The notes under the pieces: generated by a model
Database searches by the model: none
What the model was told of the DNA's origin: nothing
The model's input: only the letters and a program-made list of their open reading frames with translations
Translations under genes and position numbers: made by a program
Shown here: positions 1 through 64,000 of the stretch, piece after piece
Layout: the number at the start of each line of letters is the position of its first letter
Numbering within the stretch: position 1 is the stretch's first letter
NCBI RefSeq assembly: GCF_050920415.1
Contig: NZ_CP169309.1
Source: Escherichia coli
GTDB taxonomy: Bacteria > Pseudomonadota > Gammaproteobacteria > Enterobacterales > Enterobacteriaceae
Length of the DNA: 64,000 bases
Reading direction: 5' to 3' (one strand)

Positions 1-49
1 CGCCTCAACCATTACAATAGCGACCCAATTTATCTGAACAGAGTTCATC

Positions 50-1669
50 ATGGCCAAAGCACCAACTAAAAAAGCCAAAGCAAAAAAAGGCTTTGAAGAA
101 ACATTATGGGATACCGCAAACCAGCTTCGCGGTAGCGTTGAATCCTCCGAATACAAGCACGTGGTGTTGAGCCTCGTGTTCCTGAAATTCATCAGCGATA
201 AGTTTGAAGCACGCCGCAAAAAAATGATTGCCGATGGGCAAGCAGACTTCCTTGAGATGGAAGTGTTCTACCAGCAGGACAACATTTTCTACCTGCCGGA
301 AGAGGCGCGCTGGTCATTTATCAAACAAAATGCCAAACAGGACGATATTGCGGTCCGTATTGACACCGCCCTCTCGACCATTGAGAAACGTAACCCAACG
401 CTGAAAGGCGCGCTGCCAGACAACTACTTCAGCCGTCAGAATCTGGAAACCAAAAAACTGGCGTCACTGATTGATACCATCGACAACATCGAAACGCTGG
501 CACACGAAACTGACGTTGAAACGTTATCGAAAGAAGACCTGGTCGGACGCGTTTACGAATACTTCCTCGGTAAGTTTGCCGCAACTGAAGGCAAAGGCGG
601 TGGTGAGTTCTACACGCCTAAATGTGTGGTTACGCTGTTAACTGAAATGCTCGAACCCTTTCAGGGCAAAATTTATGACCCGTGCTGCGGCTCGGCAGGG
701 ATGTTCGTGCAGTCGGTGAAGTTTGTCGAGAGCCATCAGGGTAAAAGTCGTGATATCGCGCTGTATGGTCAGGAACTGACAGCCACGACGTATAAACTGG
801 CAAAAATGAACCTCGCTATTCGCGGTCTTTCAGCTAACCTCGGCGAACGACCGGCAAACACTTTCTTTAGCGACCAGCACCCGGACCTGAAAGCTGACTA
901 CATTCTGGCGAACCCGCCGTTCAACCTGAAAGACTGGCGCAATGAAGCCGAATTAACCAAAGACCCACGTTTTGCTGGGTATCGTATGCCGCCAACCGGT
1001 AACGCCAACTACGGCTGGATTTTGCATATGCTCTCCAAGCTGTCGGCTAACGGCACAGCAGGTTTTGTACTGGCAAACGGTTCGATGAGTTCTAACACCA
1101 GCGGCGAAGGCGAGATCCGTGCACAGATGATCGAAAATGATCTGATCGACTGCATGATCGCCCTACCTGGACAGTTGTTTTACACCACGCAGATCCCGGT
1201 GTGTTTATGGTTTATGACCAAATCGAAGGCTGCCGACCCGGCCAAAGGTTATCGTGATCGTCAGGGCGAGACGCTGTTTATTGATGCGCGTAACCTCGGC
1301 ACCATGATTAGCCGCACAACTAAAGAGTTAACAGCGGAAGATATTGCCACAATCGCCGATACTTACCATGCCTGGCGCAGCACGCCGGAAGAACTGGCTG
1401 CACGGATTGCGCGTGGTGACAGCAAGCTGGAAAAATATGAAGACCAGGCTGGCTTCTGCAAAGTTGCGACCCTGCAAGACATTAAAGATAACGGCTACGT
1501 TCTGACACCGGGCCGCTATGTAGGTGCAGCCGAGCAGGAAGAGGACGGCGTGGCATTTGAGACCAAAATGCGTGAATTGTCGAAGACGTTGTTTGAGCAG
1601 ATGAAGCAGGCGGAAGAACTGGATCGTGCGATTCGCCAGAATCTGGAGGCGCTGGGTTATGGGGAGTAA
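50..1669 (+). CDS. hsdM: Type I restriction-modification methyltransferase subunit (HsdM)
   Basis: 539-aa ORF with AdoMet-binding motif DPCCGSAGMF and N6-adenine catalytic motif LANPPF; followed by an overlapping specificity-subunit gene. Sequence differs from EcoKI HsdM, so the family is not K-12-like. Confidence 0.9.
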   Translation: MAKAPTKKAKAKKGFEETLWDTANQLRGSVESSEYKHVVLSLVFLKFISDKFEARRKKMIADGQADFLEMEVFYQQDNIFYLPEEARWSFIKQNAKQDDIAVRIDTALSTIEKRNPTLKGALPDNYFSRQNLETKKLASLIDTIDNIETLAHETDVETLSKEDLVGRVYEYFLGKFAATEGKGGGEFYTPKCVVTLLTEMLEPFQGKIYDPCCGSAGMFVQSVKFVESHQGKSRDIALYGQELTATTYKLAKMNLAIRGLSANLGERPANTFFSDQHPDLKADYILANPPFNLKDWRNEAELTKDPRFAGYRMPPTGNANYGWILHMLSKLSANGTAGFVLANGSMSSNTSGEGEIRAQMIENDLIDCMIALPGQLFYTTQIPVCLWFMTKSKAADPAKGYRDRQGETLFIDARNLGTMISRTTKELTAEDIATIADTYHAWRSTPEELAARIARGDSKLEKYEDQAGFCKVATLQDIKDNGYVLTPGRYVGAAEQEEDGVAFETKMRELSKTLFEQMKQAEELDRAIRQNLEALGYGE

Positions 1670-2975
1670 GTGGGAAACAGTTAGACTTGGTGATTTAACA
1701 AAGTGGTCATCAGGTGGAACACCTAATAAATCGGAGGATTCATATTGGAATGGTACTATTCCGTGGATTAGCGCGTCCTCTATGGAAGGTCATTTATATA
1801 GCGATTCAAAGCTAAAAATAACTGAAGATGGCTTAATAAATGGCTCTCGACTCGCCCCTGCTAATAGCATTCTTCTTTTAGTAAGAGGCAGTATTCTTCA
1901 TCAAAAAATTCAAGTAGGTTTGGCTACAAAGGCTGTTGCATTTAATCAAGATGTAAAATGTCTCATAGTCAATAATGATATGATTGATCCTTGGTATCTT
2001 TTGCTATGGTTTAAAGCAAAAGAACAAGATCTACTAAAAATAGTAGAAAGCACTGGGATAGGCGCAGGGAAGCTTGACACTAAATTATTAATGGATTACC
2101 CAGTTGAAATTCCACCAAAAGAGATTAAAGAATATATCCGTTTTTTGGGGAAAGCGATTTTTGATAAAATAACGCTCAACGAAAATATAAACTATAATTT
2201 GGAAAAAATGTCCCAAACCTTGTTCAAATCCTGGTTTGTGGATTTTGATCCGGTGATTGATAACGCTCTGGATGTCGGAAATCAAATCCCGGAAGCCCTG
2301 CAAGCTCGTGCCGAATTGCGTCAAAAAGTACGTAATAGTGCAGATTTCAAACCACTTCCGACGGAAATCCGCTCGCTTTTCCCAAGTGAATTTGAAGAAA
2401 CGGAGTTAGGTTGGGTACCAAAAGGTTGGGAAATTGGAAAACTTCAAGACTTACTTATTTTACAAAGAGGATTTGATCTTCCTTCTACCCAAAGAAATAT
2501 CGGTTTACACCCAATAATAGCTGCTAGTGGCTATAATGGCACACATGACATCGCAATGGTGAAAGCCCCTGGGATTGTTACTGGCCGCTCTGGTGTATTA
2601 GGTAATGTTTTCCTAATCCTTGAAGACTTCTGGCCTCTGAATACAACGTTGTGGGTAAAAGAGCTAAAACATGCTACACCATGTTACGGATATGAGTTAC
2701 TTAAAATGATAGATTTCTCTTCATTTAATGGCGGTTCAGCTGTTCCAACATTAAACCGTAATCATATTCACAATTTGGATTACTTGCTTCCACCAAGAAA
2801 TTTAATTGAGAAATTTGAGTTATTTTCTATGTCGTTATATAGACAAGTTCACGAATTCAAAAAACAAGCCCAAACCCTAACAGCCCTCCGCGACACCCTG
2901 CTCCCGAAACTCATCTCCGGCGAGCTATCCCTGGAAGATCTTCCGGATCTCAGCACCGATACAGAAGCTGCATAA
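1659..2975 (+). CDS. hsdS: Type I restriction-modification specificity subunit (HsdS)
   Basis: Two AT-rich variable blocks (about 1680-2220 and 2400-2850) flank a GC-normal conserved core, the usual two-TRD HsdS layout. Likely start ATG 1659 overlaps the hsdM stop (ATGGGGAGTAA), suggesting translational coupling; the ORF track starts it at 1626. Confidence 0.85.
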   Translation: MGSKWETVRLGDLTKWSSGGTPNKSEDSYWNGTIPWISASSMEGHLYSDSKLKITEDGLINGSRLAPANSILLLVRGSILHQKIQVGLATKAVAFNQDVKCLIVNNDMIDPWYLLLWFKAKEQDLLKIVESTGIGAGKLDTKLLMDYPVEIPPKEIKEYIRFLGKAIFDKITLNENINYNLEKMSQTLFKSWFVDFDPVIDNALDVGNQIPEALQARAELRQKVRNSADFKPLPTEIRSLFPSEFEETELGWVPKGWEIGKLQDLLILQRGFDLPSTQRNIGLHPIIAASGYNGTHDIAMVKAPGIVTGRSGVLGNVFLILEDFWPLNTTLWVKELKHATPCYGYELLKMIDFSSFNGGSAVPTLNRNHIHNLDYLLPPRNLIEKFELFSMSLYRQVHEFKKQAQTLTALRDTLLPKLISGELSLEDLPDLSTDTEAA

Positions 2976-3069
2976 CGCATTTTGCCCCTGTAAAATCAGG
3001 GGCTTTCTGGTAAGGTTTTCTACTGATACGGGAATGCTTACCAGAAATTAGCCAGGGTTGGAGCGCGAT

Positions 3070-6000
3070 ATGAGTCTCTCTTTCAGTGAAGCAAAATTAG
3101 AACAAGCGATCATTGAACTGTTACAGGATCAGGGATATCAACACCTGATCGGCGATAATGTCCCACGTTCAAGTCTCGATCAGGTCATTATCGAAGACGA
3201 TCTCCGTCATTATTTAGCGGCACGCTACCAGCCTGATGGCATTACTGAAGAAGAGATTCAGCGACTGATCAAACAGTTCACCACGCTCCCCGCTTCCGAT
3301 CTTTATGAAAGCAACAAAACATTTTGTCGCTGGCTGGCAAATGGTTTTCTGTTCAAACGCGACGATCGGCAACAAAAAGATCTCTATATTGAATTGCTCG
3401 ACACCCGGCATCTACCTGCCGCACTGCGCCAGATATTTGACGCCGAAGATGTCCCGTTGCAACAGGCGGCGGAACTCCCGCCCTCCTATATTAATCCGCC
3501 GCTTAACCGGATTAAGATTGTTAACCAGCTTAAAATCTCCGGTAAAGATAATCAGACTCGTATTCCTGACGGCATTCTCTATATCAACGGTCTGCCACTG
3601 GTCGTCTTTGAATTTAAAAGTGCGGTGCGCGAGCAGGATGCCAGTATTGGCGATGCCTGGAAGCAGCTCTGTAAACGCTATCGCCGGGATATTCCGCAAC
3701 TGTTTATCTACAACGCGCTCTGCATTATTAGCGATGGCGTAAATAACCGGATGGGCAACCTGTTTGCGCCCTATGAATACTTTTACTCATGGCGCAAAGT
3801 CACCGGTAATGAAAACCGTGAACAGGACGGAATTCCGTCATTGCACTCAATGATTCAGGGGCTGTTTCATCCGGTACGTCTGCTGGATGTGATTAAAAAC
3901 TTTATCTGCTTCCCGGATAAAGCCAGGCACGAAGTAAAAATTTGCTGCCGATATCCGCAGTACTATGCCGCCCGCAAACTCTATTACAGCATCAAGCAAG
4001 CGCGTAAACCTTTCGGTAGCGGTAAAGGCGGCACCTACTTTGGCGCAACGGGCTGTGGCAAAAGTTACACCATGCAATTTTTAACGCGTCTTTTGATGAA
4101 GAGCGTGGAGTTTGCCAGCCCGACCATTGTTTTGATCACCGACCGCACCGATCTGGACGATCAGCTTTCTGCGCAAATGTGCAATGCCAAAAATTACATT
4201 GGCGACGACACCATCGTTCCTGTTACCAGCCGTGAAGATTTGCGTAATCAACTGGCGGGACGCAATAGTGGCGGTGTATTCCTGACAACGATCCATAAAT
4301 TCACCGAAGACACCGAACTCCTTTCTGAACGCAGCAATATCATTTGCATCTCGGACGAAGCACATCGCAGCCAGGTTAACCTCGACCAGAAAGTCATCGT
4401 CGATAAAGAAAGCGGAAAAGTGCGCAAAACTTATGGCTTTGCGAAATACCTGCACGATTCACTGCCAAACGCCACCTATGTTGGCTTTACCGGCACACCG
4501 ATTGACGCGACGCTCGATGTCTTCGGTGAGGTGATCGACAGTTACACCATGACCGAATCCGTTCAGGATGAAATCACTGTACGCATCGTGTACGAAGGCC
4601 GTGCGGCTAAAGTGATCCTGGACTCCAGCAAACTGGAAGAAGTCGAAAAGTATTACGAAGAGTGCGCAAACGCAGGCACCAATGAGTGGCAAATCGACGA
4701 AAGCAAGAAAGCCACGGCTACCATGAATGCGGTTCTGGGTGATGAAGATCGGTTAAAAGCCCTCGCGGAAGATTTTGCTAAACATTATGAAAAACGCGTA
4801 GCCGAAGGTTCCACCGTAAAAGGCAAAGCCATGTTTGTTTGCACCAGCCGTGAAATTGCCTGGGATTTCTACCGCCAGCTTAAAGCTATTCGCCCTGCCT
4901 GGTTTGAAGTGAAGCAAGCCCCCGATGGCGTCGTCCTGACGGAACAGGAGCAGAAAGAGTTACCGCCTTCAGAAATGGTGAAGATGGTCATGACGCGCGG
5001 TAAAGATGACGACGAGGCGCTTTATGATTTACTGGGCACAAAAGAATATCGTAAAGAGCTGGATAAGCAGTTCAAAAACGCTAAATCGAATTTCAAAATT
5101 GCCATTGTCGTTGATATGTGGCTGACCGGTTTCGACGTTCCTGAACTGGATACTATCTATATTGATAAACCCTTACAAAAACATAACCTTATCCAGACCA
5201 TTTCTCGCGTTAACCGTAAACTGGAAGGCAAAAGTAAAGGGTTAGTGGTGGACTATATCGGCATTAAGAGTCAGATGAACCAGGCACTGGCAATGTATTC
5301 CCGCATTGATGCCACCAACTTTGAAGATATTCAGCAATCGGTAATAGAAGTTAAAAACCATCTCGATTTGTTGGGGCAAGTCTTTTACGAATTTGACAGT
5401 CGGGATTATTTTAGTGGTGAGCCGCAAGCGCAATTATCCTGCCTCAACCGCGCGGCGGAATTCGTTCTGAGTACCCAGAAAGTTGAACGTCGTTTTATGG
5501 GACTGGTTAAACGCATGAAAGCCGCCTACGACGTCTGCTGCGGCAGCGAAGCATTATCACAGACAGAACGTGACTATATTCACTATTATCTTGCTGTTCG
5601 TTCAATTGTTTTCAAACTGACGAAAGGTGACGCACCGGATGTTACCCAGATGAATGCACGCGTTCGCGAAATGATTGCAGAAGCGTTAAAAGCTGATGGC
5701 GTAGAAGAGATTTATTTTCTTGGCGATAAAAAAGCGGAATCCATCGATATTTTTGACGAAGATTATCTGGCGCGAATTAACAAGATCAAACTTCCGGCAA
5801 CGAAGATCCAGTTATTACAAAAATTACTGGAAAAAGCAATCAGCGACTTCAAGAAAGTGAACCAGTTGCAAGGGATTAACTTCACCCGCCGCTTCCAGGC
5901 GATTATAGATCGTTATAATGAGCGGCGAGAAGATGATGTACTCAACGGTGAAGAATTCGATACATTCAGTCAGGAAATGACCGATATTATCTATGATATT

Positions 6001-6372
6001 AAAACCGAAATGGGCACCTGGGCCGACTTAGGCATTGATATTGAAGAAAAAGCCTTTTTCGACATTCTTGCTCATATGCGCGATAAATATCAGTTCACCT
6101 ATGACGATGAAAAAATGCTGTCACTGGCAAAAGAGATGAAAAGCGTGGTTGACAACACATCGAAATATCCTGACTGGAGTAAACGCGATGATATTAAAGC
6201 GAAACTGAAAGTTGAACTTATTCTGCTTCTACACAAGCATAAGTTCCCGCCAGTAGCGAATGATGATGTTTATATGGGTGTGCTGGCACAGGCAGAGAAT
6301 TTTAAAGAACATCATATGAGTGCTTTAAATTACTATGAACGCCGGATACACTTTGTTATCCGGCCATTGTGA
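3070..6372 (+). CDS. hsdR: Type I restriction enzyme endonuclease/translocase subunit (HsdR)
   Basis: About 1100 aa; N-terminal PD-(D/E)xK-like nuclease motif (YINGLPLVVFEFKSA), Walker A-like GATGCGKSYT and DEAH-type motif II (ICISDEAHRSQ); GGAG RBS 7 nt before ATG 3070. Gene order is M-S-R, unlike the K-12 R-M-S order. Confidence 0.85.
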   Translation: MSLSFSEAKLEQAIIELLQDQGYQHLIGDNVPRSSLDQVIIEDDLRHYLAARYQPDGITEEEIQRLIKQFTTLPASDLYESNKTFCRWLANGFLFKRDDRQQKDLYIELLDTRHLPAALRQIFDAEDVPLQQAAELPPSYINPPLNRIKIVNQLKISGKDNQTRIPDGILYINGLPLVVFEFKSAVREQDASIGDAWKQLCKRYRRDIPQLFIYNALCIISDGVNNRMGNLFAPYEYFYSWRKVTGNENREQDGIPSLHSMIQGLFHPVRLLDVIKNFICFPDKARHEVKICCRYPQYYAARKLYYSIKQARKPFGSGKGGTYFGATGCGKSYTMQFLTRLLMKSVEFASPTIVLITDRTDLDDQLSAQMCNAKNYIGDDTIVPVTSREDLRNQLAGRNSGGVFLTTIHKFTEDTELLSERSNIICISDEAHRSQVNLDQKVIVDKESGKVRKTYGFAKYLHDSLPNATYVGFTGTPIDATLDVFGEVIDSYTMTESVQDEITVRIVYEGRAAKVILDSSKLEEVEKYYEECANAGTNEWQIDESKKATATMNAVLGDEDRLKALAEDFAKHYEKRVAEGSTVKGKAMFVCTSREIAWDFYRQLKAIRPAWFEVKQAPDGVVLTEQEQKELPPSEMVKMVMTRGKDDDEALYDLLGTKEYRKELDKQFKNAKSNFKIAIVVDMWLTGFDVPELDTIYIDKPLQKHNLIQTISRVNRKLEGKSKGLVVDYIGIKSQMNQALAMYSRIDATNFEDIQQSVIEVKNHLDLLGQVFYEFDSRDYFSGEPQAQLSCLNRAAEFVLSTQKVERRFMGLVKRMKAAYDVCCGSEALSQTERDYIHYYLAVRSIVFKLTKGDAPDVTQMNARVREMIAEALKADGVEEIYFLGDKKAESIDIFDEDYLARINKIKLPATKIQLLQKLLEKAISDFKKVNQLQGINFTRRFQAIIDRYNERREDDVLNGEEFDTFSQEMTDIIYDIKTEMGTWADLGIDIEEKAFFDILAHMRDKYQFTYDDEKMLSLAKEMKSVVDNTSKYPDWSKRDDIKAKLKVELILLLHKHKFPPVANDDVYMGVLAQAENFKEHHMSALNYYERRIHFVIRPL

Positions 6373-6452
6373 ATTAACGTTAATTTCTCTTCCAGATATC
6401 TCCAGTAACGCTTTTATTATTTTCTATTTTTAGCTGGACTTTCCCTGTATTT

Positions 6453-6470
6453 ACTGATGATATGTCCAGG
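6453..6470 (+). promoter_or_regulatory. Candidate LexA box (CTG-N10-CAG) upstream of symE
   Basis: TACTGATGATATGTCCAGG matches the CTG-N10-CAG SOS-box spacing about 80 bp upstream of the symE start; symE is a known SOS-induced gene. Confidence 0.4.
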
Positions 6471-6546
6471 TATTTAGCGCGGTGCGGATGTGCGCCAACA
6501 CACCCGCACCGCTAATCACAATCCCTATTTCTAAGGAATAGTAATC

Positions 6547-6888
6547 ATGACTGACACGCATTCTATTGCACAACCGTTCGAAGCAGAAGTCTCCCCGGCA
6601 AATAACCGTCAATTAACCGTGAGTTATGCGAGTCGCTACCCGGATTACAGCCGTATTCCCGCCATCACCCTGAAAGGTCAGTGGCTGGAAGCCGCCGGTT
6701 TTGCCACCGGCACGGCGGTAGATGTCAAAGTGATGGAAGGCTGTATTGTCCTCACCGCCCAACCACCCGCCCCCGAAGAGAGCGAACTGATGCAGTCGCT
6801 GCGCCAGGTGTGCAAACTGTCAGCGCGTAAACAGAAGCAGGTGCAGGAGTTTATTGGGGTGATTGCCGGTAAACAGAAAGTCGCCTGA
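6547..6888 (+). CDS. symE: SOS-induced toxin SymE (AbrB-fold, type I toxin-antitoxin toxin)
   Basis: 113-aa ORF recognised as SymE, in the conserved position beside the hsd genes. Confidence 0.85.
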
Positions 6889-6934
6889 TACATTGACCCG
6901 GTAGCGCCAGTGCTACCGGGTATTATTCGCCACG

Positions 6935-9028
6935 TTATACCAACGCGCTCTCCATCTGTTTTTCAAATGCCTGACGGATTAATCCCATAATGTAAGGAAG
7001 TTGTGCGAGGTCGCTGAAACCAATTTCTACATCGCCATTGCCCCAGCGCCCAACATTTGTGACATCTTTGGCAATACCTTTCGGATCGACCAGTTCATGA
7101 AACTGCATATTAAGCGACAATCGCAGTCGGCTTTTTTGCGGCACAACATCAACAAAATTCGTTTCCGCTTTAAACGCAATATAGAGCTTCAATACTTCCT
7201 GCGTGATCCCTGCGTCCAGGCGCATAACTTCATCGCGAAGATGATCGAATAACACCCGGCTATGCGAACCATCAGCAAGAAAAGGATAATCACTCAGGCT
7301 GTAACTGGTTTTGTTCTCCGGCTGCGCCCGATAAACAGCTAAAACCTCTTCAGGAAGAGCAGGCGCTTGCCAGACCTGAACCGCGAGATCGGCCAGACGA
7401 TCGGCTCGGGCGTGAATGGCAGCTTCATCCCATTTTTCGCACTGTCCAAGACCGATATTCAAATAGAGCGGGCTATGTTTAAAGCCATCTTCAATATCGC
7501 GTTTTTCCGCGAAAGGTCTGTCACTGTAGCGGGAGTTATAGCGCGTTAATGTGAGATTCCCCAACGTATGCAACAGTTCTTTATGCACACGCTGCCAGTC
7601 GCTTCCCAGCTCTTCACGCCATTTAGCCGACAAATTTTCGTTCTGCGGCATAATGTGCTCAATCGTAAACTCTTCCACGCGCTCTCTGCGTTTATCGTTT
7701 TCCAGTCGTCGTAACCAGTAACTGCGACTGCGGAAGTTATAGAGATCGCGAACTTTTAATTCCCGTTTAAATTCATCATCGTTGGGGAAACGACGATATG
7801 AAGGTAGATTCAGAAAATGTACCTGAATACTTTCCAGATAATTTTCTTTATTAATAACTTTATAAAAAGTGGCAAACGTCTTGTTAAGAGAATTTGTCGG
7901 AATCGCACATACTGCACGGCGGAAAACATAAGATTCAATTGAACGAATTATGCTCAGGAAATCTTCGTGAGACAAATCGCCATTTTTATAGTCATGATAA
8001 AGCGCCAGTAAGAAAGGATACGCTACATCGACCTTTAACTCGCGCAAATCCTGAAAAGCCGTAGCAAGCGATTTGTCACTTTCTTTTCCCAATGCCATTG
8101 CACAGTAATACTCCGCGTAGATGTGAATATCTTCAACCAGCCGATCTACGCCTTTTTCAGCAACACTCTGGCTACGGGCATGTAGTTTAAATGCCTCATA
8201 GACTTCATCTGTCCGAGGGATCTCCCCCGTTTTTACCGTCAGATAATGACGCATAAAACTGTCAAAATATTCGCTGTAACCTTGCTGACCAAAAGCGACT
8301 TCCATTGGACGCCAGTGATCTTCATACAACCGGGTTTGATGCTCTGGTTCGAGGCCCATCAGGATAAAATTGCGCACCAGATCGGCCTGACTTAACGCCT
8401 TACCGGTGGAGTTCATACTTTCAAAAATCAGTTGCGGATTATCCTGGCCACGATTAAGTGCCACATCGACAATTAATAACTTTGCTAACCCACGACATAA
8501 GGGGATCAAGTCATCACCGAGTTTGGCAATTTGCTCATCAAAGAAAGTAAAGTTTTCCATTATTCGATGGGAATAGTTTTCTGGCATTGGTCTTTGTTTT
8601 ATTAACGCCAGTAGACTGTCTTTATCAGTCTCGGTCAGCAGTAATTTAAAACCTTTCTCGCCGGACTCATAAGGATTGAGCAAATAATAATTACGCAATT
8701 TCATTGCCGAAAAGCCATCAAAAACTTCGTCTTCGCCAAGATGGCGCGATAAAGCCTCAATCAGCAACATTGCGGTCGTCAGCCGCTGCTGACCATCAAT
8801 GACCAGCAACGGAGAAATACCAGAAACCTGATACAACCCCTGCTCAATATAAACAACCGAACCGATAAAATGCGCTGATATATCGTCACGCTTTCCGGCA
8901 CGAATGATGTCGTCCCAAAGTTGCCGACATTGTTGCCCGGTCCATGAATAGGTGCGTTGATAAATGGGAATAACAAACTGCTGCGAACGTTTTAAAAAAT
9001 CGAGTAGGCGAGCCTCTGTGGCTTTCAT
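6935..9028 (-). CDS. DUF262/DUF1524 two-domain nuclease, GmrSD-like putative modification-dependent (type IV) restriction enzyme
   Basis: 697-aa ORF; N-terminal DUF262 hallmark DGQQRLTT, C-terminal His-Me-finger-like region (EHIMPQNE...). Sits where K-12 carries mcrBC. Confidence 0.7.
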   Translation of the reverse strand: MKATEARLLDFLKRSQQFVIPIYQRTYSWTGQQCRQLWDDIIRAGKRDDISAHFIGSVVYIEQGLYQVSGISPLLVIDGQQRLTTAMLLIEALSRHLGEDEVFDGFSAMKLRNYYLLNPYESGEKGFKLLLTETDKDSLLALIKQRPMPENYSHRIMENFTFFDEQIAKLGDDLIPLCRGLAKLLIVDVALNRGQDNPQLIFESMNSTGKALSQADLVRNFILMGLEPEHQTRLYEDHWRPMEVAFGQQGYSEYFDSFMRHYLTVKTGEIPRTDEVYEAFKLHARSQSVAEKGVDRLVEDIHIYAEYYCAMALGKESDKSLATAFQDLRELKVDVAYPFLLALYHDYKNGDLSHEDFLSIIRSIESYVFRRAVCAIPTNSLNKTFATFYKVINKENYLESIQVHFLNLPSYRRFPNDDEFKRELKVRDLYNFRSRSYWLRRLENDKRRERVEEFTIEHIMPQNENLSAKWREELGSDWQRVHKELLHTLGNLTLTRYNSRYSDRPFAEKRDIEDGFKHSPLYLNIGLGQCEKWDEAAIHARADRLADLAVQVWQAPALPEEVLAVYRAQPENKTSYSLSDYPFLADGSHSRVLFDHLRDEVMRLDAGITQEVLKLYIAFKAETNFVDVVPQKSRLRLSLNMQFHELVDPKGIAKDVTNVGRWGNGDVEIGFSDLAQLPYIMGLIRQAFEKQMESALV

Positions 9029-9465
9029 CCTGGCGTCCTTCCGTGAAGCAATAATGACGCAATAATAACCACTTCCTTGTGAAGGTTATAGCGAAATCCG
9101 GTTTATCCGCGATGAATTGCCCCCTCACTCCACATCCTCCCTGCGTAACCCAATATCTCTCAACCGCTCATCACTCATCTGCTGTAACACGCGTCGGGTC
9201 TGCATTTGCCGCCGCCAACGCCTCACCGCCTGCCAGAGTTGCACCAGGCCGATAAACGGCGCTTTAGCTCTGTTTTCGTGAAATTCCATCTGCTGCCTCC
9301 TCATCTTTCAGAGGCTTCATCATCCGCCTTCTGGCAGTTCACAATACAGATGCAAATATTAGTTTTATTTAACATACAGACAGGTTAAAACAACATCTGC
9401 ATCCGGTTTTTTAGCCTCATCTGTACCGGTTTTTCTCTCTGTATGGTCCAAATAAGGAGTACAGC

Positions 9466-22131: not shown

Positions 22132-25100
22132 TTGATTTAATGAATTTAACTTTTCAGTACAGCACGTAAAATAACTAAAACACCCTTGTTCTTTGGCGGT
22201 GCTCAGCCACCGCCACTATTATTCATGGTTTAGCAAATTTACGGCTAATTCATTATTTCTGGTCATATTATAGTCAGGATCGTTTTATACCTCCGTGCTA
22301 GAAAAAACACGTTTAATTCTGTTTTTTCACGGAAGGTCACTATGGCTTCGACAAATGCGCAGCAAATAAAAAATAATGATCAAAACTCTTTATGCGGTCT
22401 GGGTGACAAAATACGCCGCCTGGCCGCCGGAGTTTGTTTATTCACACAAATTTTTTTCCCCGTCATCGCGACGGCACAAAATGTGGTACACGCTAAACCC
22501 CAGATGACAGTTTCATCTCCTCCCCCTCTTACAGAAAATAAAACCGTACCTTACACGCTTGGCGCGCTGGAATCAGCGCAAAGTGTTGCTGACCGGTTCG
22601 GTATTTCACTGGAAGAGCTTCGTCGTCTTAATCAGTTTCGTACTTTTGCTCGCGGCTTTGATAACGTGCGTCAGGGTGAAGAACTGGATGTTCCGGCAAC
22701 AACCTCGCAGAGAAGTCATGAGCTACAAAATGCCGTATCACCGGCGAATGCCGAAAACACACTGGAGAATCAAATAGCCAGTACTTCACAGCGAGTTGGC
22801 ACTCTGCTTTCACAAGGTATGAATAGTGAGCAGGCGAGCAGCATGGCGCGTGGTTGGGCGTCTTCAGAAGCCTCTGGCACGATGACTGATTGGTTAAATA
22901 ACTTTGGCACCGCGAAAATCTCTCTGGGCGTGGATGAAGATTTTAGCCTGAAAAATTCGGAATTCGACTTCCTGCATCCATGGTATGACACACCCGATTA
23001 TCTGCTCTTCAGCCAGCATACCCTTCATCGAACGGACGATCGCACCCAGATCAACACCGGTTTAGGCTGGCGTTACTTCACCCCCAGTTGGATGTCAGGC
23101 ATCAACCTGTTTTTTGATCACGACCTGAGCCGCTATCACTCCCGCGCGGGACTTGGCGCAGAATACTGGCGTGACTATCTGAAGTTGAGCAGCAATGCTT
23201 ATATCGGCCTGACCGGCTGGCGTAGCGCACCAGAATTGAATAATGACTACGAAGCCCGCCCGGCTAACGGCTGGGATTTACGCGCAGAAGGCTGGTTACC
23301 TGCCTGGCCGCATCTGGGTGGAAAACTGGTCTATGAACAATACTATGGCGATGAAGTGGCGCTGTTTGACAAGAATGATCGTCAAAGTAATCCCCATGCT
23401 ATTACCGCAGGCCTCAACTATACCCCCTTCCCGCTTCTGACTCTCAGTGCAGAGCAGCGTCAGGGGAAACAAGGTGAAAATGACTCACGGTTTGCCGTTG
23501 ATCTGACCTGGCAACCCAGCAGCTCAATGCAGAAACAGCTTAACCCGGACGAAGTGGCCGGACGGCGCAGTCTGGCCGGTAGTCGTTATGACCTGATTGA
23601 TCGCAACAACAACATCGTTCTGGAATACCGCAAGAAAGAGCTTATCCGCCTGAGTCTGCTGGACCCAGTGAAAGGGAAATCGGGAGAAATAAAATCGCTG
23701 GTTTCCTCGCTACAGACCAAATATGCCCTGAAAGGCTATAAAATCGACGCTGCTGCGCTGGAATCTGCTGGAGGAAAAGTCAGCACTTCCGGAAAAGATA
23801 TCACGGTCACGCTGCCTGGTTACCGCTTCACTAACACCCCGGAAACCGATAATACGTGGCCGATAGACGTTACCGCTGAGGATGTAAAAGGTAATCTGTC
23901 ACATCGTGAGCAAAGCATGGTCGTCATCCAGGCTCCGACATTAAGCCAGAAAGATTCTCTGTTATCCGTTAATCCGCTAACCCTGGCAGCAGATAAAAAA
24001 TCGACTACCACATTGACTGTGACTGCGCACGATTCCGACGGAACTCCGGTTCCGGGGCTGGCACTGCAAACCCGCAGTGAAGGTGTTCAGGATATCACGC
24101 TGTCTGACTGGACAGATAACGGGGATGGTAGCTACACACAGATGCTGACTGCAGGAACGACTTCAGGTTCAGTAACACTGACACCGCAACTTAACGGTGA
24201 GAGTGCGGTAAAAGAATCCATCGTCGTTAATATCGTCCCTGTTGTCTCATCCCGCGACCATTCTTCAATATCCATAGATAACATATTGTATTATGCCGGA
24301 GACGACATCAAAGTCAGGGTAGAACTGAAAGACGACAACAATAAACCGGTTGAATATCAAGAAGACGCGTTGGTAAAAGCCGTCACTGTCGAGAACAGCA
24401 AACCAGGCGCCACGGTTGTCTGGCACGAAGAGCATCCGGGCGTTTATGCAGCGAATTATCCGGCCCATAAGCAAGGAGCAGCCCTGAGGGCACAACTTAG
24501 CCTTCACAACTGGAATACTCCTCTGCAATCGCATATTTATAATATCGAAGCAAACCAGAATAAGGCTCACGTCGCTACATTATCCGCAACGAATAATGAC
24601 GTTTACGCCGATAAAAAGACGTTTAATACCATCACTATTAACGTCACTGATGAGAGTGATAATCCCCTGAGAAATCATCAGGTCACCTTTAAGAATGAGA
24701 AAGGAAGCGCGGAATTTGTAGAACCGACGCAACAAAATACTGATGCACATGGTGTTGCCACAATCAACATGATAAGTCAGGTTGCGGAAGAAAATACGAT
24801 TAGCGCTACGCTGCCAAATGGTTCTACTCAACGGGTAACTGCGAAATTTGTTAGCGATTCGAATACGCCAAAACTCAAACAACTGGTTGCCGCTCCAGAT
24901 ACCATTAGTGCTGGTAATAGCCAGGGTAGTACCCTGACCGCCACCGTCACAGACTTTCATAACAACCCGTTAAAAGATATGAAAGTGAATTTTGTGGCAC
25001 CAACTGACTCGCAACTGGACAACACGACCGCCACAACTGACCAGTCCGGGATTGCGCGGGTGCACCTGACCAGTTCAAAAGCAGGTAACTATACCGTCGA

Positions 25101-26047
25101 TGCCTCGCTTGAGGCGGATAAAAATATTCACCAGTCGGTTACGGTTACCGTGGTCCCAAACAGGGAACAATCGGTAATTATTTTGAATGCCGGATCGGGC
25201 AGTACGATTGCTAACAATACAGATACCGTTACCCTGACTGCCAGTGTGAAAGATGTTTATGGACACTCACTACCGGATGAGGATGTGAAATTTACCTTGC
25301 CAGCATCTATGACAGGGAACTTCACGCTAAGTAGTGACACCGCTCGCACCGATTCAAACGGCAATGCCGTGGTCACATTGCGAGGCACAAAAGCGGGTGA
25401 GTTTACAGTGACGGCGACACTGAGCAGAAATAATACCAGTGCTAATCAGCTAGTCTATTTTATTGGGGATACAAGCAGCGCGCAGCTCCAGCCGCTGACT
25501 GCCTCATTAAATACCATAGTTGCTGGCAACAGTACGGGGAGTACCCTGACAGCAACGATCCTGGACGCTTACCAAAATCCGCTTAAAGACCAACAGGTCA
25601 CTTTCCAGAGTAACGATGTCACACTAAGCGGAACAGAAGTCACCACCAATACGCAGGGTCAAGCGACGGTAATAATGACCAGCAATATTGCCGGACAACA
25701 TAACGTAGTGGTGAGCCGGAAAGCGCAATCATCCGATAATAAAACGTTTAGTTTATCAGTGCTCCCGGATGAAAGTTCGGCGAAGATAATAAGTATAACC
25801 GGAGCCGAAAAAACGATAATGGTTGGCGAAAACATCACGCTACGAATACACGTACAGGATGCGTTTAATAACGTCATAGCCGGTCAACGCGTCAGATTAA
25901 GTGCGCTGCCAACAGCTAACATTACGATAGACGATACGGCTTACACCGATAATAACTAGACTGGCCCCCTGAATCTCCAGACAACCAGTATCACTTAAAT
26001 AAGTGATAGTCTTAATACTAGTTTTTAGACTAGTCATTGGAGAACAG

Positions 26048-26413
26048 ATGATTGATGTCTTAGGGCCGGAGAAACGCAGACGGCGTACCACACAGGAAAA
26101 GATCGCAATTGTTCAGCAGAGCTTTGAACCGGGGATGACGGTCTCCCTCGTTGCCCGGCAACATGGTGTAGCAGCCAGCCAGTTATTTCTCTGGCGTAAG
26201 CAATACCAGGAAGGAAGTCTTACTGCTGTCGCCGCCGGAGAACAGGTTGTTCCTGCCTCTGAACTTGCTGCCGCCATGAAGCAGATTAAAGAACTCCAGC
26301 GCCTGCTCGGCAAGAAAACGATGGAAAATGAACTCCTCAAAGAAGCCGTTGAATATGGACGGGCAAAAAAGTGGATAGCGCACGCGCCCTTATTGCCCGG
26401 GGATGGGGAGTAA
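26048..26413 (+). CDS. insC: IS2 transposase OrfA (InsC)
   Basis: 121 aa from [24 protein letters not shown], with HTH region. Confidence 0.9.
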
Positions 26414-27276
26414 GCTTAGTCAGCCGTTGTCTCCGGGTGTCGCGTGCGCAGTTGCACGTCATTCTCAGACGAACCGATGACTGGATGGATGGCCGCCGCA
26501 GTCGTCACACTGATGATACGGATGTGCTTCTCCGTATACACCATGTTATCGGAGAGCTGCCCACGTATGGTTATCGTCGGGTATGGGCGCTGCTTCGCAG
26601 ACAGGCAGAACTTGATGGTATGCCTGCGATCAATGCCAAACGTGTTTACCGGATCATGCGCCAGAATGCGCTGTTGCTTGAGCGAAAACCTGCTGTACCG
26701 CCATCGAAACGGGCACATACAGGCAGAGTGGCCGTGAAAGAAAGCAATCAGCGATGGTGCTCTGACGGGTTCGAGTTCTGCTGTGATAACGGAGAGAGAC
26801 TGCGTGTCACGTTCGCGCTGGACTGCTGTGATCGTGAGGCACTGCACTGGGCGGTGACTACTGGCGGCTTCAACAGTGAAACAGTACAGGACGTCATGCT
26901 GGGAGCGGTGGAACGCCGCTTCGGCAACGATCTTCCGTCGTCTCCAGTGGAGTGGCTGACGGATAATGGTTCATGCTACCGGGCTAATGAAACACGCCAG
27001 TTCGCCCGGATGTTGGGACTTGAACCGAAGAACACGGCGGTGCGGAGTCCGGAGAGTAACGGAATAGCAGAGAGCTTCGTGAAAACGATAAAGCGTGACT
27101 ACATCAGTATCATGCCCAAACCAGACGGGTTAACGGCAGCAAAGAACCTTGCAGAGGCGTTCGAGCATTATAACGAATGGCATCCGCATAGTGCGCTGGG
27201 TTATCGCTCGCCACGGGAATATCTGCGGCAGCGGGCTTGTAATGGGTTAAGTGATAACAGATGTCTGGAAATATAG
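26371..27276 (+). CDS. insD: IS2 transposase OrfB (InsD), DDE integrase-like catalytic domain
   Basis: 301-aa ORF overlapping insC in the -1 frame, the IS3-family frameshift arrangement. Confidence 0.9.
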
Positions 27277-29098
27277 GGGCAAATCCACTAACGGCTATGC
27301 GTACGTTAACCTTATCAGCACCCAGCCTGGGGTCTATCAGGTGACAGCATCGCTGGACAATAACAGTAGTCGTAAAGTTGACGTGAGTGTGGCAAAGGGC
27401 AAACTCGAGTTAACATCATCGAAGCCAGAAACCACGGTCCATAACAGTGAAGGTATTACACTGACCGCAACGGCAAGAAATATTCAGGATGAATTGATGC
27501 CGGGGCAAATTATCACCTTTAGCGTAACACCTGATGGTGCAACGCTAAGCAATACAGGGGAAATCCTGACTGATCAGTCAGGTCAGGCCAAAGTGACGCT
27601 GACCAGTGACAAAGTCAATGTATATACCGTTACGGCCACAATGGGCAAAGACGTTCCCGTTCAGAGCCAGGTGACGGTTGCGGTTAAGGCTGATGCTACA
27701 ACGGCACATGTTGTGAGTGTAGTGGCTTCTCCTGACACCATAATCGCCGACGGGGTTGATAGCAGCACCATCACTTCACGAGTAGAAGATGATTATGGAT
27801 TCCCGGTTGAAGGTGTCGACGTTAGTTACAGCTTAGACACCAAAGGCAGCCCGGTGATTAATAATCCAACTACGCGTACCGATCAGTCCGGGCAAGTCAC
27901 GGCGACAATAACAGGTACATTGGCAGAAGCTCTAATTGTCAATGTTCAGGTCCCTGGCACAGTCCACAAATCCGCAGCCATTACATTGATTCCTGGTACG
28001 GCAGATGAAAGTAAATCAACATTGAAATCTAGCGTTAGCTCTTTTATGGCTGACTTCCAGGAGAGCGCGACACTTACGTTAATATTGCAAGACAAGTACG
28101 GTAACCCGATAGTGACGTCTGATCATCTGGAATTTGTCCAGTCAGGTGCCTACGTGAACCTCCTGAAGTTGAGCAATATTGATTACAGCCAAAGAAATTA
28201 CGGCGAGTACACCGTCACTGTCACTGGCGGCGTAGAGGGCAGAGCGACTCTCATTCCTATGCTGAACGGTGTTCATCAAGCAAACTTAAGCATATCACTG
28301 GATCTTGTCCGCTCAATAAAAGACATGCACGGTCATGTAACAGTCAACAACCATACCTTCACAACGGCTACATTCCCCAGTGAAGGTTTTATAGGGGCGT
28401 ACTACACACTTAATGATGACAACTTTGAAGCGGGTAAAACCGTTAGTGATTATATGTTCACAAGTTCACAGAGTTGGGTGTCTGTCGATGCTTCAGGTAA
28501 AGTTTCTTTCACAAATACCGGCGACCAAACTTCAGTCGTAATAAGCGCTGTTCCCAGACAAGGAGGTACAACCTACCAGACATTAATTAAGCTGAAAGGC
28601 TGGTGGGTGAATCATGGGAATCAAACCAATATCTGGCTAACTGCCAATGCGTTCTGCAACGCGAAAAGTGATGGATATAATCTTCCTGGCGTCGCACATT
28701 TAACGTCTGGCGAAAACAAACGCACGTTGGGATCGCTATATGGTGAGTGGGGGAACGTTGGGGAGTTTTCCAGTGATTCGCAATTTACCGCGGGTGCTTA
28801 CTGGACCAATCAACAGGATGATTACAATAGTCACGTCTATGTGCAGATGCTGACGGGCAGGATTGGAAGCGACGCAGATTCCAGCGCTCAACTAACTGCC
28901 TGCCGTAAATCACTTTAATTTCTGAAGTAGTTATTAAAGGATACCCTTTTGCGAGGGTATCCTTTCAGACTCATGACAAAAGCCAAATTGCCTGATGCGC
29001 TACGCTTATCAGGCTTACACTATCTCTCTAATATATTGAATTTTTATGCTTTTGTAGGGAGCACAAGGCGTTTATGCCGCATCTGGCACGAGCAAACA

Positions 29099-29671
29099 TT
29101 AATCAGCTCTTTTCTCCGGGCACTCAAGAAACTCAACAGCAACCGTTGATGTCAGCCAGACCCCGTTTTCCGCTTGCCAGAAAGGGATGCCTCGTTTCGC
29201 CATTTCCTGTGCTTTGACGGTTAAAATAACCGGCGATCCGTGTCTTGCTCCCACTTTGCGTGCCGTTGCTTCATCAGCAGAGAGATGCACGTAATGACGC
29301 TCTCCTGGAATCAGCCCTTGTTTTTTTATCTCGTCAAGAAAGCGGCTTGCTGTACCGTGGTAGAGAAATTGTGGCGGTGTTTTTTCGGCAAAGGCAATGG
29401 CGACCTGCGAAGTCGAATGCCCCTGAACCGCGCGAATGCACCTACTATCACTGGAATAACTAAAACGCTTTTTATCGCTGGTGGCGACAACGGTATCCAG
29501 TAATGCACGGGTTAACCGCTTACCTGCTTTTTGTGCACAAAGTATGAGCTTATCAATATCCGCCCATCCTTCACGGTCAAGTACGATACCAATCGCCTCC
29601 GGTTTATGTCGGAGAACAAAACTTAAAAACTTGCTCGTATCCGCCAGCTCTTTTTCGTTGTACTTTGCCAT
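29099..29671 (-). CDS. kptA: RNA 2'-phosphotransferase KptA (Tpt1 family)
   Basis: About 184-190 aa ORF recognised as KptA ([25 protein letters not shown]...). Confidence 0.85.
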
Positions 29672-29920
29672 CGCATTTTCGTCCCTGGATTTTCCGTTTT
29701 TATTTACTCACGTCATTGTCACTGGATTTATGAATTTTCTGCAACGAAATCCTTCGCAGCATCTTGTTCAAACAGCGTAATTTTTCCGCTATGCAAAAAA
29801 CGCATAGCCAGAAACATACTTGCATTTTCCCCATACCCACATGGCTGATAAGGTTTTTCAGCTCCAGGAATTTTCCTGGCTAAAGCAACACACAAACACA
29901 AAAAAACAATGGGGATTGTT

Positions 29921-30604
29921 ATGACACAACAAGGGGATGCTGTAGCCGGGGAGCTGGCGACAGAAAAAGTTGGCATTAAAGGGTATCTGGCTTTTTTTCT
30001 TACCATAATCTTTTTTTCCGGTGTTTTTTCCGGGACAGACAGCTGGTGGCGCGTTTTTGATTTTTCCGTTCTGAACGGATCGTTTGGGCAACTGCCTGGT
30101 GCGAACGGAGCCACCACCTCATTTCGCGGCGCGGGTGGCGCGGGGGCTAAAGATGGCTTTCTCTTTGCGCTGGAGCTGGCACCATCAGTCATTCTCTCTC
30201 TGGGGATTATTTCAATTACCGATGGTCTTGGCGGATTACGCGCCGCGCAGCAGTTAATGACGCCAGTGCTAAAACCGTTGCTTGGCATTCCAGGCATCTG
30301 TTCGCTGGCGCTAATCGCTAACCTACAAAACACCGATGCTGCCGCCGGTATGACCAAAGAACTGGCACAGGAAGGAGAAATTACCGAACGCGATAAAGTG
30401 ATTTTCGCCGCATATCAAACCAGCGGTAGCGCCATTATCACCAACTACTTCTCTTCCGGCGTCGCGGTGTTTGCCTTTCTGGGGACGTCCGTAATCGTAC
30501 CTTTAGCCGTCATCCTGGTATTTAAATTTGTCGGTGCCAATATTTTGCGCGTCTGGCTTAACTTTGAAGAACGTCGCAACCCAACGCAAGGAGCGCAAGC
30601 ATGA
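29921..30604 (+). CDS. yjiH: Inner-membrane protein YjiH
   Basis: 227 aa from MTQQGDAVAG; hydrophobic; overlaps the yjiG start. Confidence 0.8.
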   Translation: MTQQGDAVAGELATEKVGIKGYLAFFLTIIFFSGVFSGTDSWWRVFDFSVLNGSFGQLPGANGATTSFRGAGGAGAKDGFLFALELAPSVILSLGIISITDGLGGLRAAQQLMTPVLKPLLGIPGICSLALIANLQNTDAAAGMTKELAQEGEITERDKVIFAAYQTSGSAIITNYFSSGVAVFAFLGTSVIVPLAVILVFKFVGANILRVWLNFEERRNPTQGAQA

Positions 30605-31062
30605 CAACTCAGGTCCGCAAAAATGTCATGGATATGTTTATCGATGGCGCGCGCCGTGGCTTTACTATCGCCACCACCAACCTGCTGCCCAACGTGGTGA
30701 TGGCATTTGTCATCATTCAGGCACTGAAAATTACTGGCCTGCTCGACTGGGTGGGGCATATCTGTGAACCCGTAATGGCGTTGTGGGGATTGCCAGGTGA
30801 AGCGGCAACCGTCCTTTTAGCCGCATTAATGAGTATGGGCGGCGCAGTCGGTGTTGCCGCCAGTCTGGCGACCGCTGGCGCATTAACTGGCCACGATGTC
30901 ACTGTTTTACTGCCTGCAATGTATTTAATGGGCAACCCGGTGCAAAATGTCGGTCGCTGCCTGGGGACAGCCGAAGTGAATGCCAAATATTATCCGCACA
31001 TCATTACGGTCTGCGTCATTAACGCATTGCTGTCGATCTGGGTTATGCAGCTTATTGTTTAA
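30601..31062 (+). CDS. yjiG: Inner-membrane protein YjiG
   Basis: 153-aa hydrophobic ORF; ATGA overlap with the yjiH stop. Confidence 0.8.
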   Translation: MTTQVRKNVMDMFIDGARRGFTIATTNLLPNVVMAFVIIQALKITGLLDWVGHICEPVMALWGLPGEAATVLLAALMSMGGAVGVAASLATAGALTGHDVTVLLPAMYLMGNPVQNVGRCLGTAEVNAKYYPHIITVCVINALLSIWVMQLIV

Positions 31063-31074
31063 CAAGGAGTTATC

Positions 31075-32247
31075 ATGATTGATTATTCCGCAGCCGGTTT
31101 TACCCTGCTGCAGGGAGCGCATTTGTATGCGCCGGAAGATCGGGGAATTTGCGATGTCCTCGTCGCTAACGGCAAAATTATCGCCGTTGCCAGCAATATC
31201 CCTTCTGACATCGTACCTGACTGCATGGTCGTCGATCTCCGCGGGCAGATCCTCTGCCCAGGTTTTATTGATCAACACGTCCATTTGATTGGCGGTGGCG
31301 GAGAAGCTGGTCCCACTACGCGTACGCCGGAAGTGGCGTTAAGTCGTCTGACAGAAGCGGGCGTCACGTCAGTGGTTGGACTGCTGGGCACCGACTCTGT
31401 CTCTCGCCACCCGGAATCCCTGCTCGCCAAGACCCGTGCGCTCAATGAGGAAGGCATCAGCGCCTGGATGCTGACCGGCGCTTATCATGTACCTTCCCGC
31501 ACCATTACAGGTTCCGTGGAAAAAGACGTGGCAATTATCGATCGCGTGATTGGCGTGAAATGCGCTATCTCTGATCACCGCTCTGCCGCACCGGACGTTT
31601 ATCACCTGGCCAATATGGCGGCGGAATCCCGCGTTGGCGGTTTGCTCGGCGGTAAGCCTGGCGTCACTGTGTTCCACATGGGCGACAGCAAAAAGGCATT
31701 GCAGCCTATCTATGACCTGCTGGAAAACTGCGATGTTCCCATCAATAAGTTGCTGCCGACCCACGTTAACCGCAACGTACCGTTGTTTGAGCAGGCGCTG
31801 GAGTTTGCGCGCAAAGGCGGTACCATCGACATCACCAGCAGCATTGACGAACCAGTCGCCCCTGCCGAAGGTATTGCCCGCGCCGTTCAGGCCGGTATTC
31901 CGCTGGCACGCGTCACCCTCAGCTCTGACGGCAACGGTAGCCAGCCGTTCTTCGATGACGAAGGGAATTTAACCCATATCGGTGTTGCAGGTTTTGAAAC
32001 GTTGCTGGAAACCGTGCAGGTGCTGGTCAAAGACTACGATTTCAGTATCAGCGATGCCCTGCGCCCGCTCACCAGTAGCGTAGCCGGTTTCCTTAACCTG
32101 AGCGGGAAAGGCGAAATTCTGCCAGGCAATGACGCAGACTTGCTGGTCATGACGCCAGAACTGCGCATTGAACAGGTATACGCTCGCGGCAAACTGATGG
32201 TTAAAGACGGCAAAGCCTGCGTGAAAGGAACGTTTGAAACGGCATAA
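31075..32247 (+). CDS. iadA: Isoaspartyl dipeptidase IadA
   Basis: 390-aa amidohydrolase-fold protein with metal-binding HVHLIGGGG motif. Confidence 0.9.
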   Translation: MIDYSAAGFTLLQGAHLYAPEDRGICDVLVANGKIIAVASNIPSDIVPDCMVVDLRGQILCPGFIDQHVHLIGGGGEAGPTTRTPEVALSRLTEAGVTSVVGLLGTDSVSRHPESLLAKTRALNEEGISAWMLTGAYHVPSRTITGSVEKDVAIIDRVIGVKCAISDHRSAAPDVYHLANMAAESRVGGLLGGKPGVTVFHMGDSKKALQPIYDLLENCDVPINKLLPTHVNRNVPLFEQALEFARKGGTIDITSSIDEPVAPAEGIARAVQAGIPLARVTLSSDGNGSQPFFDDEGNLTHIGVAGFETLLETVQVLVKDYDFSISDALRPLTSSVAGFLNLSGKGEILPGNDADLLVMTPELRIEQVYARGKLMVKDGKACVKGTFETA

Positions 32248-32311
32248 ACGGTTGTCAGCCGCCCGAATGGACGTAGAATGCCCGCAAGGGCGGCTGACAG
32301 AGTAAAACGTA

Positions 32312-33223
32312 ATGGATGACTGTGGTGCAGTTTTGCATAATATTGAAACAAAATGGCTTTATGATTTTCTGACCCTGGAAAAATGCCGCAACTTTTCCCA
32401 GGCGGCAGTCAGTCGCAACGTCTCACAACCCGCATTTAGCCGTCGCATCCGCGCGCTGGAACAGGCGATTGGCGTTGAATTGTTTAACCGCCAGGTGACA
32501 CCTCTGCAACTCTCGGAACAAGGAAAAATCTTCCATTCGCAGATCCGCCATCTGCTGCAACAGTTAGAGAGCAACCTTGCAGAACTGCGTGGCGGCAGCG
32601 ATTACGCGCAACGTAAAATCAAGGTAGCCGCTGCACACTCTCTTTCTCTCGGTCTTTTACCGTCCATTATCAGCCAGATGCCGCCGCTCTTTACCTGGGC
32701 GATTGAAGCCATTGATGTTGATGAAGCGGTCGATAAACTGCGTGAAGGGCAAAGCGACTGTATTTTTTCCTTTCATGACGAAGATTTGCTGGAAGCGCCG
32801 TTTGACCACATTCGCTTATTTGAATCTCAATTGTTCCCCGTCTGCGCCAGTGACGAACACGGAGAAGCACTTTTTAACCTCGCACAGCCACACTTTCCGT
32901 TACTGAATTACAGCCGCAACTCCTACATGGGGCGATTGATTAACCGTACCCTGACGCGCCACAGTGAGTTAAGTTTCAGCACCTTTTTTGTCTCGTCGAT
33001 GAGCGAGCTTTTAAAGCAGGTTGCCCTCGACGGCTGTGGGATTGCCTGGCTGCCGGAGTACGCCATCCAACAAGAAATTCGCAGCGGGAAGCTTATCGTT
33101 CTGAATCGGGACGAACTGGTGATCCCGATTCAGGCCTATGCATACCGGATGAATACCCGTATGAATCCCGTGGCCGAACGCTTCTGGCGCGAACTGCGCG
33201 AGCTGGAGATTGTGCTTAGCTGA
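32312..33223 (+). CDS. hypT: LysR-family hypochlorite-responsive regulator HypT (YjiE)
   Basis: 303-aa ORF with LysR-type N-terminal HTH ([23 protein letters not shown]). Confidence 0.85.
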
Positions 33224-33608
33224 CATTCTCCAGCGTCGCACTACACCAACCGCCACTATCCCAGACCAGATCATACGTTAGCGGTTCATCGTCGTGGTGC
33301 AGCATTATCTCAAGGCTGATCGCCAGCGTGTGGCTGTACGCTTCTTTCAAATTGACCTGCAACGCCGCAATCCGAGGCTCATGAAATAACAGTGCAGAAC
33401 GTAGTTGACGGCAATACCAGCTCTGGAGATGTTTGTCGCTCTGGTTATGCACTTGCCACTCAGGCATACCTGAAACAAGTAATGAAGGTAATGCCGAATG
33501 AGGAGAATTAAAAAGAGTGAGGAGATCGCTGCATACCGATTTACGCAGTGATAACGTTTTATTGCCTGAAATTTCAGGTGAAACAGCCTGAAGTGATTGG
33601 CGCATCAT
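33216..33608 (-). CDS. iraD: Anti-adaptor protein IraD (RssB inhibitor)
   Basis: About 130 aa; convergent with hypT and overlapping its 3' end by 8 bp. Confidence 0.75.
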
Positions 33609-34281
33609 TTTGCGCACTCCTGACGTTTAGCAACATATGTGGCTTGCCCTGAATACCGGGCACCACTGTATTGATGCTCATTTTCCATAGCCATTCCCTT
33701 TTGTTCATTACATCCATGTCAGTCTGAGACAGGCCTGAATCCTGTCAGCAAAGTATAAAACCTTACTTGCCTATGAATATCTACTGACTTTTCAGGAAAA
33801 AAGTCATGATTTGATAAAAATCATCAAACTCAAAAAAAAACCGCTAGTATATTCTGAATATTCCGAATAGTTACGTAGATGAAAATACTTGTCACCGCCG
33901 CTACTTAATTTCGGTGGGAGATTATTTATTTCCGCATAATCAGCCATGCATTATTTGAAACAATTAGTTTGTAAATAATATAAATTGATAACATATCAAA
34001 TACATCAAAAACACCATTCACAGGCATTATTAATATAGACATCAATATAACAACATCAAATTCCAATTAGTAATAAGATATGCTTTTAAATTGCATGCAA
34101 ATAATTTTAAATGAGCGTTTTTTGATACTTTAGAGTGTTTCCCACCCTTTAATATCACTGTGTAGAGTTGATATCACTACAACAGAAACATGCATGTCAT
34201 TTGTTTACTTCTCTTTTTACTACAGAAAAATTTATCTATTTTTCTAAAACATCAGTGAAATACTCATAAAAGGTTATTAAT

Positions 34282-35103
34282 ATGTCTATGCCAATAAGCA
34301 ATGCCGCTAACAACAAAATTTTTACAGATAATCATTTCGCTCATCATCCAAATGCCGATAAAGAATTAGCAGACAGTATGCCCTCGCATCTTAACTCGGA
34401 AAACATCTATGTCAGACCTCTTGTTCGTGGAAATAACCATAACTATGATGGGGGAAGTGTTGTCGAAATTAGACAGCTTGAAATTGGTAAACAAGGGTAT
34501 TGGCCATTCAATTACGTAACAGCCGCATGTAAAGAATCCGATGGTATTTCAATCACAGGAAACATACGCTGTGGTACCTGGAAGGCCAGCTCAGTATTAG
34601 ACGGAATATACGGTGGAGTATGTAAAAAGGCGCATGTTTCCGCAGCGTTAGAAGCTGGTCTACGGTTTAACCTAACTATGGATTCTAAAATTCCAAACAC
34701 GATACATGAAATAACCCTAGGCCCTGGTTGCAATGTTCCAGGCTATGCGGGAACCACGATAGGATACCTGGCAACACTCCCCCTTGAAAAGGTTGAAAAT
34801 TGGCAAGATACAACATTGCCAAGAATTGATATCTATATTGATCAGATAATGACTGTGTCAGGGGTAGCAAATTCTTCTGGATTCGCCCTTGCTGCATTAC
34901 TTAATGCTAATATTGGAATGGGAAATGACCCAATAATTGGTATAGAAGCCTATCCTGGTACCGCTGAGATCCACGCTAAGATTGGATATAAAGTTATCCC
35001 CGGGGATGAAAATGCACATGTCAAACGTATGACTCTGCAACCGTCATCTCTCCCAGAACTGTTTGAATTAAAAAATGGTGAATGGAATTATATTGGTAAA
35101 TAA
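34282..35103 (+). CDS. yjiC: Uncharacterised protein YjiC
   Basis: 273-aa ORF preceded by a very AT-rich region of about 600 bp; recognised as the yjiC position next to uxuR. Confidence 0.7.
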   Translation: MSMPISNAANNKIFTDNHFAHHPNADKELADSMPSHLNSENIYVRPLVRGNNHNYDGGSVVEIRQLEIGKQGYWPFNYVTAACKESDGISITGNIRCGTWKASSVLDGIYGGVCKKAHVSAALEAGLRFNLTMDSKIPNTIHEITLGPGCNVPGYAGTTIGYLATLPLEKVENWQDTTLPRIDIYIDQIMTVSGVANSSGFALAALLNANIGMGNDPIIGIEAYPGTAEIHAKIGYKVIPGDENAHVKRMTLQPSSLPELFELKNGEWNYIGK

Positions 35104-35243
35104 CCACTGGGAAGAATGAGTACTAACATTCAGGTTATACAGATATTTAAACAATACCCTGCAATTTACAAAGTAATACTCATTGCAACTTCTTAATTTA
35201 AGAAAGCGCAAGGAACGTTTACCCTTGCGCTTATCATAATAAG

Positions 35244-36017
35244 TCAGGCGTCGACTTTATCCAGCGGCCATGAATCAAACAGATAGCCATCAAAATAAAT
35301 ATCGTCAACGTTCGAGAATTCAAGCAGACGTTGCTTCACGTTTTCCAGATGCTGCCACATTGCCAGCTTCGCCGCTCGGGCGTCTTTTTTGATTAACGCG
35401 GCGAGGATCTGTTTGTGATCGCCCAACCACTCTTTGCGATACAGGCTGTCATCCAGATGGCTGTGCAATTGGATCCACATTGGATTGTTTTCCCGCCACT
35501 GCCAGGACTGACGGAATAGCTCCACCAGCATGCTGTTATGCGTTGCTTCGGCAATGGCGAGATGGAACTGCATATCACCGCTTTCGCTGCTACCCGGCGC
35601 GCTGGAAGCCAGTTCACGCTCTTCCAGTTGCAATGCCTGACGCATTTTGACGATATCTTCGCGGGTAGCCTGCAGGGCGGCAAATTCCGCGATGTTACTT
35701 TCCAGTAACTGACGCGCCTGTAACAGCTCAAAAGGACCCGCATCATTGCAAACGTTGGCATCCGGACCGTCTGTGTTCTGGCTGTCTGAGCTATCAAGAA
35801 CATAAATACCGGCACCCCGGCGCACTTCCACCAGCCCTTTGATCTCCAGCATGATCAGCGCTTCACGTACCACCGTCCGCGTGACATCAAGCATTTCTGC
35901 AATTTCACGCTCCGGCGGCAGCCGTTCGCCAGGATTGTACGGCGTCTTTATGATCAGATCGCGGATCATCGCCCCGACTTCCTGGTAAGGTCTTTGCGCA
36001 GAGGTGGCAGATTTCAT
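35244..36017 (-). CDS. uxuR: GntR/FadR-family repressor UxuR
   Basis: 257-aa ORF with N-terminal GntR HTH and FadR-like C-terminal domain; adjacent to uxuB/uxuA. Confidence 0.9.
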   Translation of the reverse strand: MKSATSAQRPYQEVGAMIRDLIIKTPYNPGERLPPEREIAEMLDVTRTVVREALIMLEIKGLVEVRRGAGIYVLDSSDSQNTDGPDANVCNDAGPFELLQARQLLESNIAEFAALQATREDIVKMRQALQLEERELASSAPGSSESGDMQFHLAIAEATHNSMLVELFRQSWQWRENNPMWIQLHSHLDDSLYRKEWLGDHKQILAALIKKDARAAKLAMWQHLENVKQRLLEFSNVDDIYFDGYLFDSWPLDKVDA

Positions 36018-36054
36018 GGTGTTGTGTCCGTTAGGTGCAGTTAATCAAATTTTT

Positions 36055-36088
36055 GCCGGATGCGTCGTGCACGCCTTATCCGGCCTAC
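36055..36088. repeat. REP element
   Basis: GCCGGATGCGTCGTGCACGCCTTATCCGGCCTAC between uxuR and uxuB. Confidence 0.7.
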
Positions 36089-36230
36089 AACGGGCGATTT
36101 TACGGCCCCCGTCAATCTCAAACTATACCATTAGCACTGGAAGTTGGCACGTACAGGTGGGCAAAAAACGAAAACTGGTCAACCAAATATTATTTTGATT
36201 GACCAGTAAGTCTGTTGGGTAATCAGTTAG

Positions 36231-37691
36231 TTACAGCGCAGCCACACACTCGCGCGCACCGCGTTCGCACAGCTGCTGATATGCCGCCGTCACCGCGCCA
36301 ACAAAGTCGGCATTCTGCGGCAGATCATCGGCAAAAATACCGCTCAGGCCCAGCAGCGCTTTCACGCGGTCTGCGCCCTGATACTGCGCGTTAATCTTCT
36401 GGAACTCGGCCAGCATCGGGTCAACCACGTCAATGGCATTACCCTGCTCATCCACACCCTGGGTGTAGCGCATCCAGCCAGCCACGCCGAGCGCCAGGTG
36501 ACGCCAGCTACCGCCGTTTTGTAGGTGCAGACGCACCGGGTCCAGCAAACGCTGCGGTAACTTCTGGCTGCCGTCCATCGCAATCTGCCAGGTACGGTGA
36601 CGCAGAGACGGGTTGCTGAAACGCTCGATCAGCAGCGTCGCATAGGCGTTCAGGTCCGTACCTTCCGGCATCGACAGCGTTGGCGCTTGTTCCTGCATCA
36701 TCAGGGCAAAGGCCGCTTTGCGATAATCCGGATTAGTCATGGTGTCGGCAATGGTTTCATAGCCGCCGAGGTAACCGAGGTACGCCAGGAAAGAGTGGCT
36801 GCCGTTCAGCATACGCAATTTCATCATTTCGAACGGCACAACGTCTGCAACGAACTGTGCGCCCACTTTATCCCAGTCCGGGCGACCATTAACGAAGTTA
36901 TCTTCAATCACCCACTGACGGAACGGTTCGCAGGCAATGGCACACGGGTCATAAACACCCAGCTGGTCAGCAATTTCCTGTAAGGTTTCTGGCGTCGCAG
37001 CCGGAACGATGCGGTCAACCATGGTGCACGGGAAGGTGACATTCTCTTCAATCCATGCAGCCAGCTGCGGATCACGCGCCTGAGCCAGCCCCAGAACGGC
37101 AACTTTTGCCACGTGGCCGTTTTCACGCACGTTGTCGCAGGACATGACAGTAAACGCTTTCAGCCCTTTTTCACGACGCAGACGCAAAGCTTCAACGATG
37201 TAACCAATCGCGGACTTCGGCGCAGTCGGGTTTTCCAGATCGTGCTTGATCAGCGGGTTATTGAGATCCAGCTGACCGCTCGCCGCATCGGCGCAATAAC
37301 CTTTCTCTGTGACTGTCAGGGAGACAATCGCCGTCTGCGGACGCGCCATCGCGTTGAGAATACCTTCACAACCGTCGATTTCCGGGTGCAGCGCTTCTTT
37401 CATCGAGCCAATAATTTTCAGCTCGGTGCTTTCTGCGCCTTTTTCCGCTACGGTGTACAGCAGTTGCTGTTTTTTCAGGTTTTCGATCAGCACACGGTCG
37501 TTGCCTGGCATCAGGTTAACTTCGCAGATCCCCCAGTCGCTATCCGTGCTTTCCAGCAGGTGATGGGTGTACAGCGCCTGGTGCGCGCGGTGAAACGCCC
37601 CGCAACCGAGATGCACAATGCGTGATTCCAGACGAGAATGATCCCATGACGGGCGGGCAACCGGCAGATTGCTGTCAACAATAGTAGTCAT
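36231..37691 (-). CDS. uxuB: D-mannonate oxidoreductase UxuB
   Basis: 486-aa ORF recognised as UxuB (mannitol-dehydrogenase family). Confidence 0.9.
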   Translation of the reverse strand: MTTIVDSNLPVARPSWDHSRLESRIVHLGCGAFHRAHQALYTHHLLESTDSDWGICEVNLMPGNDRVLIENLKKQQLLYTVAEKGAESTELKIIGSMKEALHPEIDGCEGILNAMARPQTAIVSLTVTEKGYCADAASGQLDLNNPLIKHDLENPTAPKSAIGYIVEALRLRREKGLKAFTVMSCDNVRENGHVAKVAVLGLAQARDPQLAAWIEENVTFPCTMVDRIVPAATPETLQEIADQLGVYDPCAIACEPFRQWVIEDNFVNGRPDWDKVGAQFVADVVPFEMMKLRMLNGSHSFLAYLGYLGGYETIADTMTNPDYRKAAFALMMQEQAPTLSMPEGTDLNAYATLLIERFSNPSLRHRTWQIAMDGSQKLPQRLLDPVRLHLQNGGSWRHLALGVAGWMRYTQGVDEQGNAIDVVDPMLAEFQKINAQYQGADRVKALLGLSGIFADDLPQNADFVGAVTAAYQQLCERGARECVAAL

Positions 37692-37771
37692 CGTAAACTC
37701 CAGAATCCGTCTTCAGAGAGTGACGGCAAGGAAGAAGGAACCGGCACGGCGCGCAGCCATGCCGGTGGATA

Positions 37772-38956
37772 TTAACGGCTAAAGAAAGCGCGCTGGATCG
37801 CCATTTCGACGCCGCGAACTTCAGCCAGACCTTTCAGACGACCAATCGCGGAGTAACCTGGGTTGGTTTTCTTCTTCAGGTCGTCCAGCATCTGATGACC
37901 GTGGTCCGGACGCATCGGGATCAGGTCTTCTTTGCCTTCCGCTTTACGACGGTGTTCTTCTTCAACAATCGCTTTCACCACTTCGTACATATCAACGTCA
38001 CCGTTCAGGTGCGCCGCTTCGTGGAAGGTTTTCGGGTTATCTTCACGCATGGTGGAACGCAGATGGGTGAAGTAAATACGCGGACCGAACTGCTTGATCA
38101 TATCAACCAGATCGTTGTCAGCACGCACGCCGTAGGAACCGGTGCACATGGTGAAACCGTTCGCCATGCTGTTTACGGTATCAACCATCCACTGCATATC
38201 TTCAATGGTGGAAACGATACGCGGCAGGCCGAGGATTGGGCGCGGCGGATCGTCCGGGTGAACAGCCATACGCACGCCAACTTCTTCCGCAACTGGAATG
38301 ATCGCCTTCAGGAAGACCGCAAAGTTTTCGCGCAGTTTGGCTTTGTCGATATCTTTGTACAGCTCCAGGTGCTTACGGAACTGGTCAAGGGTGTAGCCTT
38401 CTTCCGCGCCCGGCAGACCGGCAATGATGTTACGGGTCAGACGCGCTTTGTCTTCGTCGCTCATAGTGGCGAAGCGTTCAGCGGCCTGAGCAATTTCTTC
38501 TTCGGTGTAATCCGCTTCCGCGCCTGGACGCTTGAGGATGTGCATTTCAAACGCAGCAAATTCGATCTGGTCGAAGCGCAGAGCTTTGGAGCCATCTGGC
38601 AGCACGTATTCGAGGTCAGTACGGGTCCAGTCGAGCACCGGCATGAAGTTGTAGCACACGGTGCGAATGCCGCACTGCGCCAGATTGCGCAGAGTTTGCT
38701 GATAGTTAGCGATCCACTGCTCGTAGTTGCCAGTATGAGTTTTGATATCTTCGTGAATTGGCACGCTTTCTACGACAGACCACACCAGGCCTGCGTCTTC
38801 AACGATCGCCTTGCGTTTGAGGATCTCTTCTACGGACCATACTTCCCCGTTCGGGATATGGTGCAAAGCGGTAACCACGCCAGTCGCGCCCGCCTGACGG
38901 ACATCAGCTAAAGTGACCGGATCATTAGGGCCGTACCAGCGCCAGGTCTGTTCCAT
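37772..38956 (-). CDS. uxuA: D-mannonate dehydratase UxuA
   Basis: 394 aa from [14 protein letters not shown]; the 12-codon upstream extension in the ORF track is probably not used. Confidence 0.9.
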
Positions 38957-39295
38957 GATTTTTCCTCTTTCACATAGTGGGTTCCACAGCAAAAAAACGC
39001 GGAATCCCGGAGTTGTTTAGGTATCCGGATGAACAACCAGACCGCAGCCGTGGCATTGCATCGGATGAGATGGCGTATAAGTTCTACCTTTTGGTAAGAC
39101 ATGTCAACCCGAATTCAAAAATTGGTTAACCACATCACAAGATTTTCACGCGCACGCTCGTTGCTGCAAATTGCAGCAAAGGGTAATTGATAGTTATTAA
39201 TCAGAGGGTGTGACATTCATCGCAACAATGGTTGACCAATTTACATAACATGTCGCCCAAAATAACAACGGTTCAACCAGGTAAGGTAAAACGTT

Positions 39296-40639
39296 ATGCA
39301 TGTGCTTAACATTCTTTGGGTAGTATTCGGTATCGGTCTGATGCTGGTACTGAATTTGAAGTTCAAAATCAATTCAATGGTGGCTTTGCTAGTGGCGGCG
39401 CTATCCGTCGGGATGTTGGCGGGCATGGATTTGATGTCGCTGCTGCACACCATGAAAGCGGGCTTCGGCAACACGCTGGGGGAACTGGCAATCATTGTTG
39501 TGTTCGGTGCGGTCATTGGTAAATTGATGGTCGACTCCGGCGCGGCTCATCAGATAGCGCATACGCTGCTGGCGCGTCTCGGCCTGCGCTATGTCCAGAT
39601 ATCGGTGATTATCATCGGCCTGATTTTTGGTCTGGCGATGTTCTATGAAGTGGCCTTTATCATGTTAGCGCCGCTGGTTATCGTCATTGCCGCCGAAGCT
39701 AAAATTCCGTTCCTGAAACTGGCTATTCCGGCAGTAGCGGCTGCTACCACCGCACATTCACTTTTCCCTCCGCAGCCGGGTCCGGTGGCGCTGGTGAATG
39801 CTTATGGTGCAGATATGGGGATGGTTTATATCTATGGTGTACTGGTGACAATCCCAAGCGTAATCTGCGCAGGCCTGATTCTGCCGAAGTTCCTCGGTAA
39901 TCTTGAGCGCCCAACGCCATCATTCCTCAAAGCGGATCAACCGGTGGATATGAATAATCTCCCCTCTTTCGGCGTTTCGATTCTGGTACCGCTGATCCCG
40001 GCGATCATTATGATCTCTACCACTATCGCCAATATCTGGCTGGTCAAAGACACCCCTGCGTGGGAAGTCGTTAACTTTATCGGTTCATCGCCGATTGCAA
40101 TGTTTATTGCGATGGTGGTTGCATTCGTACTCTTTGGCACCGCGCGTGGTCATGACATGCAGTGGGTGATGAACGCCTTTGAAAGCGCGGTAAAAAGCAT
40201 TGCGATGGTGATTCTGATCATCGGTGCGGGCGGCGTGCTGAAGCAGACCATCATCGACACCGGCATTGGTGACACCATCGGCATGTTGATGTCCCACGGC
40301 AATATCTCGCCCTACATCATGGCGTGGCTGATCACTGTGCTAATTCGTCTGGCGACGGGTCAAGGTGTGGTTTCGGCGATGACTGCCGCCGGGATTATCA
40401 GTGCTGCAATCCTTGATCCAGCAACCGGTCAACTGGTTGGCGTGAATCCGGCGCTGCTGGTACTGGCGACGGCTGCGGGTTCCAACACCCTCACCCACAT
40501 TAACGATGCCTCATTCTGGTTGTTCAAAGGTTACTTTGACCTGTCAGTAAAAGACACGTTGAAAACATGGGGTCTGCTGGAGCTGGTCAACTCCGTGGTT
40601 GGGCTGATTATTGTGTTGATTATTAGCATGGTAGCGTAA
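39296..40639 (+). CDS. gntP: GntP-family gluconate/fructuronate transporter
   Basis: 447-aa polytopic permease, divergent from uxuA. Confidence 0.9.
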
Positions 40640-40704
40640 AAGAACACCAGAGCCTGCCAATGGCAGGCTCAGTTCGGATTGTCGGCAAAGTGCGCTTTGT
40701 TTAT

Positions 40705-40790
40705 GCCAGATGCGACGCTGGCGCGTCTTATCTGGCCTACAAAGGGCTAACGTGCGGGTTTGTAGGTAGCGTAGCGCATCAGGCAATATT
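40705..40790. repeat. REP/BIME elements
   Basis: CCAGATGCGACGCTGGCGCGTCTTATCTGGCCTACAAA and GTAGGTAGCGTAGCGCATCAGGCA motifs between gntP and fimH. Confidence 0.6.
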
Positions 40791-40823
40791 GCGTACCAGC
40801 ATTAGCAATGTCCTGTGATTTCT

Positions 40824-41726
40824 TTATTGATAAACAAAAGTCACGCCAATAATCGATTGCACATTCCCTGCAGTCACCTGCCCTCCGGTACGTGCGTAAT
40901 TTGCCGTTAATCCCAGACTTACCGCCGAAGTCCCTACTGCTCCTAACGATACCGTGTTATTCGCTGGAATAATCGTACCGTTGCGCGTCAACTGTACGCC
41001 GACGCCCTGTGCTGGTGAAAACGACGCGGTATTGGTGAAAATCGAATTGCCCGCATCTGCGGTTGTGCCGGAGAGGTAATACCCCAGGTTCTGGCTTTTC
41101 GCACAATAAACGGTAAGAGGAATAGGTACCGAACCGGGATAGTCCGGCAGAGTCACGGTGACATCACGAGCAGAAACATCACAGCCGCCAGTAGGCACCA
41201 CCACATCATTATTGGCGTAAATATTCCACACAAACTGGAAATCATCGCTGTTATAGTTATTGGTCTGTCGCAAAATTAGCACGGCAATTAATGAGCCAGC
41301 CTTAATCGCCACCCCACCCGCACTGCTCACAGGCGTCAAATAAAGCGCCACCGGCCACGGCTTATCCGTTCTCGAATTATAAACAACGCGCGGCGTTTCG
41401 CTGGTAGTCGGGAAAGGATAGCTACTGCCATTATATTTTACGGTCCCGGAAAAATTAGATAACACGCCGCCATAAGCCGAACCTCGTTGCAGTGTGACAT
41501 AGTCTGTAATGGTTTCCGGGTAATCGTTATGGCAAAAGATTTGCGTCGAAAGATCTACGACCAGGTTTTGCCCCACATTCACGGCGGGCGCAAGGTTTAC
41601 ATAAACATTGGCGCTGCCACCGCCAATAGGGATAGCGGTGCCATTGGCGGTTTTACAGGCGAATGACCAGGCATTTACCGACCAGCCCATCAGCAGTACA
41701 GCAAACAGGGTAATAACTCTTTTCAT
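40824..41726 (-). CDS. fimH: Type 1 fimbrial tip adhesin FimH
   Basis: About 300 aa from MKRVITLFAVLLMGWSVNAWSFACKTANGTAIP; last gene of the fim operon. Confidence 0.95.
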   Translation of the reverse strand: MKRVITLFAVLLMGWSVNAWSFACKTANGTAIPIGGGSANVYVNLAPAVNVGQNLVVDLSTQIFCHNDYPETITDYVTLQRGSAYGGVLSNFSGTVKYNGSSYPFPTTSETPRVVYNSRTDKPWPVALYLTPVSSAGGVAIKAGSLIAVLILRQTNNYNSDDFQFVWNIYANNDVVVPTGGCDVSARDVTVTLPDYPGSVPIPLTVYCAKSQNLGYYLSGTTADAGNSIFTNTASFSPAQGVGVQLTRNGTIIPANNTVSLGAVGTSAVSLGLTANYARTGGQVTAGNVQSIIGVTFVYQ

Positions 41727-41745
41727 TACAATCATCTCTTCGGAT

Positions 41746-42249
41746 TCAGCTGTAGGTATAGGTGATGCTAATCACTGCCTGAATGGTTCCCTGAGTGGCT
41801 CCGCCATTTACCGTCAATGCTCTAACCTGTAACGGGAAGTGCGCTGATTGTGAGGAATCATCCACCTGAACTGTTTTGGTTGCGCCAGTATTCAATGTGT
41901 TGCCACTGTCATCTTGCAGCTCTAACTGGATGTTTTGCGCGGTCCCCTGGTTTTTATAATATCCCGTACTATCGGCTGCCCCGCTGAAGCTGGCGGTGAC
42001 CCTCGATGTTCCCACCGGACAATGAGTCAACTCTAACGCAACATCATGCCAGGCCGATGCCGCACCGGCAGACACGAGACTGAAAGAATAAAGATCGCCG
42101 AGATCAACCGTGGCATTAGTGGTGGAAACCGTGCACGGTTTGGCGACGACCTTACCGTTCACGGTGATCGTGACATCGGCTGCCTGTAGCGTCGCACTTA
42201 CGAGCGTCAACATTGCCGCCAATAAACACCCACGTATGCGCCATTTCAT
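41746..42249 (-). CDS. fimG: Type 1 fimbrial minor subunit FimG
   Basis: About 167-aa pilin-fold ORF in operon position. Confidence 0.9.
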   Translation of the reverse strand: MKWRIRGCLLAAMLTLVSATLQAADVTITVNGKVVAKPCTVSTTNATVDLGDLYSFSLVSAGAASAWHDVALELTHCPVGTSRVTASFSGAADSTGYYKNQGTAQNIQLELQDDSGNTLNTGATKTVQVDDSSQSAHFPLQVRALTVNGGATQGTIQAVISITYTYS

Positions 42250-42261
42250 GAGCATCTCCTG

Positions 42262-42795
42262 TTACTGATATTCAAGAGTGAAGGTAGCCGTGGCATTGAT
42301 ATGCCCCGCAGTGACAGGCACCTGTGTCGCCATTAGCCGGGCGTAAAAATTCAGCGTATTTGGTTTACCCGGCGTCAGGGTCGTCCACGAAATCGCGGAG
42401 GATGGCGCATTAAGGGGGATCTGATTTTGTTGCTCATTCAGAAGCTGTATTCCCAGCCCCGCAGCCGCTGACACCGTATTTTCAAGTGCAAGCAGATTGG
42501 CATTGTGACTATCTGCAACGCCGGTAAACCCAACCTTTACGGCAGAAACGGCATTACCACAGGGTGACAGCAAAATACGAAATGGAACGACAGGAGTCGT
42601 CGCGCCAATGTTGTTAAATTGCTTCGCCGCGTTTTCCATCAGATCAACAGTAAAATTGGTTGATTCAGCGGCCACACTACAGCCGTTATCTCTGACATAG
42701 CCGCGGATAGTAATCGTGCTATCCGCAGCCAAAGCGTGACTTACCGCCAGCCACAAAAAAGCGCACAGAAGATAAAAAGGTTTGCTTTTCATCAC
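42262..42795 (-). CDS. fimF: Type 1 fimbrial minor subunit FimF
   Basis: About 176-aa pilin-fold ORF in operon position. Confidence 0.9.
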
Positions 42796-42801
42796 GCCCC
42801 C

Positions 42802-45438
42802 TTAACGACATTCAGCTGATAGCTGGGTTAATAACTGCTGCTGACTCTCTGGTGGCAGTTGATAATTGGCGACACAGTGAGCATTTTCCTCTTCTCCCCA
42901 TTTCACCTGAACTTTTCCCGCTAAAGGCATCCCGCTGAGATAAACCTGACCATTATCCGCAACAATGCCGCTACTCTGGCTACTCTCTGATGTGACCATC
43001 GCCCCAAACGGCAGCGGCTTATTATTATGGGTTAGCGTCATGAGCAGTTTTATCCCAACACGCGCTTTAAACTCTGCTCGCACAATTGCCCCACGGGTGG
43101 GAACAACGTTAGCGACCGCGTTATCTAAATCGACGTTATCAGCCAGGGTATTGGTATCCAGCGCCACTCTATTTTCCCGATATTCTGTGGCATAAGGCAG
43201 CACGGCATAGCCGCGCCAGTCGGTACGCACCCCCGTCTGGTTTTCAACTTTTGCATCTTTTGCGCCAGGCGCTTTAACAAGCACCACCGTATCGTTTAAC
43301 GGCTGCCCCAGCGTTACGCCATTGGCATGAGCCAATACCCCACCGCTGATTCCGTAATAGAGCTGCTTAATATCATCGCTATGGCTGTAACCAATGTTGG
43401 CATTGCCGTAGCCACCGCGATAATTCAGCGCGGCGTAGCCTGTACTTCCGCTATTTCCATCGCCTCCCCCGGCATAGCCGGTTTGCACGCTATAACTGAG
43501 GTTGTTGTCTTCCAGCAACGTACCGTATACACCGGCCAGATTGGTCATCCGACCGTTGAGATCGTGTGACATGCTGTAGCTGGCACTGGCATGTCGCCAC
43601 TGAGATTTACTGTCAGAACGCAGCCAGTGGCTGAAAGGAATATTGATGTTAAGAGCCAACATCTGATCCCGTCCTTTTTGCCACGCGTTTTTCGTCAGGC
43701 TATAGCTGAGCGTCCAGTTGATATCTTCGAAAGCAGTATTTAATCCAGCCTGGAATTGCTCATCGACATTACTCGTTCCCCAATAAGTTTGATGGCTACC
43801 ACTCAAATACAGTGTTGATGTGCGTCCGAGTTGCTGAGTAACAGTGAGCTGTAATTTCCCGCGTTTGTTATAAGCGAGATTGTAATAGTCGGTAAATTTC
43901 GGCTTAACCTGAATAACACCATCCTGTGTTTCGATGTTGTAGCCACTCATTCGGCTGTATGTTGTATCAGCGAAATTAAAATACCCGCTGGTCGAGTAAC
44001 GGTAACCCACTAACTGAAAATTCGTACCTGACTCATTGAGCGATTTGTTATAGAGAAAACGCACCGATTGACCGTCATGCTGACTGTCATCAGGAAGTGT
44101 GGAATTAGCCTGCGTCATATCCACGGACAGAGCGCCCAGTGCCCCCATGTTTTTCCCGATACCGAAATTAAAAGCGCGATAACGATCCGCCAGTTGCGTT
44201 CCACCATATATTGTCCAGCCAGCCGGAAGGCCGTGGAGTAATGTACTCTGGAAAAAACGGGGTTTATCCTGTTGCGCATTTCCACTACGGTATTCTCCAG
44301 CCGTAATGGAATAACGAGTATGCCCTTCACGTTGCAAAAGCGGGACTGACGAATAGGGTACGGTAAAGATCTGCGTGCTACCGTCAGCCTCTTTAATCGT
44401 TACCTGCAAGTCACCACTATTACCTGCGGCATAGATATCGTTGATGGTAAAAGGCCCCGGTGGCACCGTACTATTATAAATGTCATACCCATTTTGTTTA
44501 ATAGTGACCTGTGCAGTACCACGCGCAATACCGTGGATCACCGGGGCAAATCCTCTTTGGCTATCGGGTAACATATTGTCATCTGAGGCCAATTGTGCGC
44601 CGCGAAAGTTAATACCATCGAAAATATCGCCCTGAGTATAACCATCACCCAGCGTCAGCCGGGAACGTAACGGAATTATGTCTCGCTCAAGCCAGGTATT
44701 GATATGTTGCCATTTATTTTTGCTACCTGATGAACTGTCGCTACTGTTATAACTCCAGGTGGTATTGTCGCGTAAACGCCATGCACCAATATTTAACCCA
44801 CTCTGTAGGTTTAAATATGCATAATGGCTGTTACCACCAATCCGATTCTGTACACTATTTCCGCTGAAATTATAATTGAGCAATCCGGCATTAATACCGG
44901 GGTCCCATAACTCTGGAGGAATATAACCACGCGCGCGATTACTCATAAATGCCTGAGGGATCGTCAGGTTGAGTCGCTGCTGACCAACATCTAAATGCGC
45001 AGTAGCGTCATGGATCATTGTGGTTAATGGCACGCAGGCATCATCCGCCAGCAAATTCATACCGGAGACAGAAGCCGTATTCAGCCCCATACTGGCAAGT
45101 TGAGCGCGCGTCAGGCAGGGAACAATCCCTTGTTCACTGTCGCCCGTATTAAAGGTGACATCACGCGTTGCCATATAACCATTATTCAAATAGATATCGA
45201 CGCGATACGTCCCAGGTGGTAATTCTTGACCATTCTCAAAACGCGATAAATCAGCCACAGCCTGGGGATCATCCGCTAAAAAACGCGGGTTAAAATAGAG
45301 TTCGGCAGATGACAAAGGTGCCTGTGTGGCAAAAACACAGGCAACAGAGAGCCGAACAAAAAAACCAGCCAGACGAGGCTTACGAATATGCAAGCATTGT
45401 GTGTTTCGCTGGTAAAGTCTTAAATTCAGATATGACAT
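42802..45438 (-). CDS. fimD: Type 1 fimbrial outer-membrane usher FimD
   Basis: 878-aa usher-family protein. Confidence 0.95.
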   Translation of the reverse strand: MSYLNLRLYQRNTQCLHIRKPRLAGFFVRLSVACVFATQAPLSSAELYFNPRFLADDPQAVADLSRFENGQELPPGTYRVDIYLNNGYMATRDVTFNTGDSEQGIVPCLTRAQLASMGLNTASVSGMNLLADDACVPLTTMIHDATAHLDVGQQRLNLTIPQAFMSNRARGYIPPELWDPGINAGLLNYNFSGNSVQNRIGGNSHYAYLNLQSGLNIGAWRLRDNTTWSYNSSDSSSGSKNKWQHINTWLERDIIPLRSRLTLGDGYTQGDIFDGINFRGAQLASDDNMLPDSQRGFAPVIHGIARGTAQVTIKQNGYDIYNSTVPPGPFTINDIYAAGNSGDLQVTIKEADGSTQIFTVPYSSVPLLQREGHTRYSITAGEYRSGNAQQDKPRFFQSTLLHGLPAGWTIYGGTQLADRYRAFNFGIGKNMGALGALSVDMTQANSTLPDDSQHDGQSVRFLYNKSLNESGTNFQLVGYRYSTSGYFNFADTTYSRMSGYNIETQDGVIQVKPKFTDYYNLAYNKRGKLQLTVTQQLGRTSTLYLSGSHQTYWGTSNVDEQFQAGLNTAFEDINWTLSYSLTKNAWQKGRDQMLALNINIPFSHWLRSDSKSQWRHASASYSMSHDLNGRMTNLAGVYGTLLEDNNLSYSVQTGYAGGGDGNSGSTGYAALNYRGGYGNANIGYSHSDDIKQLYYGISGGVLAHANGVTLGQPLNDTVVLVKAPGAKDAKVENQTGVRTDWRGYAVLPYATEYRENRVALDTNTLADNVDLDNAVANVVPTRGAIVRAEFKARVGIKLLMTLTHNNKPLPFGAMVTSESSQSSGIVADNGQVYLSGMPLAGKVQVKWGEEENAHCVANYQLPPESQQQLLTQLSAECR

Positions 45439-45504
45439 TATTCCTCCGGTTTAAAATTACCCGGCAGTCAATTCTTTTTATTCAGGCGAAAAATTCCCCC
45501 TGCG

Positions 45505-46230
45505 TTATACCATTACGCCCGTCATTTTTGGAGTAAGTGCGCCATAATCATTTATTGTTCGGTAAGTAATGTTGCTTCCTGCATCAGAAGGTAATTTAAC
45601 TGTGCTTTCGCCCATTGGAGGCACCAATGCATTTTCAAGAACCCGAGTTCCGGCATTCAACTCTGTTACCGTCAGGTAATAGGGTGTCGGGTTAATCAGC
45701 GTCAGAGAATTCGCGCTACGACGAAATCTTAACTTTTCTGCGGCCTGATCGGGTGGCAACGCTAATTTAGCCGGGCGATAGTACAATTTAATGCGGCTGA
45801 TAATTGCGAGCTGTAGCGTATTCTCAGTCAATTTTGATTTATCCATTGACGGAATCGCTTTAACGTTCATCCAGAATAAACTTTCCCGGTCCTGTGGCAA
45901 TTGGTTATTTGTTGCATCAAGAATACGCAAGGTATTCTCTTTTTTTCCCTTCATCGCAAACAGAGGTGGTGTCACGATAAAACGACCATCCTTTACACCA
46001 TCGGCATTTTCTACCCATGATTGAATTAAATAGGTGCTATTTTCATCATTATTTGTCACGGCAAGTTGTACTTGTTTTTGCCCTGCCGGATAAATAACGC
46101 GAGTCGCACCTAAGGCCACTCCTGCTTCCGCGCGTCCGGCAGCCATCATTGCCATGATCATCAGGATACCTGCCAGCAAGCAGAATGTTATTTCCTGCAA
46201 TTTCCTTACATTGACGTTTTTATTACTCAC
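45505..46230 (-). CDS. fimC: Type 1 fimbrial periplasmic chaperone FimC
   Basis: 241-aa PapD-like chaperone. Confidence 0.95.
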   Translation of the reverse strand: MSNKNVNVRKLQEITFCLLAGILMIMAMMAAGRAEAGVALGATRVIYPAGQKQVQLAVTNNDENSTYLIQSWVENADGVKDGRFIVTPPLFAMKGKKENTLRILDATNNQLPQDRESLFWMNVKAIPSMDKSKLTENTLQLAIISRIKLYYRPAKLALPPDQAAEKLRFRRSANSLTLINPTPYYLTVTELNAGTRVLENALVPPMGESTVKLPSDAGSNITYRTINDYGALTPKMTGVMV

Positions 46231-46266
46231 TGTCCTGTTCCTGTTATCACATTATCTGCTGAACAA

Positions 46267-46806
46267 TTACTGATAGGTTAAAGAGAACCAGGCCTGAGCA
46301 TTGGCGATGCCGCCAGTAACCCGACGCCCGGTAGCACGATATTTGGCGATGAAATGTAACGAAGTAGAGCCTGAGTAAAGCCGTTTCCAGTTTGCTGGAG
46401 GACGATTAATCGGTACAAGGTTTCCTTCATCATCAAACAACGCTACGCCAATATTGGTGGCAATCCCTGGCCCCTCTCCCACGGAAAGCACATCCGGATT
46501 TTTACCATCCGCGACACCGTGAAACGCCACACCCACACGTTCACTCACCACCGTGCTACATTCCCGTAAATGAATAACAAAAGGCACCGGTGCGCTATCT
46601 TCCCCAACCGCATGAAACCGGTTACTGCTGATTTGCCCCATATTGACCGTCATTTGTTTATCACCAGCTTCAATCCGGCAAGCTTCTGCAATAATGACGC
46701 CCTGAAATTGCATATTTCCGCCGGGCAACGTGGTGTTCCATTTATTTCCGGCCAGAGCAAACATTGGCAGCAACGACGCTAATAGAAATAATCTCTTCCT
46801 TTTCAT
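46267..46806 (-). CDS. fimI: Fimbrin-like protein FimI
   Basis: 179 aa from [19 protein letters not shown]; the longer track ORF (to 46938) overlaps the fimA 3' end. Confidence 0.85.
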
Positions 46807-46870
46807 CGTTATTTTTATCGCACAAGGGTGGGCATCCCTGCCCGTAAAGACGTCCCTGAACCTGGGTAGG

Positions 46871-47419
46871 TTATTGATACTGAACCTTGAAGGTCGCATC
46901 CGCATTAGCAGCACCTGGGGTTGCGGCACCGGTTGCAAAGTAACGCGCCTGGAACGGAATGGTGTTAGTACCGTTATTCAGGGTTGTTTGTGCACTAAAT
47001 GTCGCACCGTCCAGCGCCAGCGCAGCACCGGTTCTGTCCAGAATTTGCACACCAACGTTTGTTGCGCTACCTGTAGCAGAACTCTGCAGAGCCAGTACAT
47101 CAGTATGCGTAGCATCAATTGCCGTACCTAAGAAGGCAACAGCGGCTTTTGTAGCAACAGTGGTATCGCAATCATTCAGCTGAATGTTAAAACCAACGGC
47201 AGAGCTGGTTGCTCCAGTCTGCTTCAGGCTAGCGGTACGAACCTGTCCTAACTGAACGGTTTGATCAACAGAGCCTGCATCAACTGCGCAAGCGGCGTTA
47301 ACAACTTCCCCTTTGAAGTGAACGGTCCCACCATTTACCGTCGTAGTATCGGCCAGAGCCGCTGCGGAACTGAGGGACAGAGCCGACAGAACAACGATCG
47401 CCAAAGTTTTAATTTTCAT
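46871..47419 (-). CDS. fimA: Type 1 fimbrial major subunit FimA
   Basis: 182 aa from [23 protein letters not shown]; the track ORF is extended upstream to 47569. Confidence 0.95.
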
Positions 47420-47537
47420 GCTGCTTTCCTTTAAAAAAACTGTTTCTAAATCGACATGGGCAGTCGTTCTGTACACTTTGTTTTGAAACGAATTGGACTG
47501 CCAACACTGCACAGTTCTTCCCCAAAAGATGAAACAT

Positions 47538-47851
47538 TTGGGGCCATTTTGACTCATAGAGGAAAGCATTACGCACGAACTTTCTTAGTTTATTATTTGG
47601 ATTTATATTCTATTAATACATTCTTTTATAGATTTTCATATTGAACACGGTGGTTTTTGGAGAGATGAATGAGGAAGTTGCTTCGAGACACAGAAACGTT
47701 AACTTTACCTATAGCGGAGGTGATGTGAAATTAATTTATAAGAGAAACAATTTACATATCAAACAGTTAGTTGCTTTATATCGTTTTTTTATATTTTTAT
47801 GCTTGAGAACAAATACAAAACTTTTTTATGATATGGACAGTTTGGCCCCAA
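47538..47851. promoter_or_regulatory. fimS: fimS invertible phase-variation switch (314 bp, 9-bp inverted repeats), apparently in OFF orientation
   Basis: TTGGGGCCA at 47538-47546 and its inverse TGGCCCCAA at 47843-47851 are exactly 314 bp apart. Inside, a sigma70-like promoter (TTGAGA, 18 bp, TATGATA at 47827-47833) reads on the + strand toward fimE, away from fimA. Confidence 0.75.
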
Positions 47852-47898
47852 TTGTCTTATATTTCTTTATCTTTTCATATTATTATCAATAAGTTACA

Positions 47899-48495
47899 TC
47901 AGGCATCTTCTCTTTTTAATTTTTCGTTTATGAGATTATTTCTTTCCCATAATCCGGCAAAACGTGCAGCATTACTGGCGGTATAACGCACAGTATGGCG
48001 AATATTTCGATGCCCGAGATAATCCTGAATTAAACGGGTATCTGCACCACGCTCCGCCAGTTCATAACCGCAAGCATGCCTTAACATATGAGGATGAGTC
48101 TGCGTCACGGTTCCAGCTTCAATACCGGCATCGCGAATAATGCGATAGGCCTGCTGGCGAGAAAGTCGACTCCCGCGGCGAGAAATAAATATGGCGTCGG
48201 TCTGGTCAGCGCCTTTCCAGTTAGTACGTTCCTGGGTCCAGCGCTCCACAGCTTCACGCTCATCAAAACGTAACGGGTGAACGGTAGAAAATCCGTTCTT
48301 CAGTCGGCGGATATTTATTCGACCTTCGTTAAGGTCAAGATCCTGATAATGCAGATCAAGCAGTTCACTAATACGCATCCCATGCCGATATGCCAACAAA
48401 ATTAGGCAATAATCTCTGGCTCCCGTTGCCCCGTAACAAACCGCCTGCATCATGTCCTGAACTTCTTTACCGGTAAGATAACGACGTTTACTCAC
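47899..48495 (-). CDS. fimE: Tyrosine recombinase FimE (ON-to-OFF switching)
   Basis: 198-aa tyrosine recombinase next to fimS. Confidence 0.95.
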   Translation of the reverse strand: MSKRRYLTGKEVQDMMQAVCYGATGARDYCLILLAYRHGMRISELLDLHYQDLDLNEGRINIRRLKNGFSTVHPLRFDEREAVERWTQERTNWKGADQTDAIFISRRGSRLSRQQAYRIIRDAGIEAGTVTQTHPHMLRHACGYELAERGADTRLIQDYLGHRNIRHTVRYTASNAARFAGLWERNNLINEKLKREDA

Positions 48496-48972
48496 AATAG
48501 TAGTACTCCTGACTGAGATATATTTGAATGAATACCTATAGGAAACCTCGATCGGTTAAAATTAGCCCAATAGATAAAAAGATAACCACACAGGAAGTTA
48601 TGTGGCTATCAGTCAATTACATTAAATATCATACAAAAATAAAATATCACTGATGTGACAACATCTATTTTCATTGATTTGATTCAATATAACAATAGAT
48701 TGCAGCGGATTAACTTCCAGTTGCTTAAAAAATAAAGAAAAAAGTGCAGAAACAGGAGAACTTGAGTGATGTGTAAATTTATGAATGATTTTGTTTATTT
48801 ATTTTGAAGAACATAAACCATTGTATTTTGTATGGATATGGTTAACTTAATGTTTATTATGATAATTAAGGATCACACTTACAATAACATCAATTAATAA
48901 ATGGTTAATCATTTTTGATATATCGTAAGAATAATGTATTTTTTAACACCATCCCTGGTATCTCATCTATCT

Positions 48973-49575
48973 CTATAAAACAGCGTGATGCTGTCGTCCT
49001 CTGGCTCTATCCCAGATGCCGTAAAAACGCCCTGCATTGCTGGCGGTATACCAGACAGTATGACGAATATTGCGATGCCCAAGATAATCCTGGATAAGTC
49101 GTGTATCTATTCCCATATTCGCCAAAGCAAAACCACACGAATGGCGTAACATATGCGGATGAATCTCCAGTGATAACCCAGCATTACCACCAGAAGTCGA
49201 GATAATATGGTAAAACTGTTGCCGAGAAAGCGGGTTCCCCTTACGTGATAAAAATACCCACTCGCTCTCAGCATGCGGATAAGAAGTACGTATACTCAAC
49301 CAGTTTTTTAAAGCCTGAACTTCTTTGTTCAATAGCGGGTGCGTTGTTGAAAAGCCTTTTTTTAATCGATGGATATATATACACTTTGCCTTAAGATCAA
49401 TATCCGAAATCCTCAATCGACAAATTTCACTCGCCCGGAAACCATGAATAAAACAAAGCAAAGTCAGACAATAATTACGTGCTGCATGAGGCCCGGTATT
49501 TGCTGCTTTAAGGAGTGACTCGATTTCACTATGGGTCAGGAAGTTCCTTTTTTTGTTATCAGCCTTATTCTTCAT
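48973..49575 (-). CDS. fimB: Tyrosine recombinase FimB (bidirectional switching)
   Basis: 200-aa tyrosine recombinase, paralogous to fimE. Confidence 0.95.
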   Translation of the reverse strand: MKNKADNKKRNFLTHSEIESLLKAANTGPHAARNYCLTLLCFIHGFRASEICRLRISDIDLKAKCIYIHRLKKGFSTTHPLLNKEVQALKNWLSIRTSYPHAESEWVFLSRKGNPLSRQQFYHIISTSGGNAGLSLEIHPHMLRHSCGFALANMGIDTRLIQDYLGHRNIRHTVWYTASNAGRFYGIWDRARGRQHHAVL

Positions 49576-50598
49576 CGTTTTCCCTTATAATTACAGACGC
49601 GCACTAGCTGTGCTGGGTTAGCAATAATCCAACATTTTAATCCTGATTATGTTTATAAAAGCGAACGTTTGCTTAATAACTAACGTAAGTGGACCAGTTC
49701 TTCTGAGTGAACTTAAATGGAGTAGCGATAGTTACTTATAATAACTTTGCCATACAAACGCCATGCTCTTGCATGCTATGTACCTTTATATATTTATCAA
49801 TCTGATACGAATCTAATAATAACCCTCATCATTAATGCAACTAATCTTATCTATATATCATGTGATATGTTCTGTAACAAGTAAAATCAACATAAAAAAT
49901 TCAGCAAAATTTAATATTCGTTCAACTAGCCGTCTCACATATGACATTATTAGTCAACTGCATTTGCCACAAGATGGCTATTTCATGGAACGCAGTAATT
50001 TCTTAGCGTCTATTATCATGCTAATTCTTAGGTCCCTAGCGATTATTCCAGCCTGGTTCGTCAGCTTACGCCATGAGATTGCTACATTCCTTTTTATCAT
50101 GGAGATATGGGGGAAAGCAGGCGACGCTTTTTCATCTACATTCATTGGTAAATATGGCTTTGGTCACTACGCCTTAAACCTTCTTCAATCACAGCTATTC
50201 GCCGGGCGATACGGCAAACAAACTAAGTGAAGCATCATCCTGAAAACACCAATGCGTACTGAACATCAACAAGCCTCTCCTGATCGACTTCAGAAGTGAC
50301 CAGTTACAAGCCACAAACCTGGAAACATATTTCATGATGAGAATTATGCTCAGCCTGATGGCGGGTAAACACTTATTTTCACCACGCTCACTGAGTTAGC
50401 CAGCAAAGGCCTCTTGTTTAGAGAGCAAATAAATTACATATAAAACAAATAGTTAATCAAATATCTTTGATTTGTGAAGGCCATCGTAAGTGTTCGTCTG
50501 ACTTCACATGGCATCTTCTTCATAGAAAAATATAGACATATTTTGTGACACGAATTGCAAATCTGGTTTTGTTATATGGATTGTGTGATTTTTGATCT

Positions 50599-50621
50599 GG
50601 TATAACAGGTATAAAGGTGTA
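50599..50621 (+). promoter_or_regulatory. Candidate NanR operator (GGTATA-type hexamer repeats)
   Basis: GGTATAACAGGTATAAAGGTGTA: three GGTATA-like hexamers at roughly 8-9 bp spacing in the long fimB-nanC intergenic region, upstream of nanC. Confidence 0.5.
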
Positions 50622-51002
50622 CCGCAGTAGTCAATGAGACTGAGCATCTCGCAATCTATGACAAACATCACTTCAGTCTGAAAGGAATATGAAAATGAGA
50701 TCAACAGACACTCTATTTTATGACTCTGGATAAAATGGATTGAGTAAGTGATATAGCTTACGAACATTCAAATCAATTAAACATCAGAAGAGATTTTATA
50801 CTCAGGTATTTAATCTGGTTCTCTGTTTATTTAAATAATGTGGAAGATAATTTTCACAGGAGACCTTATACAAAAAATATAAAATACAGCTACCAGTTAC
50901 CAAAGACACTATAAGCCTGGCAAAAAATATTACACAACATAAATGCTAATTGTTTATGCGGGCTTTGTATTGCTTTCTGTATCCTACAAATGAGTGAAAT
51001 TT

Positions 51003-51719
51003 ATGAAAAAGGCTAAAATACTTTCTGGCGTATTATTACTGTGCTTTTCGTCACCATTAATTTCTCAAGCTGCGACACTAGACGTACGTGGTGGATATCG
51101 TAGTGGAAGCCACGCCTATGAGACTCGACTCAAAGTCAGTGAGGGATGGCAAAATGGATGGTGGGCAAGTATGGAAAGTAATACCTGGAATACCATTCAT
51201 GATAATAAAAAGGAAAATGCCGCACTCAATGATGTTCAGGTTGAAGTTAATTACGCGATTAAACTTGATGATCAATGGACGGTGCGCCCGGGAATGTTAA
51301 CGCATTTTAGCAGCAACGGCACACGCTACGGACCCTACGTAAAACTGTCCTGGGACGCGACAAAAGATCTTAATTTTGGCATTCGCTATCGTTACGACTG
51401 GAAAGCTTACCGACAACAAGACTTATCCGGTGAGATGTCTCGTGATAACGTTCATCGTTGGGATGGATATGTCACTTACCATATTAATAGTGATTTCACC
51501 TTCGCATGGCAAACGACGCTATACAGCAAACAAAACGATTATCGCTATGCAAACCATAAGAAATGGGCGACGGAAAATGCATTTGTTCTACAATACCATA
51601 TGACGCCTGATATTACGCCATACATAGAATATGACTACCTTGACCGTCAGGGTGTTTATAACGGCAGAGATAATTTATCAGAAAACAGTTATCGCATTGG
51701 TGTGTCATTTAAACTGTAG
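51003..51719 (+). CDS. nanC: N-acetylneuraminic acid outer-membrane channel NanC (KdgM family)
   Basis: About 238 aa from MKKAKILSGVLLLCFSSPLISQA, with signal peptide. Confidence 0.9.
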   Translation: MKKAKILSGVLLLCFSSPLISQAATLDVRGGYRSGSHAYETRLKVSEGWQNGWWASMESNTWNTIHDNKKENAALNDVQVEVNYAIKLDDQWTVRPGMLTHFSSNGTRYGPYVKLSWDATKDLNFGIRYRYDWKAYRQQDLSGEMSRDNVHRWDGYVTYHINSDFTFAWQTTLYSKQNDYRYANHKKWATENAFVLQYHMTPDITPYIEYDYLDRQGVYNGRDNLSENSYRIGVSFKL

Positions 51720-51738
51720 TAGACAGGAGACAGTCACA

Positions 51739-52845
51739 ATGAATAAAACAATAACGGCGCTTGCTATCATGATGGCTTCATTTGCCGCAAACGCGTCTGT
51801 ATTACCGGAAACTCCGGTGCCATTTAAAAGTGGTACCGGAGCAATTGATAACGACACTGTCTACATTGGTTTAGGTAGCGCAGGTACGGCATGGTACAAG
51901 CTGGATACACAGGCCAAAGATAAAAAATGGATAGCGTTAGCTGCATTCCCTGATGGGGCGAGAGATCAAGCAACCTCTGCATTTATTGATGGCAATCTGT
52001 ACGTATTTGGCGGCATTGGCAAAAACAGCGAAGGCTTGACTCAGGTATTTAATGACGTACACAAATACAACCCCAAAACCAATAGCTGGGTTAAATTGAT
52101 GTCGCACGCGCCGATGGGCATGGCGGGCCATGTGACTTTTGTACACAACGGCAAGGCTTATGTTACTGGCGGTGTTAACCAGAATATCTTCAATGGCTAT
52201 TTTGAAGATCTCAACGAAGCTGGAAAAGATTCAACCGCTATAGATAAAATCAACGCCCACTATTTTGACAAAAAAGCAGAAGATTATTTCTTCAATAAGT
52301 TTCTGTTGTCTTTTGATCCCTCAACACAGCAATGGAGTTACGCTGGCGAATCTCCCTGGTACGGGACGGCTGGTGCAGCGGTTGTGAATAAAGGCGATAA
52401 AACCTGGCTTATTAATGGTGAAGCCAAACCAGGACTACGAACGGATGCCGTATTTGAACTTGATTTCACCGGTAATAATTTGAAATGGAATAAACTTGCT
52501 CCCGTCTCATCACCAGATGGCGTCGCTGGCGGTTTTGCAGGCATGAGCAATGACTCACTTATATTTGCCGGAGGGGCCGGATTCAAAGGTTCACGGGAAA
52601 ATTACCAAAACGGTAAGAACTATGCGCATGAAGGCCTGAAAAAATCATATAGCGCTGATATTCATCTTTGGCATAACGGGAAATGGGATAAATCGGGCGA
52701 ATTATCGCAAGGTCGGGCCTACGGAGTATCATTGCCCTGGAATAATAGTTTATTGATTATTGGCGGTGAAACTGCAGGCGGCAAAGCGGTAACGGATTCA
52801 GTATTGATCTCTGTGAAGGATAATAAAGTCACAGTGCAAAACTAA
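51739..52845 (+). CDS. nanM: N-acetylneuraminate mutarotase NanM (Kelch-repeat beta-propeller)
   Basis: 368 aa from MNKTITALAIMMASFAANA; the track ORF extends upstream into nanC. Confidence 0.9.
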   Translation: MNKTITALAIMMASFAANASVLPETPVPFKSGTGAIDNDTVYIGLGSAGTAWYKLDTQAKDKKWIALAAFPDGARDQATSAFIDGNLYVFGGIGKNSEGLTQVFNDVHKYNPKTNSWVKLMSHAPMGMAGHVTFVHNGKAYVTGGVNQNIFNGYFEDLNEAGKDSTAIDKINAHYFDKKAEDYFFNKFLLSFDPSTQQWSYAGESPWYGTAGAAVVNKGDKTWLINGEAKPGLRTDAVFELDFTGNNLKWNKLAPVSSPDGVAGGFAGMSNDSLIFAGGAGFKGSRENYQNGKNYAHEGLKKSYSADIHLWHNGKWDKSGELSQGRAYGVSLPWNNSLLIIGGETAGGKAVTDSVLISVKDNKVTVQN

Positions 52846-52909
52846 CGCTTCAGGGCCCCAGTAAAGGGGCCCTACTATCAATTTATCATTTCAATTACGC
52901 GAAAATTAT

Positions 52910-53890
52910 ATGAACGCAATAATATCGCCCGATTATTACTATGTTCTTACCGTTGCTGGTCTGTCTAATGCCATGGCGTATGGCGAAGGACTGCCATTAC
53001 CGGACAGGGAAGATACGCCTCATCCCAGAATTAAACAATTAGCGAGATTTGCGCATACGCATCCCGGAGGCCCGTCATGTCACTTTAACGACATTATTCC
53101 ACTGACTCACTGCCCACACGATGTTCAGGATATGCAGGGTTATCACCATCCTCTGGCAACGAATCATCAAACACAGTACGGCACCGTTGGCCAGGCTCTG
53201 CATATTGCACGGAAATTACAGCCCTTTATTCCTGATAACGCGGGGGTTCTCATCGTTCCATGTTGCCGTGGCGGATCGGCTTTTACTGCGGGCAGCGAAG
53301 GGACATATTCAGAACGGCACGGAGCCAGCCATGATGCTTGTCGTTGGGGAACGGATACCCCTCTATACCAGGATTTAGTCAGCAGAACGCGAGCCGCACT
53401 GGCAAAAAATCCGCATAACAAATTCCTCGGCGTATGCTGGATGCAAGGCGAATTTGACTTAATGACAAGTGACTACGCGTCACACCCTCAACACTTTAAT
53501 CATATGGTTGAAGCCTTTCGTAGGGATCTAAAACAATACCATTCTCAGCTTAATAATATTACTGGCGCGCCGTGGTTTTGCGGCGATACCACCTGGTACT
53601 GGAAAGAAAGTTTCCCTCATGCGTATGAAGCTATTTATGGCAATTATCAAAATAATATTTTAGCCAATATTATTTTCATCGACTTCCAGCAACAAGGTGA
53701 AAGAGGGCTGACGAACGCGCCTGATGAAGATCCGGACGATTTAAGCACGGGATATTTCGGTTCAGCGTACCGGTCACCGGAGAACTGGACGACGGCACTG
53801 CGAAGCAGTCATTTCAGCGCGGCAGCCCGTCGGGGGATTATTTCTGACAGGTTTGTAGAAGCAATTTTGCAGTTTTGGAGCGAAAGGTGA
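52910..53890 (+). CDS. nanS: 9-O-acetyl-N-acetylneuraminate esterase NanS
   Basis: 326-aa ORF recognised as NanS/YjhS. Confidence 0.85.
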   Translation: MNAIISPDYYYVLTVAGLSNAMAYGEGLPLPDREDTPHPRIKQLARFAHTHPGGPSCHFNDIIPLTHCPHDVQDMQGYHHPLATNHQTQYGTVGQALHIARKLQPFIPDNAGVLIVPCCRGGSAFTAGSEGTYSERHGASHDACRWGTDTPLYQDLVSRTRAALAKNPHNKFLGVCWMQGEFDLMTSDYASHPQHFNHMVEAFRRDLKQYHSQLNNITGAPWFCGDTTWYWKESFPHAYEAIYGNYQNNILANIIFIDFQQQGERGLTNAPDEDPDDLSTGYFGSAYRSPENWTTALRSSHFSAAARRGIISDRFVEAILQFWSER

Positions 53891-54472
53891 GCGGGGAGTT
53901 TATTCATGGGGGATGTCCTTGTCCGTTCCCAAAACAGGCAACAAAAAACAAATGAGATCAAGGTAATATCTCTTCACTTGCAGGCTCGAACAGCAGGCAA
54001 TTGCCAATATAATAATCTGGCACAAGGGTGAAAAACGCGCACCGCATAAACCGTTGTTATTGCTTAAAGATTAGCCGGATGCCTTAATAGACATCCGCGC
54101 CTTTTCGATTATGGCTCGGAAATCTACGAACCTCTGCACAGTTTACTGGAACGTTTTGGACCACAGCGTTCACAGTACCGACCTGATATGCCGTTCTGGC
54201 GATTATAAGGCGACGGATTCTGGCAAATAGACGATGATAATATGCTTAATGATGTTCAAAGAAATTAGGCCATCATTATATTATTGCTTGCATTTTCTTT
54301 CATTCCCAAAAGCACCCGCCATTAATCCCAGGCGCATTATGCAAAGGAAAATGATTAGGTAAACAATAAGATTTATAATCAGGAAAGGCGACTCGCAATA
54401 AAACGCAAAGTCGCCTTAACATTGGTAAAATATGCCCTTTACTACTCCTGTATCATGAACGGCTCATCACAT

Positions 54473-57400
54473 TTAAAGCTGACGTTGATCCAGACTGCTA
54501 TATATTGCCTTTATTTCATTTTTTACGCTTTCGCCACGGTACACCAAAGACGTATCGTATCGTTGATACTTATCTTCCCGTGCAGCACTGAACCAGTTAA
54601 AAGATCCGACACACAGCAGTTCTTCATCCTCAATCACAATTTTGCTGTGGACACGATTAACCAATTTCGTAGCGATACCCATCTTATTGAGCTTTTCAAC
54701 AGCATCATTCAGCAGATGTTTTTTCTCCTGACGCTTATCATCATCGACATGCGCTATATTGCAGTTTTTATCCGTCACCACAGTAATATCAATGCCCCGG
54801 GAACGGGCCAAAGCCATTGATGCCAGAAATCCCGTTTGCTCCATTTTTTGCCAGGATAACCAAGGGGAAATAATCGTTATTTTCTTTTGAGCTCCGGCAA
54901 GAGTCATGTTCAAAAATTCATCATGCTGCTCCACGCCATGCAGCGTTGAAATTTGTGTATGTGCGGAAATTAAATCCTGTCGTTTATGAAACTCAAATTG
55001 CAACGCATTATTATCTGAAGAAAAGAGATATTTTGCCAATAACCCTCGCGGCGAAAATGCGGGCTGCATCTCGATAAGGTCCATATCGCCAAATACCAGA
55101 AAACTATCTTTAGCGCGTGAGACAGCAACATTGAGGATACTGCTGTTGCTATCAAGAAACCTGCCATCTTCATGTTTTGAGTAGACTGGAGAAAAGAGAA
55201 CAATCGCCCTTTCCGCCCCCTGCAAGGAGTGCACAGTCCCCACTGTCAGTGAACCCTCCTCGTCTTTGCCATTAATTTCCAGCTTACGCAATGACGTTTT
55301 GATAGCATTAACCTGCGCCGAAAATGGCGTCACAACACCAACAACTTTGTACAGTGGTTCCCCGTAATGGCGCTCTATATCATCCTTATGTGCCACCAGC
55401 CATGCTGCTATTGTTTCAGCTTCAAGAGGGTTATAACGGCTCCCCCCATTTGGCTTCATGCCTCTACCATCAATATGTAAATATCCCATTGCGGGGAAAA
55501 TCGTCCCTTTTTCCATCCCTCTTTTAGGCTGCAACTTACCGTGATAGCAAAGTGAGTTACAGTAGCCGATGATGTTATTGAAACAGCGACGATGCTCATA
55601 CAGATACATTCCGCGCTCGAACTTGGGATCATACTGGTAGTGAGAGTTAAACTGGGCTACCTGCATTACGCTGCCAGATGCTGCACTTTTTCCAGACCCA
55701 CACACGTGAGTATATGTATTTATTAACTCTTCCTGAGTGCCACCAGAAATAATATTCTCCTCAAGCATATTGCCCATATCAGTGACGGGTAGACAATTCC
55801 AGATTGGAGCTATTTGCTCCGTATCGCCAATCACCAGCGCTTTCTTCGCCAATGCAAAGGAAGCTGCAGCAACCTCCGGGAGTACCTGCCCGGCTTCATC
55901 GACAATCAGTAAATCAGCAAAGTTATATAAATAATTATTATCCGATGTTCTATCGCCACCAAAAGATTTTCTTCTGTTCATATGGTAAGGCAACATGTAG
56001 CAGGTCATCACCACACAAGGAGTAAGTTTCATTCTTCTTAGCCAACGAGCCTCGGCGATAGTTATCCCGGTAATTCCTTTTTCTTTTTGCAAATTATCTA
56101 TAGCTGCCATATCAATCAGCCAACGCCCCTCCCAATAATGGGTCGCTACCAAGAACGCTGGAAAACGAATCTGAGTATCGGCAAGTTCATCCGCTCCTGA
56201 AAGATTCAATTCATCGTCACCTCTGTAACCCAAAGCATAAGTCAACTCACGCCATTGTTTTGCAGCTTCTATTTCGCGTCGGGCTATATCCTTCGCATAG
56301 TTGATGTTCTGTTGGCACTCATCCTGCTCCTTTTGCGTTTTAGCAATCAAACTATCAATAAATTCATCAATATCTTCGGGATAATTTCCCTGGAACGATG
56401 TCATTCTTGTGCCAAACGTAGAGTCCAGGAAGAGGTTAATCTGGTAATGGCGTTTAGTACGAACAGCAGGAAGCCATGACAAAACCGCATACACTAGCGA
56501 CTCATCAGCACGGTATTGCTGCCACTGCTTTTTACCTCTTGTTAAAAGTGAAATTTCATTGCCAATATTGAGAAGACGTGTGTTTTCGTCCTGAAGATAC
56601 TGGTCGAGATTCTCACTGATGGCTCGCTGTTCATGGCGGATATCATTAAGCCTGCGCCATGTGGGTTCGATTTGCTGAAGTTGAATAAACTGTGAAGTTA
56701 AACGTTCATGCAAAAGCGTCACTACATGCTCTGGTGAATTGCACTCTCCAGCTCCAAACGCCACCTCCGCTTTTTCAAGGTAAAATGCCCGGGCTTTTTC
56801 CAGATATTCCTGGGATTCAACGTGGTTAAAAAAATCTTCAGTCTGGTATTTCTTCGCAGCCTCAACCTGACGGCTTTTAGACGGAAAATAAGCGCCATAG
56901 CTTATTACCTCCGGCAACCAACGACCAGCCATTACGCCAAAACCAGTAGAGAAATCTTTTCCAAAGGCTTCAATAATATTGGTGACGGCCTGATTGTTAG
57001 TTGATGTGGCAATAATTACAGGAGGTTCAGCTTGATTAAGTGCGGCTCTAGTCCATTCGGTGGCGATAATAGAAAGCACCAGCGTAGTTTTACCCGTTCC
57101 CGGAGGACCGTTAACAGCGAGCATATCCCCCTGCTGTTGAGTCAGATAATGGCTCAGGGCATCGCGCTGCGCCACTGCCAGCGGAAACTTATCGCCGGAA
57201 TGCCCCAGACGTTCGCAGAACATAGCATTCTTAGCGAGAAGTGGCTCTAGTGGAACCATTTCATTTGAGGCAAAACGCGTTAATAGAGGAACCTTAACCT
57301 GGCTCATCAGCAGATGGTCATACAAAGGCAGGATATGAACACTGGCCCCTACATGCTGGCTAGCTTTAACAATATAACCGTATCCAGCCCGTTCGTATGG

Positions 57401-64000: not shown

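Follow-up and report, generated by a model that had tools for sequence, protein, structure and literature searches.

What kind of locus is represented by the first 9.4 kb of the window (the whole 64,000-nucleotide stretch of Escherichia coli DNA that was analysed), and how does its content come to differ from that of K-12? A preliminary description, made from the sequence alone, had placed a type I restriction-modification (R-M) system, SymE and a DUF262/DUF1524 nuclease back to back in positions 1–9465. All three were found where it had placed them, and genes occupy ~93% of the 9.4 kb. The gene list of that description was right for these modules and for yjiR, but it had missed symR and yjiS. 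The complete order is hsdM, hsdS, hsdR, symR/symE, the GmrSD-like nuclease gene on the opposite strand, yjiS and then yjiR, with the following features:

50–1669, plus strand: hsdM, predicted type I (family ID) N6-adenine methyltransferase subunit, 539 aa
1659–2975, plus strand: hsdS, specificity subunit, 438 aa (mechanical ORF start at 1626)
2984–3003, plus strand: terminator-like hairpin between hsdS and hsdR
3070–6372, plus strand: hsdR, restriction/translocase subunit, 1100 aa (ORF start at 3058)
6454–6469, plus strand: LexA-box-like CTG-N10-CAG upstream of symE
6476–6552, minus strand: symR, antisense antitoxin RNA
6547–6888, plus strand: symE, SOS-induced toxic DNA-binding protein, 113 aa
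6897–6920, no strand assigned: inverted repeat, CCCGGTAGC-GCCAGT-GCTACCGGG, between the convergent symE and GmrSD-like genes
6935–9028, minus strand: intact single-chain GmrSD-family putative type IV nuclease, 697 aa
6959–7258, minus strand: DUF5655 C-terminal domain of the nuclease
9125–9289, minus strand: yjiS (DUF1127; RefSeq annotation of an identical genome), first conserved gene right of the variable segment
9466 (start): yjiR, right of the variable segment

Identity and position of the locus

The 9.4-kb region is matched at 100% identity in E. coli MFDS1022581 (NZ_CP169399.1), where the gene order is btsT, yjiX, yjiA, the variable part, yjiS, yjiR, rpn, mdtM and yjiN. The advice to scrutinize the sequence beyond the left edge of the window was sound: in this identical genome the island goes on with a Mrr-cat (Mrr-like) nuclease gene and a brnTA remnant before yjiA is reached. 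The brnT copy immediately beyond that edge is a pseudogene, and a 'putative transposase' gene of the Rpn family (11120–12076) is found close to the locus.

Variable, mostly defence-related content was thus found near 98.5 min, with yjiA as the anchor on one side and yjiS/yjiR/yjiN on the other, and K-12 has these anchors too. This is the arrangement of the E. coli Immigration Control Region (ICR), also termed "hotspot 36" (Raleigh 1992; Sibley & Raleigh 2004; reviewed in PMC12707154). The region has been described in PMC3874165, PMC4437046 (Fig. 8) and PMC12707154 (Fig. 10, Table 3); the last of these, a 2025 EcoSal review, takes yjiN as the right anchor and gives type IA/IB/ID systems, mrr/mcrBC/gmrSD and brnAT/symER/rpn as contents. 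With high confidence, the best joint explanation is that positions 1–9465 are most of one ICR allele, with the gene contents given above and diversified by cassette replacement. The locus type and its hypervariability are already known, and the reading is an ordinary one.

The K-12 ICR lies at the same site between yjiA and yjiS/yjiR/yjiN and likewise combines type I R-M genes, type IV enzymes and symE/symR, with cassette-like swaps among strains. As the preliminary description had noticed, the contents differ: the window has a type ID hsdMSR instead of the type IA hsdRMS, a Mrr-cat/PDC-S02 nuclease gene and the brnTA remnant instead of mrr, and the GmrSD-like gene instead of mcrBC, yjiV and yjiT. 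Only 6416–6884 (symR/symE, 94%) and the sequence from 9120 onward (yjiS and beyond, ~95%) could be aligned to MG1655. The GC content of hsdS, hsdR and the GmrSD-like gene is 39–46%, compared with 55% for yjiR.

The type I restriction-modification system

The three hsd genes are contiguous, hsdM and hsdS overlapping by 11 nt. HsdM was recognized by the PADLOC MTase_I model (638 bits) and has the NPPF motif at aa 288, as is characteristic of gamma-class N6-adenine methyltransferases. Its score against NCBIfam TIGR00497 (170 bits) is below the equivalog cut-off of 242.75, which reflects divergence of the family and not absence of the function. For HsdS (PADLOC Specificity_I, 365 bits) the models cover both halves of the protein, indicating the architecture with two target-recognition domains (TRDs). 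HsdR exceeded the cut-off of TIGR00348 (467 bits; cut-off 284.55) and was matched by PADLOC REase_I (1715 bits); a PD...EFK motif at about aa 168–187 and DEAH at aa 429 are those of a PD-(D/E)xK nuclease and an SF2 motor. The hairpin between hsdS and hsdR, obtained in a pattern scan whose sites were not enriched over shuffles, faintly suggests that hsdMS and hsdR might be separate transcription units.

By sequence comparison the system is type ID (the StySBLI, EcoR9I, KpnAI family), because HsdR and HsdM are 99.4% and 99.6% identical, respectively, to those of EcoMII (EC958; also ATCC 25922), HsdM shows low identity to its IA (25%, K-12) and IB (27%, O157) counterparts, and HsdR gives a weak match to the IC protein of EcoR124I (88 bits). 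Similarity of HsdR to the IA (K-12) and IB (O157) HsdR proteins was not significant or was local only. Members of a family have HsdR and HsdM more than ~90% identical to another member (PMC2481252); for HsdR this identity was reached indirectly, through EcoMII, whose R subunit is reported to be 92% identical to that of StySBLI (PMC4659465). EcoMII of the ST131 strain EC958 is active and is encoded by an hsdM-hsdS-hsdR operon adjoining Mrr, and its methylation of AAC(N4)CTTT was proven by knockout (PMC4659465); this motif would be compatible with the 6 bp spacing between methylated adenines of type ID.

Gene order and the Mrr-like neighbour are shared with EcoMII, whereas HsdR of the window is longer by 13 aa at the C-terminus and HsdS differs in its TRDs. 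Since HsdS shares only 36% identity with the EcoMII-type protein (the HsdS of ATCC 25922 and NCTC9040), the recognition sequence is expected not to be AAC(N4)CTTT. Across 5,426 complete E. coli genomes the hsdS allele has no second occurrence: the source genome alone carries at least 80% of the gene, and the part common to other genomes is confined to the central (nt 504–771) and C-terminal conserved regions. By analogy of sequence, HsdS2M2 would methylate a bipartite target, and unmethylated targets would lead to recruitment of HsdR, which would translocate and cut the DNA.

symE and symR

SymE (NF010128, 230 bits; cut-off 132) is 95.6% identical to the K-12 protein, and symR was detected over the full Rfam model RF01809 (positions 1–77; 93.1 bits, gathering score 61), overlapping the start of symE (ATG at 6547) as in K-12. 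The LexA-like box, CTGATGATATGTCCAG in the window and CTGATGATATATACAG in K-12, occupies the same place and retains 14 of its 16 bases (two substitutions); SOS control of symE is taken from the literature. SymE, a SymR RNA antisense in cis to the 5' end of its gene, and a LexA box together make up a predicted type I toxin-antitoxin pair, in which the LexA-box promoter would drive symE and the antisense RNA would block its translation. The last codons of symE and the downstream sequence differ from those of K-12, depending on the occupant of the next slot, and the inverted repeat that follows the gene, read off the sequence, is likely a bidirectional terminator.

SymE had been called an RNA-targeting toxin. 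This is no longer the current view: in the summary of Thompson 2022 given by PMC11894785 it is a DNA-binding, nucleoid-condensing protein and not an RNase, and the K-12 RefSeq product name agrees.

The GmrSD-like nuclease

The opposite-strand gene encodes DUF262 (aa 9–222; GmrSD_N, PF03235, E 4e-34), a helical linker, DUF1524 (aa 415–547; GmrSD_C, PF07510, E 1.6e-26) and DUF5655 (aa 591–690; E 3e-13) in one chain, and was also matched by the PADLOC models Orf5 (740 bits) and HEC-06 (223 bits). QRTYSW (aa 24), DGQQR (aa 78) and EHIMP (HxxP, aa 457–461) were located, so that the GmrS-type DUF262 with DGQQR and the GmrD-type His-Me DUF1524 are joined in a single protein, as in the GmrSD family. 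In a structural model, DUF5655 has a YjbR/YdhG-like alpha+beta fold and is possibly a DNA-binding module. RefSeq annotates the gene of the identical genome as two features, a fragment and a pseudogene. No interruption occurs in the reading frame, so this split is an annotation artefact.

The protein groups with CLS_001 of PMC12373910 through the member D782_3934 (74% identical); where that paper deals with the clade, one representative is described as assayed against T-even phages. A GmrSD homologue in the ICR had already been noted by He et al. 2015 (PMC4437046). The homologues APECO1_2080, UTI89_C5048 and LF82_736 (Fig. 8 therein) correspond to the window in gene and position, but there the type I system alongside is type IB instead of ID; the LF82 copy is intact and 99.1% identical. 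The combination of a DUF262 (DGQQR) NTPase and a DUF1524 His-Me nuclease in one chain is shared with Eco94GmrSD/GmrSD-CT596, BrxU and SspE, and with BrxU, which belongs to BREX, also the defence-island setting beside a modification-based system. However, the clade shares only ~24% identity with Eco94GmrSD, a characterised enzyme (He 2015), the match to SspE is limited to the first ~95 residues, and Eco94GmrSD, BrxU and SspE do not have the additional C-terminal DUF5655. The enzyme has a ParB-like NTPase, a His-Me-finger nuclease and a YjbR/YdhG-like C-terminal domain, and its presumed target is hypermodified phage DNA, which evades modification-sensitive restriction.

Distribution and alternative alleles

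Had the gene set been invariant across the species, or the DUF262 gene a conserved housekeeping gene, the idea of a hypervariable island with exchanged contents would have failed. In 5,426 complete E. coli genomes, a clonally biased sample, the whole 9.4-kb combination was present in only 36, and the nuclease gene proved to be accessory (1,287 genomes) and often decayed. Window-type hsdR was found in 862 genomes and the Mrr-cat gene in 879; the two are adjacent in every examined allele of the cassette. Carriers of the IA and IB hsdR number 935 and 941. The symE gene, shared with K-12, is itself variable (2,859/5,426) and absent from 47% of genomes. Six distinct contents, including that of the window, were recognized at the site; among the alternatives are a fourth type I family, lacking symE, and these alleles:

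K-12: mrr, hsdRMS (IA), symE, mcrBC
O157:H7 and LF82: DUF262 gene, hsdRMS (IB), symE, and the same GmrSD-like gene as the window
ATCC 25922 and EC958: the type ID cassette of the window, but no gene in the symE-yjiS interval
IAI1: penicillin acylase only

The anchors are conserved, as the notion of fixed boundaries required, although on the right the boundary can vary, LF82 lacking both yjiR and mdtM. In O157:H7 and NCTC9040 the nuclease gene is frameshifted and hsd is intact. Insertion sequence (IS) elements interrupt the locus in some genomes.

Origin of the allelic diversity

Homology to the IA and IB alleles started at 6416/6417 in three comparisons, ended at 6864–6884 and resumed at 9117–9120; at these last positions homology to both K-12 and ATCC 25922 picks up again. 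The slot between symE and yjiS measures 55 bp in ATCC 25922, 2.25 kb in the window and 7.6 kb in K-12. Identity between the window and ATCC 25922 falls from 98–100% to 84–94% from about 6300, and beyond this point the window matches GmrSD-bearing alleles. From such breakpoints in about ten loci we infer that the alleles probably arose through exchange of whole cassettes, with homologous recombination taking place in short conserved sequences at their flanks (yjiA, the block of symR/symE, and yjiS), together with deletions, and that no dedicated mobility enzyme would be behind the diversity. Co-occurrence of the type ID cassette with the GmrSD-like gene was seen in 36 genomes, well below the roughly 204 expected under independence; therefore, within this clonally biased sample, the slots do not reassort freely.

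Insertion of the block as a mobile genomic island by site-specific recombination or transposition would agree with the low GC of several genes, the patchy distribution of the contents, the nearby Rpn-family gene and the IS elements that break the locus in some genomes. Nevertheless, neither integrase, transposase nor tRNA genes were found in 1–9465, nor was a terminal repeat; the slot junctions have no target-site duplication, identical conserved flanks surround five different contents, and nearly every copy is found at a single chromosomal site in its genome (for the nuclease gene, 1,403 of 1,404 places are chromosomal). This origin is extremely improbable. Slightly less so, but still very improbable, is that the genes are inactive relics of a decaying defence locus. 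The brnT pseudogene, the frameshifted nuclease genes of O157:H7 and NCTC9040 and the RefSeq call for the window copy point that way; against this, all five ORFs are full length in comparison with close and distant homologues and have intact catalytic motifs, the RefSeq split is artefactual, and the near-identical EcoMII methylates its sites in ST131 (PMC4659465).

Are the modules independent?

Under the ICR cassette reading, the three units would be separate transcription units aimed at different classes of incoming DNA. Alternatively, they could form one cooperating unit, with the nuclease as a dedicated accessory of type I systems and SymE linked to type I restriction, either as a safeguard triggered by the SOS response or as an effector of last resort. 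Orthologues of the nuclease (67–76% identical) lie inside or abutting type I operons in Kiritimatiella, Salinivibrio, Oceanimonas, a cyanobacterium and the fourth E. coli ICR family; their type I partners belong to at least four mutually unrelated HsdR groups (21–24% identity), and one more orthologue follows brxL of BREX. Moreover, symE is directly 3' of the last hsd gene and co-oriented with it in 9/9 intact symE loci examined (IA, IB and ID), and strain FGI 57 has the same arrangement. In a comparison of totals, the 2,859 genomes with symE nearly equal the carriers of IA, IB and ID hsdR taken together (935 + 941 + 862 = 2,738). On the other hand, most E. coli type ID cassettes do not have the GmrSD-like gene (862 versus 36 genomes), the nuclease of the window is on the opposite strand with symE between it and hsd, its gene carries a frameshift in O157:H7 and NCTC9040, where hsd has remained intact, one orthologue lies beside Wadjet-like genes without a type I system, and the fourth ICR family has no symE. 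The association of DUF262 genes with type I loci has already been reported and read as complementary, independent defence (PMC4619093; Payne 2024). Cooperation is unlikely, if less so than mobility or decay.

A little more doubtful still is the specific form in which CLS_001 would be a plug-in for type I and BREX systems, with DUF5655 sensing escaped DNA, and SymE a safeguard. If true, the CLS_001 GmrSD-DUF5655 clade would be a portable module joining systems of unrelated families; its YjbR/YdhG-like C-terminal domain could sense DNA that escapes type I or BREX systems; and SymE would protect the chromosome from self-restriction, or give a last-resort growth arrest, via SOS-triggered nucleoid condensation. 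The conservation of the clade is unusually high, with 67–76% identity among its members from E. coli, Kiritimatiella, Salinivibrio and a cyanobacterium; the homologues in other phyla are full length (697–701 aa).

Gene content of the region

ORF listing together with family scans gave positions 1-9465 of the window a content of five genes and one RNA. The features located were as follows:

50-1669, + strand: hsdM, with an NPPF motif
1659-2975, + strand: hsdS, overlapping hsdM by 11 nt
3070-6372, + strand: hsdR, scoring 467 bits, above the curated NCBIfam cut-off of 284.55, with PD...EFK and DEAH motifs
6476-6552, - strand: symR, 93 bits against a gathering score of 61, overlapping the symE start codon
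6547-6888, + strand: symE, 230 bits against a cut-off of 132
6935-9028, - strand: nuclease ORF of 697 aa with the Pfam domains GmrSD_N/DUF262, GmrSD_C/DUF1524 and DUF5655
9125-9289, - strand: yjiS, beyond the nuclease ORF
9466 (start): yjiR, next after yjiS

The hsdMSR genes, symE and the opposite-strand DUF262/DUF1524 nuclease which the preliminary description had placed in the first 9.4 kb were thus recovered, and symR, yjiS and the third nuclease domain (DUF5655), absent from that description, are present in the sequence. Promoter-like and terminator-like sites were not enriched over shuffles, and regulatory calls from that scan are therefore weak.

The region is an allele of a known defence island

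The locus corresponds to the previously described Immigration Control Region (ICR). In the same orientation, MG1655 carries yjiA, mrr, hsdR-hsdM-hsdS (type IA), symR/symE, mcrBC, yjiV, yjiT, yjiS and yjiR, and only window positions 6416-6884 (94%) and 9120 onward can be aligned to it, in agreement with the earlier view that the contents differ from K-12 at the same locus. Strains O157:H7 and LF82 share the GmrSD-like gene with the window and carry, besides it, a second and different DUF262 gene, a type IB hsdRMS set (EcoAI family) and symE. In ATCC 25922, 04-00955 and the ST131 strain EC958, brnTA, an Mrr-cat gene, hsdMSR and symE were found, with a gap of only 55 bp between symE and yjiS. NCTC9040 shares the arrangement of the window, IAI1 has a penicillin G acylase alone between yjiS and yjiA, and 117 genomes combine a fourth type I family in the ICR with Fic, BrnA and a nuclease paralogue of 76% identity.

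Frequencies were counted among 5,426 complete E. coli genomes.

Number of genomes (of 5,426) carrying each element of the locus
symE block: 2,859
GmrSD-like gene, at least 80% covered: 1,287 (24%)
IB hsdR: 941
IA hsdR: 935
Mrr-cat gene: 879
hsdR as in the window: 862
whole 9.4 kb: 36
hsdS allele of the window: 1

A hypervariable island with exchanged contents had been proposed, and the occurrence of the whole 9.4 kb in 36 genomes, together with several alternative alleles at the site, bears this out. The gene set is not invariant across the species, and the DUF262 gene, with its 1,287 carriers, is not a housekeeping gene. The finding is one more allele of a textbook defence island and its practical value is modest, the joint presence of a type ID cassette and the GmrSD-like gene being a rare, recombinant-looking arrangement. 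In the main text of Hochhauser 2023, yjiA, mcrBC and ICR gave no match.

In E. coli 14EC029 an intact gene for a 2114-aa DEAD/DEAH-box helicase adjoins mcrBC (L008:12117-18461). In K-12 the corresponding position is taken by the yjiV pseudogene and yjiT, and the strain apparently retains the remains of a further large gene of the ICR. A reading of the window's DUF262 gene as the undamaged counterpart of the yjiT pseudogene region in K-12 was rejected, since BLASTP gave no similarity.

Extent of the island and origin of the variation

The island spans yjiA to yjiS. Positions 1-9465 are 100% identical to E. coli MFDS1022581, where the order is btsT, yjiX, yjiA, brnA, a brnT pseudogene, a gene for a 388-aa nuclease and the hsdM of the window. 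The sequence left of the window, which the preliminary description had singled out for scrutiny, therefore contains brnA, the brnT pseudogene and the Mrr_cat nuclease (comparison locus L001:12205-13986, immediately before position 1). An Mrr_cat domain (E 4e-28) was detected in the 388-aa protein, which the PADLOC candidate PDC-S02 matches over its full length (683 bits); 63 bp separate the stop of the nuclease gene from the hsdM start, and this nuclease and the window-type hsdR are about equally common (879 against 862 genomes).

Homology to the IA and IB alleles begins at 6416/6417 in three comparisons, stops at 6864-6884 and returns at 9117-9120, so the breakpoints recur at the same places. 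Window 1-9465 contains neither a recombinase nor a tRNA gene, and the junctions of the variable slots on either side of symE showed no target duplication. From about position 6300 the window, until then 98-100% identical to ATCC 25922, agrees with that strain at only 84-94% and matches the GmrSD-bearing alleles instead. Drawn from a handful of loci, this pattern would fit a crossover close to where hsdR ends (3' side), in line with the cassette-replacement model put forward for the ICR in the literature (PMC12707154).

The type I system

The window HsdM shares 25% identity with its IA counterpart and 27% with its IB counterpart, and the window HsdR is essentially unrelated to those of both families. 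Assignment to type IC was rejected, the match to the EcoR124I HsdR being weak (88 bits). Type ID by elimination among three assumed ICR families was likewise abandoned, because the fourth family found in 117 genomes undermines the argument, which was replaced by a link through EC958 and StySBLI. The ATCC 25922 proteins, themselves identical to those of EC958, match the window HsdM at 99.6% and the window HsdR at 99.4% identity. The EC958 system is EcoMII, an hsdM-hsdS-hsdR operon beside "Mrr", whose R subunit shares 92% identity with StySBLI, the type ID founder, and whose AAC(N4)CTTT methylation was proved by knockout (Forde et al., PMC4659465). On the basis of these identities, the link to StySBLI depending on the published percentage, the window system is filed as putative type ID.

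Identity between this HsdS and other alleles is only 36%, and the specificity is hence predicted to be new; none of the 5,425 other complete genomes has this allele with both of its target-recognition domains. A new HsdS specificity within a conserved family is normal type I behaviour.

symE

The earlier designation of SymE as an RNA-targeting toxin did not hold. According to the summary in PMC11894785, Thompson et al. 2022 found SymE to lack RNase activity, to bind DNA and to condense the nucleoid, and its name in the K-12 RefSeq record is now nucleoid-associated protein. Nine intact symE loci were inspected, and in each of them symE directly follows the last hsd gene, whatever the family or gene order. 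If symE and the GmrSD-like nuclease were functionally tied to type I restriction, SymE would gain a physiological role, which would matter more than the allele itself. That symE might be an invariable anchor separating two independent slots was discarded, since 47% of genomes, as well as IAI1, lack the gene.

Matches to symE stop at three query positions (449, 469 and 473; window 6864-6888), so that the last SymE codons differ between alleles, and in the loci inspected the end of the match tracks the content of the next slot (empty, mcrBC or GmrSD-like). The ATCC 25922 SymE has 112 aa.

The GmrSD-like nuclease

The 697-aa protein carries DGQQR and HxxP motifs. Its ORF is intact. Homologues of 697-701 aa span the whole length (67-84% identity), and GenBank contains the exact protein. 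RefSeq/PGAP replaces this ORF in the source genome, LF82 and strain I4 with a 387-aa CDS and an N-terminal feature labelled "pseudogene, missing C-terminus", whereas tblastn gave a single uninterrupted frame in all three; the mis-annotated ORFs lie at window 6935-9028 (- strand), L006:12004-14094 (LF82) and L009:9513-11603 (a further comparison locus). A genuine frameshift occurs in O157:H7 and NCTC9040, and the 387-aa model probably originated from these copies. An intact gene common to 24% of genomes is thus systematically split, and protein-based defence censuses could undercount or mis-size it.

The gene had been reported in the ICR by He et al. 2015 (APECO1_2080, UTI89_C5048, LF82_736; PMC4437046). 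D782_3934, 74% identical to the window nuclease, is a member of CLS_001, which among Enterobacteria is the largest GmrSD cluster in PMC12373910. A search of the literature on DUF5655 gave no relevant result.

Exact-protein look-ups yielded seven contexts of nuclease orthologues, with orthologues within or abutting type I operons: between hsdS and hsdR in Kiritimatiella and Salinivibrio (hsdM-hsdS-X-hsdR), between hsdM and hsdS in a cyanobacterium (hsdM-X-hsdS), after hsdR in Oceanimonas, and divergent from hsdM in the fourth E. coli type I family. In one context the orthologue follows BREX brxL, and one adjoins Wadjet-like genes. The accompanying HsdR proteins sort into at least four groups unrelated to one another (21-24% identity); the nuclease itself is 67-76% identical. 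This association supports complementary defence. It is of a known type, the occurrence of DUF262 genes at type I loci having been published already (RloF, Machnicka 2015; Payne 2024). Coupled function, if true, would explain the strong conservation of one nuclease clade across phyla.

Flanking sequences

The genes on the right flank vary too (comparison loci L006, which is LF82, L010 and L011): LF82 is without yjiR and mdtM, and 04-00955 without mdtM. In LST200A an IS1-associated deletion runs from symE into rpn, and the Rpn-family gene (window 11120-12076) is frequently a pseudogene. The same 64-kb window holds the leuX tRNA hotspot ("hotspot 37", about 51640-58380), with IS2, a sialate O-acetylesterase fragment, the 1171-aa helicase yjhR, tRNA-Leu and a frameshifted remnant of a phosphorothioate-dependent restriction endonuclease. 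The GC content of positions 1-64000, 47.4%, lies below the roughly 50.8% of E. coli, which is compatible with horizontal acquisition of several segments. The core genes flanking the island (window 9120-13000) share only about 95% identity with K-12, and E. coli M863 holds the exact nuclease, HsdM and HsdR proteins, which suggests that the window may come from a divergent Escherichia lineage.

What the first reader, a model, noticed from the sequence alone, without database searches (positions are those of the whole stretch)
50..6372. Type I R-M locus with hsdM-hsdS-hsdR order and coupled hsdM/hsdS, distinct from EcoKI
The three hsd genes are present and apparently intact, but arranged M-S-R with hsdS starting inside the last codons of hsdM, and with an HsdM N-terminus unlike EcoKI. 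The two hsdS target-recognition blocks are strikingly AT-rich relative to the conserved core, consistent with TRDs acquired or recombined from a lower-GC pool. This predicts a recognition specificity different from K-12; which type I family (IA to IE) it belongs to cannot be decided by eye.
Basis: partly seen in the sequence, partly recalled or inferred. Interest (0 to 1): 0.5.

Follow-up and report, generated by a model that had tools for sequence, protein, structure and literature searches.

The report
Type ID restriction-modification locus in E. coli
This is an intact, ordinary type I restriction-modification system of the known ID family (StySBLI/EcoMII) at the usual E. coli "immigration control" locus; it carries a rare pair of DNA-recognition domains, so its target sequence is probably uncharacterised.

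Summary
hsdM (50-1669), hsdS (1659-2975) and hsdR (3070-6372) are single uninterrupted ORFs in M-S-R order. hsdS starts 11 nt inside hsdM. The window is the E. coli MFDS1022581 chromosome, and the locus is the immigration control region between yjiA and yjiS.

HsdM and HsdR are 99.6% and 99.4% identical to EcoMII of E. coli EC958. EcoMII is published as an hsdM-hsdS-hsdR operon next to Mrr that methylates AAC(N4)CTTT, with an R subunit 92% identical to StySBLI. The system is therefore type ID, not IA (25% to EcoKI) or IB (27% to the CFT073 system).

About 16% of complete E. coli genomes carry this module. HsdS has the family's conserved regions but two different recognition domains. Each domain recurs elsewhere with other partners, which is classic domain shuffling. 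The pair occurs in 1 of 5,426 complete genomes, so the specificity differs from EcoKI and EcoMII and I could not determine it.

EcoKI and the IB system also overlap hsdM and hsdS and also have AT-rich recognition domains. HsdR carries a 13-residue C-terminal extension from a lost stop codon. Verdict: a new allele of a known kind, low interest.

The parts
50..1669 (+). hsdM, the N6-adenine methyltransferase subunit (539 aa). It has a Lys/Ala-rich N-terminal leader, an HsdM_N domain (aa 16-144) and an N6_Mtase domain (aa 161-499). Motif I is DPCCGSAG (aa 210-217) and motif IV is NPPF (aa 288-291).
   Evidence: The protein is 99.6% identical (2 substitutions) to M.EcoMII of EC958. RefSeq WP_001029746.1.
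1645..1669 (+). Translational-coupling junction. A Shine-Dalgarno GGAGG (1645-1649) lies inside hsdM. The hsdS ATG is at 1659 and the hsdM TAA at 1667-1669, giving an 11-nt overlap.
   Evidence: The same junction is conserved in Salmonella, Klebsiella, Enterobacter, Citrobacter and Amphritea loci.
1659..2975 (+). hsdS, the specificity subunit (438 aa), organised as TRD1-CR1-TRD2-CR2.
   Evidence: RefSeq WP_000535013.1. The exact protein occurs on 85 contigs and stands alone in its 90% cluster.
1659..2198 (+). hsdS N-terminal target recognition domain (TRD1, aa 1-180), GC 0.356. It is 37% identical over 166 aligned residues to the C-terminal TRD of EcoR124II.
   Evidence: It is 99-100% identical in alleles carrying at least four other TRD2 types. 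It is present at 80% coverage or more in 9 of 5,426 complete E. coli genomes.
2199..2429 (+). hsdS central conserved region (CR1, aa 181-257; ...LFKSWFVDFDPV...GWVPKGW), GC 0.45. This is the spacer helix that sets the half-site distance.
   Evidence: It is 81-100% identical across the enterobacterial alleles of the family. The segment from the LFKSWFVDFDP motif to GWVPKGW has the same length in EcoMII HsdS.
2430..2885 (+). hsdS C-terminal target recognition domain (TRD2, aa 258-409), GC 0.371.
   Evidence: It is 85-100% identical in E. coli, Salmonella, Klebsiella and Citrobacter alleles that carry other TRD1 types. It is found in only this one genome among 5,426 complete E. coli genomes.
2886..2975 (+). 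hsdS C-terminal conserved region (CR2, ...LLPKLISGELSLEDLPD...), GC 0.567.
2984..3047 (+). Two adjacent stem-loops in the 94-nt hsdS-hsdR spacer. The first (2984-3003) is a GC-rich 7-bp hairpin followed by TTTCT and looks like a terminator. The second (3004-3047) is a longer hairpin.
   Evidence: The terminator scan finds the first hairpin. The RNA fold gives dG -37.6 kcal/mol, z -4.2. The hairpin-1 stem is invariant and its loop varies in E. coli, Salmonella, Klebsiella, Enterobacter and Citrobacter; the hairpin-2 stem is largely conserved. Function is inferred only.
3070..6372 (+). hsdR, the restriction/translocase subunit (1100 aa). The PD-(D/E)xK nuclease motif D...EFK lies at aa 160-183. 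Helicase motifs are GCGKS (328-332), DEAH (429-432), TGTP (474-477) and QTISRVNR (709-716). A T1RH-like C-terminal domain spans aa 748-1080.
   Evidence: The protein is 99.4% identical over 1087 aa to the EcoMII R subunit and 91.4% identical to a Salmonella ICR HsdR. RefSeq WP_000058878.1.
6331..6372 (+). 13-residue C-terminal extension of HsdR (YYERRIHFVIRPL) plus the new stop. The TAA used by the 1087-aa alleles reads TAC here, and the adjacent stretch is 1 nt shorter. The ORF reads through a downstream hairpin (GCCGGATA...TATCCGGC).
   Evidence: comparison with PSS-12 and NT1W22. The 1100-aa form occurs on 82 contigs, and most cluster members are 1087 aa.

Best explanation
The locus is a complete type I restriction-modification system of the ID family (prototype StySBLI; closest characterised relative EcoMII of E. 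coli ST131 EC958). It sits at the chromosomal immigration control region of E. coli.

Inferred mechanism, from established knowledge of type I enzymes:
- hsdM and hsdS are translated from one mRNA by coupling across an 11-nt overlap.
- Two HsdM subunits and one HsdS form a methyltransferase. It reads a bipartite target through the two HsdS recognition domains and methylates one adenine on each strand.
- Adding two HsdR subunits gives the ATP-driven translocating endonuclease that cuts unmethylated invading DNA.

[quoted passage not shown] Only the two HsdS recognition domains differ, so the system should differ from EcoMII only in target sequence. The spacer region between the two domains has the same length, so the family's spacing of 6 bp between methylated adenines is expected.

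The HsdS here is a recombinant of two recognition-domain modules that circulate separately among enterobacterial ID alleles. My tentative prediction is that the N-terminal domain reads a CGAY-like half-site, based on its similarity to the EcoR124 C-terminal domain. I have no prediction for the second half-site.
For: Shown here:
- The three ORFs are intact with full domain sets and catalytic motifs.
- The window is 100% identical to the E. coli MFDS1022581 chromosome, where RefSeq annotates the same three genes.
- The gene context is yjiA - brnTA remnant - Mrr-like gene - hsdM - hsdS - hsdR - symR/symE - GmrSD - yjiS, which is the immigration control region.
- HsdM and HsdR are 99.6% and 99.4% identical to those of EC958, in the same arrangement.
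- Identity to EcoKI (IA) and the CFT073 system (IB) is only 25-27%, and both of those are ordered R-M-S. The match to EcoR124 (IC) is weak.
- The HsdR of a Salmonella ICR locus with the same architecture is 91.4% identical.
- 857 of 5,426 complete E. coli genomes hold at least 80% of the 6.6-kb module.
- HsdS conserved regions are 81-100% identical across the enterobacterial alleles, while TRD1 and TRD2 each recur at 85-100% identity with unrelated partners.
- TRD1 matches the EcoR124II C-terminal TRD, E 7e-23.

From the literature:
- EcoMII is an hsdM-hsdS-hsdR operon next to Mrr. Its knockout abolishes m6A at AAC(N4)CTTT, and its R subunit is 92% identical to StySBLI R (PMC4659465).
- The ICR of enterobacteria hosts the IA, IB and ID families at 14%, 11% and 12% (PMC12707154).
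- ID enzymes have 6 bp between their target adenines.
Against: - There are no methylation or restriction data for this strain, so activity is inferred.
- I did not hold a StySBLI sequence. The link to the ID prototype runs through one published identity figure plus a Salmonella homologue.
- HsdR has a 13-residue C-terminal extension of unknown consequence.
- Restriction by EcoMII itself was not tested in the paper I read; only methylation was.
- The CGAY prediction rests on 37% identity and could easily be wrong.
Confidence: 0.9

Rival explanations
1. The genes are a type ID system, but restriction is disabled and the locus works only as a methyltransferase (M2S) or not at all. One possible cause is that the 13-residue HsdR extension, or one of the seven substitutions relative to EcoMII R, impairs assembly or cleavage.
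For: The usual stop codon is lost, so HsdR is 1100 aa against the common 1087 aa. Seven substitutions separate it from EcoMII R. No functional data exist for this allele.
Against: All nuclease and helicase motifs are intact. The alignment to EcoMII R has no gaps. The 1100-aa form is found on 82 contigs together with the same HsdM and HsdS (88 and 85 contigs), so the trio is propagated as a set with no further decay. The extension lies after the end of the T1RH-like_C domain, which stops at aa 1080.
Confidence: 0.08
2. The system belongs to a family other than ID (IC, IE or an unnamed family) that merely shares the M-S-R order.
For: IC systems also have M-S-R order. I did not have a StySBLI, EcoR9I, KpnAI or KpnBI sequence for direct comparison. 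Family membership is formally defined by complementation.
Against: EcoR124 (IC) subunits match only weakly: 135 bits for M and 88 bits for R. The R subunit is 99.4% identical to one published as 92% identical to StySBLI R. The locus is the ICR, where a survey of 9,040 enterobacterial genomes found IA, IB and ID but no IC. RM-finder labels the Salmonella Enteritidis M and R subunits as StySBLI. I did not show that the Salmonella locus compared here is from Enteritidis.
Confidence: 0.02

Closest known systems
EcoMII (M.EcoMII / EC958_0076-0078) of E. coli ST131 strain EC958
   Same: It sits at the same chromosomal site with the same four-gene layout (Mrr-like gene, hsdM, hsdS, hsdR, then symE). 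HsdM is 99.6% and HsdR 99.4% identical. The hsdM/hsdS overlap and the hsdS-hsdR spacer are identical. HsdS has the same N-terminal start (MGSKW), and CR1 and CR2 are near-identical with the same spacer length.
   Different: Both HsdS recognition domains are unrelated (overall HsdS identity 36%). The AAC(N4)CTTT specificity of EcoMII therefore should not apply. HsdR is 13 residues longer here.
StySBLI (type ID prototype, Salmonella enterica serovar Blegdam; CGA(N6)TACC), with EcoR9I and KpnAI
   Same: They share the family by the published 92% identity of StySBLI R to the EcoMII R subunit. A Salmonella ICR locus with identical M-S-R architecture has M 94% and R 91% identical. The expected spacing between methylated adenines is 6 bp.
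   Different: I did not hold the StySBLI sequence, so its recognition domains could not be compared. Whether TRD1 here equals the CGA-reading domain of StySBLI is a lead only.
EcoKI (type IA, E. coli K-12)
   Same: It occupies the same chromosomal locus between mrr/yjiA and symE and is transcribed in the same direction. It uses the same three-subunit logic, overlapping hsdM/hsdS and low-GC recognition domains.
   Different: Gene order is R-M-S. HsdM is 25% identical and HsdR 25% over a 219-residue patch. The HsdS proteins are unrelated. HsdR is 1170 aa, and methylated adenines are 8 bp apart.
EcoR124I/II (type IC, plasmid-borne)
   Same: It has M-S-R gene order and the closest solved HsdR structure. 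The N-terminal recognition domain here resembles the EcoR124II C-terminal domain, which reads CGAY, written RTCG in the recognition sequence.
   Different: HsdM and HsdR are only distantly related (135 and 88 bits). The HsdS conserved regions differ, and I did not see the TAEL repeats described for type IC in the HsdS sequence. IC was not found in the ICR in the survey cited.

Membership tests
Type I restriction-modification systems | Three genes encode an N6-adenine methyltransferase (HsdM), a two-TRD specificity subunit (HsdS) and a nuclease/SF2 translocase (HsdR). | tested here: met
   Pfam, NCBIfam and PADLOC hits for all three. NPPF, DPCCGSAG, D...EFK, GCGKS, DEAH and QTISRVNR motifs are present.
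Type I restriction-modification systems | Bipartite asymmetric recognition sequence with m6A on both strands; ATP-dependent cleavage away from the site. | not testable with these tools
   This needs a methylome and restriction assays. It was shown for the near-identical M subunit with another HsdS (EcoMII, methylation only) in PMC4659465.
Type ID family (StySBLI, EcoR9I, KpnAI) | High sequence identity of HsdM and HsdR to family members (within-family identities in enteric bacteria are typically above about 80-90%). | tested here: met
   M is 99.6% and R 99.4% identical to EcoMII, whose R is published as 92% identical to StySBLI R. A Salmonella ICR homologue has M 94% and R 91% identity. The link to StySBLI itself is by citation, not a direct alignment.
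Type ID family (StySBLI, EcoR9I, KpnAI) | Subunit complementation and antibody cross-reaction within the family. | not testable with these tools
   These are the formal definition of a family (PMC2481252; PMC12707154). They are experimental only.
Type ID family (StySBLI, EcoR9I, KpnAI) | [quoted passage not shown] | not testable with these tools
   This is expected because the segment from LFKSWFVDFDP to GWVPKGW has the same length as in EcoMII HsdS. AAC(N4)CTTT is compatible with a 6-bp spacing. No methylome is available.
Type ID family (StySBLI, EcoR9I, KpnAI) | Chromosomal location allelic with IA and IB hsd genes (immigration control region), with gene order hsdM-hsdS-hsdR. | tested here: met
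   The locus lies between yjiA and symE/yjiS, the same site as EcoKI and the CFT073 IB system. M-S-R order matches EcoMII and the Salmonella, Klebsiella, Enterobacter and Citrobacter loci.
Type IA (EcoKI) and type IB (EcoAI) | High identity of HsdM and HsdR to EcoKI or EcoAI; gene order hsdR-hsdM-hsdS. | tested here: not met
   Identity is 25% (M) and 25% over a local patch (R) to EcoKI. It is 27% (M), with no meaningful R alignment, to the CFT073 EcoAI-type system. The gene order differs.
Type IC (EcoR124I) | High identity of HsdM and HsdR to EcoR124I; TAEL repeats in the HsdS central region. | tested here: not met
   Only remote matches: 135 bits for M and 88 bits for R. By reading the HsdS sequence I saw no TAEL repeats in the central region.

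The most novel reading that the evidence does not exclude
The most novel reading not excluded has two parts. First, this HsdS specifies a recognition sequence not yet characterised for any enzyme, because the TRD pair is unique among 5,426 complete E. coli genomes. Second, the conserved double hairpin between hsdS and hsdR is a dedicated attenuator. It would hold HsdR synthesis below that of the methyltransferase in enterobacterial ID systems, a transcriptional layer of self-protection not described for type I systems.
Probability: 0.3. Interest if true: 0.25.

Novelty: new member of a known kind. Interest (0 to 1): 0.12.

Why it matters
It matters little beyond bookkeeping. The locus adds one more specificity allele to a well-studied family that about one in six E. 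coli genomes carries. In practice, anyone transforming or conjugating DNA into this lineage would meet a type I barrier whose target is not that of EcoKI, EcoAI-type systems or EcoMII. The locus is also a clean textbook example of recognition-domain shuffling at the immigration control region.

Tried and rejected
- **Reference papers.** I tried to obtain the StySBLI, KpnAI and KpnBI papers (PMC60208, PMC524312) and the ICR cassette paper (PMC373321). None is held. Gene order and sequence of the ID prototype therefore came indirectly, through the EC958 paper.
- **Recognition sequence from characterised strains.** TRD1 occurs in only 9-10 complete E. coli genomes and TRD2 in only the source strain. 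None is a strain with a published methylome that I know of.
- **Route through Salmonella.** P0078 shares TRD2 at 95%. I could not establish the serovar of its assemblies. Its TRD1 resembles that of EcoMII rather than a CGA reader. I therefore dropped the idea of equating it with S.Sen1427II (CGA(N6)TRCC).
- **Literature search for TRD-to-half-site tables in E. coli.** It gave nothing usable.
- **Promoter scan.** It found fewer consensus matches than shuffled sequence (8 against 12.8) and none just upstream of hsdM or hsdR. I make no promoter claim.
- **Rejected readings.** I considered IA, IB or IC membership and the idea that the hsdM/hsdS overlap or AT-rich TRDs are special to this system. 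I rejected all of these.


Full report
**1. What is in the sequence**

They are 50-1669 (539 aa), 1626-2975, and 3058-6372.

Reading the junctions places the real starts as follows:
- hsdS starts at ATG 1659, preceded by GGAGG at 1645-1649.
- hsdR starts at ATG 3070, preceded by GGAG at 3060-3063.

These match the RefSeq annotation of the identical record. hsdS therefore begins 11 nt before the hsdM stop codon (ATGGGGAGTAA). A 94-nt spacer separates hsdS from hsdR.

Profile searches leave no doubt about identity:
- HsdM has HsdM_N plus N6_Mtase (E 5e-105).
- HsdS has Methylase_S.
- HsdR has HSDR_N, SWI2_SNF2, T1R_D3-like and T1RH-like_C, and scores 467 bits on TIGR00348 against a cut-off of 285.
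- PADLOC type I models hit all three.

The catalytic signatures are in place. In HsdM they are DPCCGSAG and NPPF. In HsdR they are a D...EFK nuclease motif, GCGKS, DEAH, TGTP and QTISRVNR.

**2. Where it comes from**

The first 6.6 kb is 100% identical to the chromosome of E. coli strain MFDS1022581, a food isolate from Korea. Window and record agree over the whole stretch I checked.

The neighbourhood runs in this order:
- btsT, yjiX and yjiA;
- a brnTA remnant;
- a 388-aa Mrr-type nuclease gene that ends 14 nt before the window starts;
- hsdM, hsdS and hsdR;
- symR/symE;
- a GmrSD-type gene;
- yjiS and yjiR.

This is the immigration control region (ICR). EcoKI lies at the same site in K-12, and an EcoAI-type system lies there in CFT073.

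**3. Which family**

| Comparator | HsdM | HsdR | Gene order |
|---|---|---|---|
| EcoKI (IA) | 25% identical | 25% over a 219-residue patch | R-M-S |
| CFT073 system (IB) | 27% identical | no meaningful alignment | R-M-S, with a short HsdM and HsdR and a long HsdS |
| EcoR124 (IC) | 135 bits | 88 bits | M-S-R |

The decisive comparison is with E. coli EC958. Its ICR carries the same layout of Mrr-like gene, hsdM (539 aa), hsdS (434 aa), hsdR (1087 aa) and symE. HsdM is 99.6% identical and HsdR 99.4% identical to the window's proteins, without gaps.

Forde et al. 2015 (PMC4659465) describe this system as EcoMII:
- It is an hsdM-hsdS-hsdR operon adjacent to Mrr.
- Its knockout abolishes m6A at AAC(N4)CTTT.
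- Its R subunit is 92% identical to that of StySBLI, the type ID prototype.

Three further points are consistent with this:
- A Salmonella ICR locus with the same architecture has M 94% and R 91% identical.
- A recent review reports that the enterobacterial ICR hosts IA, IB and ID systems (14%, 11% and 12%) and no IC (PMC12707154).
- 857 of 5,426 complete E. coli genomes (16%) hold at least 80% of the 6.6-kb module.

I conclude the system is type ID. The caveat is that I never held a StySBLI sequence, and that formal membership is defined by complementation.

**4. The specificity subunit**

I aligned 113 HsdS relatives. The DNA matches in E. coli genomes define the four segments.

| Segment | Residues | Window coordinates |
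|---|---|---|
| TRD1 | aa 1-180 | 1659-2198 |
| CR1 | aa 181-257 | 2199-2429 |
| TRD2 | aa 258-409 | 2430-2885 |
| CR2 | aa 410-438 | 2886-2975 |

- The conserved regions are 81-100% identical in the enterobacterial alleles of the family.
- TRD1 is 99-100% identical in alleles that carry at least four unrelated TRD2 types (proteins of 452, 462-464 and 471 aa).
- TRD2 is 85-100% identical in E. coli, Salmonella, Klebsiella and Citrobacter alleles that carry unrelated TRD1 types.

This is the classical reassortment of recognition domains. Both domains are rare in complete E. coli genomes. TRD1 is in 9 of 5,426 at 80% coverage or more. TRD2 is only in the source strain. The pair is unique there, although the exact protein occurs on 85 contigs of the larger collection.

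Both domains differ from those of EcoMII (36% overall identity) and from EcoKI and the CFT073 system (no significant match). The target sequence must therefore differ from all three.

The segment from the LFKSWFVDFDP motif to GWVPKGW in the central region has the same length as in EcoMII HsdS. I therefore expect the ID spacing of 6 bp between methylated adenines.

TRD1 matches the C-terminal domain of EcoR124II with E 7e-23. Identity is 37% over 166 residues and 44% over the first 98. That domain reads CGAY, which is written RTCG in the recognition sequence. The Loenen review notes the analogous comparison between the StySKI N-TRD and the EcoR124I C-TRD. A CGAY-like first half-site is a lead, not a result.

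**5. Composition**

| Segment | GC | Third-position GC |
|---|---|---|
| TRD1 | 0.356 | 0.27 |
| TRD2 | 0.371 | 0.28 |
| CR1 | 0.45 | 0.40 |
| CR2 | 0.567 | 0.60 |
| hsdM | 0.509 | 0.58 |

It is not a distinguishing feature, however. Four other ID alleles show GC 0.29-0.38 in their recognition domains. The variable parts of EcoKI hsdS (0.33-0.37) and CFT073 hsdS (0.27-0.37) show the same dip.

Overlapping hsdM and hsdS is likewise general. EcoKI overlaps by 4 nt by annotated coordinates and is published as translationally coupled (PMC3510504). CFT073 overlaps by 1 nt. Within the ID lineage the junction, including the GGAGG and the position of the stop codon, is conserved as far as the marine gammaproteobacterium Amphritea.

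The last third of hsdR is also lower in GC (0.42).

**6.

(a) *HsdR extension.* HsdR is 1100 aa, while relatives are 1084-1088 aa. The TAA stop of the common ICR allele reads TAC here, and the adjacent stretch is 1 nt shorter. Translation therefore continues for 13 residues (YYERRIHFVIRPL) through a downstream hairpin. This form is on 82 contigs, alongside the same HsdM and HsdS. It lies beyond the last Pfam domain. Its effect is unknown.

(b) *Double hairpin in the spacer.* The hsdS-hsdR spacer folds into two adjacent hairpins with dG -37.6 kcal/mol and z -4.2. The first is a GC-rich stem followed by TTTCT, and the terminator scan flags it. In five enterobacterial genera the hairpin-1 stem is invariant while its loop varies, and the hairpin-2 stem is largely conserved with most changes in the loop. 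Amphritea has only a 13-nt gap at this position. Invariant stems neither prove nor disprove structure. My inference is a partial terminator or stabiliser that separates hsdMS expression from hsdR expression.

(c) *Conserved Mrr-type partner.* The Mrr-type gene just left of the window is a conserved partner of the module in Klebsiella, Enterobacter, Citrobacter and Amphritea. A second-site copy in strain NT1W22 lacks it. There, homology to the window runs only from the hsdM start codon to 51 nt before the stop codon of the window's hsdR.

**7. Verdict**

The family question is answered (ID), and two supposedly distinctive features are shown to be general.

The system is most likely active, at about 0.9 for the overall explanation. 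This rests on sequence integrity and near-identity to a demonstrated methyltransferase, not on data from this strain.

It is a new allele of a well-known kind and is already annotated in RefSeq. Interest is low. The only open items are the recognition sequence, the effect of the HsdR extension, and whether the conserved spacer hairpins regulate hsdR.

Noticed in passing
window 2976-3069 (hairpins 2984-3003 and 3004-3047): The hsdS-hsdR spacer forms two adjacent stable stem-loops (dG -37.6 kcal/mol, z -4.2). The first looks like an intrinsic terminator. In E. coli, Salmonella, Klebsiella, Enterobacter and Citrobacter ID loci the hairpin-1 stem is invariant with a variable loop, and the hairpin-2 stem is largely conserved. 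Amphritea lacks the element.
   Followed up: partly
window 6331-6372: HsdR has lost the stop codon used by most alleles: TAA reads TAC and the adjacent stretch is 1 nt shorter. It gains 13 residues by reading through a downstream inverted repeat (GCCGGATA...TATCCGGC). The 1100-aa form is on 82 contigs.
   Followed up: partly
just left of the window (L001 10820-11986, ending 14 nt before window position 1): A 388-aa Mrr_cat/NA-iREase1 nuclease gene lies 63 nt upstream of hsdM. The same Mrr-type gene precedes the hsdMSR module in EC958, Klebsiella, Enterobacter, Citrobacter and the marine Amphritea, so the conserved unit may have four genes. A non-ICR copy in strain NT1W22 lacks it.
   Followed up: partly
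window 6935-9028 (- strand): An uninterrupted 697-aa ORF has GmrSD_N, GmrSD_C and DUF5655 domains and a full-length PADLOC match. RefSeq annotates it as a 387-aa CDS plus a separate 'incomplete' DUF262 pseudogene. CFT073 has a 99% identical intact ORF that is split the same way. This looks like an annotation artefact, not a broken gene.
   Followed up: yes
window 6476-6552 (- strand) and 6547-6888 (+ strand): The SymR antitoxin RNA (Rfam RF01809, 93 bits) overlaps the start of an intact 113-aa symE. This is the same toxin-antitoxin pair that follows hsdS in K-12.
   Followed up: yes
L002 (E. coli NT1W22) 6001-12347 compared with window 50-6321: A second-site copy of the module sits beside IS3 and phage-like genes, away from the ICR. 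It shares homology only from the hsdM start codon to 51 nt before the end of the window's hsdR, so the three genes move as one cassette with tight boundaries. Some genomes have up to three matching places, and two places are on plasmids.
   Followed up: partly
L001 10522-10623 (upstream of the window): The brnT toxin gene is a truncated pseudogene in this strain while brnA is intact. EC958 and PSS-12 have both genes intact.
   Followed up: no
window about 51640-58380: The leuX tRNA hotspot is almost empty of defence genes here. It holds an IS2 copy, a truncated sialate O-acetylesterase gene, a frameshifted fragment of a phosphorothioated-DNA-binding restriction endonuclease, the yjhR helicase gene and tRNA-Leu.
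   Followed up: no
proteins P0097-P0107 (Klebsiella, Enterobacter and others, 449 aa): One HsdS group has only about 42% identity in the conserved regions, which suggests a different family. Its two recognition domains are nevertheless homologous to TRD1 (54%) and TRD2 (64%) in the same order. This hints that the same domain pair exists on another family's scaffold.
   Followed up: no

Follow-up and report, generated by a model that had tools for sequence, protein, structure and literature searches.

The symE locus analysed here is very probably the standard E. coli symE-symR module, regulated at the same three levels as in K-12, the expression, LexA binding and repression of this copy being read across from that strain. 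The system is already known, and the copy in our window (the whole 64,000-nucleotide stretch of E. coli DNA that was analysed) is an ordinary natural variant of it. Its architecture is the same base for base as that of K-12 symE-symR (yjiW-RyjC; a type I toxin-antitoxin pair; Kawano, Aravind and Storz 2007, PMC1891008, RF01809, PF08845), which likewise has an upstream LexA box, a 77-nt RNA beginning 3 nt behind the start codon, an identical promoter embedded in symE and two RNA hairpins, while the differences amount to nine substitutions in SymR, two in the LexA box, five amino-acid changes and other flanking genes. The features of the locus, in window coordinates, are as follows:

6435-6440, plus strand: putative symE -35-like element TGGACT, from conservation
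6452-6471, no strand assigned: LexA (SOS) operator TACTGATGATATGTCCAGGT, from K-12 orthology; best matrix match in the window
6459-6464, plus strand: putative symE -10-like element GATATG, inside the LexA box and 18 nt after TGGACT
6476-6552, minus strand: symR, 77-nt cis-antisense RNA (Rfam RF01809) that spans the 5'UTR, Shine-Dalgarno sequence and start codon of symE
6533-6537, plus strand: symE Shine-Dalgarno sequence AAGGA, read from the sequence; inside the SymR-complementary stretch
6547-6888, plus strand: symE coding sequence, 113 aa plus stop, from the ORF list, Pfam, K-12 identity and the RefSeq symE annotation
6560-6565, minus strand: symR -10 element TAGAAT (reverse complement ATTCTA), seven nt upstream of the SymR 5' end
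6583-6589, minus strand: putative symR -35 region TTCTGC (6588-6583), with a 17-nt spacer; overlaps the CAGAAG block
6896-6921, no strand assigned: GC-rich hairpin of 10 bp, in the gap that separates symE from the convergent GmrSD gene

The original prediction had called the gene symE from the letters of the sequence, and this identification was borne out by Pfam and by comparison with K-12. The product of the reading frame that opens with the ATG at 6547-6549 matched SymE_toxin (PF08845) with an E-value of 1.4e-21 and 76.8 bits versus a cut-off of 29, and 108 of its 113 residues (96%) are identical to those of K-12 SymE, leaving five amino-acid changes. SymE was originally tied to RNA cleavage, and work by Thompson et al. 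2022, as relayed in PMC11894785, describes a SymE without endoribonuclease activity that binds DNA non-specifically and compacts the nucleoid. In the literature the activity of the protein is thus disputed between RNA cleavage on the one hand and DNA binding with nucleoid compaction on the other.

The LexA operator consensus is TACTG(TA)5CAGTA. The box upstream of symE is like canonical LexA operators in its CTG-N10-CAG core (CTGATGATATGTCCAG, 6454-6469, with an AT-rich spacer) and in overlapping a putative promoter, and differs from them in having A at position 6, G at position 13 and C at position 15. The motif string given in the original prediction, TACTGATGATATGTCCAGG, is indeed present, at 6452-6470, its proposed start at 6453 being off by one. 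Bare CTG-N10-CAG occurs 19 times in the window versus 11.8 ± 3.2 expected, which is not above chance. The 20-mer at 6452-6471 has the top LexA matrix score in the 64 kb, at 13.0 bits, a level at which about 0.7 sites are expected per shuffled window. The matrix was symmetrised and drew on 27 K-12 SOS boxes of the Lewis 1994 and Fernandez de Henestrosa 2000 lists, excluding that of symE; only seven 16-mer cores among them were confirmed in a paper, and absolute values are approximate. What makes the box credible is therefore its orthology to a LexA-dependent site in K-12, rather than the motif count or the matrix score. It aligns column for column, with two substitutions, with the K-12 yjiW/symE box CTGATGATATATACAG (TACTGATGATATATACAGGT), and the K-12 symE promoter was reported to be bound by LexA and induced by DNA damage (Kawano et al. 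2007, PMC1891008). For K-12 symE the published heterology index is 7.9 and expression is lexA-dependent, with weak induction of 1.5-fold by AZT and a lexA dependence of 2.5-fold.

Conservation of the site was examined across 56 Enterobacterales loci, of which 52 carry CTG-N10-CAG upstream of symE. The four exceptions comprise one truncation at a contig end, two TTG variants and one degenerate copy from a Pantoea symbiont. Across the loci the interior of the box takes more than 25 distinct forms of the 16-mer, and the triplets contacted by LexA are constant. Two Franconibacter symE homologues (L048 and L049) have an unrelated 5'UTR and a near-consensus box, CTGTATATAATCACAG, and Rfam returned no SymR match in either; at these two loci, SOS control would appear to have been kept where the antisense RNA is unrecognisable. 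The K-12 orthology and the conservation in 52 of 56 loci together support the SOS operator proposed in the original prediction, with binding of LexA extrapolated from K-12.

The operator would overlap a putative symE core promoter, placed by a conserved TGGACT-N17/18-(GATATG/TAGATT) arrangement. In nearly all orthologous loci the CTG of the box is preceded, at a distance of 12-13 nt, by TGGACT or a near match to it, and positions 6-11 of the box read GATATG in the window, GATATA in K-12, and TAGATT, with a 17-nt spacer, in Raoultella/Klebsiella-type loci. [quoted passage not shown] TATTTA at 6471-6476 was also considered as the -10 element and rejected, as the start would then lie within the SymR-complementary hairpin. 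A consensus promoter scan of 6300-7000 found neither a symE promoter nor a symR promoter, which we attribute to the poor -35 hexamers of both. In three Phytobacter/Kosakonia loci (L036, L041 and L045) about 44 nt, and in Raoultella ornithinolytica (L040) about 125 nt, of extra sequence separate the LexA box and promoter from the SymR-complementary region, giving a longer symE 5'UTR.

The window allele of the operator, ATGTCCAG, differs from the K-12 allele, ATATACAG, by A to G at 6464 (position 13) and A to C at 6466 (position 15), and from the allele of most E. coli genomes, ATATCCAG, at a single base. Alleles were counted in complete E. coli genomes with 51-mer queries in which every 28-base seed spans both variable sites. 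This revealed the window allele in 327 genomes, or about 11% of those bearing symE, the K-12 allele in 440, including many laboratory derivatives, and ATATCCAG in 1999, so that these three alleles cover 2766 of the 2872 genomes with the locus; the K-12 operator allele is a minority form in E. coli. Each of the two substitutions has precedent. C15, which is found alone in E. albertii and E. whittamii, makes the half-site CCAG, a form shared by 14 verified boxes, while G13 is present in the verified boxes of sulA, recN, rmuC and ydjM and is common on its own in other species (ATGTACAG in Pantoea, Citrobacter and Kluyvera).

The matrix placed the window allele 3.7 bits below that of K-12 (13.0 versus 16.7 bits), and the predicted heterology indices were about 11.0 for the window, 8.3 for K-12 and 9.1 for the majority allele. 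Set against these two, LexA binding to the window allele is predicted, on the Berg-von Hippel assumption, to be some 7- to 15-fold weaker. An index of about 11.0 is comparable to those of the weakest accepted boxes, polB and ybfE, of which the induction of ybfE was not lexA-dependent in one study, and many orthologous symE sites score lower than the window box, at 7-10 bits. We consider the operator to be functional but weak, with only a small chance that it has effectively decayed.

Were the operator decayed in this allele, symE would be basally transcribed and restrained only by SymR and Lon. This reading draws on the non-consensus bases in both half-sites (CTGA...CCAG) together with G13, on the loss in score and predicted affinity relative to K-12, on a matrix score that is at chance level for 64 kb, and on the weak induction of even the K-12 box. 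However, neither the CTG nor the CAG triplet has changed, both substitutions are seen in verified boxes and in orthologous sites, several of the latter at 7-10 bits, the allele is common (327 genomes), and polB, whose heterology index is similar, is a bona fide SOS gene, leaving decay improbable. A functional but weak operator is the reading we prefer. It is likewise doubtful, though conceivable, that the combination of G13 and C15 loosens LexA repression to the point where SymR and Lon, and not LexA, set the basal level of SymE in these lineages.

It is far less probable that CTG-N10-CAG has been conserved through the promoter or some other constraint, and not through LexA binding. The box does overlap the putative -10 element, and the bare motif is not enriched in the window, but it is the LexA-contacted triplets that are conserved while the interior carrying the -10 varies, the Franconibacter loci with their unrelated 5'UTR retain a near-consensus site, and LexA dependence has been demonstrated in K-12. 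Conservation as a LexA operator thus remains our interpretation of the site.

The original prediction expected the antisense RNA SymR across the symE translation start and left its conservation here undecided. In a scan of the whole window, Rfam model RF01809 was matched over its full length (1-77 of 77) on the minus strand at 6476-6552, with 93.1 bits versus a gathering score of 61 and an E-value of 7e-17. The SymR 5' end at 6552 lies 3 nt behind the symE start codon and the 3' end at 6476, an offset from the ATG identical to that of a K-12-type locus, which scored 95.3 bits. Direct comparison with K-12 symR showed the two to be homologous, with 9 of 77 bases different, and the 59 bases upstream of the SymR 5' end (6553-6611, within symE) showed no differences at all. 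The full-model match, the K-12 offset, the identical promoter region and the two hairpins settle the matter in favour of conservation: an intact antisense SymR gene is confirmed in the sequence, as in K-12, from which its expression is read across.

No convincing minus-strand promoter had been seen by eye between 6540 and 6640. In K-12, two silent symE changes that convert CATTCT to CACTCC abolished SymR (Kawano et al. 2007, PMC1891008). As CATTCT is intact in the window at 6559-6564, this assigns the symR -10 element to TAGAAT at 6565-6560, unchanged from K-12 and within the very interval in which no promoter had been recognised. TAGAAT or TACAAT is kept at this offset in 52 of 54 SymR-type loci, and CAGAAG, which overlaps the putative -35 region, is found at ORF offset 37 in 53 of the 54, though neighbouring codons vary. 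Since TTCTGC matches TTGACA poorly, the promoter was overlooked both by eye and by the consensus scan. The blank scan was rejected as proof of absence, as experiments in K-12 have proven this very sequence to be a promoter. The region originally suggested for the search did contain the promoter (about 6560-6589), whereas SymR itself (6476-6552) lies mostly upstream of it. A 53-aa minus-strand ORF at 6451-6612 that overlaps symR was rejected as a gene for lack of support.

The window SymR folds into two hairpins with a minimum free energy of -41.4 kcal/mol and a z-score of -7.2, compared with -37.8 kcal/mol for K-12. Through one substitution the window RNA has a pair where the K-12 3' hairpin has an A·C mismatch, and its 3' hairpin is stronger than the K-12 counterpart. 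In the inner 5' helix, two terminal pairs are non-canonical. The 3' hairpin is followed by UAAAUA (6470-6476, minus strand), with no U-tract, here and in nearly all orthologues, which argues that the 3' end does not arise from a canonical intrinsic terminator. Between this 3' end and the LexA box there are only about 6 nt.

For an unbiased test of the structure, the 56 loci had been fetched via the SymE protein and not via the RNA; they derive from Escherichia, Salmonella, Citrobacter, Klebsiella/Raoultella, Kluyvera, Pantoea, Kosakonia, Chimaeribacter and others. When the Rfam structure was imposed on 53 aligned SymR regions, 92.3% of cells were paired (RNAalifold and pair counts), and the covariation score was 0.256, compared with 0.131 in column shuffles, 0 of 500 of which reached 0.256, and 0.06-0.09 with slid partners. 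Compensatory double changes were found in 8 of the 14 pairs of the 3' hairpin. The same helices are only 77.6% paired on the symE mRNA strand, where G-U pairs of the SymR strand become C-A, and this difference argues for selection on the antisense RNA. Rfam found symR in 15 of 20 diverse loci sampled, and the window SymR scored among the highest of the loci tested. That symR is recognisable yet silent or non-functional in this strain is very unlikely, for while nine bases differ from K-12, the inner 5' helix has non-canonical pairs at two terminal positions and the consensus scan found no promoter, the promoter region is identical to the validated one in K-12, on which the scan is equally blank, the Rfam score is high, the 3' hairpin is stronger than in K-12, and the antisense complementarity is perfect by construction.

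An intact symR, together with the operator, suggests the following course of regulation. A LexA dimer on 6452-6471, overlapping the putative -10 element and start, would keep symE transcription off until DNA damage, when RecA-stimulated self-cleavage of LexA would free the promoter. SymR, made constitutively from the promoter in symE codons 4-15, would pair with the 5'UTR, Shine-Dalgarno sequence and AUG of the symE mRNA, chiefly blocking translation and modestly reducing the mRNA, and Lon protease would clear the SymE protein. In K-12, SymR is stable and in about 10-fold excess even after induction, its absence raises SymE protein more than 7-fold and the mRNA about 3-fold in an RNase III-independent manner, and Lon degrades SymE (PMC1891008). 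The role given to SymR in the original prediction, that of an antisense antitoxin acting across the symE translation start, agrees with its placement here, where 6476-6552 on the minus strand spans both the AUG and the Shine-Dalgarno sequence. The SOS-induced type I pairs tisB-istR1 and dinQ-agrB of E. coli likewise combine LexA-repressed transcription of the toxin with translation blocked by a small RNA, but they have small hydrophobic membrane peptides as toxins and antitoxin RNAs in another arrangement, whereas SymE is a 113-aa AbrB/MazE-like soluble protein and SymR a stable, abundant RNA.

On the E. coli chromosome the module sits between yjiA and yjiS, in a region where the restriction genes vary. 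Bases 1-15934 of the window are 100% identical to E. coli MFDS1022581 (NZ_CP169399.1) by sequence comparison. Upstream of symE is a type I restriction system of hsdM, hsdS and hsdR on the plus strand, with hsdR ending at 6372, and downstream is a convergent 697-aa GmrSD-type gene (6935-9028, minus strand). The order at this place in K-12 is hsdR-M-S, symE and mcrBC, compared with hsdM-S-R, symE and the convergent GmrSD gene in the window, and similarity to K-12 spans about 6421 to about 6884, such that the symE module of about 465 bp alone is held in common. In other E. coli the flanks vary, with the upstream flank, the downstream flank or neither shared. The difference in flanking restriction genes from K-12 places the symE-symR cassette at a junction where this variable region recombines. 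It is conceivable, though doubtful, that the cassette holds its place between swapped restriction cassettes through a functional link to defence islands.

The hairpin at 6896-6921 between the convergent genes has a folding energy of -20.2 kcal/mol on the plus strand and -19.6 kcal/mol on the minus strand and is possibly a terminator without a strong T-run, although a terminator scan of 6300-7000 did not call it. The GmrSD gene forms one unbroken 697-aa ORF with GmrSD_N, GmrSD_C and DUF5655 domains, which the identical RefSeq record splits into a 388-aa CDS and an N-terminal 'pseudogene' with an unannotated gap between them. The split is probably an annotation artefact, and judged by its reading frame this type IV restriction gene looks intact. 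Elsewhere in the window, both Rfam and ARAGORN called a tRNA-Leu with anticodon CAA, as in leuX, at 58292-58376 on the minus strand.

Further observations came from the orthologous loci. In several Citrobacter and Raoultella genomes a single contig bears two divergent symE-symR copies, separated by 12-36 kb, and each copy of the pairs L025/L029, L027/L043, L030/L033 and L020/L035 has its own type of LexA box. Two contigs from 'Bacillota bacterium' MAGs (L005 and L008) encode SymE proteins 94-96% identical to that of E. coli within E. coli-like flanks, and are most likely mis-binned Enterobacteriaceae contigs. In Pantoea sp. ARC607 (L011), an IS1222-type ribosomal frameshift element (RF00383, 147 bits) at 563-680, about 2.3 kb upstream of symE, indicates that an insertion sequence adjoins the module in this strain.

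Beyond correct annotation the locus matters little: the RefSeq label here, 'endoribonuclease SymE', names an activity that later work contests, and symR is left unannotated. If the weaker operator allele does loosen repression, it would represent a natural heritable difference in the leakiness of an SOS-controlled toxin or nucleoid protein. The natural symE operator alleles of E. coli could be used for testing how the output of a weakly induced SOS gene depends on the strength of its operator.

Follow-up and report, generated by a model that had tools for sequence, protein, structure and literature searches.

The interval between symE and yjiS in the Escherichia coli window (the whole 64-kb stretch of DNA analyzed) was found to carry a single gene whose product combines DUF262, DUF1524, and DUF5655 domains. 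The gene is near certain to encode a GmrSD-family defense nuclease, and the closest characterized relative of its product is DndI, not GmrSD or BrxU. The open reading frame, its domains, and the exchange of the locus relative to K-12 were observed directly, and lie far beyond chance.

The gene and the mcrBC swap have already been published (He et al. 2015; EcoSal Plus 2025; CLS_001, Nat Commun 2025). He et al. (2015; PMC4437046) listed gmrSD homologues in this region and stated that they replace mcrBC, and the literature treats the gene at the locus as a gmrSD homologue or a type IV candidate. The gene belongs to CLS_001, the commonest enterobacterial GmrSD cluster (Nat Commun 2025; PMC12373910). 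Silas et al. (2025; PMC12373910) synthesized representatives of all 15 GmrSD groups, drawn from 20 clusters, which should include CLS_001, and found five extra systems that restricted T-even phages; these are identified in a figure, and are unnamed in the main text, the supplementary text, and the source-data list. New here are the identification of DndI as the closest characterized relative, the 62–77% conservation of the orthologues, their linkage to type I restriction-modification (R-M) operons, and the RefSeq split of the gene.

The symE-yjiS locus

Homology with K-12 stops near position 6885 and restarts near position 9120, and in K-12 the space between symE and yjiS is filled by the 7.6-kb yjiT-yjiV-mcrC-mcrB segment. 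These breakpoints and the annotated flanks (Table 1) agree with the sequence-only reading, which had put the gene next to symE and the hsd genes, at the site of mcrBC in K-12. Remnants of the GmrSD-like gene in K-12, or of mcrBC in the window, were considered and rejected, as blastn and tblastn searches revealed neither. Judged by its position, the GmrSD-like gene may have functionally replaced the modified-cytosine restriction provided by McrBC.

Table 1. Features of the symE-yjiS region of the window, with residue numbers of the 697-aa protein.
Feature	Position	Strand	Evidence
hsdM (50-1669), hsdS (to 2975), hsdR (3058-6372), type I R-M genes	50..6372	+	PADLOC, NCBIfam, RefSeq
symE, conserved flank of the swapped cassette	6547..6888	+	NCBIfam equivalog E 2.9e-69; RefSeq
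Inverted repeat with perfect 9-bp arms, CCCGGTAGC-6 nt-GCTACCGGG, in the gap where symE and the GmrSD-like gene converge	6896..6921	.	Read by eye
GmrSD-family DUF262-DUF1524-DUF5655 gene	6935..9028	-	ORF list, translation, Pfam, PADLOC PDLC02693
DUF5655 domain, aa 591-690, C-terminal	6959..7258	-	Pfam-A E 3.4e-13
DUF1524/GmrSD_C His-Me finger nuclease domain, aa 415-547, PF07510	7388..7786	-	Pfam E 1.6e-26
Candidate catalytic residue N498	7535-7537	-	Coordinates verified
Candidate catalytic residue N491	7556-7558	-	Coordinates verified
Candidate catalytic residues E457-H458 (in EHIMPQNE)	7655-7660	-	Coordinates verified
All-helical middle region, aa 226-414, between NTPase and nuclease domains	7787..8353	-	AF2 secondary structure
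DUF262/GmrSD_N (ParB/Srx-like NTPase) domain, aa 9-222, PF03235, with IPIYQRxYSW	8363..9004	-	Pfam E 4.1e-34
DGQQR motif (IDGQQRLTT), aa 78-82, presumed NTP-binding signature of DUF262	8783..8797	-	Translation check
yjiS (DUF1127), other conserved flank, 96 nt upstream of the GmrSD-like start	9125..9289	-	Translation; RefSeq

In this E. coli the gene stands alone within the Immigration Control Region, and partner modification genes are absent from its surroundings. The hsdM, hsdS, and hsdR genes form a separate transcription unit that is convergent with it, with symE in between. The annotation of NZ_CP169399.1, which differs from the window by one IS2 position, lists no dnd or ssp genes over the 64 kb. 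The inverted repeat downstream of symE was missed by a consensus terminator scan; from its sequence, it is probably a terminator common to symE and the GmrSD-like gene. A consensus promoter and terminator scan of positions 6400–9500 revealed nothing upstream of the gene, including no sigma-70-like promoter, and was uninformative, as it returned fewer sites than shuffled sequence. As yjiS lies on the same strand, its promoter could drive transcription of the gene.

The earlier report of a 697-aa ORF containing DGQQRLTT and EHIMPQNE was borne out by the translation and by a check of the motif coordinates. The ORF consists of 697 codons and a stop, is uninterrupted from its ATG start, allows no longer upstream start (ORF list and translation), and encodes a product of about 81 kDa. 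BLAST comparison ruled out that the window matches NZ_CP169399.1 throughout, the sole difference being the position of one IS2 copy; the gene sequence itself is identical in the two. On this identical sequence, RefSeq annotates a 387-aa CDS and a pseudogene. Because the same two-feature split was found on three other sampled intact copies, it is an annotation artifact for intact alleles. Besides the window, three more sampled strains, UPEC 536 and two others, carry the 697 codons intact. Relative to UPEC 536, the window copy differs at 64 nucleotides, yet the proteins differ at only 7 amino acids, which indicates purifying selection.

Domain organization and conserved residues

The features that mark the GmrSD family were all found within the single 697-codon ORF: an N-terminal DUF262/ParB-like domain with DGQQR is fused in one polypeptide to a C-terminal DUF1524 domain with the (D/E)H...N...N pattern. 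The assignment of DUF262 and DUF1524 made from the sequence was upheld by Pfam-A (E 4.1e-34 and E 1.6e-26, respectively), and by the invariance of the motifs: residues of the DUF262 domain, D78-R82 among them, are invariant in an alignment of 48 homologues, as are E457, H458, N491, and N498 in the homologue alignment. The description of a two-domain protein proved incomplete, however, as a third Pfam domain, DUF5655, and a helical middle region are also present. The middle region shows 72% mean identity across homologues, with AF2 pLDDT values mostly of 80–96.

A variable linker (aa 554-590) leads into the DUF5655 domain, whose conservation in the homologue alignment equals that of the catalytic domains. 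Modeling gave this domain a YjbR/YdhG/CyaY-like alpha-beta sandwich fold, which could be superposed on solved structures of that type. Sequence searches of the PDB with the C-terminal 144 aa gave no match even at E 10, and a fold comparison was needed. An NCBIfam search likewise returned no family matching the GmrSD-like protein. The full-length AF2 model is moderate (pLDDT 75.8), with a poor DUF262 core, and was used only for the DndI match, not for domain contacts.

Relationship to characterized systems

Among characterized relatives, DndI is the best sequence match (phmmer E 1.4e-12), with 18–19% identity, and the DndI structure (PDB 9JFL) is the only significant fold match to the whole protein (Foldseek E 7e-13, TM 0.40–0.46). 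The best PADLOC model is Orf5 (PDLC02693, E 3.7e-223), which is covered end to end; orf5 is dndI. DndI (Orf5 of Salmonella enterica Cerro 87), like the window protein, combines DUF262, a helical region, and DUF1524 in one chain, and both DndI and the orthologues of the window gene have genetic ties to R-M-type operons, dndI being co-transcribed with the restriction genes dndFGH beside modification genes. DndI differs in lacking DUF5655, and in its self-protection, which needs phosphorothioation by dndBCDE and without which DndI is toxic, whereas the window gene and its orthologues are found without dnd genes. Thus, the similarity of sequence and fold is present, but the linkage to dndBCDE (usually with dndFGH) is not. 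The phosphorothioate-sensing Tyr25 of DndI was rejected as a discriminator; its counterpart is the YQR-motif Tyr, which is invariant in the clade and common to DndI and SspE.

Both SspE and DndI recognize phosphorothioate marks of their own host and act against phage DNA that is unmodified (PMC11662687). The sequence-only reading had taken fused DUF262-DUF1524 proteins in general to be modification-dependent type IV enzymes; with SspE and DndI as counter-examples, this generalization is wrong. Since DndI, the nearest relative, senses phosphorothioate, the domain architecture is no proof of type IV behavior. That DndI is restrained by the modification of its own host, and is not modification-dependent, speaks against modification dependence. 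SspE (of SspABCD-SspE) also contains DUF262 and DUF1524, but its similarity to the window protein is weak and confined to the motif region (E 4e-6; PADLOC SspE E 3e-20 over aa 4-97; overall aa 4-99). Neither full-length similarity nor linkage to sspABCD was found. SspE needs the phosphorothioate marks of sspABCD for activation, and ssp genes are absent near the window gene.

The GmrSD prototypes (CT596 GmrSD, Eco94GmrSD, and UTI89_C2960) share the Pfam pair, DGQQR, the (D/E)H motif, and a single-gene form in E. coli. They differ in being prophage-borne, about 600–630 aa long, and without DUF5655; their glc-hmC/hmC substrates and inhibition by IPI* have been demonstrated. BrxU of E. fergusonii pEFER is a DUF262-DUF1524 enzyme that is encoded in another defense operon and acts independently of BREX, and offers the best analogy for orthologues embedded in type I operons, although its embedding system is BREX, not type I, and it lacks DUF5655. 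Searches with the window protein gave no BrxU sequence match at E<=1 and no fold match at E<=10. This lack of a match, together with the 24% identity between APECO1_2080, the APEC O1 copy at the locus, and Eco94GmrSD (He et al. 2015, PMC4437046), also counts against modification dependence.

Two further systems are comparable by genomic arrangement or location. RloF (R-linked ORF F) of Campylobacter jejuni is a DUF262 gene located between hsdS and hsdR (Machnicka 2015), but the window gene lies outside the hsd operon, convergent with it and separated by symE. McrBC occupies the same yjiS-symE slot, and the role proposed for it, as for the window protein, is restriction that depends on NTP and on DNA modification. 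The two are not homologous, as McrBC combines an AAA+ GTPase with a PD-(D/E)XK nuclease, compared with the ParB-like NTPase and His-Me finger of the window protein; McrBC also comprises two genes rather than one, in a K-12 cassette that additionally carries yjiT and yjiV.

Distribution and contexts of the orthologues

The gene is present in 1403 of 5426 complete E. coli genomes, and the cluster of the 697-aa protein comprises 3852 member sequences. Orthologues that are 62–77% identical were found in lineages as far from E. coli as methanogenic archaea, Actinomycetota, and Planctomycetota. This cross-phylum conservation is unlike the rapid diversification of GmrSD enzymes driven by phage inhibitors, and is a point against modification dependence. 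Repeated independent inactivation was also observed, by a frameshift in O157:H7, a W239* nonsense mutation in O104:H4, an IS1 insertion, and deletions.

About two thirds of the well-flanked orthologues lie in type I R-M operons and are translationally coupled to hsd genes, a linkage that may reflect a functional tie and not mere hitch-hiking, and would then argue against modification dependence. The gene is on the same strand as hsdM/S/R at 25 of the 41 well-flanked loci, frequently with 4-bp overlaps, although the window copy is not inside such an operon. The insertion point is variable (M-S-X-R, M-X-S-R, S-R-X, and X-M-S), with the gene between hsdS and hsdR at 9 of the 41 loci. The linked HsdM and HsdR proteins are only 24–53% identical to those of the window, compared with more than 62% for the GmrSD-like protein, and in E. 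coli the gene adjoins at least two different type I families. No hsd genes were found within 5 kb at 14 of the 41 loci (34%), and stand-alone loci exist, as does a tandem pair of paralogues without hsd genes. Among 80 species-level loci, the only recurrent neighbors other than hsdM/S/R were antisense shadow ORFs of the hsd genes; a dedicated partner modification gene was accordingly rejected. No dnd or ssp genes were found in the Pfam-annotated contexts of the orthologues.

Proposed mechanism and alternatives

We infer nuclease and NTPase activities, modification dependence, and a role for DUF5655, in an autonomous, NTP-dependent His-Me nuclease that would restrict modified DNA; the modification-dependent part of this mechanism is held with slightly better than even confidence. 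The N-terminal ParB-like DUF262 domain would bind and hydrolyze an NTP through DGQQR, and turnover would drive a conformational switch of the protein on DNA. The helical middle region may couple this turnover to the DUF1524 His-Me finger (E457-H458, N491, N498), which would then nick or cut the DNA. The C-terminal YjbR-like DUF5655 would be an integral fourth module, most likely an extra reader of DNA or modified bases, or a regulatory surface. The fold and sequence match to DndI provides a precedent for an NTPase-gated His-Me nickase. Autonomy of the gene is suggested by the absence of dnd and ssp genes, by its presence in 1403 of 5426 E. coli genomes (Dnd is reported at about 2% of loci at the neighboring defense hotspot 37), by the 14 of 41 loci without hsd genes, and by a near-constant protein accompanying divergent type I partners. 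Its location in the K-12 mcrBC slot, its repeated inactivation, and its treatment in the literature as a gmrSD homologue make it consistent with type IV restriction genes.

The affinity to DndI by sequence, fold, and PADLOC model raises an alternative, in which a constitutively competent nuclease is kept off self DNA by a host-written mark, as for DndI and SspE, and attacks unmarked incoming DNA. Within type I operons, the mark could be the m6A written by HsdM/HsdS, which would stimulate the NTPase and release the protein from DNA, making it a second restriction arm of the R-M system rather than a type IV enzyme. The same-strand arrangement with hsdM/S/R at 25 of the 41 loci parallels that of dndI with dndFGH. 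However, dnd and ssp genes are missing from the window and the inspected contexts, 34% of the well-flanked loci lack hsd genes, and the E. coli gene is separate, convergent, and located beside at least two type I families. With HsdM partners only 24–53% identical and with differing specificity subunits, the reader would have to ignore sequence context, and a context-blind reader of m6A would find phage DNA grown in E. coli marked as well, by Dam. Tyr25 corresponds to a generic YQR-motif residue and so does not discriminate in favor of this logic, which is considered unlikely. Equally unlikely is a broader proposal, that the proteins form a distinct, sequence-frozen, three-domain clade with DndI as the nearest characterized relative, acting as a mobile accessory of type I R-M systems that reads, perhaps via DUF5655, either host methylation or the condition of the type I complex, and provides a second, independent nuclease arm rather than a substitute for McrBC.

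The strong and specific linkage to hsdS, hsdM, and hsdR, the only recurrent neighbors, could also reflect a guard or back-up of type I restriction of the PrrC kind, silenced by the type I complex or by normal cell state, and freed once a phage anti-restriction protein disables the type I enzyme. PrrC (review) and RloF are precedents for genes embedded in type I operons, and DUF5655, whose fold binds protein, ligand, or DNA elsewhere and which is conserved like the catalytic domains, would be the sensing or docking surface. The variable insertion point and the divergence of the Hsd partners of a near-constant protein argue against a specific protein-protein fit, though, and with the stand-alone loci, the tandem paralogues without hsd, and the position of the E. 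coli gene outside the hsd operon, such a guard seems improbable. Least probable, and very doubtful, is that the window copy is a decaying or silent relic, comparable to the alleles of O157:H7 and O104:H4. Many copies in E. coli are indeed broken, RefSeq divides the identical sequence into a CDS and a pseudogene, and the consensus scan detected no sigma-70-like promoter; but the ORF is uninterrupted with all catalytic residues intact, the substitutions relative to UPEC 536 bear the mark of purifying selection, the RefSeq split is an artifact seen on three other intact copies, and transcription from the yjiS promoter, 96 nt away on the same strand, is possible.

Significance

The main value of these findings is a correct annotation. 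Roughly one in four complete E. coli genomes has the gene, yet RefSeq splits even intact copies, so that censuses of defense systems will under-call or mis-call it. The architecture cannot separate an enzyme that cuts modified DNA from one that is restrained by host modification, and since DndI does the latter, the default type IV label needs experiment. The clade is unusually conserved for a defense nuclease and strongly linked to type I systems, and would thus offer a tractable test for a routine second effector, as well as of what the DUF5655 module reads.

Domain organization and predicted activity

The ORF list and translation confirmed the 697-aa frame with DGQQRLTT and EHIMPQNE motifs that the sequence-only reading had described. 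Its start codon is secure, because all homologues begin with MKATEA. Pfam-A searches identified both proposed domains, DUF262 and DUF1524, but the description of the protein as two-domain had missed a third, DUF5655. Because the residues that define the NTPase and nuclease active sites are invariant in the homologue alignment, we conclude that the gene product is a predicted NTP-gated His-Me finger nuclease, used in defence.

The AF2 model of residues 554-697, built with 43 diverse sequences, was confident (pLDDT 93.9), and DUF5655 was conserved at 72%, compared to 73-77% for the catalytic domains and 44% for the preceding linker. DUF5655 is a mobile module, present in 1447 protein clusters, where it occurs alone, in two to three tandem copies, on other GmrSD-type proteins, and also after an N-terminus with weak resemblance to PD-(D/E)XK. 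Among the compared proteins, P0241, P0137, P0133, and P0200 repeat the module two or three times in tandem; the three copies of P0241 follow an N-terminal region weakly similar to HSDR_N_2/NucS_C (PD-(D/E)XK-like). These architectures suggest that DUF5655 is a general accessory of restriction-type nucleases. In the literature searched, DUF5655 was mentioned only in an unrelated genome report.

Features of the GmrSD-family gene, its product and its surroundings (window coordinates unless a compared locus, L, is named)
Feature	Position	Strand or orientation	Evidence or remark
GmrSD-family ORF	6935-9028	minus	697 codons, ATG start
DGQQR motif in IDGQQRLTT	aa 78-82, nt 8783-8797	minus	translation
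E457-H458 in EHIMPQNE	nt 7655-7660	minus	translation
GmrSD_N/DUF262	aa 9-222		Pfam-A, E 4.1e-34
GmrSD_C/DUF1524	aa 415-547		Pfam-A, E 1.6e-26
DUF5655	aa 591-690		Pfam-A, E 3.4e-13
hsdM, hsdS, hsdR	50-6372
symE	6547-6888	convergent with GmrSD-family gene	NCBIfam equivalog
Perfect 9-bp inverted repeat	6896-6921		between symE and GmrSD-family gene
yjiS	9125-9289	same strand as GmrSD-family gene	96 nt upstream
Intact copies split by RefSeq	L001 9001-11094; L018 3001-5094; L019 and L021 301-2394

Positional replacement of mcrBC in the Immigration Control Region

The gene and its neighbours lie in the E. coli Immigration Control Region (ICR). Homology to K-12 MG1655 ends at ~6885 and restarts at ~9120 (window coordinates), and the K-12 counterpart between these breakpoints is the 7.6 kb yjiT-yjiV-mcrC-mcrB segment. 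Comparison in both directions detected no remnant of the other genome's cassette in the window or in K-12 MG1655. The proposal that the gene stands in place of mcrBC was thus right as to position, and the sequence-only interpretation as a whole is largely right, though already in print. The G+C content of the gene (0.44-0.45, versus 0.54-0.56 in the adjoining yjiR region) is consistent with horizontal acquisition.

The opposite end of the ICR carries, in L012-L014 (8001-10100), a second allele of the three-domain protein (P0021; 76% identical; cluster size, 595 members), situated beside yjiA/BrnA, divergent from an hsdM-S-R operon and roughly at the K-12 mrr position; D782_3934 of Enterobacteriaceae FGI 57 is also of this type. 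The ICR can therefore carry the family in two slots. E. coli O157:H7 EDL933 has two GmrSD-type loci in one island, a frameshifted symE-side copy and, on the yjiA side (L002 741-2392), a DUF262 (285 bp) and HNH (1359 bp) pair that shares no more than 22-39% identity with the window protein.

Elsewhere, the window carries an intact gene for a 318-aa Rpn-family recombination-promoting nuclease (11120-12076, minus strand), at a site occupied by the pseudogene rpnD in K-12 and by a frameshifted copy in EDL933, and a 685-aa pentapeptide-repeat gene in a markedly low-GC patch (17727-19784; 0.33-0.37), annotated in EDL933 as the T3SS effector EspX6. Every aligned block was 99.99-100% identical to NZ_CP169399.1, except at one IS2 position. 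In the window, a 1331-bp IS2 copy (25957-27287) disrupts the inverse-autotransporter gene iatD, and the nanM-nanS intergenic site (52962-52966) lacks the IS2 that NZ_CP169399.1 has there; the window therefore represents a sister isolate or assembly.

Orthologues and linkage to type I systems

Full-length three-domain orthologues of 697-703 aa in a large protein database were 69-84% identical. When one genome was scanned for each species, the 80 best loci showed 62-99% identity across the whole length, in hosts from many bacterial phyla and in methanogenic archaea (Methanosaeta, 70%; Methanosarcina, 64%; Methanococcoides, 65%). Copies were found on plasmids of cyanobacteria, Rhodobacterales, and Arthrobacter, and the three-domain gene was nearly absent from phages. 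The cross-domain conservation is exceptional.

Clustering of all neighbours within 5 kb revealed only HsdS (31 loci), HsdM (25), and HsdR (34) as recurrent partners. Linkage was counted over the 41 loci flanked by at least 4 kb in each direction: 27 had hsd genes within 5 kb, on the same strand in 25 of these, and 14 had none nearby. Same-strand hsd genes usually overlap the orthologue (X) or lie within 30 nt of it, in the orders M-S-X-R, M-X-S-R, (M-)S-R-X, or X-M-S, and the HsdM and HsdR encoded alongside share only 24-53% identity with the window's own. Placement outside the hsd operon and on the opposite strand, as in Escherichia, is the exception in the family. A metagenomic contig without nearby type I genes (L024) carries tandem full-length paralogues of 698 and 697 aa (4817-6913 and 7001-9094).

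Nearest characterized relatives and self/non-self logic

The best solved relative was DndI of Salmonella Cerro 87 (9JFL; phmmer E 1.4e-12), also the sole significant Foldseek match (E 7e-13), and the best PADLOC model was 'Orf5' (E 3.7e-223, full length), orf5 being the original name of dndI. Similarity to SspE was limited to N-terminal motifs, and BrxU gave no match to the window protein in either the phmmer or Foldseek search. Neither DndI nor SspE is a classical type IV enzyme: each recognizes host phosphorothioate (PT) marks and acts against unmarked phage DNA. DndI lets go of self DNA that bears PT marks and becomes toxic when PT is lacking; the SspE nuclease, by contrast, is switched on by PT sensing. 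These two proteins contradict the earlier generalization that fused DUF262-DUF1524 proteins are modification-dependent type IV enzymes, on which the sequence-only interpretation rests, and the architecture consequently leaves the self/non-self logic undecided.

We infer, with about even confidence, that the protein acts in autonomous, modification-dependent restriction. This logic is favoured because the annotation of the whole window (in the record identical but for one IS2 position) includes neither dnd nor ssp genes, because the gene is far commoner in E. coli than Dnd and accompanies unrelated type I systems or stands without any, and because it has decayed repeatedly, as type IV genes do. 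A less probable alternative is a DndI-like logic, with the nuclease kept in check by a host mark; the homology to DndI and the operon parallel (dndI with dndFGH, as X with hsdR) both point to it. A PrrC-like guard role is less likely still, given the varying insertion point and the divergence of the partner Hsd proteins.

The only PT-related trace in the window is a frameshifted, truncated 'phosphorothioated DNA-binding restriction endonuclease' fragment adjoining the helicase gene yjhR and the leuX tRNA-Leu (54000-54205, 54473-57988, 58292-58376); this leuX/yjhR site is a nearly empty version of the defence island known as 'hotspot 37'.

Relation to published work

A 96.9% identical copy occupies the same position in UPEC 536, and a 2025 review placed GmrSD in 12% of ICR loci. 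In Supplementary Dataset 6 of Nat Commun 16:7828 (PMC12373910), the family is CLS_001, the largest enterobacterial GmrSD cluster, which includes RefSeq proteins annotated at the symE-side locus in O157:H7, UPEC 536, and O104:H4, as well as the 74%-identical orthologue D782_3934 (P0028). Five extra systems were reported there as active, and the text does not say which. Machnicka et al. 2015 had already linked the GmrSD family in general to type I loci, and the name RloF also appears there; the linkage figures for the three-domain subfamily are new. The present analysis adds a third domain with its fold, a nearest relative (DndI), the exceptional cross-domain conservation, a measured linkage to type I operons, and the RefSeq mis-annotation.

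Distribution and integrity in E. coli

The gene was found in 1403 of 5426 complete E. coli genomes, with at least 80% of its length in 1287; nearly all copies were 95-99% identical to that of the window, and only NZ_CP169399.1 had an identical one. Between the window and UPEC 536, 64 nucleotide differences produce only 7 amino-acid differences, which indicates purifying selection. In the O157:H7 allele 1 bp is deleted near codon 268, and its 2093-bp length recurred in 16 of 54 full-length matches in an evenly spaced sample. The O104:H4 allele carries W239*, an IS1 element is inserted in the gene of one genome, and deletions affect several others. Genes 98-99% identical to that of E. coli in two metagenome-assembled genomes, 'Bacillota bacterium' (L027 297-2387, whose opposite strand bears hsd genes in E. 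coli style) and 'Collinsella sp.' (L030 290-2212), most likely reflect mis-binning of E. coli DNA, not recent transfer.

In each full-length E. coli copy listed, the matched interval holds two RefSeq features. Translation revealed an uninterrupted 697-codon ORF in the window as well as in UPEC 536 and two further strains of the sample. On such intact copies, PGAP/RefSeq places a CDS of 387 aa that begins at an internal start, together with a pseudogene for the N-terminal part labelled 'frameshifted' or 'incomplete'. Since the translated copies are intact, the split is an annotation artefact, presumably propagated from genuinely broken alleles. Defence-gene censuses built on RefSeq proteins will mis-call this GmrSD-family gene.

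Follow-up and report, generated by a model that had tools for sequence, protein, structure and literature searches.

iatD, an inverse autotransporter adhesin gene of Escherichia coli, split by an IS2 insertion

A 64,000-nucleotide stretch of Escherichia coli DNA (GCF_050920415.1, NZ_CP169309.1; hereafter the window) carries, between yjiJ and kptA, two plus-strand reading frames with Ig-like repeats on either side of an insertion sequence. Do they encode two proteins, or a single surface adhesin that the element has broken, and what has become of that adhesin? The analysis identifies positions 22342-28918 as iatD, the gene for an inverse autotransporter (type Ve) adhesin named and characterized by Goh et al. 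(2019, mSphere; PMC6714894), split by IS2. The best explanation is an iatD::IS2 insertion allele in which IS2 disrupts the 1746-residue IatD adhesin (probability about 0.93). Both components, iatD and IS2, are already known elements; the disruption is real but ordinary in kind.

Two reading frames of one adhesin gene

The gene and its neighbors are arranged as follows.

20953..22131, + strand: yjiJ (MFS transporter), the conserved upstream neighbor that defines the iatD locus; mapped from L008:15497-16675 of MFDS1022581
22342..25956, + strand: 5' part of iatD, codons 1-1205; from the ORF listing, Pfam, PDB and identity to strain MFDS1022581
27293..28918, + strand: 3' part of iatD, codons 1206-1746 plus stop; from Pfam, invasin 1CWV and identity to MFDS1022581
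29099..29671, - strand: kptA (RNA 2'-phosphotransferase), the convergent downstream neighbor; from its ORF and the annotation of an identical region

Genomic neighborhood analysis supports the assignment: in strains MB50, SMS-3-5 and MFDS1022581 the orthologue between yjiJ and kptA bears the annotation 'inverse autotransporter IatD', and the flanks in the window are 99-100% identical to those of the relatives' iatD locus. K-12 has no iatD, and its kptA and yjiJ lie 12 bp apart, in agreement with a preliminary description of this DNA, made from the sequence, in which the gene was said to be missing from K-12 at this position. Since kptA is convergent, a polar effect of IS2 on it is not expected. 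A promoter and terminator scan of 22000-29200 returned fewer sites than shuffled controls and was uninformative.

The 5' ORF runs from 22342 to 25959 on the + strand and encodes 1205 residues. As previously proposed, its stop, a TAG (25957-25959), is supplied by the opening three bases of IS2, so that no foreign tail is appended. The 3' ORF as listed (27251-28918, + strand) begins at a GTG within IS2, a product of mechanical ORF listing; genuine iatD sequence picks up again at 27288/27293. In silico removal of IS2 alone leaves 5246 bp that are out of frame and contain early stops, whereas removal of IS2 together with 5 bp (1336 bp in all) yields 5241 bp encoding 1746 residues with a single, terminal stop, matching the frame of roughly 1750 residues that had been calculated by hand. 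This places the insertion point at iatD nucleotide 3615, codon 1205/1206. In length the rebuilt gene equals the intact iatD of MB50, SMS-3-5 and MFDS1022581, and it aligns with each without gaps; it differs from the MB50 gene at 24 nucleotides and matches the MFDS1022581 gene (WP_000168888.1, NZ_CP169399.1) at 100% identity. The two halves match the same protein, which confirms that they belong to one gene, and both ORFs should be labeled as one IS2-interrupted iatD pseudogene, not as two Ig-like proteins. The name iatD is based on the locus, on full-length identity and on the RefSeq annotation of WP_000168888.1 as IatD; no NCBIfam model scored above its cut-off against the rebuilt protein, the best being the IatC N-terminal model (1141 bits vs 2400).

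The rebuilt IatD consists of a putative signal peptide, a periplasmic region, a 12-stranded barrel, approximately ten Ig-like domains and a lectin tip resembling invasin D4-D5. By inspection, the N-terminus is signal-peptide-like, with a basic KIRR stretch, a hydrophobic segment (LAAGVCLFTQIFFPVIATA) and ATA-Q / VHA-K motifs. The barrel is well defined: Pfam IAT_beta (PF11924) covers residues 149-423 (profile positions 3-279 of 279, E=6.2e-107), with matches in the PDB to invasin 4E1T (2e-80) and intimin 4E1S (1.6e-67). It lies N-terminal to the passenger, as membership of the inverse autotransporters (type Ve) requires, and the passenger is built, as in other members of that family, from tandem Ig-like (Big_1/Invasin_D3) domains. 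Big_1 is significant at residues 537-631, 745-837, 848-938, 952-1040, 1052-1135, 1164-1237, 1244-1333 and 1346-1437, while residues 1443-1534 are called mainly by Invasin_D3 (Big_1 E=0.009); in total Pfam recognizes nine Ig-like stretches, followed by Invasin_D4. The break falls after residue 1205, within the Ig-like domain at about 1147-1240, so that the 3' part opens with the remainder of that domain and goes on with another three to four Big_1/Invasin_D3 domains, followed by Invasin_D4 and the C-type-lectin-like tip.

The tip itself was recognized through a PDB match. The last 307 residues align with residues 204-462 (D4-D5) of invasin 1CWV (E=1.6e-14, with a second 1CWV match at 5.5e-24), and Pfam Intimin_C matches the C-terminus weakly (E=0.12). 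The earlier assignment of a lectin-like C-terminal domain thus holds, and the 1CWV match supplies the C-type-lectin-like capping domain found in intimin, invasin, YeeJ, IatC and IatD. The same preliminary description had placed a LysM region before the barrel and the Big_1-like run. Barrel and Ig domains are borne out by Pfam and PDB, but the LysM region is weakly backed: residues 1-1000 gave no Pfam LysM match even at E<=10, and residues 70-103 weakly match LysM-containing endopeptidases in the PDB (E=0.01 and 0.069), outlining a LysM-like stretch near residues 68-117. The two top-scoring PDB matches in that search are designed repeat proteins, not LysM domains. Goh et al. reported an InterPro LysM for IatD (PMC6714894).

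The IS2 copy and its target site

The insertion comprises the following features.

25952..25956, no strand: left target-site duplication, ATAAC, the same as the empty site; from the relatives' empty sites
25957..27287, + strand: complete IS2 (IS3 family), 1331 bp, oriented as iatD; from its ends and identity to the MFDS1022581 copies
25957..25998, + strand: left inverted repeat (IRL) of IS2, 42 bp, starting TAGACTGG; from sequence, length and termini as in PMC3299598
26048..26413, + strand: IS2 orfA (insC/TnpA, 121 residues); NCBIfam NF006928, positions 1-121 of 121
26371..27276, + strand: IS2 orfB (insD/TnpB, 301 residues), the catalytic part of the transposase; NCBIfam NF006918
27247..27287, + strand: right inverted repeat (IRR) of IS2, 41 bp, ending GGGGCAAATCCA; from sequence, length as in PMC3299598
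27288..27292, no strand: right target-site duplication, CTAAC; C27288 touches IRR, and the target base is A

The identification of the insert as IS2 is secure. TnpA and TnpB both match their NCBIfam models over the full length and above cut-off (for orfB, positions 1-301 of 301 at 727.6 bits vs a cut-off of 597), orfA and orfB overlap, and orfA contains the A6G -1 frameshift motif at 26365-26371. Over its 1331 bp the element is 100% identical to annotated IS2 copies of MFDS1022581. It opens with TAGACTGGCCCCC (IRL) and closes with the IRR terminus given above, each end occurring once in the window. Its terminal sequences, including AAATCCA at the IRR end, agree with those published (PMC3299598), apart from one base at which IRL departs from the published form (CAACCAGTATC vs CAACCAATATC).

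The empty site reads GATAATAAC directly followed by GGC in MB50, SMS-3-5 and MFDS1022581. Most plausibly, one IS2 copy took its normal copy-out-paste-in route, with a minicircle as intermediate, and landed at codon 1205/1206, partway through an Ig-like domain, nominally duplicating 5 bp of the target. The gene has grown by 1331+5 bp, as the preliminary description had it, but the duplication that it took for granted is imperfect, ATAAC and CTAAC agreeing at 4 of 5 bases. This departs from the textbook expectation for an IS2 insertion; in the 12 further IS2 copies looked at, the 5-bp duplication is perfect throughout. The mismatch does not go back to a target of another sequence, since the three relatives all have ATAAC at the empty site, and a later point mutation in the repeat was judged unlikely (at 2 SNPs in about 62.7 kb, the probability that one falls among the 10 bases of the two copies is approximately 3e-4).

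It is conceivable, with the odds clearly against it, that C27288 is a physical scar of the IS2 minicircle. The minicircle joins the two ends of IS2 through one spacer base copied from the host base beside the donor's left end, and this base remains on the 5' ends of the element once both 3' ends have been cut. Were repair to ligate it instead of trimming it, it would replace the first base of the target duplication. PMC3299598 contains no text on the retention of a spacer base. If the scar were genuine, C27288 would be a spacer base preserved by a transposition in nature and would offer a means to trace the donor IS2 copy.

The window sequence is an assembly, and an error of assembly or base calling would explain the same base differently: IS2 might have been misplaced into iatD, or C27288 alone might be wrong. 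IS2 is multi-copy in this lineage, consensus errors tend to occur beside repeats, and the sole anomaly, C27288, directly abuts the repeat. Nevertheless, the junctions are clean, the insert is exactly 1331 bp, and 4 of 5 bases duplicate the exact empty-site sequence, whereas a misplaced repeat would make no target duplication; a single-base error at C27288 may nonetheless have occurred. Overall, an artefact is very improbable.

Recency of the insertion and fate of the adhesin

A near-clonal relative, MFDS1022581, was aligned over window positions 1-63169. Positions 1-25956, including the DNA upstream of iatD, are 100% identical, and positions 27289-63169 differ by 2 SNPs. MFDS1022581 has the empty site within iatD where the window has IS2; conversely, an identical IS2 occupies its nan locus, which in the window is an empty site (52962-52966). 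Two IS2 presence/absence differences therefore stand against only two SNPs in about 63 kb. In MFDS1022581, IS2 matches 20 places on the chromosome and 11 on its plasmid, some of the latter being fragments; the first 50 kb of its 242-kb plasmid hold one complete IS2 and many fragments. A contig search with the IS2 right end returned 19 loci with few complete copies. Because the near-identical MFDS1022581 genome retains the empty site and is only 2 SNPs and one IS2 apart, the insertion into iatD is very recent, as had been suggested, and arose in a lineage in which IS2 is active and multiplying. A junction search (>=80% coverage) found the iatD/IS2 junction in 0 of 5,426 complete E. coli genomes, and an exact-product look-up found no 1205-residue product of this sequence on public record. 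The locus illustrates how quickly IS2 reshapes this lineage.

Could so recent an insertion be a reversible switch, with IS2 excising precisely often enough to give phase variation of the adhesin? IS-mediated phase variation is known in other bacteria, and deletion of IS2 plus one repeat copy gives an intact gene with no further defect. On paper, then, the earlier statement that precise excision restores the frame is correct, but E. coli seldom excises an IS: in about 2.2 million generations of mutation accumulation, 758 insertions and 1 excision (of an IS3) were recorded (PMC5009759). Copy-out transposition of IS2 moreover leaves the donor copy in place (PMC3299598), the repeats are just 5 bp long and mismatched, making a poor substrate for replication slippage, and the iatD lesions of other strains are unrelated and irreversible. 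The window itself shows one sequence state. A switch is accordingly extremely improbable, and precise excision should seldom restore the gene in nature.

Five such lesions were found in iatD of other strains.

N96: IS66, at iatD nucleotide about 5020
MB52: IS2-like element, at iatD nucleotide about 1510
E04: IS3-family element, at iatD nucleotide about 1716
WL297: deletion of iatD 167-1720
O157:H7 FRIK2069: frameshift (+1 G) near iatD nucleotide 178

The MB52 element is 95.6% identical to IS2 and is flanked by a perfect 5-bp duplication. Differing in position and mechanism, all five lesions are independent of the window insertion at nucleotide 3615, which joins at least five other cases in which iatD has been inactivated independently. 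This pattern is consistent with iatD being dispensable or disadvantageous in many settings, and the many independent breakages could reflect selection against making the adhesin.

Translation from the iatD start would end at the IS2-initial TAG, giving a product of at most 1205 residues. The truncated protein would keep the barrel and about 6.5 Ig domains and lose its final third, 541 residues among which is the presumed receptor-binding tip. The 3' piece lacks both signal peptide and barrel and is expected to be functionless. The earlier description of the gene as inactivated, and its term 'knockout', go further than the retained N-terminus and barrel allow: what the sequence shows is a truncation after residue 1205 with loss of the invasin-like tip. 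Indeed, the gene may have been shortened and not silenced, its 1205-residue product being secreted, displayed and partly active (for example in biofilm formation) without the lectin-like tip. Nothing is missing from the N-terminus or the IAT_beta barrel of the 5' ORF, and six of its Ig-like domains are whole; the DNA upstream of iatD is the same as in the intact relative, and the stop coincides with the start of IS2, adding no foreign residues. In inverse autotransporters the barrel-proximal end of the passenger is exported first, and display has been obtained with engineered, truncated passengers of intimin and invasin. Against this, the break inside an Ig domain (about 1147-1240) leaves a partial domain that is likely unfolded and protease-prone, and receptor binding by intimin and invasin depends on the C-terminal domains, the part missing from the truncated product (discussed in PMC6714894). 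A shortened, partly active adhesin is a possibility to be taken seriously, yet the less probable outcome; judged from the gene structure, adhesin function is probably lost. When overexpressed in K-12, IatD of SMS-3-5 appears on the cell surface and increases biofilm formation (PMC6714894). The present strain is probably without full IatD-mediated adhesion or biofilm activity.

IatD among known inverse autotransporters

The characterized IatD of SMS-3-5 (EcSMS35_4876) shares with the window gene the yjiJ-kptA locus, the length (5241 bp, 1746 residues), a gap-free alignment and the architecture of barrel, Big_1 repeats and lectin-like cap. The two are nonetheless divergent alleles, 91.3% identical in nucleotides and 90.4% in amino acids, falling to 78-86% amino acid identity over the last 350 residues; identity among the iatD copies examined by Goh et al. 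exceeds 98% (PMC6714894). The allele class of the window is the rarer one, present in 14 of 5,426 complete genomes vs 625 with the common class.

More distantly, Yersinia invasin and the intimin of EPEC/EHEC (4E1T, 4E1S, 1CWV) have a barrel homologous to that of IatD, and alignment with invasin extends over the C-terminal 460 residues of IatD, from D1 to the lectin-like D5. The Ig stalk of IatD is far longer than in either protein. Within E. coli, K-12 has a paralogue, YeeJ, with about 77% DNA identity over iatD nucleotides 199-1928 (from the LysM-like region through the barrel to the first Ig domain). YeeJ resembles IatD in architecture but occupies another locus and carries another passenger: K-12 possesses yeeJ and lacks iatD.

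An IS2 copy within the adhesin gene iatD

The interrupted gene is iatD, encoding an inverse autotransporter (type Ve) adhesin. A 500-bp probe directly left of the insertion finds matches, every one chromosomal, in 639 of 5,426 complete E. coli genomes, where the underlying features are named "inverse autotransporter IatD"; intact copies of 5241 bp lie between yjiJ and kptA in MB50, SMS-3-5 and MFDS1022581. Goh et al. 2019, who named the gene (EcSMS35_4876, 5,241 bp), reported cell-surface display and biofilm promotion upon overexpression in K-12; their account of the protein includes a LysM domain and Big_1 repeats with a C-type lectin cap (PMC6714894). Pfam places IAT_beta at residues 149-423 (E=6e-107), Big_1 and/or Invasin_D3 in nine stretches, and then Invasin_D4. 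The barrel matches the solved barrels of invasin (2e-80) and intimin (1.6e-67), and the C-terminus matches invasin D4-D5 (1CWV). The barrel, Ig repeats and lectin-like end of the preliminary description are thereby retained; its LysM region found no match in the Pfam search and weak ones in the PDB (E=0.01).

Features of the interrupted gene (ORFs from a mechanical ORF list)
22342-25959, + strand, 5' ORF, 1205 aa
25957-27287, IS2, 1331 bp, opening with TAGACTGGCCCCCTGAATCTCC at 25957 and closing with GGGGCAAATCCA at 27287
27251-28918, + strand, 3' ORF

By its sequence the insert is IS2, as first proposed. The element matches the NCBIfam IS2 TnpA and TnpB models over 121/121 and 301/301 profile positions, exceeding both curated cut-offs, carries the IS2 A6G frameshift motif at 26365 and is 100% identical along its entire length to annotated IS2 copies. 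Its terminal inverted repeats are imperfect, and neither end has a second occurrence in the 64 kb of the window. At window 25987 (position 31 of the left inverted repeat, IRL) this copy has CAACCAGTATC, unlike the IS2 of the biochemistry papers, which has CAACCAATATC; the CAACCAGTATC variant is common to the IS2 copies in MFDS1022581.

The insertion lies at codon 1205/1206, within an Ig-like domain (~1147-1240). The TAG ending the 5' ORF is formed by the element's first three bases, while the 3' ORF starts at a GTG within IS2 (27251) that is without biological meaning. In silico, the downstream part stays out of frame when just the 1331 bp are removed; taking out 1331 + 5 bp yields one 5241-bp ORF, free of internal stops and encoding 1746 aa, confirming the arithmetic by which removal of IS2 and 5 bp was said to restore the frame.

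Age of the insertion and its imperfect target duplication

That the insertion is recent, as originally suggested, is well supported by the near-clonal relative MFDS1022581 (South Korea, animal-source food), whose iatD is 100% identical to the gene rebuilt by removing IS2 and one repeat copy.

Window positions compared with MFDS1022581 (comparison covering 1-63169; the last ~830 bases, 63170-64000, lie outside it)
1-25956, identical
25957-27287, IS2 in the window only; MFDS1022581 has the empty site
27289-63169, differing by 2 SNPs (39117 and 52472)
52962-52966, the window has the empty site; MFDS1022581 carries an identical IS2 at this nan locus, flanked by perfect AGACA repeats

The pair is thus separated by two reciprocal IS2 events and 2 SNPs in ~63 kb. 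The iatD/IS2 junction is absent from all 5,426 complete E. coli genomes searched, and an exact-product look-up found no public gene call yielding the 1205-aa product. MFDS1022581 has 20 chromosomal and 11 plasmid places matching IS2, some of the plasmid ones being fragments; its IS2 at the nan locus (L038:5675-7005) has nanM on one side and a truncated sialate O-acetylesterase gene on the other.

The 5-bp duplication is present, though not perfect as described. The left repeat (25952-25956) is ATAAC, the sequence that MB50, SMS-3-5 and MFDS1022581 have at the empty site, whereas the right repeat (27288-27292) is CTAAC, its odd C (27288) touching the IS2 right end where the target base is A. 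All 12 further full-length IS2 copies whose flanks could be interpreted have perfect 5-bp repeats. From 2 SNPs in ~62.7 kb, the prior for an unrelated mutation in the repeats is ~3e-4, and this reading was judged unlikely. The odd C could be a consensus error at the repeat boundary, or it could be a carried-over minicircle spacer base. IS2 transposes by a copy-out-paste-in route through a figure-of-eight and then a minicircle, in which the ends are joined with a 1-bp spacer; finally both 3' ends are cleaved and attack the target (PMC3299598). The spacer base would stay on the 5' ends once the 3' cuts are made, and its ligation could then substitute it for the last filled-in base; a spacer C would not show on the left side, where the target has a C anyway. 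An identical IS2 on plasmid pMFDS1022581_1 has a C beside its left end, which is weak evidence for carry-over since one copy in four fits by chance, and no statement of such carry-over was found in the IS2 paper (PMC3299598).

Predicted truncated product and possible reversion

In iatD the insertion creates a premature stop and adds no foreign tail. The predicted 1205-aa product retains a signal-peptide-like N-terminus, the barrel and ~6.5 Ig domains, and lacks 541 residues, among them the invasin-like D4-D5 tip; by analogy with intimin and invasin, receptor binding would be lost. "Truncation" is a safer term than the claimed knockout, because the predicted stump may be either displayed or degraded. 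As kptA is convergent with iatD, a polar effect on it is not expected. In formal terms, precise excision could revert the allele, leaving Asn or Thr at residue 1204 (in silico). Such reversion should be rare, since E. coli mutation-accumulation lines gave 1 IS excision against 758 insertions (PMC5009759), and it is further disfavoured because the flanking repeats are short and mismatched. The observation is real and its first interpretation essentially right.

Distribution, other disrupted alleles and relation to characterised IatD

K-12 lacks the gene at this position, as stated at the outset: in MG1655 the kptA end (4561484) and yjiJ start (4561497) nearly adjoin, and the sole iatD match in K-12 strains is the paralogue yeeJ (~77%). 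Also missing from the corresponding K-12 position is a gene for a ~685-aa pentapeptide-repeat protein, at ~17727-19784 of the window (mapped from L008:12271-14328, the MFDS1022581 iatD region) between yjiL/DUF3343 and an SdiA-regulated yjiK homologue. Positions 1 to ~9000 (mapped from L037 and L008:1-3572), corresponding to the E. coli 'immigration control' region, which is variable, hold a restriction and defence cluster with type I R-M subunits M, S and R, symE, a GmrSD-type endonuclease gene and a truncated DUF262 pseudogene.

Both IS2 and iatD are already known, as are disrupted iatD alleles in public genomes.

Other disrupted iatD alleles
N96, IS66 near nt 5020
MB52, insertion of an IS2-like element near nt 1510, flanked by perfect CCGAT repeats
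E04, insertion of an IS3-family element at about nt 1716
WL297, nt 167-1720 deleted (1.5 kb)
O157:H7 FRIK2069, a single additional G near nt 178, with a stop at codon 67

Several further O157:H7 genomes have an iatD match of 5242 bp, as would be expected if they carry that extra base too; in FRIK2069, kptA is likewise annotated as frameshifted. The window insertion is an additional independent hit on an often-lost gene.

At a coverage of at least 80%, iatD occurs in 638/5,426 genomes, as two allele classes ~9% apart in DNA. The window allele belongs to the rarer class (14 of 5,426 genomes, sharing 99% or more identity with the MB50 allele), differing from MB50 by 24 nt; the commoner class comprises 625 genomes at ~91% identity, O157:H7 included. 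Goh et al. gave >98% identity among the iatD copies they examined (PMC6714894). Measured directly, SMS-3-5 iatD (L007:31675-36915) is 91.3% identical to the window allele. At the protein level, the window IatD differs from the characterised SMS-3-5 protein (90.4% identity, no gaps) most strongly in the lectin-like tip, where the last 350 residues fall to 78-86% amino acid identity.

Follow-up and report, generated by a model that had tools for sequence, protein, structure and literature searches.

The window analyzed here is a stretch of 64,000 nucleotides of the Escherichia coli contig NZ_CP169309.1, in which a gene is split by an insertion sequence. According to annotation, synteny and Pfam domains, the interrupted gene is iatD, located between yjiJ and kptA and encoding an inverse autotransporter of 1746 amino acids. 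Its 5' fragment (22342-25956, forward strand, codons 1-1205) is an open reading frame with the domains IAT_beta, Big_1 and Invasin_D3, and its stop codon TAG is supplied by bases 1-3 of the insertion sequence (25957-25959). The 3' fragment (27293-28918, forward strand, codons 1206-1746 and the stop) carries the domains Big_1, Invasin_D3 and Invasin_D4. Both fragments are identical to iatD of E. coli MFDS1022581 (100% in the case of the former), and their 1205 and 541 codons make up the intact 1746-codon coding sequence of that genome. The features of type Ve adhesins known for IatD are all seen here, namely the N-terminal IAT beta-barrel, the Ig-like Big_1/Invasin_D3 repeats, the length of approximately 1746 amino acids and the yjiJ-kptA locus. 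The iatD family has been described previously, and biofilm is formed upon over-expression of iatD (PMC6714894).

The insertion sequence occupies positions 25957-27287 (forward strand), and direct reading of the window reveals a canonical, complete IS2 of 1331 bp with the termini TAGACTGG...CAAATCCA. Each of these end sequences occurs only once in the window, so there is a single IS2 within it. The left inverted repeat (IRL, 25957-25998, forward strand, 42 bp), the recipient end, starts with TA, and the right one (IRR, 27247-27287, forward strand, 41 bp), the donor end, terminates in CA-3'. In the gapped alignment the two repeats are mismatched at positions 2, 5 and 7, and IRL has one base more, at position 9, a pattern that matches the published asymmetry of the IS2 ends (PMC3219604, PMC3299598).

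The InsC-type orfA (26048-26413, forward strand, 121 amino acids, start ATG and stop TAA confirmed) encodes the HTH domain of the transposase (HTH_Tnp_1, E=1.8e-19). It overlaps the orfB frame (26371-27276, forward strand), an open reading frame for the DDE catalytic part (Pfam domains rve, 1.1e-18, rve_3, 1.8e-18, and HTH_21), and the two are joined at the A6G slippery site A AAA AAG (26365-26371, forward strand) by a programmed -1 frameshift, yielding the OrfAB transposase. All 1331 bases are shared with the IS2 of MFDS1022581, an identical copy for which PGAP gives the annotation 'IS3-like element IS2 family transposase, programmed frameshift', and 1328 of 1331 (three differences) with an IS2 of the genome N18-04097. 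All testable defining features of IS2 are present in the element, which resembles E. coli IS2 (IS3 family, IS2 group) in length, inverted repeats, TA/CA termini, A6G frameshift, HTH and DDE domains, and the gain of 5 bp of target DNA.

Across the two junctions the window reads ...CCGATAATAAC / TAGACTGGCCCCC...GGGGCAAATCCA / CTAACGGCTATG..., the slashes marking the ends of IS2, or, in a longer read, ...ACACCGATAATAAC / TAGACTGGCCCCCTGAATC...ATATAGGGGCAAATCCA / CTAACGGCTATGCG.... The left flank is ATAAC (25952-25956) and the right flank is CTAAC (27288-27292), matching at four of five positions. An earlier note on this DNA had reported an IS2 with exactly these flanks in an adhesin gene, at 25952-27292. 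On direct reading its coordinates, the two flanks and the four-of-five match are exact, the element is identified as IS2 by the identity to the annotated copy, the inverted repeats, the reading frames and the domains, and the adhesin gene is iatD.

The probability of a match at four or more positions between random 5-mers is about 1.6%. In all five uninterrupted iatD alleles compared (5/5, including those of the ~94% clade) the site reads GATAATAACGG, with a single ATAAC, and a query of the joined flanks with one ATAAC has an uninterrupted match in 639 complete E. coli genomes, at 100% in one of them. As the empty site has one ATAAC, this was the target; relative to it the window has gained 1331+5 bp, of which four bases (TAAC) repeat the target; the similarity of the flanks is not due to chance, because the empty site demonstrates the 5-bp duplication. 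The left copy of the target-site duplication (TSD) is ancestral and unchanged. The sole discrepancy is found where the right copy begins, with C instead of the ancestral A at position 27288, directly abutting IRR, and this base alone distinguishes the locus from an ordinary IS2 insertion. The 100% alignment with MFDS1022581 skips it, beginning at 27289. In sum, the adhesin is truncated after residue 1205 by an IS2 inserted at the normal 5-bp stagger on ATAAC.

The frequency of imperfect duplications was estimated in a survey of IS2 copies with both ends, taken from scans of genomes, metagenomes and viral contigs and comprising 96 distinct sites (loci L005-L372). A perfect 5-bp repeat is found at 63 of the 96, and 61 of these 63 copies are exactly 1331 bp long; among the 87 distinct 1331-bp copies surveyed, 61 have perfect repeats at the same termini as in the window. 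At 32 of the 96 sites the flanks differ in at least two positions, which was considered as no repeat. These copies fit IS2-IS2 recombination, adjacent deletions, or chimeric assembly of contigs, and when they were searched for a base intervening between IS end and TSD, nothing above chance emerged. A four-of-five repeat is seen at one of the 64 duplication-bearing sites (L054), the other 63 being perfect, and the case of the window is thus unusual, at about one in 65. The statement of the earlier note that a 5-bp duplication is normal for IS2 is correct. A mismatch adjoining the IS end is observed at none of the 64 duplication-bearing sites, and so any process linked to the ends affects less than approximately 5% of insertions, and perhaps is far rarer.

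The L054 element (1068-2399 of a metagenome contig) was rejected as a comparable case. It is an old IS2 variant, diverged by about 5% and extended to 1332 bp by an internal 1-bp insertion; its flanks are GAATC and GAGTC, with the mismatch in the central position, and it lies within a GAGTC-type tandem repeat. The perfect duplications of the survey also display a symmetric target-base bias, T being rare in position 1 (4/63) and A being rare in position 5 (4/63), to which ATAAC conforms.

The same insertion was not found elsewhere. IS2 in iatD at this site is absent from all other complete E. coli genomes (5,426), in which 24,355 IS2 places were counted, and the flank NTAACGGCT follows IRR at none of the 372 loci from the genome, metagenome and viral contig scans and E. 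coli regions. Exact look-ups gave no record for the 1205-aa N-terminal fragment, and none for the 555-aa C-terminal reading frame that spans the junction, either in the observed version (KSTNGY) or in the one expected from a perfect TSD (KSNNGY). A word-indexed homology search retrieved two partial IatD fragments and nothing else.

An IS2 is also present in iatD of N18-04097 (NZ_CP047277.1; L001, 3008-4338). It is the same element in the same orientation and in the same gene, with a similar AT-rich target, but it arose independently, 1.33 kb upstream (at the equivalent of 24626-24630 of the window), with a perfect ATACC duplication, in a diverged (~92-93%) allele of iatD. The similarity of the two targets, TAATACC in N18-04097 and TAATAAC in the window, hints at a possible target preference within the AT-rich iatD.

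MFDS1022581 (NZ_CP169399.1) is the only near-clonal relative of the window among the 5,426 complete E. coli genomes, and its iatD site is empty. With IS2 removed, the window differs from it by two substitutions and no indels over approximately 62.7 kb. As the site of the relative is empty and only two differences separate the two sequences, the insertion is younger than their split at ~3.2e-5 differences per site, that is, it is very recent. Consequently, the usual explanation of an imperfect TSD as old and decayed does not fit this locus, and the recency points to either an insertion-time or a technical origin of the mismatch.

The two substitutions are located at 39117 (A in the window, C in MFDS1022581), between uxuA and gntP and beside an A-run, and at 52472 (G in the window, A in MFDS1022581), within nanM. 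MFDS1022581 has its own copy of the 100%-identical IS2, in the opposite orientation, between nanM and nanS, with a perfect 5-bp duplication, while in the window the same site is a clean empty TGTCT (52962-52966); it is uninterrupted in 5012 of 5054 genomes. Thus each strain has a recent IS2 insertion that the other lacks, the two sites lying 25.7 kb apart. This reciprocal pattern resembles a 'move', but is more simply explained by two independent gains.

By itself, the sequence of the duplication would be equally compatible with a TAAC duplication of 4 bp plus an added base, with a random mutation, or with an error in base calling; the first of these is sequence-equivalent to a change that occurred at insertion. 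From the position of the base and the age of the insertion, the C at 27288 appears most likely to have been produced by the insertion itself and not by later decay, a preference that we hold tentatively and with less than even confidence. Consistent with it, 27288 is one of only two positions, out of ten in the TSD, that are open to a process linked to the IS ends, which counts for an insertion-time change. What the element is, where it ends, which sequence it entered, which base changed and that the insertion is recent have been shown, whereas the timing of the change and the flap-retention route by which it could have arisen are inferred.

This candidate route builds on the manner in which IS2 transposes. 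Transposition of IS2 is of the copy-out/paste-in type and passes through a figure-of-eight and then a minicircle, whose junction has a 1-bp spacer in 90% of cases; the spacer derives from host DNA flanking IRL, and circles are functional only with the 1-bp spacer (PMC3299598). In the present case, the minicircle junction would have carried a spacer copied from the host base beside the donor IRL. Once the junction had been cleaved, each end of the element would bear the spacer nucleotide as a 5'-phosphorylated flap of 1 nt. The gap of 5 nt at the right end would be filled toward the flap; if only four nucleotides were filled in and the flap was sealed in place instead of being removed, an A.G mispair would result exactly at 27288, to be fixed as C:G via replication or MutY-type repair. 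Had the spacer been C, the left end would show no trace of such an event, as the target base adjoining IRL is already C.

That the C at 27288 is a retained 1-nt minicircle spacer, a copy of the host base beside the donor IRL, is a narrower proposition than a change at insertion, and we consider it rather improbable. The commonness of C beside IRL, observed at 21 of the 63 perfect duplications, counts for a spacer origin, whereas the efficient removal of 5' flaps that is normally performed by Pol I counts against flap retention. Junction spacers of other IS3-family elements (2-4 bp in IS911, IS3 and IS150, compared to 1 bp in IS2) likewise place host-derived nucleotides at the 5' ends of the excised element, where the odd base sits. 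Still, spacers of this family are described as being lost upon integration, and here one would have been retained; we found no published report of spacer retention. Full-text matches on imperfect IS2 duplications were dominated by IS26 and IS200. The IS2 between nanM and nanS of MFDS1022581 was considered as the donor copy and rejected, since that site is clean and empty in the window and the IRL-adjacent base, A, would give no mismatch.

A technical origin is somewhat unlikely. Under this explanation position 27288 is in truth an A, misread as C through an error of sequencing, assembly or polishing at the edge of a multi-copy repeat; for example, reads of other IS2 copies with a right flank beginning with C could have been mapped here during polishing. 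The position is indeed the very first unique base past the repeat, where mis-mapped reads have the largest weight, C often comes first in the right flank of IS2 copies elsewhere (65 of 230 viral-contig matches), and no second genome with the insertion was found that could confirm the base. On the other hand, the source sequence otherwise looks highly accurate, with no indels and two substitutions against an independent assembly over ~62.7 kb and an IS2 identical to that of the relative at 1331 of 1331 bases, and junction-spanning reads with long unique overhangs should outvote the mis-mapped ones.

The main explanation of the earlier note, a spontaneous A-to-C substitution that followed a perfect ATAAC/ATAAC duplication, is unlikely. 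It invokes the simplest mechanism, the site is neutral because iatD had already been inactivated, and decay of IS2 duplications does occur, as in the four-of-five repeat of the ~5% diverged L054 element. However, the time available is very short: with two differences in ~62,700 bases since the split from MFDS1022581, random substitutions among the ten duplicated bases are expected to number about 3e-4 (at most ~1e-3 by the Poisson bound), and only one in five of them would fall beside an IS end. Moreover, A:T to C:G is not known as a favoured type of spontaneous change, which also counts against a later substitution. Thus, of this explanation, the imperfection itself stands, while its origin after the insertion agrees poorly with the age of the insertion.

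The other explanation of the earlier note, that the IS2 ends had been placed one base off, so that a shift of register would reveal a perfect duplication, is refuted, and we regard it as virtually excluded: the identical IS2 of MFDS1022581 and the independent IS2 in iatD of N18-04097 have perfect duplications (AGACA/AGACA in the IS orientation and ATACC/ATACC, respectively) at the same termini, as do other copies of 1331 bp, the alignment of IRL and IRR yields the published asymmetry from base 1, the empty site has a single ATAAC, and shifted registers at the IS2 of the window give no perfect repeat. The imperfect repeat therefore persists after the ends have been mapped against other IS2 copies and uninterrupted iatD alleles.

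The element, its mechanism and the accessory adhesin gene have all been described already, and the imperfect base is genuine but minor. The insertion is a routine one of IS2, inactivating an accessory adhesin/biofilm gene in one E. coli lineage, and mostly of little consequence. As the sequence reads, the imperfection of the repeat is genuine and no slip of annotation, and so programs for calling insertion sequences and their TSDs that demand perfect repeats would mis-handle the site. If the C at 27288 did originate as a retained minicircle spacer, IS-proximal TSD mismatches would, for copy-out/paste-in elements, serve as molecular barcodes that mark the donor locus, and the donor copy of a single transposition event might be identified from the genome sequence alone.

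Follow-up and report, generated by a model that had tools for sequence, protein, structure and literature searches.

The AT-rich iraD-yjiC spacer of Escherichia coli as a probable control region shared by two divergent transcription units

What is the function of an exceptionally AT-rich tract between iraD and yjiC, two divergently transcribed genes of Escherichia coli, and is its base composition a matter of regulation, of foreign origin or of nothing in particular? The region governs IraD, one of the three anti-adapters that decide the degradation of RpoS, and it matters for stress and DNA-damage tolerance. The locus was analysed within a 64,000-nucleotide stretch of E. coli chromosome, referred to as the window, in which the local order is iadA, hypT (plus strand), iraD (minus strand), the spacer, yjiC (plus strand) and uxuR (minus strand). 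Gene coordinates were taken from the RefSeq annotation of E. coli MFDS1022581 (NZ_CP169399.1), which is 100% identical over 33100..35300 and corresponds one-to-one with window coordinates. The iraD gene (33216..33608, minus strand; RefSeq) encodes the 130-aa anti-adapter that stabilises RpoS, a member of the gp25/TssE-like fold family (NCBIfam NF010726, 5.6e-86; Pfam GPW_gp25). The yjiC gene (34282..35103, plus strand) encodes a 273-aa DUF2686 protein (Pfam, 2.7e-113) and is present as a rare mosaic allele, and uxuR occupies 35244..36017 on the minus strand (RefSeq annotation). The reading favoured here, with a probability of about 0.88, is that the spacer would constitute a shared control region of the divergent units yjiC and ytiC-ytiD-idlP-iraD, with all of the mechanism transferred from K-12 via 98% sequence identity. 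Publications on K-12 have already described the AT-richness, the binding of H-NS, the two promoters, the translated leader and the coupling through CsrA. What goes beyond the literature examined, namely the constraint on the spacer, the two-haplotype hypT-uxuR interval and the hypervariable orphan yjiC, amounts to modest leads and not to discoveries. A hairpin at the hypT/iraD overlap and a possibly leaderless 33-aa YtiC rank alike as modest leads.

Base composition and H-NS occupancy of the spacer

From start codon to start codon the iraD-yjiC spacer measures 673 bp (33609..34281), with a GC content of 31.9% as compared to 47.4% for the window, and an equally low value is found in just 0.86% of all 673-bp windows. 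Its AT-rich core (33780..34281) has a GC content of 27.9%, equalled in just 0.05% of 502-bp windows, and represents essentially the lowest-GC 502-bp stretch of the 64 kb, whose minimum of 0.277 begins at 33782. Homopolymer runs of A or T of at least 4 nucleotides occur at 25.3 per kb in the spacer versus 12.5 per kb window-wide. Thus, the very-low-GC tract of about 670 bp between divergent iraD and yjiC, with long A/T runs at roughly 33780-34280, that had been claimed by a sequence-only reading of this DNA is borne out with exact coordinates, and GC profiling reveals a quantitatively distinct composition. The same reading described yjiC itself as AT-rich, and with a GC content of 0.409 this gene indeed ranks as the fourth lowest of 40 CDSs.

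Of the 25 annotated spacers that measure 60 bp or more in the first 50 kb, none is longer than the iraD-yjiC spacer, which ranks fourth from the bottom in GC content. Two long spacers are found among those with a lower GC content, fimE/fimB and fimA/fimE (47420..47898 and 48496..48972). These resemble the iraD spacer in their length of 477-479 bp, their GC content of 27-32% and their presence in the same list of promoter islands and H-NS targets, but they control an invertible-DNA phase switch, whereas the iraD spacer acts by way of two promoters, a leader that is translated, and translational coupling that depends on CsrA.

In K-12, the orthologous region (U00096.3, about 4556268..4556939) belongs to a catalogue of 78 promoter islands (entry 4554354_526, yjiC(-)/iraD(+), 526 bp), is scored as H-NS-bound (code 'K' in Table 1, which stands for the ChIP data of Kahramanoglou and Oshima), and is tied to predicted foreign genes, being flagged by several composition-based predictors (PMC3661553). 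A further source reports that H-NS has an inhibitory effect on IraD and IraM expression (PMC6064147, citing Battesti et al. 2012). The earlier proposal of an H-NS target is hence sustained by the binding of H-NS to the 98%-identical K-12 spacer in two ChIP data sets (PMC3661553), and agrees with the inhibition of IraD stated in PMC6064147.

Within the window itself, the H-NS high-affinity motif tCGATAAATT has a match with one mismatch, TAGATAAATT, at 34229..34238 on the minus strand, which is 1 of 10 such matches in 64 kb. Curvature was predicted with an own implementation of a crude wedge model, and gave a peak at 34193..34318 near the yjiC start that ranks sixth in the window. The curvature profile suggested alongside the H-NS proposal therefore yields a local predicted peak, with average values over the remainder of the tract. 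A relaxed scan of 33700..34290 returned 20 weak -35/-10 pairs over both strands, and a stricter scan returned 4 promoter-like hexamer pairs against 6.6 expected from dinucleotide-preserving shuffles, with no enrichment. The character of an island of promoters may thus be largely a consequence of AT content. The features seen in the sequence are compatible with H-NS binding but do not settle it, and it is the published ChIP that carries the decisive weight.

In comparison with the promoter islands of K-12 (PMC3661553), the present spacer shares an orthologous AT-rich tract, many weak hexamer pairs on both strands, the listing as H-NS-bound and the association with predicted foreign genes. By the simple scan used here, its promoter-like sites show no enrichment over dinucleotide shuffles. 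The designation of the tract as a promoter island accords with the cataloguing of the K-12 region as such, but the spacer is not just promoter DNA. With the P1 start positioned as described below, 418 of its 673 bp (62%) would be transcribed as the iraD leader from P1, which contains three translated small ORFs, and the remaining 255 bp (GC 25.5%) would comprise P1, the DNA upstream of P1 and a putative yjiC promoter.

Promoters, translated leader and CsrA sites upstream of iraD

The window contains the same locus as the K-12 iraD P1/P2 region (Park et al. 2017, PMC5574718), with the same gene order and about 98% nucleotide identity. Each published element lies at an equal offset from the iraD ATG and matches its K-12 counterpart exactly or almost exactly, the overlap of the idlP stop with the iraD start is the same, and the two differ by point differences only, with 27 variable columns across 4 genomes. 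K-12 positions were transferred by equating -n from the iraD ATG with window position 33608+n, and start-site coordinates were reconstructed from the fusion end-points in PMC5574718. The proximal promoter P2 (33745..33779, minus strand; sigma-70 / sigma-S, ppGpp-dependent) carries a -35-like TATTCA (33779..33774) and a -10 TATACT (33757..33752), and is conserved across Escherichia by sequence comparison. Its start is estimated at about 33745/33746, on the basis of the -138 leader fusion and of its placement 3 nt upstream of the BS1 GGA in PMC5574718. The distal sigma-70 promoter P1 (34025..34059, minus strand) consists of a -35 TTGATG (34059..34054), a 16-bp spacer and a -10 TATATT (34037..34032), and its start is placed at about 34025/34026, by adding 280 nt to the P2 start and from the -547..-413 fusion (PMC5574718). 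A consensus scan independently recovered this TTGATG-16-TATATT arrangement 7 nt upstream of the start site so deduced. The P1-like and P2-like hexamers lie 280 nt apart, with intact ytiC and ytiD ORFs between them, and the segment 34060..34281 would contain the P1-upstream region and the putative yjiC promoter.

Three small ORFs, all on the minus strand, occupy the P1 leader. The first, ytiC (33926..34027), is given here in its 33-aa form from the ATG at 34027, and the shorter ORF23 form of Park et al. starts from the ATG at 33994. Its product matches the Pfam family PF23685 YtiC-like (3.4e-14), with 22 residues aligned to positions 12-33 of the 33-position model. The PGAP annotation lists the ytiC and ytiD homologues as 'hypothetical protein' and calls ytiC as a longer 38-aa ORF. 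As the P1 start is estimated at about 34025/34026 and the ytiC ATG is located at 34027, the 33-aa YtiC might be leaderless. The annotated ytiD (ORF47) extends over 33804..33947, and its translation has been shown in K-12 (PMC5574718). The third, idlP (ORF27; 33605..33688), encodes the iraD leader peptide and was identified from annotation and sequence, its mechanism being described in PMC5574718. Its TGA stop overlaps the iraD ATG (ATGA), as seen in ...GCAAAATGATGCGC....

Four CsrA sites, BS1-BS4 (33684..33742, minus strand), were mapped by the offsets of PMC5574718. Their sequence is identical to that of K-12 and they would be expected to bind CsrA in this strain as well. The GGA of BS1 (33742..33740), at offset -134 from the iraD ATG by the mapping made here, is situated 3 nt downstream of the P2 start. 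By the PMC5574718 mapping, the GGA of the site at -112..-103 lies at 33715..33713, that of the site at -90..-84 at 33697..33695, where it forms the idlP Shine-Dalgarno sequence, and that of the site at -78/-77 at 33686..33684, overlapping the idlP ATG. Further upstream, the published HusR (YnfL) box CCGCTAGTATATTCTG (33841..33856), recognised by the motif of PMC12844172, overlaps a genus-conserved palindrome TATTCTGAATATTCCGAATA (33850..33869), the two jointly spanning 33841..33869.

At the RNA level, the P2 leader, for whose structure the published mapping is followed here, is predicted to fold no more stably than shuffled sequences (z -0.89), and a search of Rfam with 33000..35400 (E up to 1) returned chance-level matches to eukaryotic snoRNA and lncRNA families, with no known RNA family. 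DnaA boxes were also considered as parts of the spacer. Control of iraD by DnaA has been asserted by one line of work, but DnaA ChIP-seq found no binding upstream of iraD; a strict search for DnaA boxes (TTWTNCACA) gave zero matches in the spacer, and this candidate was dropped on both grounds.

The regulation of these elements has been established in K-12. Both P1 (sigma-70) and P2 (sigma-70 or sigma-S) are ppGpp-dependent and are induced at stationary-phase entry and by DNA damage; CsrA blocks idlP translation, to which iraD translation is coupled, and the iraD Shine-Dalgarno sequence is sequestered (PMC5574718). Because of this coupling and sequestration, IraD synthesis drops under the CsrA block, and mRNA decay speeds up (PMC5574718). 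Treatment with AZT induces ytiC 260-fold, more strongly than any other E. coli gene, ytiD 33-fold, idlP 18-fold, iraD 14-fold and the divergent yjiC 11-fold, each response being LexA-independent and in part SspA-dependent (PMC11228462). The suggestion that such an AT-rich tract marks tightly stress-regulated genes is thus well founded for iraD, on which ppGpp, DNA damage, sigma-S and CsrA all act (PMC5574718, PMC11228462), besides the strong response of ytiC to AZT. In this respect the tract also departs from the promoter islands, which PMC3661553 describes as nearly silent in transcription, whereas here it holds two bona fide inducible promoters and, in ytiC, the genome's strongest AZT-induced gene.

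If the K-12 mechanism holds in this strain, iraD transcripts would begin at distal P1 (~34026) and proximal P2 (~33745), both responsive to ppGpp and DNA damage, and the P1 transcript would carry a 418-nt leader translated at ytiC, ytiD and idlP. CsrA bound to the four GGA sites around the idlP ribosome-binding site would then block idlP translation. Occupancy of the AT-rich DNA by H-NS, together with the inhibition of IraD reported in PMC6064147, would keep RpoS unstable in unstressed cells. We infer further that one H-NS-coated tract over P1 and the yjiC promoter might hold both divergent units off, and that replication stress might free both together, as the joint induction of ytiC and yjiC by AZT, LexA-independent and partly SspA-dependent, would suggest.

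Conservation, haplotypes and origin of the hypT-uxuR interval

Of 5426 complete E. coli genomes, 4898 carry the spacer at 95-99% identity. Against a K-12-like genome its identity is 95-100% per 100 bp (98% overall), and that of the flanking genes is 92-98%. Across four E. coli genomes, the spacer has a diversity of 0.019 and the P2-to-idlP leader one of 0.007, as compared to 0.038 in iraD and 0.023 in uxuR. Since its diversity is lower than that of either gene, the AT-rich spacer is constrained at least as strongly as coding sequence. Conservation of the P2 region, CsrA sites and idlP extends to E. albertii, E. whittamii and Escherichia sp. E1V33.

Such constraint bears on one alternative, that low GC is the ordinary composition of a long non-coding spacer and has no special meaning. 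Spacer composition in the window is indeed widely spread (mean GC 45.7%, sd 10%), promoter-like sites are not enriched over dinucleotide shuffles and no Rfam family is found in the region. Nevertheless, a GC content of 31.9% over 673 bp places the spacer among the bottom 0.9% of windows, its core has practically the lowest value of the 64 kb, and the fim-switch spacers, themselves regulated and listed as H-NS-bound, are the only ones of comparable length that are equally poor in GC. As strong conservation, published H-NS occupancy and multiple mapped regulatory elements likewise argue for function, this explanation is hardly credible.

A second alternative holds that the tract and yjiC form a horizontally acquired islet, whose low GC is foreign and whose H-NS binding is plain xenogeneic silencing with no evolved regulatory role. 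Here the distribution of the interval has to be considered. The spacer and yjiC are missing in about 523 of 5426 E. coli genomes (~10%). The segment 33873..35243, covering the 5' part of ytiD, ytiC, P1 and yjiC, is absent or has no detectable similarity in the short-form lineages, namely CFT073-type E. coli, E. whittamii and Escherichia sp. E1V33. The iraD allele of CFT073 and FDAARGOS_144 is divergent, encodes 127 aa and is located 413 bp (35.6% GC) from uxuR, and homology to the window stops at 33872 inside ytiD, such that P1, ytiC and yjiC are missing. A second haplotype breakpoint coincides with the hypT stop codon, and in these two genomes hypT and iraD are parted by a PTS gene remnant or by a full dhaL-ptsP insertion, with both genes intact. 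This patchy presence, the low GC of yjiC, its confinement to Escherichia and Shigella with no distant relatives among 1.84 billion representative proteins, the flagging of the K-12 region as foreign by several composition-based predictors (PMC3661553), and the species-level divergence of the N-terminal two-thirds of the window's yjiC (dS 0.72), which suggests an imported segment, all speak for acquisition. However, no integrase, IS element or transposase is annotated between hypT and uxuR, no tRNA is found in 28000..40000, and a search gave no convincing flanking direct repeats. E. albertii also possesses yjiC (62% aa identity) with a 654-bp spacer of 31% GC, which makes the arrangement old, so that absence elsewhere may be loss. 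Moreover, all five Escherichia lineages compared have the proximal third (P2, leader and idlP), whether they carry yjiC or lack it, and the spacer exceeds its neighbouring genes in conservation, which points to an evolved function and not to silent cargo. The islet is therefore judged unlikely, and a shared control region of the two divergent units is retained as the preferred reading.

Horizontal acquisition, as first suggested from the base composition, thus applies in a weak sense, with a restricted, patchy and compositionally atypical yjiC, and is opposed by its presence in E. albertii and by the lack of mobility genes, tRNA and flanking repeats. With the short form shared by E. whittamii and E1V33, yjiC present in E. 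albertii and no signatures of mobility, the hypT-uxuR interval is an old two-haplotype replacement region and no recent mobile island. A scan of genome contigs with IraD used overly specific peptide patterns and recovered 5 loci only, all from Escherichia except one 605-bp contig titled Bacillus coahuilensis, which is probably contamination.

The yjiC allele and the convergent hypT/iraD overlap

At the yjiC start codon, the high identity of the spacer ends in a sharp break, as the first ~600 bp of the gene are 58-82% and the last ~200 bp 90-94% identical to K-12. The allele of the window is found at 99% identity or more in just 7 of 5426 genomes, and alleles with 60-80% identity to it are present in 4879 genomes. 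Over the N-terminal ~200 codons, dS is 0.72 against K-12, a level matched by the E. albertii orthologue (0.61-0.79), and dN/dS is about 0.35-0.45. YjiC was found in Escherichia and Shigella only, and a profile search of 1.84 billion representative proteins retrieved mostly short YjiC fragments (29-166 aa) and no full-length distant relative. An AlphaFold2 model from a 15-sequence alignment reached a mean pLDDT of 32, with no usable fold. A GNAT-like C-terminus was considered as well and rejected, given that Pfam yields just DUF2686 even at E up to 10 and PDB no sequence match below E = 0.09. It is a speculative and rather improbable idea that the distal tract (P1, ytiC and 5' ytiD) and yjiC form one replaceable module of ~1.4 kb, which an Escherichia lineage either has or lacks, with YjiC an orphan under diversifying or frequency-dependent selection that is tied to the iraD circuit via the H-NS-bound spacer. 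In this view YjiC, induced along with the iraD leader under replication stress, would persist as several allele classes that recombine and are deeply divergent. Were this so, YjiC could act, for example, in antagonism, phage interaction or self-recognition, and its expression would be linked to the RpoS-stabilising iraD circuit.

At the other end of iraD, the convergent hypT gene (32312..33223, plus strand), which encodes a LysR-type hypochlorite regulator, overlaps the iraD 3' end by its last 8 bp (33216..33223). This overlap, already pointed out by the sequence-only reading, is real and is present in K-12-type genomes, including the K-12-like genome compared here. That it couples the expression of the two genes, via transcriptional interference or antisense pairing of 3' ends, is highly doubtful. 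On the one hand, an intrinsic terminator scan of 33100..35300 predicted none, such that convergent transcripts could run into each other, and an inverted repeat (33196..33240; stem ~12 bp, not followed by a U-tract) has the overlap at its centre and the two stop codons in its loop, and would fold at -24 to -25 kcal/mol on either strand. On the other hand, this hairpin has modest z-scores (-1.6 and -2.2) and shows no covariation, its sequence being conserved in K-12-type loci, the literature searched gave no paper linking hypT to iraD expression, and both genes are still intact where they are separated by the PTS remnant or dhaL-ptsP insertion in CFT073-type genomes. Short 3' overlaps between convergent genes are, moreover, common in compact bacterial genomes, which counts against coupling. 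The arrangement differs among short-haplotype genomes: in Escherichia sp. E1V33 hypT and iraD lie ~430 bp apart, and the independent 21-bp overlap of the corresponding ORFs in E. whittamii speaks in favour of coupling.

Haplotypes of the hypT–uxuR interval and the yjiC allele

Across the entire hypT–uxuR interval (33213..35244), two haplotypes can be distinguished among the iraD loci compared (L003, L004, L007 and L010). The short, CFT073-type haplotype is carried by about 10% of E. coli genomes, by E. whittamii and by Escherichia sp. E1V33, and combines a divergent iraD allele encoding 127 amino acids with a spacer of 413-420 bp; the distal iraD promoter P1, the small ORF ytiC located in the P1 leader, and yjiC itself are missing from this haplotype. 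Some of the short-haplotype genomes furthermore contain a dhaL-ptsP insertion, or its remnant, between hypT and iraD. In E. albertii, the presence of yjiC is combined with a CFT-type iraD. A further locus, L006, is a 605-bp contig titled Bacillus coahuilensis (NZ_ABFU01000118.1), whose IraD is 94% identical to that of the window and which almost certainly represents E. coli contamination in the Bacillus coahuilensis assembly.

The yjiC allele of the window (34282..35103) is rare. Among the 5426 complete E. coli genomes, just 7 match it at an identity of at least 99%, and the alleles of 4879 share 60-80% identity with it. This allele is a mosaic, whose N-terminal and C-terminal parts differ in their divergence from K-12: codons 1 to ~200 exhibit a dS of 0.72 with a dN/dS of ~0.38, a divergence comparable to that of the E. 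albertii gene from K-12, and the final ~70 codons are near K-12 (dS 0.28). The break in divergence sets in precisely at the start codon, and the adjoining spacer is 98% conserved.

The ytiC start and a palindrome upstream of iraD

Using the P1 transcription start as reconstructed from Park et al. 2017 (PMC5574718), about 34025/34026, the ATG of the 33-amino-acid YtiC (34025..34027) falls on the start site itself. Either a leaderless mRNA gives rise to this YtiC, or the transcription start or the ORF boundary lies elsewhere. The length of 33 amino acids equals that of the Pfam PF23685 model, and the PGAP ytiC ORF of 38 amino acids, with its ATG at 34042, would sit upstream of P1.

About 105-125 bp upstream of the start of P2, the proximal iraD promoter, lies the palindrome TATTCTGAATATTCCGAATA (33850..33869), which overlaps the published HusR box (33841..33856; PMC12844172) and is probably a transcription-factor site. 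It is kept in both E. coli haplotypes, in E. whittamii and in Escherichia sp. E1V33, and only partly in E. albertii.

Hairpins at the convergent gene ends

The hypT/iraD overlap forms the middle of an inverted repeat at 33196..33240, which has a ~12-bp stem and holds both stop codons in its loop. The predicted fold of this repeat is stable on either strand (-24/-25 kcal/mol), a U-tract is absent, and the repeat could constitute a 3'-end structure common to the convergent hypT and iraD mRNAs. The gap in which yjiC and uxuR converge holds a GC-rich hairpin, AAGCGCAAGG-N8-CCTTGCGCTT (35204..35233), that is likely a terminator serving both genes, even though it lacks the T-run required by the terminator scan.

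Other low-GC DNA in the window

Besides the iraD–yjiC spacer, the remaining long, very AT-rich spacers of the window are those between fimA and fimE (47420..47898, 31.7% GC) and between fimE and fimB (48496..48972, 27.5% GC), both included with iraD–yjiC on the same promoter-island/H-NS list (PMC3661553). A further low-GC block (17400..19600, about 30-34% GC) comprises yjiL, a DUF3343 gene and the start of a pentapeptide-repeat gene, with yjiL having the lowest GC content (32.6%) among the CDSs of the first 50 kb.

Follow-up and report, generated by a model that had tools for sequence, protein, structure and literature searches.

The window, which is the whole 64-kb stretch of Escherichia coli DNA analysed here, contains the whole type 1 fimbriae locus. 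The genes fimAICDFGH occupy positions 40824-47419 on the minus strand, with fimA first, and a gap of 479 bp separates fimA from fimE. Within this gap, downstream of fimE and directly upstream of fimA, lies the fimS element at 47538-47851, which is exactly 314 bp long. The genes of the region and the boundaries of the element were as follows:

46871-47419, minus strand: fimA, the major type 1 fimbrial subunit, with its ATG at 47419 (annotated in NZ_CP169399.1)
47538-47546: fimA-side 9-bp inverted repeat (IRR), TTGGGGCCA on the plus strand, with the flanks on both sides identical to K-12
47843-47851: fimE-side 9-bp inverted repeat (IRL), TGGCCCCAA on the plus strand, the reverse complement of TTGGGGCCA, with repeat and adjacent flanking bases identical to K-12
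47899-48495, minus strand: fimE, tyrosine recombinase biased ON-to-OFF, a 198-aa ORF annotated as fimE in NZ_CP169399.1
48973-49575, minus strand: fimB, tyrosine recombinase that inverts fimS both ways, a 200-aa ORF annotated as fimB in the near-identical NZ_CP169399.1
58295-58376, minus strand: tRNA gene at the leuX position (Rfam tRNA, 59.4 bits), with a tRNA-Leu annotated at the matching place in NZ_CP169399.1

A role of leuX in FimB expression is the claim made in the title of Ritter et al. 1997, a reference cited in PMC11316696. On the other side of the locus, the first 18 nt of FimR2, an sRNA of the fimA 3' UTR (PMC9723502), were found on the minus strand at 46843-46860, between fimA and fimI, with a single mismatch (TTCAGGGACGTCTTTACG here versus TTCAGGGACGTCATTACG).

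An earlier note on this DNA had described a 314-bp fimS element bounded by exact 9-bp inverted repeats, and both the length and the repeats were borne out. The sequences TTGGGGCCA and TGGCCCCAA match exactly and occur once each in the 64-kb window. At least two matches to the repeat 9-mer were nevertheless obtained in 25 of 100 shuffles of the window, so that a 9-bp pair alone is within chance. What makes the pair meaningful is its position between fimE and fimA together with homology, as the element is identical to the K-12 fimS at 275 of 314 positions without indels.

It has previously been established that both the fimA promoter and a Rho-dependent terminator of fimE are located in fimS, and that inversion connects or disconnects both (PMC9993118, PMC9096935, PMC11316696). 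FimB can turn the element either way and FimE acts mainly from ON to OFF; inversion needs IHF and is promoted by Lrp, and its directional bias is shaped by Fis and H-NS (PMC9993118, PMC9096935, PMC11316696). As FimE outweighs FimB, the majority of wild-type cells carry no pili (PMC9096935).

A scan for sigma-70 consensus matches gave the following best site inside the element:

47803-47832, plus strand: putative fimA promoter (-35 TTGAGA at 47803-47808, 18-bp spacer, -10 TATGAT at 47827-47832), matching 10 of 12 sigma-70 consensus positions

The site ends 10 bp from the fimE-side repeat and is directed to fimE, away from fimA. The coordinates thus agree with the earlier description of a plus-strand promoter reading toward fimE, with fimA on the minus strand on the other side. 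K-12 has the same two hexamers and the same 10 bp between the -10 and the repeat, while the spacer is changed at 4 of 18 positions. The same description had called this the only strong promoter inside the element; it is indeed the best match there, but it is not alone. A second 10/12 match on the plus strand (TGGACA-18-TATATT, 47834-47863) straddles the fimE-side repeat, and two 9/12 matches lie on the minus strand inside the element (47762-47733 and 47729-47702). The number of promoter-like sites in the region (4 observed versus 2.5 +/- 1.9 in shuffles) is within the range of the shuffles, and consensus matching alone can therefore not single out the promoter. The case for 47803-47832 as the fimA promoter is built on its fit to the consensus, on how it is conserved and on where the published geometry puts the promoter, and these together suggest that transcription would start here. 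Of the site at 47834-47863, only the -35 belongs to fimS, the -10 being in the flank on the fimE side; this arrangement exists only in the OFF orientation, and the site points antisense into fimE. K-12 carries TGTATT at its -10 position, and in DNA this rich in A and T the match may have arisen by chance.

The earlier note had suggested that the element was captured in phase OFF, provided that the site is the fimA promoter, and had proposed alignment to published ON and OFF sequences as the refuting test. We compared the window with two reference switches, that of the K-12 MG1655-derived strain MGY (NZ_CP019629.1) and that of STEC409 (NZ_CP041422.1). The two switches share the locus, the 9-bp repeats and the 314-bp length with the window, and the orientation is OFF in MGY and opposite to that of the window in STEC409. 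The published BstUI assay with primers OL4/OL20 gives fragments of 539+187 for OFF and 433+293 for ON (PMC9993118). Performed in silico, it gave 540+188, the OFF pattern, for MGY and 434+293 bp, the ON pattern, for STEC409, which also showed the published ON pattern with HinfI (128+522 bp). Pairwise alignment placed the fimS of the window colinear with that of MGY (275/314 identical, no gaps; 177 matches when inverted), and it aligned with that of STEC409 as the reverse complement only (276/314). STEC409 carries the common allele, being identical to K-12 at 311 of 314 positions once inverted. The segment thus matched OFF and not ON.

The diagnostic digestion of the window allele itself depends on the following site:

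47551-47555: HinfI site (GACTC), the sole standard diagnostic restriction site kept in the allele

The HinfI assay with primers CMD1258/CMD1259 gives 128+522 bp for ON and 411+239 bp for OFF (PMC6727828). In silico, the window gave 411+238 bp, and the same sequence with 47538-47851 inverted gave 128+521 bp. A SnaBI/HinfI digest had been suggested as a check; the HinfI half of it supported OFF, whereas the amplicon of the window allele has no SnaBI site, and no BstUI site either. Both sites have been lost in comparison with MGY.

The published geometry led to the same orientation. The positions of the Fis, LRP-2 and BstUI sites were taken from PMC9993118, according to which the Fis site in phase OFF is located 50 bp from the right-hand (fimA-side) repeat, at what is called the "fimA promoter-distal end". 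The promoter must therefore be at the fimE-side end in OFF, as TTGAGA/TATGAT is here. For the element to be ON instead, the true fimA promoter would have to lie on the minus strand and read toward fimA, for example at 47762-47733 or 47729-47702, where the two weak consensus matches were found. These matches are at the level expected by chance for an AT-rich region, both published restriction assays class the orientation as OFF in silico, and the promoter-distal end is on the fimA side in OFF (PMC9993118), so that we consider the probability of an ON element to be negligible.

We also counted the two orientations among complete E. coli genomes, using as queries the 614 bp spanning both junctions, either as in the window or with the element inverted, and requiring a colinear match over at least 80% of the length. 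Of 4719 genomes with a match, 4454 had the orientation of the window and 245 the inverted one (94.8% versus 5.2%). The paper on the NU14 genome likewise remarks that most E. coli genomes are in the OFF orientation (PMC5477200). The HinfI pattern, the comparison with MGY and STEC409, the geometry of the Fis site and the census all support the phase-OFF reading. OFF is the usual state in E. coli assemblies, and finding it here is therefore not very informative about the strain itself. In the same census, 20 of the 4719 genomes matched neither orientation over 80% of the query; in strain MB15, for example, only 84 bp matched.

A recorded orientation may also fail to report on the culture, if the assembler took one form out of a mixed population or if it was adjusted manually to match other genomes. 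Mixed ON and OFF populations are normal, with about 8% ON in stool metagenomes (PMC10925322), and the orientation in the NU14 genome was chosen in this way (PMC5477200). However, cultures for sequencing are usually mostly OFF (PMC9096935, PMC10925322), and the 245 deposited genomes in the ON state show that assemblies are not all normalised to OFF. We consider such a choice unlikely for the present assembly; it would not conflict with the OFF sequence and would limit only what can be said about the cells.

Apart from the promoter, two sites for IHF and a candidate part of the fimE terminator could be placed in and around the element:

47884-47896, plus strand: IHF consensus match at the IHF-1 position (TATCAATAAGTTA fits WATCAANNNNTTR), just outside the fimE-side repeat and identical in K-12
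47757-47769, plus strand: IHF consensus match at the IHF-2 position (TATCAAACAGTTA fits WATCAANNNNTTR), inside the element, with 0 of 13 positions different from K-12
47649-47688, minus strand (fimE-sense): candidate rut part of the Rho-dependent fimE terminator, a C-rich, G-poor stretch of 40 nt (16 C versus 2 G)

These positions correspond to the published arrangement, in which IHF-1 adjoins IRL, IHF-2 is within fimS and the Rho-dependent fimE terminator is located within fimS as well (PMC9993118). The best 40-mer on the strand opposite the C-rich stretch had 6 C versus 2 G, and K-12 has 17 C versus 2 G at the same place, likewise on the fimE-sense strand. The stretch lies on the fimE-sense strand, and is thus connected to fimE, only in the present orientation. 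Hinde et al. in 2005 reportedly placed the rut-like region of the fimE terminator centrally in the switch and found it to act in phase OFF. The position of the C-rich stretch fits this, and the fimE message would then be expected to terminate inside the switch.

Compared with K-12, the fimS of the window has 39 substitutions and no indels (87.6% identity). They are unevenly spread, and most lie on the Fis/Lrp side, with 20 of the 39 in one segment:

47572-47660: promoter-distal segment, the part most diverged from K-12 (20 of 89 positions differ), with the K-12 Fis and Lrp sites on the same side

On the other hand, no substitution fell in any of the 53 positions that make up the repeats, the two promoter hexamers, the bases between the -10 and the adjoining repeat, and the IHF-2 core (hypergeometric P 4e-4, with the parts chosen post hoc). 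Conservation also extends for at least 20 bp to either side of both repeats, and MGY has the same -35, -10, IHF cores and repeat flanks. FimB and FimE are both full length and identical to those of K-12 at 199 of 200 and 193 of 198 residues, respectively. Substitutions that spare the core in this manner would be expected if a working switch had been under purifying selection.

The divergence from K-12 is limited to about 46990-47930, a stretch that takes in part of fimA together with fimS and the spacer on its fimE side; in the genes around it, most 100-bp windows are 93-100% identical. At least 97.9% identity to the allele over 614 bp was seen in only 13 further complete genomes; the next best was 93.8% identical, and the bulk was near 90%. 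When one genome per bacterial species was searched with two exact patterns specific for the allele (24 and 22 nt), no match was obtained. This rare fimS allele is the unusual point of the locus, and the only one; the rest corresponds to the well-known fim switch in the state in which it is usually assembled.

Both orientations of fimS occur across E. coli genomes, and the allele of the window was found in OFF only, in all 14 complete genomes that carry it. It could be asked whether this lineage holds its switch permanently, or with a strong bias, in OFF, as a stable trait caused by altered Fis and Lrp sites or by a trans factor. The 39 substitutions, 20 of them in the 89-bp segment carrying the K-12 Fis and Lrp sites, would be in line with such a lock, as would the 14 of 14 genomes in OFF, and locked strains with intact recombinases do exist, e.g., EPEC E2348/69 (PMC9096935). 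However, 14 of 14 is unremarkable because it is expected at an ON rate of 5% (0.95^14 ~0.49), and against a background of 95% OFF the count neither supports nor excludes a lock. Furthermore, the switch has kept its exact 314-bp length, its repeats with flanks of at least 20 bp, its promoter hexamers and both IHF cores, and the two recombinases FimB and FimE are intact. Taken together, a locked switch appears very improbable to us.

Known locked switches, i.e., those of O157, of Shigella with inactivated fimB and of EPEC E2348/69, which is held OFF by Fis, are OFF in sequence like the window. Their lesions are absent from it, as the full 314 bp are present and fimB and fimE are intact. Locking by a known lesion was thus ruled out, with no deletion in the element and neither recombinase gene disrupted. 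In the census, the matches of O157 genomes were about 15 bp shorter (599 versus 614 bp). We take the deletion in the O157 switch to be 16 bp, and the shorter matches are consistent with this known deletion, which the window does not have.

Changes at the Fis and Lrp side could also act more mildly. With 20 of 89 positions changed in the segment carrying these sites, the kinetics of switching could differ from those in K-12. If the changes altered occupancy by Lrp and Fis, the rare allele (about 14 of the 4719 genomes with the locus) would give its lineage a different ON/OFF set-point, or a different environmental control, of fimbriation. We regard this as a tentative and rather doubtful proposal.

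The reading that best accounts for these observations is that 47538-47851 is a canonical fimS assembled in phase OFF. Very probably it records the majority state of a working switch and not a permanent loss of fimbriation. The intact FimB and FimE and the conserved core sites make such a snapshot the most likely explanation, and they suggest that the element can be inverted in this strain. The promoter adjoining the fimE-side repeat would fire on the plus strand toward fimE, and since it points that way, fimAICDFGH on the minus strand would be left without a promoter in the OFF configuration. OFF would then be the majority state, in the sequenced culture, of a switch that is reversible.

It follows from the intact fimB, fimE and switch core that an OFF assembly does not mean that the strain is unable to make type 1 fimbriae. 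For strains with this allele, two of the three standard PCR-digest tests, the SnaBI and BstUI assays, would leave the amplicon uncut, and the HinfI assay is usable. Beyond correct annotation, the orientation as such has little importance, since about 95% of the complete genomes of E. coli are deposited in OFF.

Some further observations were made elsewhere in the window. Compared with E. coli MFDS1022581 (NZ_CP169399.1), the window was 100% identical apart from two SNPs (39117 and 52472), and the placement of IS2 differed. A 1331-bp IS2 copy is present in the window at 25957-27287, within the inverse autotransporter gene iatD, where the coordinate offset implies a 5-bp target duplication, and the IS2 copy found after nanM in MFDS1022581 is absent from the window (about 52962-52966). 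At about 53130-54210, what follows nanM is annotated in NZ_CP169399.1 as gene remnants, with a sialate O-acetylesterase that is truncated and a phosphorothioated-DNA-binding restriction endonuclease that is frameshifted. The fimB regulatory neighbourhood has thus partly decayed on its nan side. Finally, the SymR antitoxin RNA was found at 6476-6552 on the minus strand (Rfam RF01809, 93.1 bits), opposite symE, and SymR/symE adjoin a type I restriction-modification cluster and a GmrSD-domain gene.
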